DNA from: Eledone cirrhosa
Taxonomy: Eukaryota
DNA: 64,000 bases
Reading direction: 5' to 3'
Assembly: GCA_964016885.1 (NCBI GenBank)
Contig: OZ024742.1
Span: 120,280,001 to 120,344,000 of the forward strand
The notes under the pieces were generated by a model that saw only the letters and a program-made list of their open reading frames with translations, was not told the origin of the DNA and did no database searches. This document shows positions 1 to 64,000 of the stretch, one piece after another (the first letter of the stretch is position 1; each line of letters starts with the position of its first letter). The position numbers and the translations under genes were made by a program.

Positions 1-274
1 ACTGTATTGAAATGTTGGGGTATCTGACCGATTAGGGAGAGATGCCAGTACTACAGTCTCTTGTAGTCTGATTTGAAGCCTTCTTACAATGTAAGAGGGG
101 CAATGATATTACTATTAATACAGTTTGAATTCTAAAAAGGAATTAAAACTCAGAACAAGAAGAGTTAGAACAGATACAGCAAGGCATCTATCTGTCATCA
201 TTCTTCCAACTTACACTTGTGATCTGGTAAATCATATGGTAAAATTGATCTGGGTGTTGTTTCAATTCAATGTG

Positions 275-1020
275 CTTCTTCTTCTTCACCCACTTATTCT
301 TGAGAGGGTCATGGGGCCAGAGTCCTCAAACACTCCTTCCAGCAGGTCCTGTCAGAAGAAACCATCTGCAACTGACCTAGCTGGATCCCCAAATGAGACC
401 AGCCAAGCTCATGGATGTTATCCAACCATCTTGCTTGAGGTCTACCCCTGGGTCTCCTACCAGTTGGTTTTGATTGTAAAATCTGTCCAGTGATTCTTTC
501 CTGAAACATTCTAACCACATGCCTATAGTGTTGGAGGTGTGATCTCTCAATTTGGTGATGTAGTGGCTCTACCTGGAGTAACTCTCTGATCTCTGAGCTA
601 CACTCTCTATTGAGCAACATTACTCCAAAGACCCTTCGGAGGAACCCCATTTTGGCCGCTTGTATTTGTGATCATATTCTTTCGTTCATTACCCAAGAGT
701 CATGACCATAGGTAAGGGTTGGCACAAATACCGAATTGAAGAGAATGAGTTTGGCTTTTACACCTACCACCCTCCTACTGATTACTGAAGTTGCCACATT
801 ACTGCACTAGCTCCTGCAATTCTTGCACTTAATTCAGTCTCATGCCTTCCATCACTCGTGAACAGGGCCCCAAGATACTTGAACTTCCCCACCTGCCTCA
901 ATGGAACCCCATTCACATGTAGAGTGCACTGCACAGGATATCTTGAGAGGACAAGTGTCTCAGTTTTCTGATTTTTATTCCCACTAAGCAGCACTCTGCA
1001 TCAAATCTATCAAGTGCAAG
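275..1020 (-). mobile_element. RTE-clade LINE 3' fragment (family B, (GAA)n tail)
   Basis: ORFs 782..994 and 309..650 give RTE C-terminal motifs (FKYLG, ELSARIA, GRRPRGRP..RWLDNI). The 3' end cttcttcttcacccacttatt recurs at ~14847 and ~51140. Confidence 0.85.
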
Positions 1021-1705
1021 GATAGTAAAGGCTGGGAAACTTTTGATGATAGCTCTGCTCAATCTGAGCTGACTTGGGTTAAACAACAACCCTCATCATT
1101 GCCATTTAAATTCCAAAGGGAAAAGCAACTAATAATAAACAAAAGACACCTTGAATTTGATTACAACTGTAAATATGTTATGTTTGTTACCTTCTTTTCA
1201 ATAATTAGTGAAATAAAGATTTCTAAGACAGCTTCAAATTTGTATTTATGTGTATGGAAGAAAATATTGCATATAAGAGAATCTTTGTAGAAATTCTATA
1301 GCAGTAATTACATTTCTTACTTGTTTAACAATATGTGTATATTTTGAGGTGGGTGGCTATGTTTTAAACTAATTAAATTAGCTTCAGTTTTAATGGGGAT
1401 AATGAAACAGATTGTTTAAAGGGTTTTGCTGCATGTTTTTCCTTGTGAAAATTATTTGTTAGCAAAAACAAAAGATTAGTTTCATCATAGAAAATACAAA
1501 CTACAAACACTTTCTCTGCTGCTATGATGTCACAACACAAAAGTTAATAGTTACATAAGCAGAAATCTGAAATGCATAGCAAAATATGGCAAATTCTATG
1601 TTTACAGTATATGTTTTCATGTTTACATTAATTAGAGGTACAAGATTAAACAAAAGTGTAAGTTTTATGGTTGAGTATCTTGCCTAATACACAAAGGGAA
1701 AAAGT

Positions 1706-1868
1706 ATTGTATACACTTGTGTGTAAGACATGCCATGAAAATAAAATGTGAAAATCAGCATATGTCTTAGCTACTGAACCTACAAAACTTTAATTCAAAA
1801 TATAGAGCATATTCTAAATGTTATGTGAAAAATGAAAGTGCAACTTATACACGGGTATATATATGGTA
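1706..1868. mobile_element. Degenerate Tc2/pogo-type MITE
   Basis: Ends (tattgtatacacttgtgtgtaag ... gtgcaacttatacacgggtatatatatggta) resemble the TIR of the 44136..45614 element; interior resembles 38325..38497. Confidence 0.55.
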
Positions 1869-3796
1869 ATTGATGTTTCAATTATTTGGAGATCTCATTT
1901 ATCGGTCATTTAGTGTTGGACCATTTTACACTGTATGTTTTGTGATTTATTAGAAGAATGATACAAATGATTGAAAATTTGGCAGGAGATGCAACAAATG
2001 GAACAGAACTAGTTAAATATGATTCACTGAAAAGTTTATATCCAATGCTTGTGACAAGTAAAGAAGATGTTAAACCAAATGATGATGATGTCAGCTAGTA
2101 AATAATGAGGAAAAAAGGAATTTTTATTCAACAAATTTCAACTGGATTATATGTTTGTAATCAAAAAAGGAGAAAAAATTAAATAGTGGAAGTAAGAAAA
2201 GTGAGAACAGTAGATTCTTCACCTGTCTAAGCAGCATCCCATAGATGCAATGGCATTGTTGAGAGGGCAGCCAACAACACTTGCTGCATCAACCACTCCA
2301 TCTCATGAGGCTCTTTCCTCTGGTTGGATGCACTCCTGCTAGTTTTGTGGAGGAAAATGGCAGTTTGAGAACTGAAGACGCCAGGAGTCTCAATGACAAC
2401 CAACAAATTAATGTAGAATGCACCAGAATAAAAAACAAACCAGCTAATATGTCCAGGCCCAAGGAGTGCAATGACATGGATAGATCACACCAGCTATGTG
2501 GGGAAAGGTATTGGGACTTGATAAATAATGTGTGAATAAGATAGAAATAGACCAATGAGGACTTGGAATGTTTCAATACAAATGGATAGTTGGAGATAAT
2601 GTAAATTTCATGGACTGTATGATATTTACTTTTCAATATTTTTTCCTGTTGATAATTGCTGTAGACTAAATTGTCTTTTGTCAATAAAGAAGAATCTCTA
2701 TATGATAGAAAGATTAGTGTGAAAGATTTGGGATTTAAATGCCCTGCCATTAAATTTATCTTCTACAGTTCAATATATACTTAAAGAAGAATTAAGAAAT
2801 TAATAAGTTTTAACCATAAAAACTTTAATCCAACCAGTTTTGTGAATGTTATCAGAATTTACAACTAAATTTGTTCTTAATTGTTTTGTGATAATTTGTA
2901 CAAATTCAAAATCTTCCAAATCACATGAATACCATTACACATGCACTACACCCCCCTCCCCACACACAATGTATAGACAAATTAGAAAGAAAACTTTAGG
3001 AAAATTTGAAGTATAATCAAGTGAAATATTTTTCCCGATCTCATAGTAATTCACAAAAGTTAGCAAGATCACACATGATTTAATGAGAAGACTAATTTCT
3101 CTTCTCTCTAATTATACGATTAACATTGAAATAACTATCATTATCAAATACTGCTGTCAATACTACTAGTAATATTAGTGAAACTGATGCTGCACCAACT
3201 CCTCCTCCTTTCTCATTTTACCATTGCCACCAGTAGATCTAGTACTTCTAATTAGGTACCAGGTTCCTATTTTTGAGGTGAGTTGAAATGAATTTATATA
3301 ACATTCATGTCTTTTTGAAGCAGATAATTACAATGATGACATAACAAATGAGCTTCAAGCAGTTGCTTGACCTACTAGAAATAGTAGCTGAGTCTCCATT
3401 GAATCATACCCTTACATTTTAAAAAGGGAAAGGCATTAGCTAATGTAACCATAGATACTCTTAATGACTAAAATAGGAGTATCTACGCCTATGTTATTTA
3501 ATAATGACTGGAATGTCTTTGGTTACAGATTTACTTAATCATCATTGATCTGAGATTAAACAACAACAATACTGATATTTCCCAAGAAATTACATTGGAG
3601 AATGATTGTTATTCCACACTGACAGAATGCTGACACATTTTAATGGGCATAATTGATTATACCAATACCTGTAAATATCAGGTTAATTGCATTATTGATC
3701 AGGTGGAATGAATCACGAGACCAAAATCAGCAGAATCTTGATTCAGAACACTAAGAATGGTAACATATTTAGTTCAGCACCTTACCATTTCTACCA

Positions 3797-4440
3797 CCAT
3801 CATCACCATTTAACGTTGATTTACCATGCTTCCATGGGTTAGACAGGCTGTCACACTATAAGGTTAGACGAATCAGGTGACTGTGTCTTCTTCGTATGTT
3901 CCGTTTTGGGCTTGGTACCTATGGTCGGATGCCCTTCCTAATGCTAACCATTTTACATTTGTCATGACACCAGCACTATCACCTTACAGGGTGGACTGGA
4001 TGTGCTTGTTGTGGCACCAGCATTACTGCCTAACTACATTCACAAAAAACATCTCACTTCCATACAACATCACACTTCTCATACAGGTATCATACAATCT
4101 GCATTTTGTTACGAAGAAGAAACCGTTTGTGACCAACAGATGTAGTATCTTTCAGAACCATTTCCATCTGGTTCTCACTCTAACTACTATATTTCAAAAA
4201 CCCTCTCACCAACTGCTAATTAAATCACCTAAGCAGCAGAAGCGATCAACCACTTCTAAGGAGCCATTAGAGCATTTGATAAAATGCAAACACTTGATAT
4301 TTACTGCTTCTGTGCAGCTGTGACATACATGGGATGTGGAATATCTGACAGGCTAACTATAGTTTACATTTTGTGCATTTTATGGATTGTTTATGATGAC
4401 AGTCAGTTGATGGAACAAGTTACAGGGCATAAACACTACA
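3797..4440 (-). mobile_element. Old RTE family A 3' fragment
   Basis: Reverse of the RTE 3' UTR (ggatgcccttcctaatgctaacca, catgggttagac) plus decayed C-terminal coding sequence similar to 7500-7900. Confidence 0.7.
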
Positions 4441-4484
4441 GTTTGTCCAGATGTGTAAATGTAAATAGACATACACACACATAC

Positions 4485-4516
<32 letters not shown>

Positions 4517-4517
<1 letters not shown>

Positions 4518-7500
4518 CTAACCTTCTAGTATTGTTATTAAATAATTATTCTAGAACCTTCCTGCATCTCGCTCGCAAACTTTGTAACCACTTTGCTCCT
4601 TCTCTCATACCCCTCCACCCCCCTGATCGCAAGTATAAAATAAATCTTGCTGGCTCCCAACGACAGAATTTATCTATCAAACTATCTTACGGGCGATCTG
4701 TCAATTTTGAGAATGTAAGCAAAACCTGGCTTTTCTTTGTTTCCGTAGTCTCCTCAATTAAGCAGTGCTTTAAACTCTTATTTATACCACTCTAAAATTC
4801 AAATTCGCCGTTTTCCTCTCTGATTTTAAATTATTATTTTACGTGATGTTAATATGTTTCAATCTGTTGGACCCTTCCTAAAAACTAAACTTCTCCTAAA
4901 GTCACCCATTTCCCGCCCTCCCACCTTCACACACCACCATTGCTATATGGTCCAATCATAACTCAGCGGCTTTAGTAAGTTCTCTAACAAATCAGTATAG
5001 CAAAGCTACCACCCCGGTTACTACTCCTTAAGTTTAGACCTGTTTGATGGGTTGACTGCGGAAATTTGAAAAGTCTAAGCGCTCAATGACAATGTCACAG
5101 ATAAAGATAAATTCACCTCCCACTGCAGGACGAGAATACAAGGACCTCTCTTTATTTCAGACACAGATGACCAACAAAATCTCGTCTCCCACACCCCTCC
5201 CTGCCCCTCCAACCCATCCATCCGACCCTCCCAACTTCAGAGTTGGTACCATGAACGTAGGCACATTGAAAGGTCGCTCAAATGAGGTTGTAGAGATGCT
5301 TGAACGTAAAGAAGTTGATGTTTGTTGTATTCAAGAGACTAGGTGGAGAGGGGGTTCGCCAGATTCATCGTGGGTAAAAAACGATGCTATAAACTTTTCT
5401 GGGTGGGAAATGACAACGGACAGGGTGTTGTAGGAATTATGTTAGCTGAAAAATGGGTAGATAAGGTAATTGACGTAAATAGAGTGAATGACAGAATAAT
5501 TGAATTAAGGCTAGTTCTAAATAGAACTACTGTGACAATAATATATGCTTATGCCCCCCAATCTGGTCTACCTGATGTTATAAAGGACAGGTTCTATGAG
5601 ATGCTAATGCACACTACCTCCCAAATAACCGACAGTGACTACTTAATTATTGCTGGCGATCTAAACGGTCACATTGGACAACATAGTGATGGCTATGATG
5701 GAATCCATGGAGGCTATGGGGTTGGAAATAGAAATGAGGAGGGCTTCAGAATCCTGGAACTCTGTGACGCAAATAGCCTAACTATCTGTAACACAAACTT
5801 CACAAAACGTGAAAACCACTTGATCACCTATAAATCAGGGGAACACGCCAGCCAGATAGATTATATCCTTACTAAAAGACGGGACAAAATGTCTGTTGTA
5901 AACACTAAATCCCTCCCCCATGAAGAATGCACCTCCCAACATAGCCTAGTAGTTAGTGACCTCATAGTCAGGAATAGACGTACTTGAGAACAGAGGAGGC
6001 CTACCTTGAGGAGAAGAATATGGAAGTTGAAGGACCCCATAGCCAGTGACAAATTTAAAAGCTTATTACTTGATGCCTTTGACAATAAGGAAGAGCAATT
6101 AGAGACGTGCAATAAAGAGGAACAGTGCCAACTCTTGAAAGTGAACCTGCTGAAAGCAACAGATGAAATCTGTGGCTGGAACAGACCTATTGGCAGGAGG
6201 AGAGTAACTTGGTGGTGGAACAGTAAGGTGGAAGAGACAATCAAGGCCAAAAAGCAGGCTTGGAAAGTATGGCAGGATGGGGGAAGTAGAGAGCACTATC
6301 AAGTGGCCAGGAGAGAAGCTAGGAGACAAGTGTACCTTGCAAAAAGGGTAGCAGAGGATAGAAAGTTCAAGCATGTTCTACAACGTGAGGACCAAAAACG
6401 TGAGGTGTTCAGGATTGCTAGACAATGTGTTAAGGAAAACCGTGATATTGTCGGGGAGAAGTGTATATGTAATGATAATGGTGTACTTGCGCTCACTGAT
6501 ACTGATAAGAAGATAGCCTGGAAGTGTCACTACGAGAGACTATTAAATGAGGAGAATAAATGGGAAAAAGATAGTCTACCCCAAATCGATCCAATAGGAG
6601 GACCAGCGGTGCAAGTTAAAGGTAGTATAATAAGTAAGGCAATCAAAGATATGAAGACAGGCAAGGCAGCTGGGCCTTCGGAGATAGTTGCTGAGATGTT
6701 GAAGGCATCTGGTATGGTGGGACACACTATGGTCACCCGTATAGTTAACCAAGTAATACAGAATGGGGTCATACCAAAAGACTGGCGTAGCAGCAGCATC
6801 ATTAACTGCTACAAGGGTAAAGGGGATGCTCTAGAGGCATTAAGTTAGTTGACCAGGTCATGAAGGTCACAGAAAGAGTTATAGCGCAACTAATCAGAGA
6901 GCGAATTGATCTAGATGAAATGCAGTTTGGATTTGTGTCAGGTAAAAGTACCACAGATGCTCTTTTCCTTGTACAACAACTACAAGAGAAGTACCTAGCT
7001 AAAAGAAAACCCCTCTATTTAGCTTTTGTAGACCTGGCGAAAGCTTTTGACAGAGTCCCCTGCTCCATTATCTGGTGGGCTCTTAGAAGACTAGGTGTAG
7101 ATGAATGGCTTCTGAGAGCTATACAAGCTATGTATAATGAAACAGTCAGTAAGGTTAGAATTAAGAATGAATATTGTGAAGAATTTAGTGTAAAAGTTGG
7201 CCTTCATCAAGGCTCTGTCCTTAGCCCCCTCTTATTTATTATTGCCCTTCAGACTATAACAGAGGATTTCAAGACCGGCTACCCATGGGAACTCCTATAC
7301 GCAGATGATCTAACACTCATAGCTGAATCAATGGCTGAACTAGAGAAGAAATTCGAAACATGGAAGCATGGCCTAGAATCAAAAGGCCTTAAAGTTAACT
7401 TGTCCAAGACTAAAGTTCTAGTTTGTAGAAAGGAAAATAGGGCACAGGTGCCCTCAGGGAAATGGCCATGCTCAGTGTGTAGGAAAGGAATAGGCAGAAA

Positions 7501-8613
7501 TTCCATTTTATGTCCCAAATGCAAAGTATGGGTACATAAAAGATGTAGTGGGATCACAGGTAAACTATCTAAGAACGTAGACTTTATATGTGGCCAATGC
7601 TCAGGTGCAATAAGTAGCAAGTGTCCAAAGGATACTAGCTCCTTATGTTGCCCAGATGGTTCTATAGAAATAGTAGACACTTTCCGTTAGCTGGGTGACG
7701 AAATCAGCAGTGGTGGAGGGTGTTCTGAAAGTACAGTAGCCAGAGTCAGAACGGGATGGAAAAAGTTCAGAGAGCTTATACCGCTGTTGGGCCACAAAAG
7801 GTTTCTCTCTAAAAATAAAAGGCAGATTGTATGATGCCTGTATACGAACAGCAATGTTACATGGCAGTGAGACTTGGGCATTGTGTGCAGAGGATCTACG
7901 TAGACTGGAAAGGAACGAAGCATGCATGCTCCATTGGATGTGTAATAGTAATATACGTGAACGGCAAAGCATAAATGAACTAAGTGAGAAATTAGGAATA
8001 AGAGGGATCAGATGCTGTTTACTTGAGAGAAGACTACGTCGGTATGGTCACGCGATGCGCATGAAAGACGACAGCTGCATAAAAAGTGCCGGGCGATCAA
8101 AATTGATGGTAGTTACGGAGTAGGTAGACCCAGAAAAACCTGGGATGATCTGATAAATCCCGACCTCACACACTTACATCTCTCTGGATCGAGATCTTTG
8201 GCGCTACGCAGTAATACAGAAGACCCGCCTTGCCTATGTACAAAGCGAAACCCAGTCAGTAGGCACCTCTTAACCAAATATACACCCCAATCCACTACCC
8301 CTACCCTATCCTCCCACTCCCACCAACAGCACAAGAAAATGAGATCGAGATCGTGTAGGTGTCACGACAAAAAAACACACACAGTCCACGCTGTAATGTG
8401 GCCTGGTAGGTAACACGGTAAAAAGTTCCCAGTTCCACACTGTAAATGTGGTTGGTGTTAGGAAGGGCATCCAGCCATAGAAAACCTGCCAGATAGTCCT
8501 ATACAAGTGAGACACGGTCACCCGACCAGCCTTGCCTCAAGTGGGACAACTCCCGTCTAACCCATGCTAACGTGGAAAATGGACGTTAAACGAAGATGAT
8601 GATGATGATGATG
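4517..8613 (+). mobile_element. Near-full-length RTE-clade LINE (family A)
   Basis: About 570-bp 5' UTR after a (TA)n tract, one broken ORF, 3' UTR with ggttggtgttaggaagggcatccagc and a (GAT)n tail at ~8594-8613. No clear TSD; both ends lie in microsatellites. Confidence 0.95.
5086..8200 (+). pseudogene. RTE ORF (APE endonuclease + reverse transcriptase + PHD-like Cys module), disrupted
   Basis: APE motifs GTMNVGTL, CCIQETRW, YAPQ, GDLNGH, QIDYIL; RT motifs QFGF, FVDLAKAFD, GLHQGSVLSPLLF, YADD. Broken by frameshifts/stops (~5350, 5985, 7688, ~7790, ~8085) and a small deletion at ~6835. Confidence 0.95.
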
Positions 8614-8614
8614 A

Positions 8615-8672
8615 TACGTATGTGTGTGTGTGTATGTATGTGTATATAGAGAGAGATAGGGAGAGAGATGTG

Positions 8673-8758
<86 letters not shown>
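8615..8758. repeat. Compound microsatellite ending in long (CA)n
   Basis: TG/GA/TA tracts followed by about 37 CA units. Confidence 0.95.
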
Positions 8759-8761
<3 letters not shown>

Positions 8762-8879
8762 TATTTGTAAATGGGGATATTCACTTAGTTTTAACTTGAT
8801 TAGATAAATGAAAGCTCAATGTGTTGTTACCATTAGTAATCATGCAATAATAAATCTGCTTCTCCATCAGCTTAATAAT

Positions 8880-9163
8880 AGTTTCTAACACAGATACAAG
8901 GCCAAAGATTTTAAGAGAGAGAGACACACAGAGTCGATTAAATAGACCCAGATACTTAACTGGTACTTTATCAATGCTAGAAGGGGTGAATTTGGGCACT
9001 GCTGAATGTAAAACCTCAGATCAAATAAAGCAAGGAACTTTGATAATTTTCTCTTTCATTACTATATTTCTCATGAAAGAAACTATTATCAATGATTTAA
9101 TGAAGAGCCAGTAGTGGTTTCAACTGGTTTGGTATCAAAGGAATTGAATAATCTCTAACATAG

Positions 9164-9212
<49 letters not shown>

Positions 9213-9850
9213 AACCTGTAACTCTTGATGGAGTCACAGAGGTGCTGTATTGACATAGGTAGAGAGAGAGAGAGAGAGAGAATGGGAATGGGGGGGGGGG
9301 CAAAGATAGAATCAACTGCAGTATTGGGCTAGTACATTCTTTTATCAACCTGGAATGGGTGAAAAGTCAGTAGTTTTAATGTCAGTGCAGAGAGAGCCAG
9401 AACGAGGACCACAAAGCATTCTATCCAAAGTTCTACCAATTCACCACCTTTTCTAACACAGGTCAAGGCCACGAATTTGGAGAAGAGGTTAATTGAATAA
9501 ATCAATTCTAGTACTTGACTAGTACTTCATTTTGATGAAAGGTACATTAAACTTAGTGGTAGTTGAACTCAGGGTGATTTAACTAAACGCCACAAAACAC
9601 TCAGTTTTACCACTATAACCCCCATTATAATAATCATTTCTAATTTGGGCATGAAAACAGGCAATTTGGGGAGAGGGAATTGATTAAATGGACTCCAATA
9701 CTTCACTGGTACTTCATTTTATTGACCCCTGAAAGATAAAAGTGAGTTCAAATATTGACAGTGGCAATATTTGAACTCAGAACATAAAGAGCCAGAACAA
9801 ATACTGCAAAGCATTTTGTCCAGGCTCTCTAATGAGTCTGCCAATCCATC
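8880..9850 (-). mobile_element. Cluster of degenerate tRNA-derived SINEs (Nin/Deu-core type)
   Basis: Repeated motifs tttctaac..caaggcc, actggtactt..attgacccc..gaaag and atttgaactcag, homologous to the intact copy at 34117..34302. Confidence 0.65.
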
Positions 9851-11143
9851 AACAATGATCATATTTTCATTTCTAGACAGATGGTTAATTTTGCTAGAGG
9901 AAAGATATAGTTTTTCTCAATCAATTCCAGATTACTGCTGCTAATTATTTTATTGATCCACCACCACCCACAGTGACTTGACCTCACAACCATGACAAAC
10001 AGAACACAGAACACACTACTGAAATGAATCTAGTCTTGCTTCCTGCCAACTCCAAACAAAAGCTATTACTAGCAAAAGAAGAAATTAACAGGAAAAGATA
10101 TTAACAAATAAAATTTGAAAAAAAAGAAAAGAAAAATAGAAAGAAGAAAAACAAAGCAAATTAGAAAAAAATGAAAACTCTAGTAATATGAACTTGATCT
10201 AAAGAAATATATTTGTGGAATTGATGAAATATTAATAATGTAGTTATAGTTAAGACAGTTGTTTTATTTGACATAAAATAATATAAAAACATGTTTTTAA
10301 TTAATATTTTTTAGTAAGAAATCTACAAAGATGTATGCTATTAATATGATGATGATGATGATGATGATGTTGTTGTTGTTGTTGATGATGATGATAATAA
10401 TGGTTAAACTTAATAACAAAGATATTTATGTAAAACAGAAAAAGAACTAAAAAGAAATCCATTAAAGAGCATTTGTTTGCATAAAAAATGTAGGTAAAAT
10501 ATATATGGTTATTAAAACCCAACCTTTATCACTTAAAGGTAAATCATCTTAAAAGATTTCTCAATGAAATCAACAAAATAATTCAAATGGTCTACTATTG
10601 ATTATTGATGAATGATCTTCAAACATGACCAAGAATTAACATTAATTATCACCTTACAGTTACTTTATTTCTTTGTCTTTGTTTTTTATCTAAGTTATCT
10701 TTTTATGCTATATCTAGAAGTGTGTGTCTATATAAATATATAATATCAATACACCTGTATGTGAGAGAGACTGTGTAAATTACTGATGTGTTAACAGTTT
10801 TTTGTTATAATGTTATGAACTACAGACTAGAAATGCAGATATTAACTAATGTTATGTACCTTACAGATGTAAACACCTCATCTTCATATTCAATTTCTTC
10901 ATGGAAGGAGATCAACTAGGCTTGTTTCAATCCTTTGTTGGGATTTCACCAGTGACTGAGTAGCCTCTCAAACTTTAAAAAGGGTAAATCAGTCTTTCGA
11001 TAAACAGAAACCAATAAAATAGCACCAGATTGAAGTAAGTACTGAGGAAGATATGTTCAAATAAAAACCCTTTAATCGTGATACCCCAGCATGGTTACAG
11101 TTGAATGACTGAAACAAATAACAGTGTAAGGAAACACTTTTAA

Positions 11144-11363
11144 CCCTTTAATGTTCAAACCGGCCAAAACCGGCCAGAATTCTCTACCTTTTTCTGTTGA
11201 AACTGGCTGTAACTGGTCACTCAAACTGATGTTAAGGTATTGTTCTCAAAATAAATACTTTCAACATCTCATAGATTCAATACTATGTGAGATAATTATG
11301 CGAGGTAAAGCCTTTACCATGAAAATATAATAGTAAATATAGAGTAATGTGAATGCTAAAGGG
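11144..11363 (+). mobile_element. piggyBac-derived MITE
   Basis: TTAA|ccctttaatgttcaaacc ... gaatgctaaaggg|TTAT. Ends match the 46852..49440 piggyBac; an inverted sister copy lies at 61637..61845. Confidence 0.85.
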
Positions 11364-13699
11364 TTATATATTCCTTATAAATTATGTATAGATGTAACTG
11401 GCTATGATACTACATTAGCAAGACATTCTTGAAGACTACAAAAACAACAATCTGTCCACCAGTAAAGATACTTCAAACAATTGAATTAACAAACACTTTT
11501 TTAGATATTTTCTACTAAATCATTACAGGATGTTAAGAGTTAATAAACACATATGCAAACATACACATATTCACTAAAAGAAACTATGAAACCAGGGACT
11601 AGTTATTGTCTTGTTTTTAACAATAAAAAAAATAATTACTTGATTGTATCAGAGGAAAGGTAGGGCAACAAAGATTATTATGTTATTATCGATAACTTCA
11701 AATATAGATTCAGACATATAGTTGATCTAATTACTAGAAATGTTACGCTTCAAAAACATTAGAAAGAGATTTTACACATAGAAAAACATAATAGATTATC
11801 ATCCTCATATCTGCTACACATAAATATAAGTAAAATTTATTTCCATTAATTTATATATTAATTACATGATAAGCAAAATAAGTACCACTTTGATAGGAGA
11901 ATTTCCCAGAATAGAAGATAGGTATAAAATACAAATGGCAAATAGATTTTTTATAAATAATATGAAATATCAATTTAGCAACGAAAAAGAAAATCATTTC
12001 ATCAAATACTTTAGAAATGTTCCATAACACACAACAAAAAATCAAAGTTTTAGCAAATGAGAAATCAATAATATAAAACAATTAAAAGAGCTAACAAGAG
12101 AGTCATTATGTGGTCGATTGAATTGCTAGAAATAGCAGCCAATTTGACTGCTATTTCTAGCAATTGCCCACAAATAACAGCCTACAATCAATGTAATCCT
12201 TAATATACAAAAAAGAGATTATCAAAGTTAGAATACCTTTGGTCATAGATCTGCTGGATCAGGGTTGAACTGGGGCTAAGCATATATCTAAAATCATATA
12301 TATGCTAAAAATATACAGATAATAGGCATGCATGCACATGTAAGCAGACACATGCATGCACAGAGAGAGAGAGGGGGGGTGGGGGGCTTTATAAAGAGCC
12401 GTAATGTCATAATTGACATTTACTCATCACCTGATAACATATACAACACAATAAACTTCATCACTTCCCCCATGAGACTTCAATTTTCTACCAACAATCA
12501 ATATGTAGCTACCACTGTCCCATCTTCCTTCACATCATATCACTCTGTTTCCTCTTTCATACCCATATTAATACTCTCAGTTTCTCTCCCATGGGACTCT
12601 TAGCTATCATCTATAACTCTCACCATCACACTTCTTGGATGCTACCAGCATGACACACCCCTACTGCTCAACTCCGTTCCTGATAAGAACAAACATGTAG
12701 CTTCCATTATCACATTCCTTCCTATTAATTATCCCCATTCTCACTCATATCCATACTCTCTCATTTAACCTCTTCCTTCTCCATTCACTCCCCTTCAAAT
12801 TACACTCTCAGGCATTTTTGATTAGCAAAAAACGAGATACTGTGGAATGCAAATGACTCTTTTGCCATGCAGGAGCAAGGCAACCTACATACAGTTAGCA
12901 CCACACCTTACACCCAATACACAAGTGGCTGATTATTGAATGGAGACAACATAGAGAGGATCCTTTAGCTTTATTAAGGACATAACAGCTCCTCTAGTGG
13001 CATTGCCACAATAAAATGGTTGGAGTTAGGAAAAGCATCTGGCCATAGAAACCATGCCAAAAACTGAAACATACAAGTGAGATGTAGCTACCAACTCATC
13101 TAAGAAGCCAATAGCTTCAAATAAGTTAAGAACTGACTCAAACTGTAACACCCTGTCCAACACATGTCAGCATAGGAAGTGGAGAGAAAATGATGATAAA
13201 AAGTATATGACATACAGATAGAGCCACAATTCTTTTTAGATTGTACAGTGAACAAAAATAAACACTTTTAACATTTTCATCTAGAAATATCATATATATT
13301 ATAACACGTTCATACACAACACATTTTCTTTTTTTTTTTTTCAAACTTAGTCGAGGTGGTGCAATAGCCATGACCTTTAAATTGCTTCAGTGACTAATAG
13401 TGGTAGTGGGTCACAACTAATGGGTTGCTGCAGTAGAAAGCAGCATATCAAGGGAGTTACCTTCAGACTGGGAACCTGGTTTAAATATCTGCAGCAGAGT
13501 GGGCTTTGTTACTAAAAGCATCCAAGGGTCAGTTGGTTGTTGTTTGGTTAAACAGGGAAAGAGATCAGGTAAAAAACAGAAGAACGTGTACAGTCTAGTG
13601 TACTTGCAAACAGTTTCCGTCAACTCAATTTTATTTATAAAGCCTGGAGGGTTAAAATACTACTAATAGCACAAAAAATAAATACAATAATGACAACAA

Positions 13700-14140
13700 C
13701 AACAATAACCAGCTCTTTTTGTCAGCGTTCTGTGATGTGAGGATGGAACATATGAAGTGTTCTGGGTTGCAAAGAAGTGTATGAGAATGAATCAGAACAT
13801 TGTTGGTGAAAAGTGCAAATATAATGGTTGCAGTGCACTCACCCACACTGGTTTCAAAAAGGTAGCATGGAAATGCAACTAGAAGAGGTTGCTGAATGAC
13901 AAGAATGCATGGGGAAAAGATGAACTAGACCATGTAAACCTAACAGAGGGACCAACTATTGAAGTTAACAGTGATAAGGTTGAAACTACAATGAAGAATA
14001 TGCAAGTAGGGTAAGCAGTTGGATCATGAGGGATAGTCACTCAGATGCTGAAAATATCCAGAGCAGTGGAGCACATATTAGACACTCACATAGAGAGAAA
14101 TGTCAAACCCATTGACTGGTGCAGGAAAAACTGCTACAAG
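13700..14140 (+). mobile_element. Decayed RTE internal fragment (pre-RT region)
   Basis: Translates to AWKCN*KRLLND..WGKD..EGPTIEV..MKNM, similar to 6500-6810. Confidence 0.65.
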
Positions 14141-14846
14141 AAAAACTTAACACTAACAACTATTTAATTAAATTTGTGTTGTCTTTGAGCCAGTTCAATA
14201 ATTAATTGCAAGTTCCATGTCAGCTAATTATCATTTTAGACATAACAGTGGGGCCCCAGTTGTGACCTCCTCGCAGTGAACCCTTGAAACTAACCACTAA
14301 TCTCTTATCTCAATACGGTGAAAGACAGCAACCTAAGACTGCAACAATCTCATATGCAAGAAAAAGAAGACATAACAGTTAATCTCATCTTCTGATAAAC
14401 AGAAAATGTAGTGCAATATTAACAGGATGATGGAAATAGAGTAAAGAAATACAAACAACTAATGTTGACATCAGAATTAGAGAAAGATATTTAACACAGA
14501 AACAAACCTGAAAACTGGATGAGATGGAAGCATGTTAAGCAATGCAAACACAGAAGAAAACAAAATGTAGTTATGCTAATTATGAAGATCCTACAAATCT
14601 TAATACTCTTATCTGTGTTCGCAGGCTGCCAAATGGAAATGACAAAAAGTTATGGAGGCATGGAAAATATAGTGTTTAACACAAGCAAAATTATATTTGA
14701 AGAATATACAAAAATATGGGTGGAAGAGAAAAAGAAAAATGTATAACAGAACTGGGGTGTCACAGGAAAAAAAAAATAAAGGCAAGTTTTTTAACAAGTA
14801 AATAGCATATTTCATAAGGTAACAGGAAAATTTGTTCATAGATATC

Positions 14847-15412
14847 TTCTTCTTTACCCACTTATACCTGGGAGGGTCATGGGAGAAGAGTTTTCAAGCA
14901 TGCCTTCCAGCAGTTCCTGTCAGAAGCAACCATCTCCAATTCATTTAGCTGGATCTCCAAGTGAGGTCAGTTGAGCTCATATATGTTATCCACCCATTTT
15001 GCTCAGGGTCTCCTGCCAGTTGGTTTTGCCCATAAAATCTGCCCATCAATTCTTTCCTTAGACATTCTAACCACATGTCCATAATATTGGAGCTCCAATC
15101 TCTCAATTTAGAGAAGTTAGCAGCTCTACATTCTACTGGAGCGACTCTCTGAGCTATGCATTCTGTTGAGTAACACTCCTAAGATCCTTTCAGGGAAACC
15201 CCATTTTGGCCACTTATATTCATGATTGTATTCTTTCAATCATTACCAAAGGTTCATAACCATAGGGAAGGCTTTTACATATACTCCCTTTTTCTGATGA
15301 CCCAATGCTGAAGCTGGTGCATTGCTGTACTAGTTCCTGCAATTCCTGCACTTAATTCAGTCTCCAGCCTTCTGTCACTCATGAACACAGCCCCAAGATA
15401 CTAGGACTCCAC
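14847..15412 (-). mobile_element. RTE family B 3' fragment
   Basis: Colinear with 275..890 (cacttat..gagggtcatggg, gaattaagtgc.agaattgcagga). Confidence 0.8.
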
Positions 15413-16441
15413 TTCTCTTTAGTTTTGCCAACATAACTATGCTATTATTGCTATTGCTTTATATATTTTTTATTCTTTGAACATGAATTGCAATTTAGTT
15501 TGTATTGTATTTATATATAATGAGATCAAATTGAGTTCAATATTATCATAGCAAAATGGAGATATGCATTCATGCATCAATTATTTTTACAGCTGAACGT
15601 ACTTCCTACTGCTAATTAACTAATCAAATATAAAGAAGGAAGAGCAGGGGCTATTTCCAGCCAGACAAACTTAGACAAGCCAAAATAAGACTTTTGCTGA
15701 AAAAACAACAGAATTGCTTTTGAACCAATGAGATATCCTCTAAATACCGTCAAATTTCAATTAAACCACATCCTATTGTATAAAAAAAAAAAAAAGACAT
15801 GGAGATAACAAGGTGTGTGTGTCACCTCTGATCATAGATATGCTCATAGTTGCGGAAATGTTTCTATTCATAACCATGTGGCCAGTAATTCATTTCTAAA
15901 GTATTCTCCATCATATATACAATATGCTATCTTCTTCATCCTTATAAAATTGTTTTCCTTCACTCCCAAGCATAGTTTTGATAAGCATATATACCTAACA
16001 ACTTCTTATAATGTTCTTTCAGAAGACACGCTTCCTGTCATTCTTAGCAAAGAAATTTATCTCTAAAAGAATAAGCTGAGCATAAAAACTAAATAAATAA
16101 ATATAAAAAATTCAATAGATTCAAAAATAATGTTTGGCAAGTGATATCTTTGTTTTAGGCTTTTTTCATAGCCTTTTGCTTCATGTATCCATTCCTACAG
16201 AAGACAGTTGGAAACTATCTCATGGTATACTCAAACTGTTTTACTAAAGAAAATTAAAATGAACTAAAGATATCACATAAAATATAATCTTTGACATAGC
16301 CTGAGTAAATCTAAAGAATTTTTCCTCAAGCTGGAAATTCATGAAAAAAGAATTTTTTAAAAAATTAGGATTCTAGCTTCTAAACATCTATCATTTTTAA
16401 ACATTTTTATTCTATCTTATTTCTTGCATAAAAAAAGTTAT

Positions 16442-16474
16442 TTATTTACTTCTCTTAATGAAACCAAAAATATC
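16442..16474 (-). CDS. Candidate host-gene exon (DIFGFIKRSK*), possibly terminal
   Basis: Strong minus-strand acceptor ttctctctcttctgttttcag|GAT; phase 0 is compatible with the 20796..20864 exon. No homology recognised. Confidence 0.25.
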   Translation of the reverse strand, partial: DIFGFIKRSK

Positions 16475-17420
16475 CTGAAAACAGAAGAGAGAGAATAATT
16501 AACTCTTGGAGCCAACAAGTGTAAAAACCATGATTAATTTACAAAGGATATGGAATAAACGTTTAGTTTAACTTTCAAATACTGATTAGGTCATTCAAGT
16601 TTTCACTAAAGTCAAAACTCAGTGCATATGTGCAGATGGCATTGGAACAAAAATATAGAACTTTTATTTAAGCTTTGAATTTTAATTTAAATGATTTTTT
16701 TTTTTTTTTTACAATCCTACAATATTTAATGAAGATCAAATATCAAACCTAAAAGTGTACATAAAGTCAATGGAGAGTACAGAAATAACTCATTGAGTGT
16801 AATTAATGGGAGAAGAGAAGACACAAGTAAAATGAAGGTAAAAATTGATAAAGATTTAAAGATTTTTCTGACAATAAACATGCCGTTCTAAGAAGAGAAT
16901 ATAAATCACATTTTAGTATCATTCAGATAATGAATAGCACATGGCAGAATTACTTGTGTTGATAATTCATGATATCAGAGTGTAGAATACATAACAGAAT
17001 AACTGGGAGTTATTTACAGTATGTACCCATATAGGATATTAGTCGAAAAATGAGTTTGAAGAACTATAAAGTTGGAATTAAAAGAGAGGGGAAATAAATG
17101 AGATAATGGATGAATGAGCTTGAAGAACTGGTGAAATGAAGCAGAGCTATGAAGGCAGGCAGTAATATTAATTCGATAACTACTGATCTTTCAGCCATGT
17201 CAACAAAGTTGAATGGTGTCGACAGAGAAGGGATACAACAGGAAACGGTTCTTCCATTGATAGATTTTCTATTTGAAATGGGGAAGGAAGTGAAGACAGT
17301 TATAATGATACATTAAAAATCACAACTTAATCATGCATGGTTGAATAAATGGAAATAAGAGAACTGGTGGAAAGAAGACAGACGGCAATAACAAAAATAG
17401 CAGGATAAAATACATGTATG

Positions 17421-17479
<59 letters not shown>

Positions 17480-17516
17480 ACACACATGAATGTGTATGTG
17501 TGTACGTACATATATA

Positions 17517-17554
<38 letters not shown>

Positions 17555-18030
17555 CACATATGTAAAGATTCAGGACCCCGACGGCTGAGCCCCGGCCGTT
17601 TCGAAAGCTAGATCTGAACTAAAGTGCCAGTATTCGAGCAGTGGGAATCTAGCTGAACTCCTTAAGCGATATAGTCTATATATGGGCAGACAGTCGATGC
17701 AAAAAAAAATCTTAAAAGTTCTCATTTTTTTTTTTTTTCCTCGGGAGTGGCCCATGAGGGGGGGGGGGGGTTACCTTTGTTCAAATGTAGGACTTCCTAA
17801 AGATAGCTGGTTTAGTCCTGCTCTATCCCAATAAATATCTTGAATTATCTAGTTTTATTACTCTCATGGTAACAAGGAAAGGGGCTAGACAGGATGAAAA
17901 ATAGGAGGAAATGGGTGACTTCACCTATTAACCTGAAGATGTTAAGCTAGTCAGTAGAGCACACATGCAATTAAGAGAGAATTTTCCCTCATCAAATATT
18001 TCTAATCTGTGTGTGTATATATATATATAT

Positions 18031-18785
18031 AACAGATTTTGGTCTGCCTGGGTATCAAAGGCTATTGCCCGATATAGGTTTATTATTTTTATTGATTTAT
18101 TACTTTAAATCGAGTCAGGCAAACCATATTGTTTTAAATTAGTATTTTTTCAACCTAGCTACCTTGGTCATTTGCAAATGGAACACATGTATACTTATAT
18201 ATTCAATTATATTACACAACTCGGAAAGATTCCCTTCTTTGAGCTATTTAATTGTAAAAGACTATTTTGAGTTTATAACTCAATATATGATATTCTCTGC
18301 TCCGTATGTAGAGCTAACCTTAGTCTCATAAACCCACCTGCTATTTGTAGCGGCATGAGTATGAGATGCGCTAGGTGCTGTGACATGTGCGTTTCCATCA
18401 GCATATCGTGCAGTCTTCTTAGATCCTTTGAAGTGAAAGGTACAAATTTTCCTGGATACCCGCAGATGAGCACAGGAATTCTAGCTTTCACTTAATAATT
18501 CTTGCGAAACAGATTTTGGTCTGTCCGGGTATCAAAGGCTATTGCCCGATATAGATTTGTTATTTTTATTGATTTATTACTTTAAATCGAGTCAGGCAAA
18601 CCATATTGTTTTAAATTAGTATTCTTTCAACCTAGCTAACTTGGTCATTTGCAATTGGAACACATGTATACTTGTATATGTGTTCATCTCTCTCATATAT
18701 TCAATTATATTACATGACTCGGAAAGATTCCCTTCTTTGAGCTATTTAATTTGTAAAAGACTATTTTGAGTTTATAACTCAATCT
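18031..18785. repeat. ~250-275-bp direct repeats (18031-18283; 18508-18783) flanking a ~225-bp unique core, inside (TA)n
   Basis: Near-identical aacagattttggtctg...gagtttataactcaat copies; the second has a ~22-bp insertion. Confidence 0.9.
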
Positions 18786-18788
18786 ATG

Positions 18789-18819
<31 letters not shown>

Positions 18820-18995
18820 TGAAATTCCGCTTGTTTCTGATTGAATTTCTCAAACAAATGTGGTATTTCAACCCTCATAATTTTAGACACATGATTTACT
18901 GTGTTTATTACTACATATATTATTGAAATGCTCAGTATTTATACTTTGAGCTTGTTAATTACAGGGTATCAGTATGGTTAACTCTGCGTTTTATT

Positions 18996-19070
<75 letters not shown>

Positions 19071-19257
19071 ATACTTGGGGAGGGTCATATTGCTATAATA
19101 TTGCCAGAAATAATAACAGAACACACTCCCTGTTAGGTTGGTTTTCGCTTCTGTATCTTTTATATCTCCATAGTTAATTTATTTGGCAATTAATGTTTAC
19201 CATTGATTGACCAGCGGTTGAAATACAGATATAAATATATATATAAATATATAGTCT

Positions 19258-19299
19258 ATCAAAGTTCTTTTGTCGCACATCTGCAACATCATCAGTGGT
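19258..19299 (-). ncRNA. Degenerate minimal type-I hammerhead-like motif (Penelope-type)
   Basis: Minus strand reads acca-CTGATGA-t-gttgca/gatg/tgcgac-aAAA-gaacttt-gat; the catalytic G12 position is A. Confidence 0.45.
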
Positions 19300-19721
19300 A
19301 CTATTATGTTCCCTCACGTTGTATTGTAATATCTACGCCAAAAATGGCGTAGATAGACAATTCAGATAAGATTCAAGGTCAAAAATTTCATTGAGTAAGA
19401 AAAAAGTTAGCTAAATTTATGTTTTCTTGTATGTATTTTTGTTTATAATAAATTGTGACTCCATCCAACAATCTATCTTTTCTTTTTTTTCCTTTTCAAA
19501 CTAAAAATGTCTCTTCATATTGAAAAGGTCCCATACCTTTGCCATATAGTAACAGGTAAATCAGTTTTACTTAACTTTTCATATGATTCTTTTCTTTTAA
19601 CCTATACATCCCATTAATCTTCATGTTTTGGTGTTCTAAGATTTTACATTCACGTATTGAAATGTATACATGGCACATCTAACTTGACCAGGAAATGAGA
19701 TGAAATTGTGACAATAAGTCA

Positions 19722-20303
19722 TTTACTGGTTACTGGGCTATAAGTTTGTATGTTGATTACTGTATGAATTCTTTTACTGGTTACTGGGCTATAAGTTTGT
19801 ATGTTGATTACTGCATGCATTCTTTTACTGGTTACTGGGTTTGTATGTTGATTACTGCATGAATTCTTTTACTGGTTACTGGGCTATAAGTTTGTATGTT
19901 GATTACTGCATGCATTCTTTTACTGGTTACTGGGTTTGTATGTTGATTACTGCATGAATTCTTTTACTGGTTACTGGGCTATAAGTTTGTATGTTGATTA
20001 CTGCATGCATTCTTTTACTGGTTACTGGGTTTGTATGTTGATTACTGCATGAATTCTTTTACTGGTTACTGGGCTATAAGTTTGTATGTTGATTACTGCA
20101 TGCATTCTTTTACTGGTTACTGGGTTTGTATGTTGATTACTGCATGAATTCTTTTACTGGTTACTGGGCTATAAGTTTGTATGTTGATTACTGCATGCAT
20201 TCTTTTACTGGTTACTGGGTTTGTATGTTGATTACTGCATGAATTATTTTACTGGTTACTGGGCTATAGGTTTGTATGTTGATTGGTGTATGAATTCTTT
20301 TAC
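19722..20303. repeat. Minisatellite of alternating 51- and 44-bp monomers (95-bp higher-order unit), ~12 monomers
   Basis: Monomer starts at 19771, 19822, 19866, 19917, 19961, 20012, 20056, 20107, 20151, 20202, 20246. Confidence 0.95.
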
Positions 20304-20344
20304 ATTCTTAAACAAAACAACTCTATACAAAGTCTCGTGACTTT

Positions 20345-20578
20345 TAACTCTTTCATGACAGTATATCTAATGAAATACACTCTATTTCAATTAATTAATG
20401 AAGAATTTTAAGGGGTTTACAAAAATTATTAATTATTTCATTACTAAATAACTTAATGTAAGGTTCTTATATAAAGTTATGTTGGAAGATTTTAATTTAA
20501 ATAGAAAACCTTTAAAATGGGTGGTTTTATTTTATAGATCCAGAGCCTGTTTTGGCCAGGTTGGTATCAAAAGGGTTA
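20345..20578. mobile_element. TTAA-type (piggyBac-like) MITE, second family
   Basis: ttaactcttt ... ggttggtatcaaaagggtta; related to 25272..25533 and to partial ends at ~55694 and 55772. Confidence 0.55.
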
Positions 20579-20795
20579 GAGAAATTGTTAATTTGTTAAT
20601 TCTATCTAACTTCTTTAGTGCACTCTTTTGTACTAATATCATACAGCTATGATCCACATAAACTCCCATACTTAAAACAACAAAGAAACCTAATGGACAA
20701 TTCAAAGCAAAACATTTTAATGACAAAGTTTAATATTATAGCTAAGTAATTAGGTACAATACCATGAAGTTGATTGTTTATATCCACTCACTCAC

Positions 20796-20864
20796 CTTGA
20801 GCTGCACCTCTAGCATTGACAGTAAACTCTTACAGACTGCAAAGAGCCTGGTTATGATTTGGAA
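20796..20864 (-). CDS. Candidate host-gene exon (FQIITRLFAVCKSLLSMLEVQLK)
   Basis: Acceptor ttgttcttaccatag|TTC, donor AAG|gtgagt; 69 nt, phase 0/0, only one frame open, lies in non-repetitive sequence. Confidence 0.45.
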
Positions 20865-21289
20865 CTATGGTAAGAACAATTTATTACTACAAAAAGTAAA
20901 GAAATTATATGACTGATGAATGATTCATTAGTTTCTATCTAATACTGGGATAAAATCTATCTGATATTAAGTGAATAATATTATTGCCCAAACTATACAA
21001 AGAAAAACCCTATTTCCTGGAGTTTTAGACACACAATCAATAAATCAATAAAAATCTAAATTAAATAAATATCGAAAGAAATATATAAAATTAGAATAAT
21101 CTAAAATTATAGATCAACGAAAAATAATCTTAAATTTTAATGCATACTAATTTCTTTAAGCTATTTTAGTTTAGCATTTGGCCTGAAAATAAGTCTCTTT
21201 GGGAAGAAATTATATTTATAAGCTGGTCACTTGTCTGATTATGTTCAAATGTTAAACAGAATGATGCTATTTTGGTGTTGCTACAGACA

Positions 21290-21505
21290 TCTCTAGTTTA
21301 AGGCTTTGTTCTAGCACTGCATAGAGTAGTCGAATCACCAGAATCATCTTCCTGAAACACCTGAAACCAACTCCCTAATCACCACCATTGGCGTGGAGTT
21401 GGCTACCCACAGGTGTAAGCCTCGCAAGTTGGAATGGCTCTTCCAAAGTGTCTCCCTCACCATCCTCCGGAGAAACGCTTTCTTGATTCTGTCCGCCAGG
21501 ACCGT
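21290..21505 (+). mobile_element. CRE-like RLE non-LTR retrotransposon C-terminal relic
   Basis: Plus frame LITTIGVELATHRCKPRKLEWLFQSVSLTILRRNAFLILSA resembles the RLE C-terminus (LFQRxSxAIQRGNA); homologous to 28560..28705. Confidence 0.65.
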
Positions 21506-21874
21506 GGGGCGGCCAATGCATGGGCTCCCATTTGCATATAATAGTGAGCAATGGGGAGAGTGAGAGAGATGGAGGCAATGACTACAACAAGGATGACAAC
21601 TACAACAAGAAGGACACCTGAAACAAGTTATATCTCAAATGAATTATGACAAAAATGAGAGAACATTCTGTTGTTTATTATAAGTAGGAGTGGATTGAAC
21701 ATGTTAGTAAATCAATAAATATTTTAAACATTTTAATACTAACTTGTCTCAGACTATCTGTACAAATGTGTTCATATTAAATTAACATCTTGTATATATA
21801 CCAATATGTAAAATTAAATATTTTACTCAAATCCCTTCAAAATCTTGATTATAGAGAAAATTAATTTAAAGACT

Positions 21875-21990
21875 CAGGCAGGCTATTCATTACAAACATA
21901 ATCAAAGCCTGTGACTATATTTGTAATGCATAGCCTGCCTATACATTACAAATATAGACACAGGCAGGCTATATATTACAAATATAGTCA
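21875..21990. repeat. Nested direct/inverted ~29-bp repeats (foldback)
   Basis: tgactatatttgtaatgcatagcctgcct (~21912) is the reverse complement of aggcaggctatatattacaaatatagtca (~21962) with 2 mismatches; partial copies at 21876 and 21941. Confidence 0.85.
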
Positions 21991-24900
21991 TGGAAGGGAT
22001 AAAGATGTTTATGAAGTAGGCTAAAACTAAAGCAGTGATATATATAAAGATGTATCACCGGTAAGAAAGATTATGAAGAGAAGACTATTAGCAGTGTTCC
22101 AGTTAATGCTGTAATGTTAAGGCTATAATAGATATTGAACAAAGGACCAAATCCATCAGTTCCAATTCATACATCTAAAATAGAAATATTTAAGAATAAC
22201 AAATTGTGGTGTCAGTGCATGTCTACTAGGCAATGTGTTAATAGATATTGTTAGATGTATTTTTATCTTTCTTTTTGTTATATTTACTACAATCTGTTTT
22301 GTATCAGATTTTATGTAAAGTTTATAATATAGGTGAACATGAGGTCTAAAGAAAGACATGGAATGAGTTCTACATATAATATTATCTACATCGTACTTTA
22401 ATATTTTTTCTGTATTGTTTATTATATTTTGGATATTGCCATATGGATGAGAGTTTTTATTCTTAGAAACAACAATCACTATTATTTGGCGACTGCTCTT
22501 CCAAGTAATCCATTACATCAAGGTTCAACTATAAAAGTTAGAAGAGCTAATACTGATTCTTAAAATGTCACAGTCTTTATTCAATGATCTTATCATTTTT
22601 AACAGAATGGGTTGGGAAAACATTTTATTCCTGTAATCATCAGTTAGATATTTTAGAAAATGTAAATATTAGCATGAATTGATTGAGCAGGTGCCGACCA
22701 CTGAAATATTAACTGAAAGGGGTACCATAAGATATGTTTGATAATAGGATAAAATAGAACAAAATAATTCTAACATATAACCTCTAAATTAATAGTTCAC
22801 CTCATCTAATCCTTAAATCAGGTGTTGAAAGGAAGCTGATCCTACATTATCTGTGTGTGCAGGAACGAATACATGTACATACTTGGAGCAAACTAGTAAG
22901 TAATAGTGGTGAGAATATCTTTAAAAATACTCAGTAAAATGTTGCCTCATACAGAGTGAATGAAGACATGGATGTTGTAAACAAATATTTTAATGGTCAC
23001 AGGAAATCCCTCATCCTTGCTATACATGAAAGCTAAAGCCAGAAATTAAAACAAAAAATTTAGCAAGATATATGATTTATAGGTATGTAATGCATTTTCT
23101 AAGAAAGTAATGATTCAAGTCACTACTAATTCTGAAGAAGAAAATGACATTACTGTCATGACAACTGTTTCAAAGAAATCTCTACTCCACAACACAGCAG
23201 CCAGTTCTTTCATCTCCAAGTTTGCAGACTAACATAAACTACCACAAAAGAAAGACAGTAATGATCATCAAGCAAATGAATGTGTCTTCTGACAGTATAG
23301 TTGGAGTTATAGCACAGAGGGTAATAAAAGAATATACGAAACAGGTAGAAGAAGAGCTGTGAAAGGAGAAGAAAAAAAGCAACAAAGACATTAAAACATT
23401 CATTGCTACAAAGGTGAGTAGTAACAAGTCAGAGACAAGAATTAATTTATACCTTTGAGAATAATGGGATGAGTGGGGTTAACCTTATAGCAGAGCAATC
23501 GAGTGAACTACAGAGAAAGATGACACAACTAATGTCTGTAGAGCAGTAACAGTCACATCAACAAGTAATAAAACATGGAAATATGACAGATTTCAAGTAA
23601 TATACAAGAGAAATAGTTGGCTGAAGATATATAATTATACTGGTAGAAGATTTTCTGTGGATCAGAAAGTATATTTGATGCTGATTTCAAAACTCTTTTT
23701 TGTTTCTTAGTAGCCTGCATTATTTTTACATAATACCATCTACTTTTTGATAATTATATTTGAAATATTTTGTATTTTTCAGAGTGTATCCTCAGTTGAT
23801 TGTCATTTAATCAGACTTGTGAATATAAAAACCTATCTAGACCTTTTCTGATACTTTTATAACTAACACAAAACTAACAACTATCATAATGGATCTTATA
23901 AAAATATATCAGATATACTTTGGGTGTTATACACCATATAATACACAAATATAAGCCAAAACCCCTATTTTATGTCTGAGAAATTGGCAAAAATCCAAAC
24001 CTTGTGTATAAGTTAGGCAATTAATCCACACATTATGTTTAGATAGTGCGGTTTTGAAATTCTCATAAGTGGAGACTATTTTGATATTTAAAGTGTCTTA
24101 TGTGTCGTTTAGAGTATAGTTTTTCTTTCACAACTCCATTATGTAATGCTTTTTTTACCATTTCATTTGTTTTATAGTTTTAACAAGCCCATATGTTTGG
24201 GCATTCCTAAATATTCACAACGATGTAGTAAATGTAGAAAAACAGTGTTTCATAGGGGAAAAAGAAAAAATAATAATAATCAATTCAGATATGTTAGCAC
24301 CTTATTTACATAGAATTTGGTATGGAAACTAATTCCATCAAGACATTTTATACAATGGAAATATAATACGAGGAATTCTAGAATTAAAGTAATGTATATT
24401 TATCAATTCCATGTGTATCTAATTGAATTGATGATAGGAAAATTAGGTTTGCGGTTAAACTTAATTATGTATGAATTAATTTAGTGTACACTGTGCTTCA
24501 GTTCAAGTAAAAATCAAATTTTGTATTTAAAAAAAACAAAAATGCTATTCCATACATCTTAAATATGGAAAAATAAATGTTGTCATATTTCATGTGCTAA
24601 GGGAAAACTGAAAGAAGGTTTAGAATCAACATCCAAAAGACATTTAGAATCTGCGTCCAAAACACTTCTGATAAATGTTAATTAATTTTTTATTTAAAAG
24701 GTGGGAGGGAGGGGGGTTTATTTCATAGACTGGTGTTATTTTCCATTTGTATTAACTGAAGTAGGGAATGTTGTGGACTGAGGTGGAAGAAAGTTGAAAT
24801 GAATGCAAAGCAATTAAGCAAACATTCGGAAGATGATACACACACAATCAAATGTGAAGACAAGGGTTAAAAAATGTTTTTGATAATTTTAAAATCCGAG

Positions 24901-25271
24901 AAAGGATTCATTAGGAATGTAACTAGGGAAAGAAGAAGCTAAGTAATACAAACCTAGATTGACAGAATTTTTTTTGAATTTTTTCGTAATACTTATAACA
25001 GATTTCAAGTATTTAGATCTACCTCTTTACTAAATGATAGTATCTTCATTGCAGAATAAATAATCAAATCAACCCTATTAAAACAGCAAATTAAGATGTT
25101 ATCTAGGAATTGAAGATTTAATAGAGATAAATATAGTAAGATTAATTACTGTAATCAGTGTCTAGAATAAGGCAGATAAGAATATTCCACAAACCAATAC
25201 AAGTAAAAGCAGCACAAATAATATTTATACATCTTTACTTTTGAATCAAGCAGATTCAGAGCTTCCATATA

Positions 25272-25533
25272 TTAACCCTTTGCTTATATTTCAAATGAGA
25301 CACACAGCCTATATGTTTCAATTAATTCTGAAAATAATAAAAAAAAATTTGGAGGAATTTAATAAAATATATAACTTTTTCATTAACAAGCTGATGTTTG
25401 TAACATTACTTCTCAAAAATGTCTTAAATAAAATTATTACATGTTTAAATATAAGCATGAACATTTGAAAATGGACGGTTTTACATCAAAGAATCAGGGG
25501 CAGTTTCAGATAGGCTGGTATCAAACGAGTTGA
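25272..25533. mobile_element. TTAA-type MITE (second family)
   Basis: ttaaccctttg ... ggctggtatcaaacgagttga, similar to 20345..20578. Confidence 0.55.
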
Positions 25534-25985
25534 GCAAATGAAAAATATCTCAAGGACAGATAGTTAGTCTTTTGTAGATTTCTTTATGAACACAATTCAG
25601 ACAAAAGATCATAACACAGCAAACTGCTTTCTTGACAATGTACACAATTTAACTCAGAGCTCAAGTTTAGCTAATCTGGAACTTATTAATTCCATAATGA
25701 TCAATGACTTTGACATTTTTTTAAGTAACAAATCTGAAGCCAGTAACACTTAAGGGATAATATTGGAAAAATTTACATTTAAAATACATACTAAAGTCAC
25801 CATTTTCAATCAAGTATGACTTGGTAGTATGTACTATGATTTTGCTAAGGGTATTAGGTTCCCATACAGCTGTGAACAGACACAGACATCCTATCAACTC
25901 TCCTTCCATTAATCCAGCTGAACAGCCAGAAGAAGTGGGGGGACACAGGGTTGTTACTTTTTCTTATCAAAGTATAATAATATAA

Positions 25986-26049
<64 letters not shown>

Positions 26050-26053
<4 letters not shown>

Positions 26054-26425
26054 GGGATGAGGTGATAAAAGCTGACCTTACCCAATTGCACCTCTCAAAG
26101 GCGATGACACATGACCGTGACCTCTGACGTCACGCAGTATTACAGAAGACCCAACTTCCCACGGGTACAAGCCAAAGCTGAAGCATATAGACAATATGCC
26201 CCCATCCCCTCCCACTGCAAAGTGGGAGGGGAGGTGCCACGCCAAAAAAGCACCCAGCCCACTGTAAATGGGATTGGTTTTAGGAAGGGCATCCAGCTGT
26301 AGAAATCAAGCCAGAATCAGTACACGTATGAGCAAGACAAGGTTAGCCAACCTAACACTGCCCACAACAAGACAACCCGTCTAATCCATGCTAGTGTGGA
26401 AGAACGGACGTAAAACGGTGATGAT
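26050..26425 (+). mobile_element. 5'-truncated RTE family A 3' end
   Basis: Starts at TWDEVIKADL codons after (TA)n; 3' UTR and ggacgtaaaacggtgatgat end shared with 32390..32820. Confidence 0.85.
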
Positions 26426-27036
26426 ATGTATATGTATGTATGCATTCATGTGCACGTGTGTTTTTGTATGTGTGGCTCTACTTTCAACTCTTGTTGATAT
26501 AGCATCTACTACTGTTTTCTTTTTATTTACAACCCTCTTTCCCCATCCCACTCAATATTTCTCCTTGTAGACTGCTATACTTTCTTCCTCCATTTTCTGT
26601 ACTACTCCCAACATTCCAGTTCCTACACATAGAATTTCCTGAACCCTTCAACAATACAGTAATTATATACAAGTGAAAATATATAACAACATTGAAAAGA
26701 AGATATTTGCCCACATCACTTTTATATAGAGGAAAATACTTCCAAACTGAAATGTTGTGTTATTTTTCAATAGCCAGATTCCACTGTTACATGTGATATA
26801 AAATATATTGTTATCATGACAGTCTTATTATTTCACCTACTACCAAATCTTTTAAATTTGTTTTTCTGCCATTGTTTTGACCACTCCTACTACCACACTA
26901 CTTCTCCCTTCCCCTAAACATGGTTACCCTTGTTATATCCAGCTACCTTTAGCACCCCCACCATCTGTTTCACCTCCTTACCTAAACTCTTTTTCCTTAT
27001 CTCACCCACTTACTACTTTGACTGCCCCCCACCAAC

Positions 27037-27237
27037 AGAAGAAGAAAAAGAACAAAAAGAACAAAAAGAAGAAGAAAAAGAAAAAGAAGAAAAAGGAAAA
27101 GAAGAAGAAGAAGAAGAAGAAGAAGAAGAAGAAGAAGAAGAAGAAGAAGAAGAAGAAGAAGAAGAAGAAGAAGAAGAAGAAGAAGAAGAAGAAGAAGAAG
27201 AAGAAAAAGAAAAAGAAAAAGAAAAAGAAGAAGAAAA
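27037..27237. repeat. (GAA)n/(GAAAAA)n microsatellite
   Basis: Pure GAA core of about 35 units with degenerate flanks. Confidence 0.95.
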
Positions 27238-27675
27238 AATAATGTCCTCTTCTGCCTCATGGCATAAAACATATTCCATTGTTTGAACTATTTGCCAATG
27301 CAGAACATCACTAGTCACCCAGGATTCTACTGTTTTACTAGTAATACATGATAGCAATATATGCTAGTAATACATGATAGAAATACATGATTGTACACAG
27401 TGTTTATAAATTCCTTGTGCAACTTTAAATATTACGTTTTGATGTACACTTGATACCGTCAATTGAATATAAAAGTTTTATTTATATATTTCATGCACTA
27501 CATTATATATTTCTAACATTCAATAATAATGGTTTCTTATTCAATAATAATGCCATTTTTCTTGACACTTCAGGCAAGCTGGTATTCCAACACATTAGAA
27601 ACACTTGGGTTGTTAATAATAATAAATTATAATTAATAGAATAGATTTTAAAAACACAAACTAATATACAAAAGT

Positions 27676-28454
27676 CATGCCGTTATATAGTGGTGGCAGC
27701 CTCCCATGCCGTACAATTATAGTGGTGGCAGCCTCTCATGCCGTACAATTATAGTGGTGGCAGCCTCCCATGCCATTATAGTGGTGGCAGCCTCCCATGC
27801 CGTACAATTATAGTGGTGGCAGCCTCCCATGCCGTACAATTATAGTGGTGGCAGCCTCTCATGCCGTTATAGAGGTGGCAGCCTCCCATGCCATTATAGT
27901 GGTGGCAGCCTCATATGCCATTATAGAGGTGGCAGCCTCCCATGCCATTATAGCGGTGGCAGCCTCATATGCCATTATAGAGGTGGCAGCCTCATATGCC
28001 ATTATAGCGGTGGCAGCCTCCCATGCCATTATAGTGGTGGCAGCCTCCCATGCCATTATAGTGGTGGCAGCCTCCCATGCCATTATAGAGGTGGCAGCCT
28101 CCCATGCCATTATAGTGGTGGCAGCCTCCCATGCCATTATAGTGGTGGCAGCCTCCCATGCCATTATAGTGGTGGCAGCCTCCCATGTCATTATAGTGGT
28201 GGCAGCCTCCCATGCCATTATAGAGGCGGCAGCCTCCCATGCCATTATAGTGGTGGCAGCCTCCCATGCCATTATAGCGGTGGCAGCCTCCCATGCCATT
28301 ATAGAGGTGGCAGCCTCCCATGCCATTATAGCGGTGGCAGCCTCCCATGCCATTATAGTGGTGGCAGCCTCCCATGCCATTATAGCGGTGGCAGCCTCCC
28401 ATGCCATTATAGAGGTGGCAGCCTCCCATGCCATTATAGAGGTGGCAGCCTCCC
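27676..28454. repeat. 27-bp GC-rich minisatellite, ~28 units
   Basis: Unit gccattatag(t/a/c)ggtggcagcctcccat; four 5' units carry a 5-nt insertion (32 bp). Confidence 0.95.
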
Positions 28455-28705
28455 AGCCCAGGTTTTGCTGCCCACCAGGCCAAACTGTTAAAGTATTGAC
28501 TGCTCTCTGATAGGTTTGTGGTAGAGCCTGTAGCAGTGGAGACTTCTGGTGTTCTTGGCCCTTGAACCACATCCCTGCTCATTACTATTGGATCAGAGTT
28601 GGCTTCCCACAGGTACGAGTCCCACAAGGTGTAGTCGTTATCCCAGCGTGTCTCCCTCACCATCCTCTGAAGGAATGTCTTCTTCATCCTGTCAGCCAAG
28701 ACCAC
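28455..28705 (+). mobile_element. CRE-like RLE retrotransposon 3' relic
   Basis: KY*LLSDRFVVEPVAVETSGVLGP*TTSLLITIGSEL...SQRVSLTIL*RNVFFILSA, matching the RLE end KY..P.AVET.G..G. Confidence 0.75.
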
Positions 28706-29399
28706 AAGGATAATGACAGAGTAGGATGGCAGTCTTGGGACTTAAAGGTTAATAATGGTGACACAAACACAATATAAATAAATCTTTTATATATTTCTAT
28801 CATGTAGGGTGCAGGAACATAAGCCCATTGTGAAGTCAATACCTCGACTTTGTGTAGCAACCCAATATGTTGACAACTTGTCCAAACCTTGGACCAGACA
28901 TTAGATGTTGATGATGTAGGATGGTGATATATGATAGTAATAAATGAAGACATAATATAATAAGAATGATATATGAACTTAATATCCTCAAGTAAATGTT
29001 TAAAAATTAGTGATATATTCTTTGAAACAGATGGAAAAAAAACTTGTTTTGTACAAATTTAAGGGGACAGGATTATTATGGGAAAAGAAAGCAGAAGAGA
29101 AAGCAGGGGAGGGGGTAGAACTTAGAAAAAAAACTGAATCAACAGAAAGAATCAGTAATCTTGATTTAGAGAATTAGGAAAGATTGGATCAAATCAAAGA
29201 AGACATTTGGATAATATTTTTGAGATTTTCAGGCATTATTTGGAGAAATATCAAATTACTCAATAATAGACCTGTTGTAATGAAAGGCTTGAAAATACCA
29301 AAAAAATATATTAAGGAATGAATCATCTTGAAATCACAATCATCATCATAATAGTCATGGTTTTCATGTTACATAAATGCATTACTTCACAGAACTTTT

Positions 29400-29760
29400 A
29401 AGGAGCAAGATGAAAAATTGATGCCTTTCTCAATGACATGAGATTGTTCTCATCAATAAAGATTTACATGCTTACAACACAGGTTTAGTGCTATATGGCA
29501 ATGAAATATAGATAATGAATATAAAAGACATAAAATATAGGAAATGAGGACGCTTGTAAGAACTGTTGGTTGTATAATGTGAATTTGCAAGGCAATGAAC
29601 TGGTATGAGATGTGTAAAGCAAGCAGATATAAAAGAGATTAAACTGTGTTAGCATGTAAAATTATTATATTGATTTAGATATGTAATGGGAACAAGTAAC
29701 AATGCCTTGAGTTGGTTGATGGTGGCCAGATCAAAAGAGACATAAAATTTTGGAAAGAAA
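29400..29760 (+). mobile_element. Highly decayed RTE C-terminal fragment
   Basis: Traces of the LYG.ET and W..NV coding segments resembling 7780-8120. Confidence 0.35.
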
Positions 29761-30847
29761 ACTGATCTTCAGCCCTACACAACTTCTAGAACATATATTT
29801 GGGGTGGAGGGATTTTCTTGGAAAATTATTAAACCATACCAACCAATACAAAGAACATAAAGGAAAAACTGATTAAGATTTGAAGTTTAAACTTGGATCA
29901 ATACTCTTAAGTGATTAATGTTGTTGTTTAGCTGTTATCAAGCAGATAAATCAAAGGGGTTCCAGTCATGACGATCCCTTCGGGATTTTTCCCAGACATT
30001 TCCAGCTGTACTAAAGAGAGGAAAACCTTGCTAGTAGTGATCTTCATGATAAACACAGCCAACACACTGGTAAGTAGTTGGTTAGAGGAGAATATCCAAC
30101 CATAGAAAACCTGCCAAATAGTGCCAAAGACATAAGAACCTCTTTAAAGCTAATGCCACAATAAAATGCACTCAGTACAGTGTGGGATCATATGTAAATG
30201 AGATGTGGGTCCCTAGCCCATCAGAGCAATGAACAGGTGCAGAAATATATGTAAACGAAATGCTGGCTCCCATTCCATCTGACAGGTCAGTAGCTCTGTT
30301 TTGAATGCTGATGTATCTGTGATAACCTGTCCAACCCTTACTAGCAGGGAAAACAGACATTAAAAGATACTGCTGCTGTTGGTGATGATGATGATGACAA
30401 CATCTAAAACTACATTATTCTATCTTCCCTTGCATTTTTAAAAGAGTAGGGAGATTTGGCTACTACTGCCAACAGGCCAAGTGCCAGTATAGGAGTTCCT
30501 TTATTAATTTCTTAAGTGGTTTATTTTAATTATATGTAGATGTATCATAGAAATTCAATATTACATACAGCTTGCACTGCAGGTATTCTCACCAACTGTC
30601 AACTGGGGATCAAAATAATAACATCTTCTGGCTGTACCATTCCCGCTAGCAGTGTCAAGCAACACTGGTACTACCAGGGAATATCCAAGCTCTTTTAGCT
30701 CAAACCATAACATGTTTCCACCTTTCACCTTTCCTGTTATCCATGCAGCCACTACACCAAACAAGGTGACAGCAATTTTGATGGTAACTTGAAGTTTTCT
30801 TCTTCAAACTTTGCTCTCAACTTTGATCTTTCTCTCACATACCTCTG

Positions 30848-31060
30848 TTATATCCATGCTGCTTCCCTCTCCAGTTCATGAATTACTACTCTGCTATTCT
30901 TCATAAGGTGGGATAATCTGGATGTAGGTACAAACATATAACAAACCCCCTTTACCGGAAACACTGTACACTGCCAACCTTGTGCCGTATTTGATTTCCT
31001 AATTCCTTTATGTTTCAGCACCATACTGCCCTCCCAAAGCACCATCAGCTAAAAAAGGAG
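30848..31060 (-). mobile_element. Hero-like RLE retrotransposon relic
   Basis: VLWEGSM..KHK..RKS...GWQCTVFPV..VC..FV...AAWI resembles the Hero-clade end TVPWE..AHERKR.KY..GW...FPVEVGCRGF. Confidence 0.45.
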
Positions 31061-31282
31061 GACTTTTTGGGGTCAAGTAAAGCTACACTATAAGGTCAGA
31101 GTGCTGCTTTCGTATTGCTTTCTTATTGTTGATAAATACTTTGAGACTTGACTTCCAGATCAACTTTTTTATGGAATAGATACAGAATTGCTCCTCTTAT
31201 GGATATTTATTTTATTCACTTCTTGTGTGTGCAACAAATTTAAGAAAACTGTGTGTGTGTCCATCCGTGTGTGTGTGCGTAT

Positions 31283-31390
31283 ATTAGTTGGCTTCTTTTA
31301 TTTTGTGTATACATTATATATATATATATAAAGATGCTCAGTTATACTCGTTTTAAATAAAATGTACACAAAAAAAAGAAGCCAACTAAT
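31283..31390. repeat. ~30-bp inverted repeat around a ~45-bp TA-containing spacer
   Basis: attagttggcttcttttattttgtgtatacatt (31283-31315) versus aatgtacacaaaaaaaagaagccaactaat (31361-31390). Confidence 0.8.
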
Positions 31391-32202
31391 TTGTGTCAAT
31401 TTACATACTGAATGTTTATGTCCATTTAGTGTCAGTCCTATCTAGAGACCTTACAAAAGAAATGTTGCTTACTGAACAGATAATATAAGGAATAATAGTC
31501 TGGGAAATTTACAAGAAAGCATCATATGATCTAAAATGTATAAATCTATACCTATATCTAGATTTCGTTTGTGAGTATACAAACAGACATGATCAATAAT
31601 AGCTAATAAATATATTCAAAGTTATATCAACAGTAACTACCTATTCTGACAAACCAACGATAAAATAAAATTAGACGAAGATACTTAGTTATTTGAAAGC
31701 GTCATGTGCTTAAGAAAGAAAGCAAAAAAGAAAATGGCCAGATGGAAAATATAAATAAATAAAAAGAAAATAAAATCAGAGATAAACCAAATTAATATTG
31801 ATTCCATTAGATCAAGACCTCCCATTTTCATATTGGAATATAATTGTCATAGAGTAGTTGTAACATCTCAGCACGACAAGGTTAATTATACAGAGTAAAA
31901 AGGTAGCTATGAAATTAATGGGTTTATTTCCTATCACAAATGGCAATAGAAAGACACAAACCAGGAGTAAATAAAATACAATGGATTTTCCTTTAACTTT
32001 TTATTTTTAATCTATGACAAAAAGAATCTGTTACATACGTTAATTTGACAAATAATATGAAATATTGATCATCATCATCATCATCATCATCATCGTTTAA
32101 CGTCCATCTTCCACGCTAGCCATTAGCCATTAGTTAGTTTACAGACAGATTAAAATTTATTAAATTCTTTTTTTTTCTATTATCATATATATATATATAT
32201 AT

Positions 32203-32820
32203 ATACGTGAACGACAAAGCATAAATGAATTGAGAGAGAGACTGAGCATAAGAGGAATCAAATGCTGCGTGCAGGAGAGGCGGTTACGCTGGTATGGACA
32301 TGTGATGCGTATGAAGGATGACAGCTGCATAAAAAGGTGCAGAGCACTAGAAGTTGATGGAAACCGCGGAGTGGGGAGACCCAAGATGACTTGGGATGAG
32401 GTGATAAAAGCCGACCTTACCCAACTACACCTCTCAAAGTCAATGACACACGACCGTGACTTCTGGCGTCACGCAGTAATACAGGGTACCCGACCTCCCA
32501 TGGGTACATGCTGAAGCATATAAACAATATGCCCCCCCCCCCCCCCACCGCAAGGTGGTCGTGGAGGTGCCACGGCAAAAAAGCACCCAGCCCACACTGT
32601 AAAGTGGACGTGTAGGCGCCACGAAAAAGCACCCAGCACTCACTGTAAATGAGGTTGGTGTTAGGAAGGGCATCCAGCTGTAGAAATCAAGCCAGATCAG
32701 TTCCTGTATGAGCAAGGCATGGTCAGCCGACCAGACACTGCCCACAACAGGACAACCCGTCTAACCCATGCTAGCGTGGAAGAACGGACGTAAAACGGTG
32801 ATGATGATGATGATGATGAT
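32203..32820 (+). mobile_element. 5'-truncated RTE family A copy
   Basis: ORF 32230..32514 (RLRWYGHVMRM, GRPK.TWDEVI), 3' UTR and (GAT)n tail; an inverted tail stub lies at ~32068-32120. Confidence 0.9.
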
Positions 32821-33349
32821 ATATATAATTTTAGTATGTGCATCTCGATTTTGGAATAGGTTCACCATATTCCTAATTATCACAATGGACAACGAAAAGG
32901 AGTGGCAATGTGAAGGTCATCCCTCCATACAACATTGCTCAAAAAAAAAAACCATGGTGTATATAATGAGAACACTAAGATGAGGCCTGCAGGGCTAAAC
33001 GCCACATTAGAAAGAAAATTGGCCCTATAATATTTGTTGTATCAGATATTCAAATTTAGATAAGATCTGTTTGTGGAACCTCAAATACATATTGCTTTTT
33101 ATGAGGCAAATACATTTTTTATTAAGTTTTAAATATATACATAAATAATGAAAATATAAACACAAATGAAAATATAAACACAAATATAAACACATATAAC
33201 AAATAAAATTAACTATTGCTAGGAAACTCACAAATACAACAGCCCAAAATATATGACCAGGGCGAGAGAAAGAAAAAAAAAAGGGGGGGGGGGCAAAAAA
33301 CAAAAATGACCATCAATTCACCAAGTGAGACGGAATATTTTGAGGTAAG

Positions 33350-33830
33350 CCAATGCACATGCAGCATTACCATGGGTGTTGGCGAAGGCTAAGGTGCTGA
33401 AACAACCAACCACATTTTTAGGCATCACCTGACACTTCAGTAAGGCGATCCACCAGTGATGACAAGAATTTTGCTATCTGCAGCTCAAATCCACCAAACA
33501 TCATGAATGCTACAGACTGGAAAAAATAATTGTTATGTAGCTCCTTATATTTTCGGATTTTATTCCATTCCACAGCAGAAGCAGTGACCCCCACATTTAC
33601 AGCCGCATCAGTCAATGACTGTGGCATCCTAGATGAGACACCCAGAGCTTGTGGAGTTGAGGGAACTACAACAGCAACATCTCAGACCCCAACAGACATC
33701 AGCTCCCACTTGGAATACAATGGATATGCCAAGCTCTTTACTGATGAGGAGACCACCAATGTTGGTCACAGGCAGGGCATCAATTAAGTCTCCCAAGAAC
33801 TTGCACTTGTAGAGAGTAAGCAACACCTAG
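33350..33830 (-). mobile_element. CRE-like RLE retrotransposon relic (Zn-knuckle lead-in + RLE end)
   Basis: ALPVTNIGGLL...VGADVC..RCCCC and ASAVEWNKIRKYKELHNNYFFQSVAF..FG...RL.EVSGD...GNAACAL. Confidence 0.7.
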
Positions 33831-34116
33831 AAAATTGATCAGAATGATCAAAGAGATATCATATGACTAACATTCTACTACATCAAAAAGATAATGCAAG
33901 GTGTACTTTTATTAATAAACTATATTCAGGGTATGAATAAGTTTCAATACTTGCAAATAAAAAAGAACATATTAAATGAGAAGGCAAGGAGGCTCAGATT
34001 TAATATACTTGGCTTGCTGATCTAAATGATAGGAGTAGAAACTGACAGATATTAGTCAATGGAAGAATGTACCTGTAGCAAAAGAAATGAATGGTAAAGT
34101 TTTATCTTATGATAAT

Positions 34117-34302
34117 TGTTTCTACTTTAGGCACAAGGCCAGCAATTAACCAGTACATTACTGGTACTTTATTTTATCGACCCCGTAAGGATGAAAGGCA
34201 AAGTTAACCTCGGCGGGATTTGAACTCAGATTGTAAAGGGACGTAACTATGCTAGAAAGCTTGGCGTCCAACCCTCTACTGATACTGCCAATTCACCGCC
34301 TG
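34117..34302 (-). mobile_element. Young full-length tRNA-derived SINE with 14-bp TSD
   Basis: A/B-box-like head (ggcggtgaattggcagtatcagtagag; gagttcaaatccc), core ctttcatccttacggggtcgataaaat; TSD tatcttatgataat at 34103-34116 and 34303-34316. Confidence 0.9.
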
Positions 34303-37300
34303 TATCTTATGATAATGAAGGTTATAATAAACAAGATGACACAGGATCAAATAAAGGAGTGAAATTATGTAATTCAGACATATTCAACTCGTAGCTATAC
34401 AATGATGATGGTGGTGGTGGTGGTTGTGGCGATGGTTGTGATGATGATGGAGATGATGATAGAGAAAAGACATGCATTATACTACTTCAGATTATTCAGG
34501 TGTCACATTCACTTTAGAGTTAAATAATTAGCAGTAGGAAATAATATAATCAACAATTTATAACAAATGTGTGCCTAGTGCATGTCAGTGGCCCTGAGCA
34601 ATGTTGCTGTAAATAATTACTAACAGAGGATATTGTTTTACCATTGTAAGTAGCAGGAGCATTATATAATCAACAAATGTTTTGATGACTTGTTATATTC
34701 CTTTGAGTAAAACGTGATAAATTGGCACATGTTTTACTGATTGGAAACATTATCTATTAACTATTTAATACCTTTAAAATTGAGATAAGCTCTAGAAAAT
34801 TTCAATATCTTCTGGTAAGCAGATGTAAATAATATGAAAAATTAAAAAAATAGAAAGATTAATTATAAGTATACAACAACAACAAACAATATTAACCAGA
34901 GTGTGGTGACAGCAGCAGGAGTAGAAGCAATATTGTTAGTTTTAAATTGATAAAATGCTGCTGATGCATGACATATATATGATAACATTAAAGTGATACA
35001 ATATTCTAACAAATTCTCTCTGGTTGTTGAAGCCAATCTTATATATTCTATTTCAAAAGACAATCTTACTAGATAGAGAATAGCTGTATCAGCATCACTG
35101 TCAGTTACTAATCCATTTAACCTGTTCTGAATAGTGAGGGGTTTCTGTCAATTTATTACTAAGATATTCTGCAAGAAAATCAATAGAAGCAAGCTTTCTA
35201 ACAGTAAGAATTCACTTTGGAATAAACTCCACATTTTTTTAGGAATATTCTCCTCCTTTTCAAGATTATATATATATATATATACATATATAAATGGGAA
35301 CATACCTACAATAGTAAATATAGAAATGAACTGGATGCCTTCATGTATCTTAGTTTACTGATTCAGTTAAATATCAGCAGAGTAAAGTTTGCCATTCTTT
35401 CCTTGAATATTGATAACATTAAATACCAACAATATACTGGAATGGATTTAATTAATTATAAACTCTTTTACAAAAACTGACAGACTGCTAAATTAAACAA
35501 AAACAACTACCAGCACAGCTGCCATCACTGCCACCATAAGCACTTTGTTGGCAGCATCTTGGGTTAGTGTCTTCCACTGCAGTCCCAGGTTGACCAAGGC
35601 CCTGGGAGTGAATTTGTTAGATGGAAGTTGTAGAAAGCCCATCATATATATATAATCATTTTATTTCCACTTTCCCTGCTAGCATTATATATTATTCAAC
35701 CCAAGCCAGCATGAAAAACAAATGCAAAATGTAACATGTGCATGTGTGTGCATGCATGTGCACATTTGCACACATGCTAAATACAGCAAGCACCACATCA
35801 GTACCATTTATAAAGCCTACAGAGATAGTTATTTATATGGACCATAAGCAATACATCCAGCAACATTTGTGGTTCATTAAACATTAAGAGCATATACCAT
35901 ACATACAATATGGTATGAATTGTCAGGAAGGACATCAGGCTGTAGAAAATCTGCCAGAAAAGATATCTTGTCTAAGCCATGCAAACCAGGGAAAACAGAT
36001 ATAAAAGAGATAGTAATTGAACACTAAGTAGTACAATAGTGTTCTATTTAAAGCTTAGGTGACATCATCATCAGTATTATCATTACTCAGTTTAAATGAA
36101 CGTAGCTCTTGGTGACTTTAATGGCATCCACCGTGTTGGAGATATTTGAACAATATCTCCAGTTTTGAGGATAACTCAATATCTTACACACTGCTTTTTA
36201 CTACAGCAATCCCTGAGTTCTTGTTGTTTCCTATCCATCTCTCTTTTTCTCTCTCTCACCCACACACATCAGTCTCATTCAACCAAAAATCATTAGCATC
36301 AATGCCAATTACTTCACTGAGCTTCAGCTCTAGACCCCCAGTGGATATCAAGAAATGAACATTACAATAAATGAACCAAGTTCACCCTGTCCATCATTGC
36401 TGATTACTACTAATATAACCTTCAGCTATATGTAAATAAAGTAGATATGAAAAAAATACGGTAGCCAGCTCTGGCAGACAAAACTTCTCTTTATAAGAAC
36501 CAACTGTTTGCATTACTTCTGCATAATGTAGTCCCAAATCAGATAACAAAAAATTACATATCTAAAATGTAAGACATATGGTTTGTTCTAAGCATTTGAT
36601 TTGCTAAGCTCACACCATGAATCTACTCAGAGCTGGCTGGATTTACACTATCACCACAACCAACATATTCAATTCTATTGAACCATAAATTTATACTAAT
36701 ATGAGAAAATCTCTCTCTCTCCCCCTCTCTCACACAGACACGGGCACACAGAAAATTAGACTACCCAAGATTATTTTCATTTCTAATTAAGTATTTAATC
36801 AGAATGATAGCAAAATGGGTCAAGTGTTTTATCAAAACATCTATTTTTCATTTAAATGTAAAAAACATCCATGCTTTCTTTATACACAACAGCAACAATT
36901 ACAGCAACATAAGTGATTAAGCAAATTTACTCTGACACAATTATTTCATTAGATATCTGCCAAGATCTCCTCAAAAAACAATGATAATAATGATAAATAA
37001 ATTTTTTTTAAATAAAAATACATCTTCCAAAAAATATTCATTTTAATTGAAACAACTGACTGATATACAAATGAGTTTTAAAAATGCAAATTAGATTTTA
37101 AAAGATAGCAGTAGTAGTAATGAAAATTATGATAATGCTACTAGCTGAAGAAAAGCTTAAATTGTTTACCTTTCCCCTTTTTTAATTAGTTAATATTCAT
37201 ATTTTTTTTTCTATGTCAAGGTTACTGTTGGCACCATTTTCTTAAATCTAGCTACGATTCCAACTAAGCATTCAACTGTGTAACCATGAATGTGGAACCG

Positions 37301-37613
37301 TTTGTCATATATGTACATAACCCTCTCAATATCATTGTTTGTTGTCTTATATGTGACCTCAGATCTTCAGATGACCTTTTCTGTTATTACTGCCTGTGTC
37401 CCCTTATCTCTTTCCTATATTGACTATTTCTCCCATAATAGACTATAACAGTTCAGTTGTTTCTCTTAAATATAAAGGCAAACAATTAATTGTACATCCA
37501 TTCACTCAACTCATATGTGCTCCATCTTCCATCCACAGGCTTTGAACTCCTGATGGCACTGTTCTCACATACAACATATCTTGCAAATTTAAACCTGCCA
37601 GAGTCCATATGTG

Positions 37614-37732
37614 AAGGCGCGTGGCTGAGTGGTTAGAGAATTGGATTCGCAATTGGGAGGTAGTGATTTTGATTCCCGGACCAGATGATGCATTATGTCT
37701 TTGAACAAGACACTTTATTTCACGTTGCTCCT
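37614..37732 (+). mobile_element. tRNA-headed SINE (second family), 5' part
   Basis: ggcgcgtggctgagtggttagag A-box, ttgattccc B-box, then aacaagacactttatttcacgttgctcc. Confidence 0.7.
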
Positions 37733-38324
37733 TCTGCCTGGATTTGTGACCAACAGATAGTATTAGCAATTAGAAAGACCAATGGAAACATTGTTTCCTC
37801 GGTGCGATTTGACGAGCTCCACCTCACTCATTAAGCGAATGAGGTCTGGGATCTTGTCGGTCGACTGTCAATAGAGTCCATTCTTCCCCATGTCTAAACA
37901 CAGTTGCTTTCTTACAGAGAGGGAAAGAGAAATTAAGAATAAGAAACAGGAAAAATTGATCAGAGTATTGGACTGGTACGTATTTATCAACCTTGAAAGA
38001 ATGAAAGGCAAAATTAATCTTGGCATGATATGAATATAGGGCTAGAACATGTACTATGTGACCTAATGACTGTCATCTCACTGCCTTATGCTCAATCATA
38101 CAAGTTAATATTACACATCCTATCTGAGCTTCCACATTCAATACCTATGTCTCATTACATGTAGCACCACATTCTTGAACATTTCAGTCTAAATTTACAC
38201 AGAGATATAGAGAGAATATTTGTTGCTAACAGAAATATCTGCTCCTTGATCTTGTTTAGTTTATATACTTTGATAATGTATCTTATCTGGTATATAAAAA
38301 TCCCCAAGAACATGTATCAAGAAT

Positions 38325-38497
38325 TGGCATGTATATCCGTGTAAGTTGCAGCTTTTTCCATGAAAATGCAATGTGAAAAACTAGCATGCAACTTATATAT
38401 ACTGGACCTAGAAAACCTCATTTCAAAACATATGGCATATTGTAAATAGTGTATGTAAAATTGAGGTGTGACCTATACACAAATATATATATAGTAT
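38325..38497. mobile_element. Degenerate Tc2/pogo-type MITE
   Basis: Similar to 1706..1868; right end gtgtgacctatacacaaatatatatatagta. Confidence 0.5.
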
Positions 38498-39589
38498 ATA
38501 AATCATTTCAACCTAAAAGCCTCTATGAACTATTAGAGATTATCATAGTAAGAGTTGTAGTTGACTGATTTTATCCCTTTCCATAAAAAATCCCCTGAAA
38601 CTACCCCTAATTCTATGATACAGAGTTATTTATTTTAAAATATTTATATTTATATAAAAACCTTCCATTTATGTAAGAAATGTTGTTAAGTTTTGTTCCA
38701 GCTTAATGAGACGAAGTCAGTTATATTACTAAAATATCTACAAACACTTGACTATTTTCAATGTTATTTGAAAATCATAGTGTCATTCATTAGAAATATA
38801 GTAATGATAGATTTATAGGGAGTTATATGATTAGTGAAGGGTTTATAACTCAGATTCTGTCACTAGTTCAGCACTCTATCCATTTTTTAAGAAATTTAAC
38901 TGACACTGTTTAAGTCCACAAATATGTAAACAGGTGATATAGATAGCTATAGCTTATTTTACTATGATAAACATAGTGGATTAATATGTAATTAACAACC
39001 ATATTTATTTTAGCTGGCAACTGTGATAGAATTGCTTACACTATGATGTGGCTTTCTTAAATTCTATCCACACTATGCTAAAGTGAACTGGATATGAATG
39101 GACTAGAGGTAATAAGAACCAATTTATCATTTCAACTTGAAGAAGGAAAACATTGCCATAAAATTAATATTAACTACATACATACATTTTTTTTACTGGT
39201 TCCTGTCATTAGACTGCATATATGTTGATGCTCAATCTTATTCCTACAAGTCTAGTACTTATTTTATTGAGTTTTACTTGTTGAACAGCTAAGTTACATG
39301 GTGTAAATGTAAACACATCACACACACACATGTACATGACAGGCTTTGGCAAAGTTTCTGCCTAGCAAATTTCACTCAGAAGACAGTGGCCAACTAGAGG
39401 CTATGCAGTGAAACTAAACCCCAAACCAAGTAGTAACAAAGCAATCTCCTTAACCACACAACCATACCTACATACAGCCACATATTAATTTTTTTTTAAA
39501 TGTTATTAGACAGCTAATTCAGATATTACATTTAATTATTGGTCCAGATACTTGCAACTGGGTGCAGTTAATTCTAACATCTGTTATTG

Positions 39590-39801
39590 TATTGGCAGAA
39601 TCGGTAGAGCGTTGGACATCATGCTTAGCAGCATAGAGTTGTGACACTTTATGTTCTGAGTTCAAATCCCATCAAGGTTAGCTTTGCCTTTCATCTTTAT
39701 GGGGTCGATAAAATAAAGTACCAGTCATGCACTGTGGTCAATTTAATTAACTTTCCCCTCCTCCCAAATTGCGGTCTTGTGCCTATAGTAGAAATCATTA
39801 T
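39590..39801 (+). mobile_element. Nin/Deu-core SINE
   Basis: attggcagaatcggtagagcg ... gagttcaaatccc ... gcctttcatctttatggggtcgataaaataaagtaccag ... cttgtgcctatagtagaaatcattatt. Confidence 0.8.
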
Positions 39802-40689
39802 TGTATAGTAAAATAAAACAAGAAATCAACTGGTATATATGTTTGAAGCACTGGAATACTGACCACATGGACTGGAGTTCAAAACTATAACTAAATATAT
39901 TTTGTTGCTGCATCTTGGGAAATACCTACAGTTCTGTTTGTCTACCTGACTGACAACTAATTCCATTCTCCAACTTCACAGTTCAGTGATTAACATGTTG
40001 AAAGGCATCAACGTGTGAAACAACTGTTCTAGAAATAACCAAGTGTACACATTATCAAAAACCTTCCACTCATGCTAGTAAAGAAAACTGATTTGAATCC
40101 ATAGTGGAGAATAAAATAGAACAAATGACAATAGAAAATGTTTTGGAGTTTATATAATGGGTATTGGATTTATAGAATTCTGCTTACATTTCATTAAATC
40201 ACCAATAAACAACTGAGGTGGTTGTACAAACTCTCTCAAACAATTTTTCACCTCAATGAAAGGTTTCGTAATAATTTGGCTGGATGAAATACACATGGGC
40301 AGAAGTATTTGAACCACATTCCTTGGCCTACTTCACAGAAGAGATGACAATGGAACAAGATGCAATGAAGAGATATATTTGTTGTGTTGCAGATCTGTAC
40401 AACATAAACAAGCAAAGCAAAAGAGATGTAAAAATGAGTTTATAATCAATTTAACTATTTCCTGACAAAACTCTCCCAAAATCTTTATGATTTATGAAAC
40501 CAAGCTGAGAAATATCAAATAAGAATATCAACACTAATCTCATTACTTACCCTTATTATAAGATGTGATTTCTCTAGATAAATACTAGCTTGACATCATC
40601 TAACAATTTTAACATGAAATTTATGTTCTCTGACTATTTTAGATATTTTTCCACATCACAATTTTTATATTTTCTTTAACTGCTTCACA

Positions 40690-41430
40690 ATCATGAATAG
40701 TGGCTCCAATGTGAAGGGATTTCAAAAGAAGAGCAAAAAAGAGAGAATTGGATATCTCAGTTTCAAATAGTGATAGCAATAACTCTGACAATAACATTTC
40801 TGATAATGGTAATGATAGTGACAATGGCAATAATAATGAAAGTGATTATTTCCCAGAAATAGAATGGAATAAAAAAAAAAATGTTTTTTTTTCCCTATTC
40901 AGAATCTTTTGGAAGAGACAAGACATAATCAAAGTCTTTCCGATGATTCAAAAGCAATTGATGATTTTTTTTCTCCCCAATTCAAATATTTCAGGCAATA
41001 ACTGTGAAAACACACTGATACACACAATGTAAACAAATAAAAAAATATATAGTGTTTGGTCTCCTGCATGCCAAGAAAAAATGTGTGCATTTTTAGCTAT
41101 AAACATCATTAAGGGCATTAGGAAGCTGGCCAGGATTACAAACAAGTGATTTACAGATAAACCCCTTAGCAATCAATGCTAGCAACATCATGACTTGAAT
41201 GTAAATTTTGAAGTTGTGTCAGTAAATGCTAATATGAGACACTACCAGTCAAATAGTATGTGGAGGAAATCATTATGACTCCTTATTTAAAATATCACCA
41301 CTCCTTGGCACTATATAAAGGACATTTAATTCATATTACCAACCAGTGAAAAAAAAAAAAGCAAACACACAAAAAGGAATGTTAAAGTGTTGAAGTGTGA
41401 GATGAGTGTTGGATAAAATGTGGTTAAATC
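40690..41430 (+). pseudogene. Ancient piggyBac-type transposase relic
   Basis: Acidic Ser/Asp-rich N-terminus, then frameshifted segments DSKAIDDFF, WSPACQEKMCAFLAINIIKGIRKL.RI, colinear with 47101..47620. Confidence 0.55.
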
Positions 41431-41551
41431 AGCATAGCCTATGGTACAATGTGATCTGAAAATTGTCACCTCCATACCAGTTTTGACCATTTTTCCAGTT
41501 CGGTCAAACTTGCAATGGATTTAGAAGTTGTAGCTATACACACACACAAAC

Positions 41552-41605
<54 letters not shown>

Positions 41606-41764
41606 CGTTTCTGAATTTGTTTAGCAAGATTCTTTATCTGAAAATGTGTGTGAAAACGTGTTCTTTTCTGTGTTTTGTGCCTCTCCTTTGTTCTGTCCTA
41701 CACCAAAACAAGATGGCGTAGGACAGAACAAAGGAGAGGCATAAAACAAAGAAAAGAATCTCCA

Positions 41765-41807
41765 GTCACTGAAGAGGTCACAGAATGTGTGACGAAAGAA
41801 CTTTGAC
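41765..41807 (+). ncRNA. Minimal type-I hammerhead ribozyme-like motif (Penelope-type)
   Basis: gtca-CTGAAGA-g-gtcaca/gaatg/tgtgac-GAAA-g-aa-c-T-T-tgac: 4-bp stem I, 6-bp stem II, 2-bp stem III. Confidence 0.6.
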
Positions 41808-41954
41808 AATATATGAACAACCGTCCGGTTGTGGACCCAACCAACCAACCGGAAATTTATAAATTCTTAAATTTATTAATTTAATTTATAATAAATTGAA
41901 GTGAAAGCAACTGGTACGTGTGTTTCTTATTGGCAACATGACTCTCCCAAAGTA

Positions 41955-42007
<53 letters not shown>

Positions 42008-42335
42008 CACTGATTGCAAATAGAAAAAGGCTGTCACTGGATATAGAAAAAAAAAAAAATTTAAAAAGAAGATGATATTATCTAACAACAGAAAGGAAAT
42101 TTACTAGCAATAACATACAAGGACAAGAGAAATTAATTTTCCATCCACTTGTGCTCAGATGCATGTAGATGAAACATGGCACACCAACAGCTACAAAGAT
42201 GGTGTAGATTGAATGAATTAGATGATGGGTTATTCCTCAGTGGTAACACTTGTTTAGGTATTTAATAACTGTGAGAATTGTGAGAGTATATATATATATA
42301 TATATATATATATTCACAACCTGCTATATAGTAAA

Positions 42336-43269
42336 TATATATATAAAATTAAGTGTGTGTGTGTGTGTCTGTGTATTACCTATAGAGGGCCTACATCTTA
42401 CGACCGATTTTCATGAAACTTTACAGGCTCATAGATTAGTCATCGGGGAGTGTTTTCTATATATCAGCGTATCGTTTTTTTATTCCAGGGTCATTCTGCA
42501 GATAAAAATCGATTGGGGGGGGGGGGGGGGTCACCTTTTTTTTAGGTATCGAAAAATAAGATTTTTGGCTCTAGCTACCACATTTTGCCACCAATTTCGT
42601 TCAAATTTTAAAGCAAAATAGAATTTATCATTCCACATCCTGTAATGGCTTTATATTTTGCATTTGTTGTTCAGGGACGGCATGGCAGCCGCTTATATAT
42701 TCAAAAATACCACTTTTAGACTCAAATTTCCACTTTTTCAGCTCTAGCTCCCACATTAATCAACCTACTTTGTTCAAATTTTACACTATGCTAGATCTGA
42801 TTATTTCACGTCTTAAAATGGCTTTACATTTGGGATTTTTTCAGGAACGGCGTGGCAGCCGCTTAAATATTCGAAAATACCACCTTTTCGCTCAAATTTC
42901 TGCCTTTTCGGCTCTAGCTCCCACATTTTTCAACCGATTTCGTTCAAATTCGAAACTTCGGCTCCTCCTCACACATAAATCAATTTATTTGGTTCAACTT
43001 TTATACTACGATAGAACCTATCATTGCACATCTTATAGTAGCTTTACACTTTGCATTTTTTGTTCAGGGACGGCGTGGCAGCCGTTTAACTCTTCAAAAT
43101 ATGATTTTTTTCCACCTCCCACATATTCCATACGATTTCACTCAACATTTCGCCATTTGCTACACCGTACGACCGATTTTCAAGAAACTCGTAGTCGCTA
43201 AGATCAACACTTTTTCATCAAAGCAGATATTATTTTACCTACCCAGGCAACGCTGGGTACTGCTGCTAG
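42336..43269 (+). mobile_element. Non-autonomous Helitron with internal ~175-190-bp tandem repeats
   Basis: 5' tatatatataaaat..(gt)n; 3' hairpin acccaggcaacgctgggt then CTAG|T at 43266-43270; three internal units with gctctagctcccacatt...cagggacggcgtggcagccg. Confidence 0.8.
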
Positions 43270-44599
43270 TATATGTATATATTTACTATATAGCAGGTTG
43301 TGAAGGACTCAAAATTAATGTGGCTATCAAATCATGTGTAGATGTAGCAATGCAGTTGAGGGTAAGCCATTCAGCTAAAGATAACTGTTTAAAAGAAAGT
43401 CTAATCTGCCAGAAGTATATTCCACTGAATTCAGTCAATCAATGTAAAGATAGGGAGAATGGATGGCCACAAAAAAAAAAGTGCTGAGAATGCTAACATC
43501 AGAAAAGGAAATCTAGTTGATGGCCAACTGAAACTAGCCTCCAATGTACATTGTGAGGCTACATTATGTAAAATGAGAGGTTTAACAATTTTCCATGAAA
43601 TAAATATTAAACTAGTTTATTTTATATATAATTTAATTCTTTAAAATATTCTATTTGCAAATTTACCACAATTTCAATTTTTTGTATTATATTTACCTGT
43701 AAGGTTAATGACAAATTTTAATTAATTATATTAATGAGCCATTATTCATGTATTTATGTCTATGACTGTCTGAATTTATTTCATTTTGTAATTTTCTTCC
43801 AACACTAATTCCAGTATGAGGCATCCGTTTTACAGGTTCTCAAGTTTTATTGATAATCGAACAATGCACTCACTTCTCCTCTGCTATAATTAGGCAGTAT
43901 ACACAGTTGAATATTGGAATATAATTTGTTTTATATGATTATATTTAAATAAAAATTAAATAATTATACATTTATAGTAGTTTGGAGACAAAAATTATGC
44001 AATAGATATATTTAAAAATCTTTTGTTAAGTTGTGTTTCAAAAATCACATTCATATATCAATAATCAAAAAAGTTTTTTAGTTGTTTTATGAAACCAGTG
44101 TAAGTTCCTAACTATTTTAAAATTGAATTGAAATACCGTATATACTCGCATATAGGTCGCACTTTTTTAACGATAAATAAGTATACATTTTTGGGGTGCG
44201 ACCTATCAGATCGACATCAGACTGACCAATAATTTTTCCTAGACTTAATCAACGATATGTATTTATAAAAATAACTTTGTTAATATTTTTTATTATTTAA
44301 CATAATAATTTCATATATCTACCTACTTATACATATATTTCTTGATTTTAAATTTTTTACTAAAACTTTGTAGTGTTTACGTTTTTTTTCTATCTGACCG
44401 AACCATCCATCATTAAAATCCATAGAAATGCATACCTCGTATTTAAAATGTGATTTCATTGTCTTAGCGTTGCTATGAACACGTATTGTGATGTATTTAC
44501 TTTAACAGGAAACAGATTATTGCATGTGGCGTTTCTTTTCAAAATTAGCAAGTGAGAAAAGTTGATAGTTGAAATTTTTTTTATAATTCACCGAGAAAT

Positions 44600-44986
44600 A
44601 TGAATTCCAGTAAGAGAAAAAGTTATCAAACAGTTTTCAAGTTAAAGGTGGTTGGTTATGCAGAAGAATTTGGAAATAGATCAGCAGAAAGGGAGTTTGG
44701 AGTGTCAGAAAAGGTGGTGGAACAAAAAGACAAGCTGGGAGAAATGCCTAAATCAAAGAGAGCAGCAAGGTTTGGAGTATCACCATATCAAGATATTGAA
44801 AAAGAGCTAAATGATTGGGTTTTAGATATCAGGAAAAATGGACACATTGTTACAAGACTTTCTATAAGAACGAAAGCCCTTCAACTTATACCAAAGTACC
44901 ACTTATCCCAATTTAAATCGTCAGCAGGGTTGTGCACCAGGTTTATGAATAGGTTTGGACTGACTCTTCGCCAAAAGACAGTGTAA
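44600..44986 (+). pseudogene. Truncated pogo/POGK-type transposase (Brinker-like DBD + CENP-B-type HTH; DDE domain absent)
   Basis: RKSY..FKLKVV.YAE..GNRSAEREFGVSEK and IEKELNDWVL..RKNG..VTR..IR.KA...FKSS.G.CTRFMNRFGLTLRQKT. Confidence 0.85.
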
Positions 44987-45405
44987 ATTTACGTAACAGA
45001 ATGTTCCCAATATATAAGTTCATTAACAGGTGTGAACATGTATTGGTGTTGTATCTTTCAACCACATTGCTGTAATATTTTCGATGGTGTCCGTCAGATC
45101 TTCGCTTTCACTTTCAAAGTAACTATCATCGTCAGAAATAAATACGTCTGATTCATTTGAAGATAAATCACTAATATTATCTTGTGTTTCTTTTTCATTT
45201 CGAATGTCGTCGCATGTAAAACCTTCAAAGTCGGTATTCGCTACTTTGGGAAGCGATGTTGATACGCAAAAAATCTGTTATACTTTCAACACGTGTTATT
45301 TCAAGTTGTTTCATTATATTAAGAGTTAATTTTCACGCTTAAAGGCTTTATCTCGCAGTATTCTCGAATTGACGAGATTTCGATGACGTTAATGTTTATT
45401 TTATA
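44979..45405 (-). mobile_element. Captured inverted fragment of an internally deleted piggyBac
   Basis: Reverse complement aligns to 46950..47338 joined directly to 48852..48910; no piggyBac TIRs or TTAA ends. Confidence 0.85.
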
Positions 45406-45687
45406 AATAAAACATGGTTTGGAGTATATATCGCAACGGTGAAGTAATGGAAATCTAACAGATTATTAGTTTCAATTATCATAAAAAATAGTAGTTTGAC
45501 GGCCCAAATTTCAGTGCGACCTATCTGCGAGTCAATGACCAATAGCCTATTTGTTAAATGAAAAGTGGGTGTGCGACCTATCTGCCGGGGCAACCTATAC
45601 GCGAGTATATACGGTATTTAGAGAGTGTATTTTAATTGGAATATGATAATGGAAGGGTTAATTAAGAGCTTTTGATCAACAACTTAC

Positions 45688-45736
45688 CTAATAAAGTCTA
45701 AATGAGAACTGATGTTTTCTTGTACACATTCATCAA
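45688..45736 (-). CDS. Candidate host-gene exon (xDECVQENISSHLDFIx)
   Basis: Acceptor ttctattctttttatctattacag|TT, donor AG|gtaagt; 49 nt, phase 1 to 2, only one frame open. Confidence 0.5.
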
Positions 45737-46851
45737 CTGTAATAGATAAAAAGAATAGAAATAAGTATAAATTAATAGACATTGAAACATACACACATAC
45801 ATAAATGTAGATTAATTGAAATGATGCTGAGATACACTTCATTCCAGTGTCCAAGATCAATTATCTGAAAAACATGATAACCAAGGAAGAACAGTCCCCA
45901 GTAAGAGTTAAAATTAAACCTAAGCAACAACAACTAAATGGAAATACAAGATATATAGCACAGACCACACAAAAATGTATGACAGCACTGCTTCAGTATG
46001 ACCTCAGCTATACAATGAACTCAATACAAGATGTATAACACAGACCACACAAATATTTATTGTAAATTATTTTTTTTTAAAGCTAGCTGGAAAATGTTAG
46101 CATCCTTGATATTAATTTGTCAAGAAATATCAGTGAAGAGAAATATTATTGCTGATATCGACATAAGACCACAAATAGAGGCAGGTATAGCCAATATAAC
46201 TTGACTACATTACTGGAACTGTTTTTTGTATCAACCTTTCAGAGATGTAAGGCAAAATCTACACTGGGCTGATTTGAACACACAACATAAAGGTATGTAA
46301 CTAAATACTGCAAATTATTTTGTTTGTTGCTCAATAATACAAAAATGTATAAAGGTTTTTAGACCAACAACAAAATTCTTTGTTGGTGATTTAAACAACA
46401 AAATTCTTTGTTGGTGATTTAATTATGATTACAGACCTAACGTTTTTGTTTGAATGAGAAAGGAAACCAGCATGACTGAAGCTTGCATGGTTATTATTTT
46501 GTGAGATGTAACTGGAATTTATGATTCCTCAAGGGGTTGTAGTGGATTTGTGTTTAGTTTTTTTCCAAAGATAGCATTATTGACACATTTTTACTGCAGC
46601 ATCAAAAGCAACTTCTTTATGAAGTGAATTTCACACTGAAGACTTCAAATAAAACAGAATTGAGTTCAGTTTTCACAAGGGCATTACAGCATCTACGTAA
46701 ATAATTAGTAGCAGTGATTTAGGCAGTGATAATAAACTGGAATTGTTGACTCCAATGCAATGACATAAAGGACACTGAGTTAATTTCTAACAGCTTCTGT
46801 TAGAAATTCAACTGGCTGGATATTACTTGCACCAGTCAAATGATATGTTAA

Positions 46852-49221
46852 CCCTTTAGTGTTCAAACCGCCCGAAAGCGCCCAAAATTATTTCCCCTTC
46901 ATTTGTTGAAAGCGCCCGAAAACACCTACACTAAAATATCATTCTAAAAATAAACAAACCATCATCAAAATCTCGTCAATTCGAGGCTACTGCGAGATTA
47001 GGCCTTTACCACGAAAATTAACACTTAATATAGTGAAACAAGTTAAAGCAACACGTGTTTTTTTAACTTTGAAAGTGCAACACATTTTTTTTGTATCAAC
47101 ATGGCTTCTGAAAGTAGAGATACCGACTTTGAAGGTTTTACACAAGACGACATTCAGATTGAACAAGAAACAAAAGATAATATTAGTGATATATCATCAA
47201 ATAAATCTGATGTTTATATTTCTGAAATTTCGTCCGACGAAGATTGTTATTTTGAAAGTGAAAGCGAAGCAGATCTCCAGGGCGCCATTGAAGATATTTC
47301 AGCAACATGGTCGAAAAATACCACACCAATACATGTTCCCGATTTTGTTGAAAATACTGGTCCACAGCATATATTACCTCCCGATGCTAAAGCACTGGAT
47401 TATTTCTTTTTGTTTTTGCCACAAACTTTCTTCGAAGTTGTGGCAAAAGAGACGAATCAATATGTCCAACAGCAGATTTCATATCAAAGAAAACTCGATC
47501 AGTTATGGCGACCTTCAGATGCTGCGGAGATGCAACCGTTTTTTACCATAAACATTATGTTTGGTATAAAACAATTTCCAAGACTGTGGAATTACTGGTT
47601 TAGCGACCCTTATATATCGAGTATTATGCCAAAAACAAGGTATTTGAAATTAAACCAATATTTGCATCTGGTTGATACTTCAAATGCCCCTGGTAGAAAT
47701 GATTTCAATTATGACCCTCTGTATAAAGTTCGACCAGTAATTAAAATGCTCTCGGAAAAATTTAAAACAGTGTATATACTTGGGAAAAAAACTTAGTGTT
47801 GATGAAGCTATGATTGGGTATAAGGGTAGGATTCATTTTAGACAATACATGCCAGCTAAACCCACTAAATGGGGCATCAAGGTGTGGGAACTCTGTGAAT
47901 CGGACACAGGCTACTGTGTAAACTTTGATGTTTACACAGGAAAGAAACACAACGGAGAGAGAAAATATGGCTTGGGGTACGATGTTGTGTGGTCTCTGAC
48001 TGAACCCTTTCACTCTCAACACATATTTTGATCGTTTTTTTTCTTCAGTGCGTCTAGCAGAGGATCTTGCCCTCGTAAATACGTACACCTGCGGTACAAT
48101 AGTGGGGAATCGCAAAGGGCTACCCCAAGAAATGAAAATCACAAAATTTAAAAATAGAGGGGACATTTTCCAATTGCAAAAAAGGAACTTGTTAGCCACA
48201 TTGTATAAAGACAAGTGGCAAATTTTGTTCCTATCGTCTAACCAAGAACCAGGAGTTGGGGCTGAAGGTAAATCTTTAGTCAACCTCTCCTATAATAAAT
48301 ATATGGGGGAGGGGGGGGGGGGGACAAATCCGACCAATATTGCGCCTACTACCCCGTTGGACGCTCTAGGAAGAAATGGTGGAGATATATCTTGTGGTTT
48401 TTAGTGAATTTAACCATTGTGAATTCTTTTATTGTATTCACTAAAAGCCACAAGAATCCGCCACCACCAAAGGACTACTGCCACATGAAATTTCGTGTAG
48501 ATGTTGCCTCTCAGCTACGTGGAGGATATTCTTCTCGTAAACACAAAGCTGGGAGAAAGTCGAAATTATCTGAGGTAAACACGGAAAATATTGATTTTCA
48601 CAAAGTGGAGAAAATTAATGGGAGGAAGAAGGTTTGCCGAATGTGCTCTTTGCAAAAGAGAAAAACTGTTAAAGGTTATGGAATTCAAACCATGTTTATG
48701 TGTTCATTTTGCAAAGTGCCATTATGTAAAGGCTGTTTTGGCCAATATCATGATAGAAATATTGTCTGACAATATTGAAAAAAATATTTTAAAAATATAT
48801 TGGAACACATTAGATATAAAAACACCTGCATTCACCTGTGTCACACCTGAATCACACCTGTTAATGAATCACACCTGTTATTGGGCACATTCTGTTATAT
48901 AAATCTACTCAGTACATTGTGTAAGAGTATATTGCCAATATTATTTTAACTGGTGAAAGAGTTTTATACATTTTTTTCAATGAAAATATTTGCATGAAAT
49001 GTAGAGACAGACTAAAACCGTGTACTGAGTATACCTGCATTTTAAATTAATTCACCTGTTCGGAAATGTGCTAAGATTGTTGGAAGTCAACATTTAGGTC
49101 ATTGTTGGATATTCTTTGTAACAAATCTAGCAGATAAAGTTTTAATTTTTGTGTTTATCCATAAAGTCATTACTTTTACACCTGTTAATTAATTTCACCT
49201 GCCCATAAAAGTCAAATTTAA

Positions 49222-49255
<34 letters not shown>

Positions 49256-49440
49256 GGTAAAAATATACAATTGTAAATTATTGATATTTTAACATCTACT
49301 GACAAAATTTCAAGTCTGCACATAGAAAATTAAGAAAATTACAAACAAATGAAATTTAGTATGAAATTGAGTATGATTAACTCAAAATAAATGCGAACAG
49401 ATAAGCATGACATTTGAAAATTAATGCAAATGCTAAAGGG
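46852..49440 (+). mobile_element. Full-length piggyBac transposon (2589 bp)
   Basis: TTAA TSDs (46848-51, 49441-44); TIR ccctttagtgtt / aatgctaaaggg. Confidence 0.95.
47101..48769 (+). pseudogene. piggyBac (PGBD4-like) DDD transposase, frameshifted
   Basis: YDPLYKVRP, LSVDEAMIGYKGR..FRQYMPAKPTKWGIKVW, HIF-DRFFSS, YNKYMG-(DKSDQ), C-terminal CRMC..CSFCKVPLCKGCF..YH; at least three frameshifts. Confidence 0.93.
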
Positions 49441-51132
49441 TTAAAGGGTAAATTTTCTTCAAAAAATATAATAGTTCTTTTCTTTACTTTTATAACCCAG
49501 TTAAATTAATGTACATAATATTTCCAGGTAAATTTTTGAAGATTGGAAAACATAAATTTTCACAAAATACAAAATCAAAGAAACTATTGTTATATTTAAT
49601 CTAGTGCTTGTAATTAATTTGAGAAGAATAACATTTTCTCTGTGGTAAGAATTAGTGTTTAAGTTAGGTCATGATTAATGCACTGTAGATCACACCTGAA
49701 AATTGATTATCTTTTATTTTTATCTCTATACTTGTATTTATTGAATATAAATTTATCCAGCTGTATTTGGTAATGTTACATAGAAATTATTTAGTGATGA
49801 TGTGAATACTCAGTCACAATCAGAGCAGTATGTACTCCAAAATAAACATGTACCTAAAGACATAAAATTATGCATAACGCATTTAAGGAAACACTTCTTT
49901 TATCTTAAACAATGCAGTATGTGTGTGTGTGTGTGCGTGCGTGCGCGCGCATTTTCCAAATACATTTACTTATCTAAAGTTAGTACTAACATGGCTGTGT
50001 AATTAAGAAGTACGCATCAAAGCATTTTGGATTCAATCCTATTGCATGGTACTCTGGGCAAGTGTTTGTTAATAAACCCTCTAGCTGCCTAACACCTTTT
50101 GAATGAGTTTGGTAGGTGGAAACTGAGTGGAAGCCTGTGTGTGTGTGTGTGTGTGCGCATGCACACATTTGCATCTATCTCTGCATGTGCTTCTGCATTT
50201 TAACAAGCACTGCCATTTGTTTATGTCCTGTGGTTAGCAGTTCATCAAAGATCAATGGAATAAGTACCATATTTTTACAAAAAAAAAGGAAAATGAAATA
50301 TGAGTTGGCATCAGGAAGGGTATCCAACACATGCCAGCATGGAAAAGTATGCATAAGGATACTGATGATTTAAACAAGTTAATAGTAAACATTTGAAATT
50401 TTCCACAAAGCCAAATTTCTCTAAAACCTATGAAATAATTTAAAGACTTCAGCTTCTTGGCAATGTACTAAAGAGAAGATAGTATTAGTCTTCATACTGC
50501 CTACTTCTGAGCTATATTTCCTTCACAGACTCTTAGCCAAATGATATTAAGTTTTTGTCATGCCAGAAGGTATATTATCAAAAATTGCATATTCTTGCCT
50601 CTTGAGATATTTTCTTTTTTAGTTGCATTTGAAAATGTATGAGTTTAGTTAGTTTCTTAATTTCTTACTAACCACAAAACATATTACTTTTAAAGAATTT
50701 CAAAATTGCAAAATTAATTGCAAACAAAAACAACAAAAAAATACAGTTTTTTCAAGAGATTGTAGCTGTGCTATTTTGCATGCTTCCACCACTATGTTAG
50801 TCTAAGTTAGAATAGTTTTCAATATTTTTTTTCCTAATAACAGCACCTCTAGGATCTATCAGCAACAGCCCCAGGCTGCTGGTATTGAAAAAGTACTGAA
50901 TTAGACTTCTTCAGGAGTTTTTTTTTATCTGTACTTTTCCTTTCACCCATTTCTTTAACATGTTTCAGTGTCATACTTAACCACTTCACTATAGCTTTTA
51001 TAAATCACTACTTCTAATATCAAACTTCAGCATTACTTTTACTCATTCCCATTAAATAGCCATTTCTTTGCAATCTTATCACTTACAGAAAGAACTTTCT
51101 TTGTATTCCAAGCAATTTCAAATGAGGTAAAT

Positions 51133-52850
51133 TCTTCTTTTTCTTCTTTACCCACTTATTCCTGAGAGGGTCGTGGGGGCAGAGTCCTCAAACACTCCCC
51201 CCAGCAGGTCCTGTCAGAATCAACCATCTCCAATATAGAGTGCACTGCGCAGTCTTCCTTAGGAGGATGAGTGACTCAGTTTTCACAGCACTGATTTTCA
51301 TTCCAGCCATGTAGCACTCAGCATAAAAACCTATCAAGTGCAAGTCTGAGATCACATTCTATTGAGTTAAGTAACACCATGTAATCTGCAAATTCCAGCA
51401 GACTAATTTTACACCCATGATTCATGATTCCACTTCCAACCCAACTGTGCATGTGAATCCTGTTCCTATAAATAATTGTTTCTACTTTTGGCACAAGGCC
51501 AGTAATTACCCAATACATTACTGGTACTTTATTTTATCGACCCCGTAAGGATGAAAGGCAAAGTTAACCTCGGCGGGATTTGAACTCAGAATGGCAAGGG
51601 CCGTAACTATATACGTCAAAGCATGGCGTCCGACCCTCTACCGATACTGCCAATTCACCGCCCTAAATAATTGTTTCTACTTTAGGCACAAGGCCAGCAA
51701 ATGAACAGGAGACAGTACAGACTATTGGTCAAGTCAGACTCCCACATTGAATGGTTTCGATTTAGCACCATTTATCCGAACACATATATTCAGGCCTTCA
51801 TATAGAAACATCAGGGCAGCAAGAAGCTGACCATCGATCCCATACTCTTGCACAACCTTCCACAGCAGGTCCTGAGGGACACGGTCATATGCCTTTTCAA
51901 GGTTGACAAAACAAGAATATACTTCTTGGAAATATTCCCACAATTTCTCAAAGACCTGCCACAGTGTCAGCTGTGCTGCGTCCGGTAAACAATATATTTA
52001 TTACATTGCTGATATATCTAAACTGTGCGGTTGTTGAGCTCTTCAGGGTGGCACTGACTATATCTTGAGTGACAGCATTGAGTCTGCAAATGTCATTGGC
52101 TGAGCTGCGTCTGCAGTGTTGATTAGGCAGGGATCAATTGGGACAGGTTTAAAAAGGCTGAAGGGCTCCTTCCAGCGTTTACAGCGGGTGTTTTCTGTAG
52201 TGATGTTGCCATTGGTATCCTTCACCGGGGCTGTCTTGATCTCGAGACCACCATGCTCTCTGCGAAATGTGTTGAACATATGGCTGAGGTTGTTGTTCCT
52301 TGCTGCTGCCTCCAGGCGCTTGGCTTCTTCCATCCAAAACTTCTCCTGGTCATCTATCATGGCCTTGTTGCATATCCGGTTGAGCTGGTGGTGCTCATTC
52401 ATGATGTCACACAGGCGAGTCTTGCAAGGACAATTAATGATCTCCAGCATCTGCAGTGAAATCCAGAGTCATTTTGGAAGAGGTCTTGAGCATACCAGGA
52501 CATCATGTGCAGATTAGTTGATGCTTGATTTAAAGATCTCCCAGTTGCCACTCTCATCCTCAGCCAGGGTGCTCAAGTGATTGGCAATGAAGCACGCACA
52601 TGTAGAGGTAATGTTTGGACCATGAAGACAGGATGAGTCAAGGTAGGGCTGGTACTTGGTGGGAAGGTCCACTTGCAACCTCACCTTCAATGTCGCAGCC
52701 AGCAACCAATGGTTGGTGTTGCCAGGATGAGCTCCACAGTAGACTCAGCAGTTGGTGAAAATGACCTCCAACGGCAAGAGATGATGTTATTGCCTTCCAG
52801 GTGAAGCTGTCCATACTGTACTAAGTCCAGTGATGGATGACCCTAGTCTC
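51133..52850 (-). mobile_element. RTE family B copy with internal deletions, interrupted by SINEs
   Basis: FVNLEKAYDRVP, FADYMVLL, RWKE.F and endonuclease-end motifs; same (GAA)n 3' end as 275 and 14847. Confidence 0.85.
51474..51700 (-). mobile_element. Full-length SINE plus a ~30-nt tail stub of the same family, nested in the RTE
   Basis: Close to 34117..34302; taaataattgtttctactt(t/a)ggcacaaggccag occurs at ~51469 and ~51664. Confidence 0.85.
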
Positions 52851-53869
52851 ATCAAGCGAGAGCAAGAAGAAGAAAATATTTAAAGAAATAAATTCACAAT
52901 GATTTGGGAGGGAACCCTAGTATTTGAGTGGTACTTCATTTATTGACTTTGAAAGGATAAAAGTTGACCTCAAAGGGATTTGAATTCAGAACAAAAAGAG
53001 CCCAAACTAACCACAAATAAATAAGTATATAATAAAAACAAACAATAATCCCATTCCATTTCTTTCCAAATGTTGCATGTAAATTATTTCTCCTATTTTC
53101 TTTCATTAACGAACTATAAATCTTAGAATATATGCATTCTTTTCTCCAAACAGTACTAAAATATGTAAATGCATCCTTCTTTACAAAAATAATTTCAGTA
53201 GTTTATTGGTTATATGCCATTTTTATGCCACCCTCCTAACAAACCTATCACAAAGCTTTCTCAGTTACATTGAGGGTGAGGGAGGAATGAATGTTTTAAA
53301 GTAGTTACTTGCTTCAAAACTAATATACATAACTTCATTTTACTAAATTACTTCAGAATCACCACCATATTTTAACACACAGTAAAAATGTTTCCATTGA
53401 AGCAACTGTTAGTGAAATCCTGTGTCAATATATATTGCATACATGTTTTCATTAATCTGATATTTGCTGCCAAGCAAGGTTGGAGAGGGGTTTAGGTTAA
53501 TTGGCATAGACCCACACATAAGATGAGGCTTACTTCCACACAAATTCTAGTTCTTTCTTTCTCTTCTGTATCTTGTAAGTACATAATATACATTACGTGT
53601 ACATATCCATAACTCAAGACACATGTATTAAACAATGATTACTAAAATACTTAATGAGCAGTTTGAAATGGAACCTGCATTTAATACCTGCTTTCGGTCT
53701 ATAATCAATACTAGGGGAGTCTATATTTCTTATGTCCTGGGCCTCTTTCCACCTTTGCATAAGCCAGCTTGCCACCACGATAATAAATTCACCTCTCTCT
53801 TTCTCTCTCTCACAGAGAGAGAGAGAGAGAGAGAGAAACAGTATTTGAATATTTAATATTTTAAAGTAA

Positions 53870-54055
53870 ACACAGTCCACACTAATGTGGTCGTGTAGGT
53901 GACATGACAAAATGCACCTAGCACTGTAAATGTGGTTGGCGTTAGTAAGGGTATCCAGCTGTAGAAACCAAGCCTAAATCTGCCCCAGGTGAGCTAAACA
54001 TTGTCCTCTGACCTGATTCTCTCCCTAAGGGTCAACCAATCCAACCCATGCTAAG
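53870..54055 (+). mobile_element. RTE family A 3'-UTR fragment or RTE-tailed SINE
   Basis: cactgtaaatgtggttggcgttagtaagggtatccagctgtagaaa ... aacccatgcta. Confidence 0.65.
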
Positions 54056-54944
54056 CAAAATTAGTACCTTGAAGCCAATGAAGTCACTTGACTTACAAAT
54101 GGTTGCTCAACTGACGTATATAACAGTCAAATTTCCCTCAAATTATATCCAACCAACATTTTTTTTAAATGAGCAAATTAGATAATAAAATCCTAGATAT
54201 ACTACGTCTGAAGAAAAAATAGGATGGTCAATAAGAAAGTACAAGTCTAGTACTGGGGTTGATTTTTCCTCCTTATTACTGTCTTAGTTCCTCTCCATCA
54301 CACACACACTCTCTCTCTCTCCTTCTCTGTGTCCAGACCTGGAGAATGATGGGCTCCACCAGGTTTAAAATGTCCAAGAAATGTTCTATATTACTACAAA
54401 ACCTCTATGACACCTCCAGAGGTTACTGGAGGGAATTTAACTGAAAAACATTTGCCTGAAACAAAAAAAAACAAAAAAACATTGTTACCCCTGATCAAAT
54501 AGATTTGTAACAGGCTGAGTGACTTCATTGGCATCAGAATACTACTATCTCTAAAATATACATTCACAATCAGAATTAGAAGGAAGTAGTGACTAGAAAG
54601 ATTACTTGAATATCCTAGATACTAGCTGTGATTTATGACTAAAAATATCATTAGAAATATAGCTACATGGTATCATTAGTAATATAACTATTCTAATTCT
54701 TATATTAATTTGAACAGAAATCATATCATTTTTTTTTTTAATTTAAAAAACATAACAAAAGAAATCTCAGTATAAATTTGTAATCTTCTGCAATTTATTA
54801 CAATACATTTCAAACTACACAAGATTACCAACATAGATTTAAGCAGTTTTAATATCTAGATTTTCATCAGAACCTAATTAATAATTTAGAGGAAACAAAA
54901 AAATTAATGAATTTAAAAAAAAAAAAAGTGAATGTATCTGTGTG

Positions 54945-54993
<49 letters not shown>

Positions 54994-55135
54994 TTCTTTT
55001 AAAATTATGAGGAATAAAAAAGAAAGATTAATTTCTTTTTTATCAAAGCAGCTTACCAAATTAAGCTTATGGGGTAAGAAAAACAAATAAAAAAGGATAA
55101 AATGAAGATATGTATGATAATATATAATTATAAAA

Positions 55136-55312
55136 GGAATCTAAAATTCCTGTCTACCAGTACAGTGTTACTATGGTAACGTATGATTGTAAGACCTACT
55201 GGAATCTAAAATTCCTGTCTACCACTATAGTAGTGTTACTATGGTAACGTATGATTATAAAAGACCTACTGGAATCTAAAATTCCTGTCTACCAGTATAG
55301 TAGTGTTACTAT
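55136..55312. repeat. ~65-70-bp tandem repeat, 2.6 copies
   Basis: ggaatctaaaattcctgtctacca at 55136, 55201 and 55271. Confidence 0.9.
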
Positions 55313-55814
55313 GAAGAATGAGAAACTTGATTATCTAAAGCAATCTAACAATGGTGAGTTGGAAGAATTATTAGAACAACAAACAAAATGCTTTGTGGTA
55401 TTCCTTCTGGTTCTTTACATTCCACGATCAATTCTAAATGAGACAACTTTACCTTTCATTCTTGCAGGGTCAATAAAATAAACTATCAGCCAGATATTGG
55501 GATCAATCTAATCGACTTTTCCCTTCCCCAGATTGCTGGTCTTGTAACTAACTTAGAAACCATTATCTAAATAATCATGGATTAAGGATAATAATGTAAA
55601 TGATCTTTAAAACCATTCTTGATGCTAACATGTCAGAGACAGCTCTTTGGTTCAGTTATAAAACTGTCCTTCTTAAAATATTCATAATTTTAATTAACCC
55701 TTTTGATACTAACCCACCCCAAACCACCTAAAGCTCTATAAATCAATACCAACCATTTTAATAGCTTTAATTTAACCCTTTTGATACCACATTGCTTGAA
55801 ACTACCTCAAGTTC

Positions 55815-55816
<2 letters not shown>

Positions 55817-55871
<55 letters not shown>

Positions 55872-55951
55872 TGTTTCTACTTTAGGCACAAGGCCAGCAA
55901 TTACCCAGTGCATTACTGGTACTTTATTTTATCGACCCCGTAAGGATGAAA
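55817..55951 (-). mobile_element. 5'-truncated SINE with expanded (AAT)n tail
   Basis: About 18 AAT units followed by tgtttctactttaggcacaaggcc...cgtaaggatgaaa. Confidence 0.85.
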
Positions 55952-56409
55952 ATAATAAACATACATATATTAAACATATGCGACAAACCACATAGATACA
56001 CAGATCAAACAAACGCATACTACTACAGTCTATTCAACAAAACTCAGTAACGACAACGCCATCACTATAGTCACCGCCGCCACCACCACTCCTTCATTGC
56101 TACCACCACTATTCCCCCACTACCTTCTGTTAATTTAAGAAAGGGGAAGGTGGCAGTATCACTAGACAAGGGAGATGCTAGCAAAGATATAAATGGACTG
56201 ACTTAGTGACCCGGTCAAACGTCAACGACTATGGCACTGTTGGCTCTCCCCTTCCCCACCAACAATAGAAAAAGCCCCAGCACCACCACCGACATAGCCA
56301 ACAACAATAACAGGCAACTTCAGCAAAAAGTATATTATATTATTAATAATAATTTCATTCTTAAGCCATGCAATGCTCACATTAAGGAACCACTCCTGAT
56401 AATAACAAT

Positions 56410-59340
56410 TTAAAAAACAACAAAAAAGAGAAAACAAAGAAATTCCCACAAGAAATCTACTTGGCAAGAGAACATCAATCGCCAAATAAACCTTCTCCGA
56501 TCTGACAGAAATTTTAACAAACTACAAAGTAGGTGAACATGTTAAACAAACTAAACTTAGAAAATTGAAAAGAAAATACAGTATAAAATCAACAAGTGAC
56601 ATAGACATGCTGATAGAAATAATCAAGCAAAAAGTGTCGGCCAAAGCTGCTCGTATAAGGTGCTTTGAAAAACGATCTAGATTCTATAAGGACAATAATA
56701 TGTTCAAAAACAACCAAAGAAACTTCTACAGAAAAATTGGCAAGTCTACAATAACTGCTAAATCAATACCACCCAAGGAGGAAGTGCAAGAATTCTGGGA
56801 AAAGATCTGGGCCGAAGAAAAAGTTCATAATATACATGCCCCATGGATAGACAGACAAATGAAAGATACAGCTCACTTTGAGGAACAAATATGGGAAAAT
56901 ATAACAGTTGAACAGTTGCGTTTGGCTCTTAGAAAAATCAGCAAATGGAAATCCCCAGGAAAAGACAAAATACAAAATTTTTGGATAAATGCCTTCACAG
57001 AGTCTCGTGAGCTGTTAGCCCAACTTTACAATGAAATAGTTAAGGAGCCAGAAAAGATACCATCATGGCTAGTTAACAGCATTACATTCCTGCTTCCGAA
57101 GAATTATGAGACAAACAATCCCCAAAATACAGACCGATAACTTGCTTGACCACAATGTATAAAATTTTAACATCAGTCTGAATATACATATGACCACCTG
57201 ATAACAAATGATCTATTTCCCAATGAGCAGAAAGCGTATAAACGAGCCTCATATGACTGTAAGGATCAGCTTTTGGTTAACAAAATGATACTGGATATTG
57301 TCATAATAGACACAAAAATCTATCAATTGCTTGGATAGATTATAAAAAAGCATTCGATAGTTTGCCACACAGTTGGATTGAAAAATGTTTAGAGATTTTC
57401 AAAATATCTCCCGTTGTCAGGAGGTTCCTGTCATTCAGTATGAAGACATGGAAAACGACACTCCTTTTGAATAGTGAAAAAAAATCACTGGAAGCTGGAG
57501 AAGTTAATATTAATTGTAGAATTTTTCAGAGTGACTCTTTATCACCGCTTTTATTCTGCATCGCACTTATACCATTAAGTAAAATGCTCAATGAAACAAA
57601 ACATGGATATAAAGTCTATGACAAAACCATTAATCACTTGTTCTACATGGATGACCTGAAACTATTTGCAAAAAATGATGAACAATTGCAAGGGCTATTT
57701 TCCACTATGGAGCAGTTCAGTGATGACATTAAAATGGAGTTTGGACTAGATAAATGCGCCAAAGCAACGTTCACCAGAGGAAAGCTGCTGAAAAGTTCAG
57801 ACATTAATCTTGATCGGGGGAATGTGATAAGAGAACTTGATCAAGAGGAAACTTACAGATATCTAGGTGTTTGTGAAGGAGACGGAATTAAGCACTCAAC
57901 AATGAGGGAAAGGATAAGGAAGGAATGTTACCGCAGAGTGAGAGCAATCTTAAGAACGGAATTGAATGCAAGGAATAGGATCGATGCCATAAACACGCTT
58001 GCCATACCAGTAGTAACCTACAGTTACAATGTCATCAACTGGTCAAGCACAGAGATCCGTAGGCTCGATACAAAAATTAGAAAATTCTTAACCATGTACA
58101 GAATGCATCACCCTAAGGCAGATACAGATAGAATATATCTCCCTAGGAAAGAAGGAGGACGTGGGTTAATCCAGTTAGATATTGCGTTGAAAACTGCAAC
58201 AATTGGATTATCTACATATCTAAGGGAATCACATGATTGGATGATCAAACTCGTTATGAGACATGAAAGCATCAAAAGATCATACTCCATTACAAAAGAT
58301 GCACAAAGATACAGTAATGGACTACAAATTTCAGAAGTCCCATTTACTGCTGAAATGGAAAACACAGAAAAAGCAAAGCAGGTAAAAGTAATTGCAAAGA
58401 AAGAACTGCTACAGAAACTGGCTAAGAAATGGCAAGAAAAGCCTCTGTATGGAAAATACCCAGAAAGAGCTAACAATCCTGATGTTGACAAAACTTTAAC
58501 CCATCAGTGGTTGGCATCCTCTGGACTGAAATCGGAGACTGAAGGACTGATTATATCAGCACAAGATCAGTGTCTGCCAACAAAAAATTACCAAGCCAAC
58601 ATAATAAAAAAAATGGATGCAACCCATTATGCCGTGTATGTAAAAAACAACCAGAGACCATTGATCATATAATTTCAATGTACAGTCCTATAGCTCCAAC
58701 CGAATACCTAAACAGGCATGACAGAGCTGCACAATACATACATTGGATAATGTGTAAGCATTTTGACCTGCCCCATCAAAAGAATTGGTGGGAGCATCAA
58801 CTACCTCCCATACTTGAAAAAGATCACATCTCAATCTTGTGGAACTTTAGCATCCAAACACCGAAAAATAGATGCAAATAGACCTGATATAATATTGAAG
58901 GACTTTAAAACGAGGGTATTCCTGCTAATTGATATGTCCGTTCGAATAGACAAGAATGTATCTATAAAAACATTTGAAAAATTGAGCAAGTATAAGGACC
59001 TGGAGATAGAAATTGGAAAAATGTGGAAATTGAGAACTAAAACAATACCAGTGGTTGTAGGTGCTCTGGGAATTATACCTAAGGGGTCTAATGATTACTT
59101 ATCGCAAATTCCAGTAAACCCGCGTATAGGAGAAATACAAAAGATAGTACTAATGGGAACTGCCCATATACTAAGGAAGATTCTGTCAATATAAGTACAT
59201 CACAAGTCTAAACACTAAAGATGCATGTGTGAGTATGTATGTTCTTTCTTGAACATGGCGGACCTTGTTGTCTCTTGAGGTCACTGGTTGTGACTTGGTG
59301 ATAACTCGTATGAACATAAAGCAAGATAAATGCAACTGTA
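56410..59340 (+). mobile_element. 5'-truncated R4/Dong-clade non-LTR retrotransposon (RT + CCHC knuckle + RLE)
   Basis: WKSPGKD, IDYKKAFDS, IFQ.DSLSPLLF, HLFYMDDLKL, EGGRGL, CRVC...ETIDHIIS, RHD, RPDII, KLSKYKDL, IPVVVGALG; TSD ataataacaat at 56399-56409 and 59341-59351. Confidence 0.93.
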
Positions 59341-59351
59341 ATAATAACAAT

Positions 59352-59465
59352 AATAATATTAATTGTTTCTACTTTAGGCACAAGGCCAACAATTACCCAG
59401 TACATTACTGGTACTTTATTTTATCGACCCCGTAAGGATGAAAGGCAAAGTTAACCTCGGCGGGA
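59352..59465 (-). mobile_element. 5'-truncated SINE whose AAT tail hosts the R4/Dong insertion
   Basis: aataatattaattgtttctactttaggcacaaggcc...aacctcggcggg. Confidence 0.85.
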
Positions 59466-61636
59466 GTGTTCATATTTATCTAAAAAACCTTCCATCATAA
59501 TTTTATGTAAGAACCTTTGTTAAGTTGTATTCCCAGTAATATTTTGATAATGAGGAAGTTAGAATATTTGAAATCTGACAACCCTGACAACAATTAAACA
59601 TGTGATATGATATTTAATTCTTTTTTACTCTTTTATTCTCTTTTACCTGTTCCAGCTATCTGGCTGAGGCCATGCTGGGGCACCAATTGTTTATTAATAT
59701 TCTAAATTTCTTATCATTGACAAACCTTGATTAAGGTGTCACAAAAAATGTCCTTTTTTAATTGTGTGTCATCCATATGAAAAATTTGAAAAGCTCTATT
59801 CTAGAAGAAAGACAATCTATGCCAGTGTATTACAGGTATTGGAAGAAAGGAAAAATTTGGTAACTAAAAATGTGTATGTATAAGCCCATAATTCCTGATG
59901 GTGTTGTAAACTTGGCAGAGCTCATCCTCTCACCAGGTCTGAACACAACTAATTTCTTCCATGATAAAGAAGAAGTGAACGGGATATAGAGGAAGAACCA
60001 ACTCCAGTACTGGATTCGTATTTTTTTTTATCAACCTTGAAAGGATGAAAGGCAAAGTTGGTCTCAGCTGGTTTTGAACGCCGAGCTCAGAGAGCTGAAA
60101 TGAATACTGCAAAGCATTCTATCCAACATCCAAACATCTCTGTGACTTATAACAAAAAGATGTACCCAAATGTTTGGGGTTTTTTTTTCATTTCGTTTTG
60201 TTGGGTTTTTTTTTGGGGGGGGGGGGGGCCACTGACTATTTTAGAAAGTATTAACAGCAGTGCTACAAATTTACGGGTGTCTAATTTAGACAAAAATCAT
60301 CATGAAATAGAAATTTTTTAACACTTTTAATCATAATAGTTACAAAGAACCAATTAGTTGAACACAAACTGAAGTAGAAATGTCTAATATGAACCATAAG
60401 CCTAACTCGTGATTAGTATCAAAACAAGTTTTACAGCATCTTTAGCATCTTCCTTATTTCAAATTCAGATAAATGTTGTCAACATGCCAACCAGATAAGA
60501 AAAATATAATATAAGGAGGATGGAGGAGGAGATGGGGTTTAATGAATTTGGTAAAGTTAATGGAGCAAAATGATTACAGCTTCATGCTGAGAATTATATA
60601 GCTGCATAAAAGGAACAAGTAATAATAAATGGCCATATTAAAAACAACAAAACAATGGCAGAAACTCAAGAATAGTAAACATATTACCTCTACTCAGAGA
60701 ATAAAAAAACCCTGCAGAAATGTAAAGTAGGAGGCATATAAAATGGAAAAGCTCAATAGAAATTGTTAAAATACAATAAAAATACATTAGTTACTAATTA
60801 TGACTTTAATAAAACTTTGAAACCAATGAGATCAAGATTATCATTTTAGGTCTATTTTATCATGCTGGTGGTGGTGGTTGGGTCATCAGAGACATGTTTG
60901 TTCATATTCAGAATAACTAGATGAGTTGGAGACCATGTCCATTCCTGTGTTTCCTTGTTTGCATATTTGAATGTCTTTCCTATTACAAACCACTATTAGA
61001 TGCATTTTATCACGGCCCCCATAGCAGAAGCTATATTGTTTCTGGCAAACTAAAAAATCGTCTTCCTTTCTACTCTATATTGTCTACATTTGTTCAAAGC
61101 TTTCAGAATGTACTGGGTGTATTTTATTGTGATACCAGTACTAAAAGGGGTTCACTCCTAGCAAAAATATACAGTCATTTCTACACAATGCTGTCTACTT
61201 ACCAGCATCAAAAGGTTGTCTTGTCCCCAGCAGATAAAATAGGGGGTGATGCATGAGAGGGATAGAGGAAAGATGGGAGAGAGAGGGAGAGAAAGTGATA
61301 GACAACTACATGATGATTGTTGGTAAGGAGATTTGAAGAGAGTGATCGAAGGGAGACAGGGAGATTAGACAAGGGGGTCCTGGAAGTGAAAAAGTGTTGA
61401 GGGAGAATGATGGGAGAGGAATATATGTCAACAATGAGGGATAGAGGAAGGAGTGATATTGATAACAGTGATGGATAGGATTGAAGATGGGTGATGGTAA
61501 GAGAGTGAGTGGTAAGTGTTAATCAATGATATGTGAGGGAGTAATAGGAGAGAACAATGGTGAGCAATAAAGAAATGGGTGACAGCAAGGAAGGTATTGA
61601 ATATAAATAGAATAAATGTGATGGCACTCTTGTTAA

Positions 61637-61845
61637 CCCTTTAGCATTCACATTACTCTATATATATACTATTATATTTTCATAGTAAAGGCTTTATCTC
61701 ATATAATATCGAATCTATGAGATTTTGAAAGTATTTATTTTGAGAACAATACCTTAACATAAGTCTGAGCGACCAGTTACAGCCAGTTTCAACAGAAATA
61801 GGTAGAGAATTCTGGCCGGTTTTGGCCAGTTTGAACATTAAAGGG
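61637..61845 (-). mobile_element. piggyBac-derived MITE
   Basis: TTAA on both sides (61633-36, 61846-49); inverted homologue of 11144..11363. Confidence 0.9.
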
Positions 61846-62039
61846 TTAAGCAGTAGCTGTGTTCCAGCCTGGAGAGGGGATGGGCTCTGGTAGGTTCAAA
61901 ATGCTCAAGATATGCTGTATATTACTATAACACCCCTAGAACTCTACCAGGAGGAGAAAGAAAAAATATCCATCATCAATAGTCATCATTTTTTACATGT
62001 TTTTTCTCCATGCACAGTAAGGTACAACAATTACATCTC

Positions 62040-62520
62040 CTGAGGTTCAACCTCTTCAGATCAGTTGTCATAACTCCATTCCATGTCTTCTTTGGCCTCC
62101 CTTTTCCAAAGGTTCCATCCACTTGGAGTACTTGGCACTCTTTAATAATCTGTCATCCTCACATGCATCACATTCCCATATCAGTGTAGTCCTTTCTTAT
62201 GCAAATGCAAATTAAACCCAATTCCTCTCATAACCAGTTTTACTTTCAGCTTTCCAACCTTTGCAAATCATTTACATTGAAGACTCATGTTTTCTTATTA
62301 TGCAGCATCAAACTTCATACAATCTGCCCTTCGTTCTGAGAGAGAAACCTTTTCTTGCAAGCAGATATAATAGTTCCCTGAACTTTTTTCTACCCTGTCC
62401 TTACTTTCAATGCTTTCAGACACCCATCTTCATTGTTAATTAGGTCTTCTAGGAAACAAAAGCTATGATTTGCTTCTAGTAAGTATCACAGTAGTGCTCC
62501 AAAAAGGAGCAACAAGCATA
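62040..62520 (-). mobile_element. Decayed RTE 3' coding fragment
   Basis: Reverse strand shows remnants of F.EL..L..KGFSLR.KGRLY and .YG.VM.V motifs. Confidence 0.55.
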
Positions 62521-62589
62521 GTTTGATTGTGCAAAAATCCGCTTTTTTGCTTGATAATTTTCATGTCAAAATACATTTTTTCTGTGGAC

Positions 62590-64000
62590 ATCATCATCAT
62601 CATCATCATCATCATCAACGTTTAACGTCCGTGTTCCACGCTTGCATGGGTTTGGACGGGGGTAGTCCCACTTGAGGCAAGAGTGATTGTCTTGCTCGCA
62701 TAGGACTGTCTGGCAGGTTTTCTACAGTTGGATGCCCTTCCTAACACCAACCACATTTACAGTGTGGGTCTGGGAGGTTTTTACCGTGTTGCCTACACGG
62801 CCACATTACAGCGTGGACTGTGTGTTTTTTTGTCGTGACACCTACACGATCTCACTTGTTTCGGCCTGGATGGCGCGGCACCAACATAACTTTACATAGA
62901 ACGGGGTGGTGTGGATGGGGTGGGGGTGGTGGCGGGACGGGGTGTATTTTGCTAGAGATGCCTACTGGCAAGGCGGGTCTTCTCTGTTACTGAGTACCGC
63001 CAAAGGTCTCGGTCCAGTGACATTGTCCTGGAGAGGTGCAAGTGTGTGAGGTCGGAGTTTATCAGCTCATCCCATGTTTTTCTAGGTCTGCCTATTCCAT
63101 GGCTACCGTCTATCTTTATTGCCCTGCACTTTGTTATGCAGCTATCGACTTTCATGCGCATCACGTGTCCATACCAACGCAGCCTTCCCTCGAGCAAACA
63201 ACACCCGATCCCTCTTATCTCCAATTTTTTCCTTAGTTCGTTTATGCCCCGCCGCTCACGCATATTACCGCTACACATCCAGCGGAGCACGCAAGCCCCG
63301 CCCCTCTCCAGTCCGCGCACACCCTCTGCACACAATGCCCAGGTCCCACTACCATGCAACATCGCTGTTCGTATGCAGGCATCGTACAACCTGCCTTTCA
63401 TTTTTAGGGAGAACCCTTTAGCAGCTAATAGTGGTATAAGCTCTCTGAACTTTTTCCAACCAGTTCTGACTCTAGCTACAGTACTTTCAGAGCACCCTCC
63501 CCCACCGCTGATTTTATCGCCCAGGTAACGGAAGCTGTCCACTATTTCTATAGAACCCTCTGCGCAATTGAAAGAGCTAGTATTCTGTGGGCACCCGCTG
63601 CCACTTATTGCACCAGAACACCGGCCACACGCAAAGTCTATGCTCCCAGTTAGCTTACCTGTGATCCCACTACATCCCCTATGCACCCATACCTCGCATT
63701 TAGGACACAAGATGGAGCCCCCACCCACGCCTTTCCTACATACCGAGCACGACCATTTCCCAGAAGGGACCGCCGCCTTGTTTTCCCCCCTACAAACTAG
63801 AACTTTGGTCTTAGCCAGGTTAACCTTAAGTCCTTTTGACTCTAGGCCGTGCCTCCCATGTTTGGAACCTCCCCTCCAGCTCGGTCATTGATTCCGCCAT
63901 GAGCGTCAGGCCGTCTGCGCACAGGAGCCCCCATGGGCAGCCTGTCCTGAACTCCTCTGTTATAGCCTGAAGGGCAATAATAAATAGTAGGGGGCTGAGA
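62590..64000 (-). mobile_element. RTE family A copy with clustered A>G hypermutation (runs off window end)
   Basis: ORF 62952..63728 is colinear with 7490-8200; 3' UTR and (GAT)n tail at ~62590; Lys/Glu/Asn/Arg/Ser codons converted to Gly/Arg. Confidence 0.95.

Follow-up and report, generated by a model that had tools for sequence, protein, structure and literature searches.

Clustered A-to-G changes in a genomic LINE copy of Eledone cirrhosa, likely written on RNA by ADAR before reverse transcription

Introduction

Near the end of a 64,000-nt stretch of the Eledone cirrhosa genome assembly GCA_964016885.1 (contig OZ024742.1, positions 120,280,001 to 120,344,000; this whole stretch is referred to as the window), one copy of a long interspersed nuclear element (LINE) carries dense A>G changes on one strand. 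The initial annotation of the window took them for the mark of a LINE RNA that had been hyper-edited by ADAR, reverse transcribed, and fixed in the genome. Which process wrote these changes, and on which molecule, is the question that the locus raises.

A>G hypermutation fixed in DNA is already known for exogenous retroviral proviruses. ADAR-type cases have been described in the proviral DNA of Rous-associated virus, avian leukosis virus, and HTLV-2/STLV-3 and in the 3' LTR of BLV (PMC12925331, PMC8025556). For LINEs, a review calls the mutational role of ADAR undetermined (PMC4982230), and the literature searched, which covered few subscription papers and excluded supplements, contained no description of genomic LINE copies edited by ADAR.

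Results

The focal LINE copy and its family

The focal copy totals 2.07 kb, of which 664 nt lie past the window end, up to the equivalent of position 64664 (G000:C3:120344664). A LINE at 63160..63960 had been recognized correctly in the initial annotation, which overlooked this extension and the existence of copies with T>C changes (i.e., changes on the opposite strand). The features of the window that are relevant here, with A>G changes referred to as edits, are as follows.

62590..64000, minus strand: in-window part of the focal LINE copy, 5' truncated, from a family encoding an APE endonuclease and a reverse transcriptase (RT)
62590..62616, minus strand: (GAT)9 tail, the usual 3' end of the family, read from the sequence
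62617..63187, minus strand: end of the open reading frame (ORF) and 3' UTR, with four edits only (63039, 63028, 62952, and 62855)
63188..63363, minus strand: dense A>G patch 2, with 24 edits, taking in GSETW>GSGTW
63218..63353, minus strand: 136-nt stretch with 19 edits, found as identical contigs in sequencing runs X1 and X2
63364..63584, minus strand: almost edit-free gap, with a single edit at 63506
63585..63947, minus strand: dense A>G patch 1, with 39 edits, taking in YADD>CADG and a PHD-like segment
63855..63857, minus strand: 1-base insertion within a G run, causing a frameshift and private to the focal copy in the alignments
7220..8615, plus strand: sister copy from an older subfamily (77% identity), a segment of a longer broken copy that starts near 5340
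32201..32820, plus strand: third copy, an older 3' fragment that keeps A at 10 of the 12 edited sites it covers

The endonuclease and RT ORF, the 5' truncation, and the simple-repeat (GAT)n tail identify the family as an APE-type non-LTR retrotransposon (i.e., a LINE). It may belong to the RTE clade, a label that comes from the initial annotation and from its motifs. Exo_endo_phos, RVT_1, and PHD domains were detected in the 1,033-aa frame of a natural sister copy, L033, which served as the coordinate reference. The PHD-finger-like segment (PF00628, above the cutoff) follows the RT domain and precedes the C-terminal part of the single long ORF of the family (L033:3861-6959, plus strand, residues 769-812; window about 63600-63740), and the combination of RT and PHD is present in about half of the members of the Atlas clusters.

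No target-site duplication was found at the focal insertion when its junctions were compared with an inverted paralog of the empty site, and the same comparison suggests that a few bases were deleted there. The paralog is located 1 kb past the 5' junction (L031:4670-4815; window equivalent about 65670-65815).

The family has many copies, some of them very young. One 29-nt motif matched 18,314 genomic places with no more than 2 mismatches, and the 29 closest copies fetched differed from their own majority at 105 of 56,455 sites. An old 430-nt fragment of the family also occurs as near-identical copies at several places (L122-L125 and L130, on G000:C18 and C28); these are likely segmental duplications or a passenger inside another repeat.

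Other repeats occupy the rest of the window. Tandem-repeat arrays were found at 27676-28455, which yields long open repeated-unit frames in several frames, and at 19716-20303. Broken frames at 44573-44983 and 47047-48766 resemble, by eye, transposases of the pogo/Tc1 and piggyBac types, respectively. An unrelated second LINE-type RT remnant lies on the plus strand at 56490-59191, with a 463-aa open stretch at 57281-58669.

A dense, one-strand burst of A>G changes

The signal was first noticed by comparing positions 63241-63420 (minus strand) with the sister copy in the window, and the reported counts were reproduced: A>G at 22 of 63 sites, G>A at 0 of 46, T>C at 7 of 44, C>T at 1 of 27, and 4 transversions. 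Because this sister belongs to an older subfamily, part of those changes represents subfamily divergence; 19 A>G changes survived in the same interval when it was compared with the 29 young sisters. Over the whole focal element (2,065 sites), comparison with these near-identical sisters gave 80 A>G changes at 648 A sites and 11 changes of all other kinds, among them only 1 or 2 T>C changes and a single G>A change. At 79 of the 80 edited sites, G was never present among the 29 sisters, and at the remaining site it occurred in 1 of 29. Among the sisters themselves, A>G accounted for 13 of the 105 differences. The other changes of the focal copy dropped to 8 (three at CpG) when its nearest sisters were used, which indicates a young insertion.

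The edits were strongly clustered. The share of A sites that were edited was 39 of 141 for the upper patch and 24 of 66 for the lower one, with 1 of 61 in the gap that separates them; beyond the patches, it was 12 of 206 on the 5' side and 4 of 175 on the 3' side. The variance of edits per 100 nt was 20.9, versus an expected 3.5, and was matched by none of 5,000 random draws. Edits fell at all codon positions, and 45 of the 60 altered codons were nonsynonymous. Conserved motifs were broken, with YADD now reading CADG and GSETW now reading GSGTW. The direction, one-strandedness, and patchiness of the burst all agree with the first description. The third copy (about 32200), described there as keeping the A state, does so at 10 of the 12 edited sites it covers and carries G at 2.

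Two other sources of biased change were rejected. GC-biased conversion was rejected because the focal copy shows no rise in T>C, A>C, or T>G. An APOBEC-edited retroelement would show clusters of sense G>A changes; the focal copy has one G>A change, and none of the 19 matches to a matched G>A control motif was hypermutated.

The edited copy is unique and present in sequencing runs

A search of 3.0 Gb for an edited 30-mer from the focal copy, with up to 1 mismatch allowed, gave a single match, so the focal copy does not derive from a G-rich subfamily. The best other copies among 40 scored of 4,530 candidates were 93% alike, and no multicopy G-rich subfamily, which had been named beforehand as the contrary case, was found. 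The edited stretch of L108, the most heavily changed of the further copies described below, was likewise single in the assembly (40 scored of 1,104 candidates).

The main alternative raised at the outset was an assembly artefact, in which hyper-edited RNA-seq reads used in polishing or scaffolding replaced the true DNA letters. Runs X1 and X2 bear on this point. Both contained a 136-nt contig that matches 63218-63353 letter for letter, including its 19 edits, at depths of 6.7 and 8.9, respectively, and the unique 5' flank had depths of 5.5 and 9.5, whereas the words of the family sum to about 1e5. Each of the two runs, which share one sample, comprises about 1.4 Gb of contigs. No record gives their library type, and DNA was deduced from the depth. 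These depths and the size of the contig sets are DNA-like. In addition, the edits stay in one phase across 1.7 kb in the focal copy and 2.3 kb in L108, well past short-read length; older edited copies (L111, L145, and L055) bear ordinary decay on top of their edits; and no host exon was recognized by eye in the window. The unrecorded library type speaks for the artefact, as does the patchy cover. The 136-nt contig was missing from run X3 (such contig sets drop rare variants), the densest edited stretch of the focal copy was covered in no run, and run X6 covered parts of the family, yet neither the flank nor the edited patches. No RNA run was listed for the focal stretch, nor was any edited family transcript observed. 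The case against an artefact is strong, not final; we regard this explanation as very unlikely, and the edited focal letters are probably real DNA.

For L108, run X2 contained a 328-nt contig that spans 49 edits and has 2 differing letters; the greater part of the copy had no cover. The depth of this contig (34, at L108:4260-4587) is about 4 times that of the unique flank of the focal copy in X2, even though the assembly contains this stretch only once. RAD-seq reads from two other individuals (X23 and X24) were of the family type only when compared with L108, at one cut site, with none through the edited part; such reduced-representation data are uninformative about the L108 edits. We infer that edited copies have passed through the germline.

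Edited copies recur on both strands

Motif searches among the approximately 18,300 family copies revealed nine more independently changed copies. Seven carry A>G changes on the sense strand, and two are fragments with T>C changes.

L108, sense: 266 A>G changes of 824 A, 4 other changes
L058, sense: 68 A>G changes, 14 other changes
L055, sense: 67 A>G changes, 47 other changes
L145, sense: 53 A>G changes, 63 other changes
L111, sense: 44 A>G changes, 42 other changes
L054, sense: 27 A>G changes, 10 other changes
L057, sense: 17 A>G changes, 26 other changes (weak, yet counted)
L109, tail-less fragment: 70 T>C changes, 6 other changes
L110, tail-less fragment: 61 T>C changes, 7 other changes

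All seven further A>G copies have 3' tails, with up to 266 edits each, and in all of them A>G outnumbers G>A (from 1.9-fold to over 60-fold). The focal copy and L108 are dense and nearly pure in A>G on one strand (80 versus 11 and 266 versus 4 changes, respectively). These two copies share 39 edits, with 41 private to the focal copy and 154 private to L108; the sharing of hot sites but not of whole edit sets indicates independent editing events. Since some A>G copies are young and others are overlain by ordinary decay, the process recurs over time. One candidate, L041/L150 (A>G 24, G>A 10, T>C 10), was dropped as ambiguous. In L054 (L148:2148-3042), a tandem duplication of about 110 nt was observed in the 3' UTR, the halves of which seem by eye to bear different G changes; if they do differ, the duplication would predate editing and would already have been in the RNA.

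Both T>C fragments were found with a T>C motif that had been intended as a control. They are young internal pieces of 595 and 694 nt that lack the 3' UTR and tail, and T was changed to C at 70 of 138 and 61 of 158 sites, respectively. Both sit in AT-rich microsatellites, as do many normal copies. A second T>C motif had 25 matches, of which only these two fragments were hypermutated, and a third one, located further 5', had none. All of the A>G copies (8 of 8) but none of the T>C copies (0 of 2) extend to the 3' end; this contrast is suggestive only, because 19 of 81 unedited alignments also lacked the 3' end and only two T>C copies are available. The microsatellite polarity of the flanks was not informative about the template strand of the T>C copies (among 28 tailed copies, the 3' flanks were G-rich in 11, C-rich in 14, and equal in 3).

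With the first motif, 3 clear A>G copies and 2 T>C copies were obtained against 18,314 family copies. If the sensitivity of the motif is about a third, as we estimate, edited copies would make up very roughly 1 in 1,000. A second A>G motif matches a subfamily variant (175 matches, 100 of them listed and 31 examined).

Neighbor context and a host ADAR2-like gene

The edits of the seven A>G copies that were pooled depended on the neighboring bases. By 5' neighbor, the edit rate was 0.36 for T, 0.31 for A, 0.13 for C, and 0.08 for G; by 3' neighbor, it was 0.34 for G, 0.21 for A, 0.17 for T, and 0.16 for C. The best triplet was TAG (83 of 170) and the worst was GAC (3 of 115). A 5' G was strongly depleted (odds ratio [OR], 0.23; p about 1e-22) and a 3' G was enriched (OR, 2.2; 235 of 557 edits versus 701 of 2,427 sites). 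L108 supplies nearly half of the pooled sites; with the search motifs masked and both L108 and the focal copy excluded, the ORs were 0.27 for a 5' G (p = 1e-7) and 2.4 for a 3' G. For comparison, in 102 alignments without editing, the ORs of ordinary A>G changes were 0.70 (5' G) and 0.52 (3' G). On the antisense strand, the T>C copies have the same context (5' G, 5 of 38; 5' T, 69 of 103). The ADAR-type context expected from the first reading of the locus therefore emerges when the copies are pooled, whereas in the focal copy alone it is weak: a 5' G preceded 11 edits at 148 sites, versus 69 at 499 for the other bases (OR, 0.50; p = 0.046), this depletion had a p value of 0.1 after the motifs were masked, and the 3' G effect was not significant.

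Upstream G depletion is a mark common to ADAR editing (PMC5625713). The downstream preference for G in the LINE copies differs from that described in the same source for bulk invertebrate hyper-editing, octopus included, in which A is preferred and G is low (20 to 25%).

The host genome encodes a candidate enzyme. Exons of an ADAR2-like deaminase were detected on G000:C6 with the CHAE and PCGD motifs (E = 1e-100 versus human ADAR2), by which the gene appears catalytically intact. Its base-flipping loop is the same as that of human ADAR2, with the serine loop kept, and the 3' G preference would fit this loop. Further multiexon adenosine-deaminase genes (PF02137) are located on G000:C1 and C25 (L133-L136).

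These observations also bear on a polymerase origin, in which bursts of G were placed opposite T, either through unbalanced dNTP pools in reverse transcription or in synthesis of the second strand, or by a repair polymerase prone to errors. Polymerase eta prefers WA sites, which the bursts resemble, and runs of A turn into runs of G. However, the purity of the changes (266 A>G versus 4 other changes in L108), the 3' G preference, the mirror-image context on the antisense strand, the shared hot sites, and the sparing of the 3' end fit a deaminase of duplex RNA better, and the control showed no bursts of G>A. Of all the explanations weighed here, we give this one the least credence.

Discussion

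The A>G burst was very probably written on LINE RNA by ADAR before reverse transcription and was fixed in the chromosome by the retrotransposition machinery of the family itself. This reading builds on the changes and their direction, the single-copy status of the focal element, the nine more independently changed copies, the pooled neighbor pattern, and the presence of an ADAR2-like gene.

We envisage the following course. Transcripts of the family, which has about 18,300 copies that are often close together in both orientations, would pair with antisense family RNA into long duplexes. Of 98 loci fetched, 19 contained family copies in both orientations. The element itself contains no inverted repeat longer than 18 nt, and local folding did not predict the edits (rho, -0.12), so that intramolecular folding leaves the patches unexplained. 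The editing span of 2.3 kb in L108 and the antisense-edited copies point to long sense/antisense duplexes of family RNA; together with the two-orientation loci, such copies suggest that the duplexes may be intermolecular or arise by read-through. ADAR would deaminate both strands, and inosine would then be copied as G. Sense RNAs with a nearly unedited 3' end would insert normally and yield the tailed A>G copies. In nearly all copies, the edits thin out in the last approximately 370 nt (18 of 732 A sites past reference position 6960, with seven copies pooled), as may be expected if insertion needs a 3' end that is intact or covered by protein. Edited antisense strands would be captured now and then as tail-less internal fragments, which are read as T>C. 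A functional RT could not have been translated from the edited RNA, so the protein would have come from another RNA or have been made prior to editing.

The best rival for the T>C copies is deamination at the DNA level, by ADAR or another adenine deaminase acting either on first-strand cDNA in an RNA:cDNA hybrid, which would account for the T>C copies, or within an R-loop on the completed copy. The occurrence of both A>G and T>C polarities agrees with it, and editing of the DNA strand by ADAR in retroviral hybrids has been raised as a possibility, with reference to in vitro editing of hybrid DNA (PMC12925331). However, cDNA editing is unable to yield eight sense A>G copies, and if editing took place after insertion, tails should be equally frequent in T>C and A>G copies, whereas they were seen in 0 of 2 and 8 of 8, respectively (p = 0.028, from a table of 7 versus 2). 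Moreover, the change of 39 to 51% of T along 600 to 700 nt would be hard to keep against hypoxanthine repair. We judge DNA-level deamination improbable, if less so than the artefact and polymerase explanations, and retain editing of the RNA duplex as the preferred account.

The LINE copies resemble the retroviral proviruses in having clustered, one-strand A>G changes that are ascribed to ADAR acting on RNA, fixed in DNA by reverse transcription, and rare among copies. The described retroviral cases concern exogenous LTR viruses in infected cells and, for the most part, short stretches of LTR or inverted repeat (about 70 bp in BLV) (PMC12925331, PMC8025556). The LINE, in contrast, is endogenous and of the non-LTR type, and its changes, seen in a genome assembly, span 0.6 to 2.3 kb, stem from repeated independent events of different ages, and occur on both strands.

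A second parallel is with APOBEC-edited endogenous retroelements, in which a deaminase also leaves a heritable, strand-biased, and context-specific scar in single copies with wrecked ORFs (PMC4866542, PMC2873906). APOBEC produces G>A through C-to-U changes on the cDNA of LTR elements in vertebrates, whereas the LINE changes are A>G and the enzyme would have acted on RNA. LINEs were outside the screen described there, for which invertebrates served as a negative control. Transcriptome hyper-editing of repeat double-stranded RNA (dsRNA) is similar in its repeat clusters, its upstream G depletion, and its use of LINE 3' fragments as substrates, such as those of chicken CR1 and lizard Penelope (PMC5625713); that editing is seen in RNA, whereas the LINE changes stand in genomic sequence. 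The comparison with APOBEC holds in kind, as the initial annotation had proposed in speaking of a heritable mutator, but not in scale, since edited copies are rare and their germline passage is presumed.

In human cells, ADAR1 and ADAR2 reportedly restrict L1 in a largely editing-independent manner. ADAR1 was found to restrict L1 without editing, and the experiments described with ectopic human L1 RNA showed no edits (PMC5224506). ADAR thus meets LINE RNA in that system without edits being found in it, whereas editing-type changes are fixed in insertions here.

The net effect is best explained as an irreversible scar that few insertions receive and not as bulk mutation. A real role in defense is not supported, because only very roughly 1 in 1,000 copies is edited, each of these is nonfunctional from the moment of insertion, and truncation already inactivates most insertions. 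With moderate confidence, we propose a broader view in which ADAR acts repeatedly in the germline as a mutator of a LINE family that is still active, and both strands of the duplex are written back by the LINE machinery, sense RNAs as tailed A>G copies and antisense RNAs as tail-less T>C copies.

The edited copies provide direct genomic traces of the insertion of edited LINE RNA, and the frequency, families, ages, and strand of edited insertions become countable from assemblies alone. They offer a route by which RNA edits turn heritable and single-molecule snapshots of the preference of germline ADAR. If the broader view is true, edited antisense duplex fragments would serve as a trans-substrate for retrotransposition, and the genome would hold a datable fossil record of germline dsRNA and of ADAR specificity.
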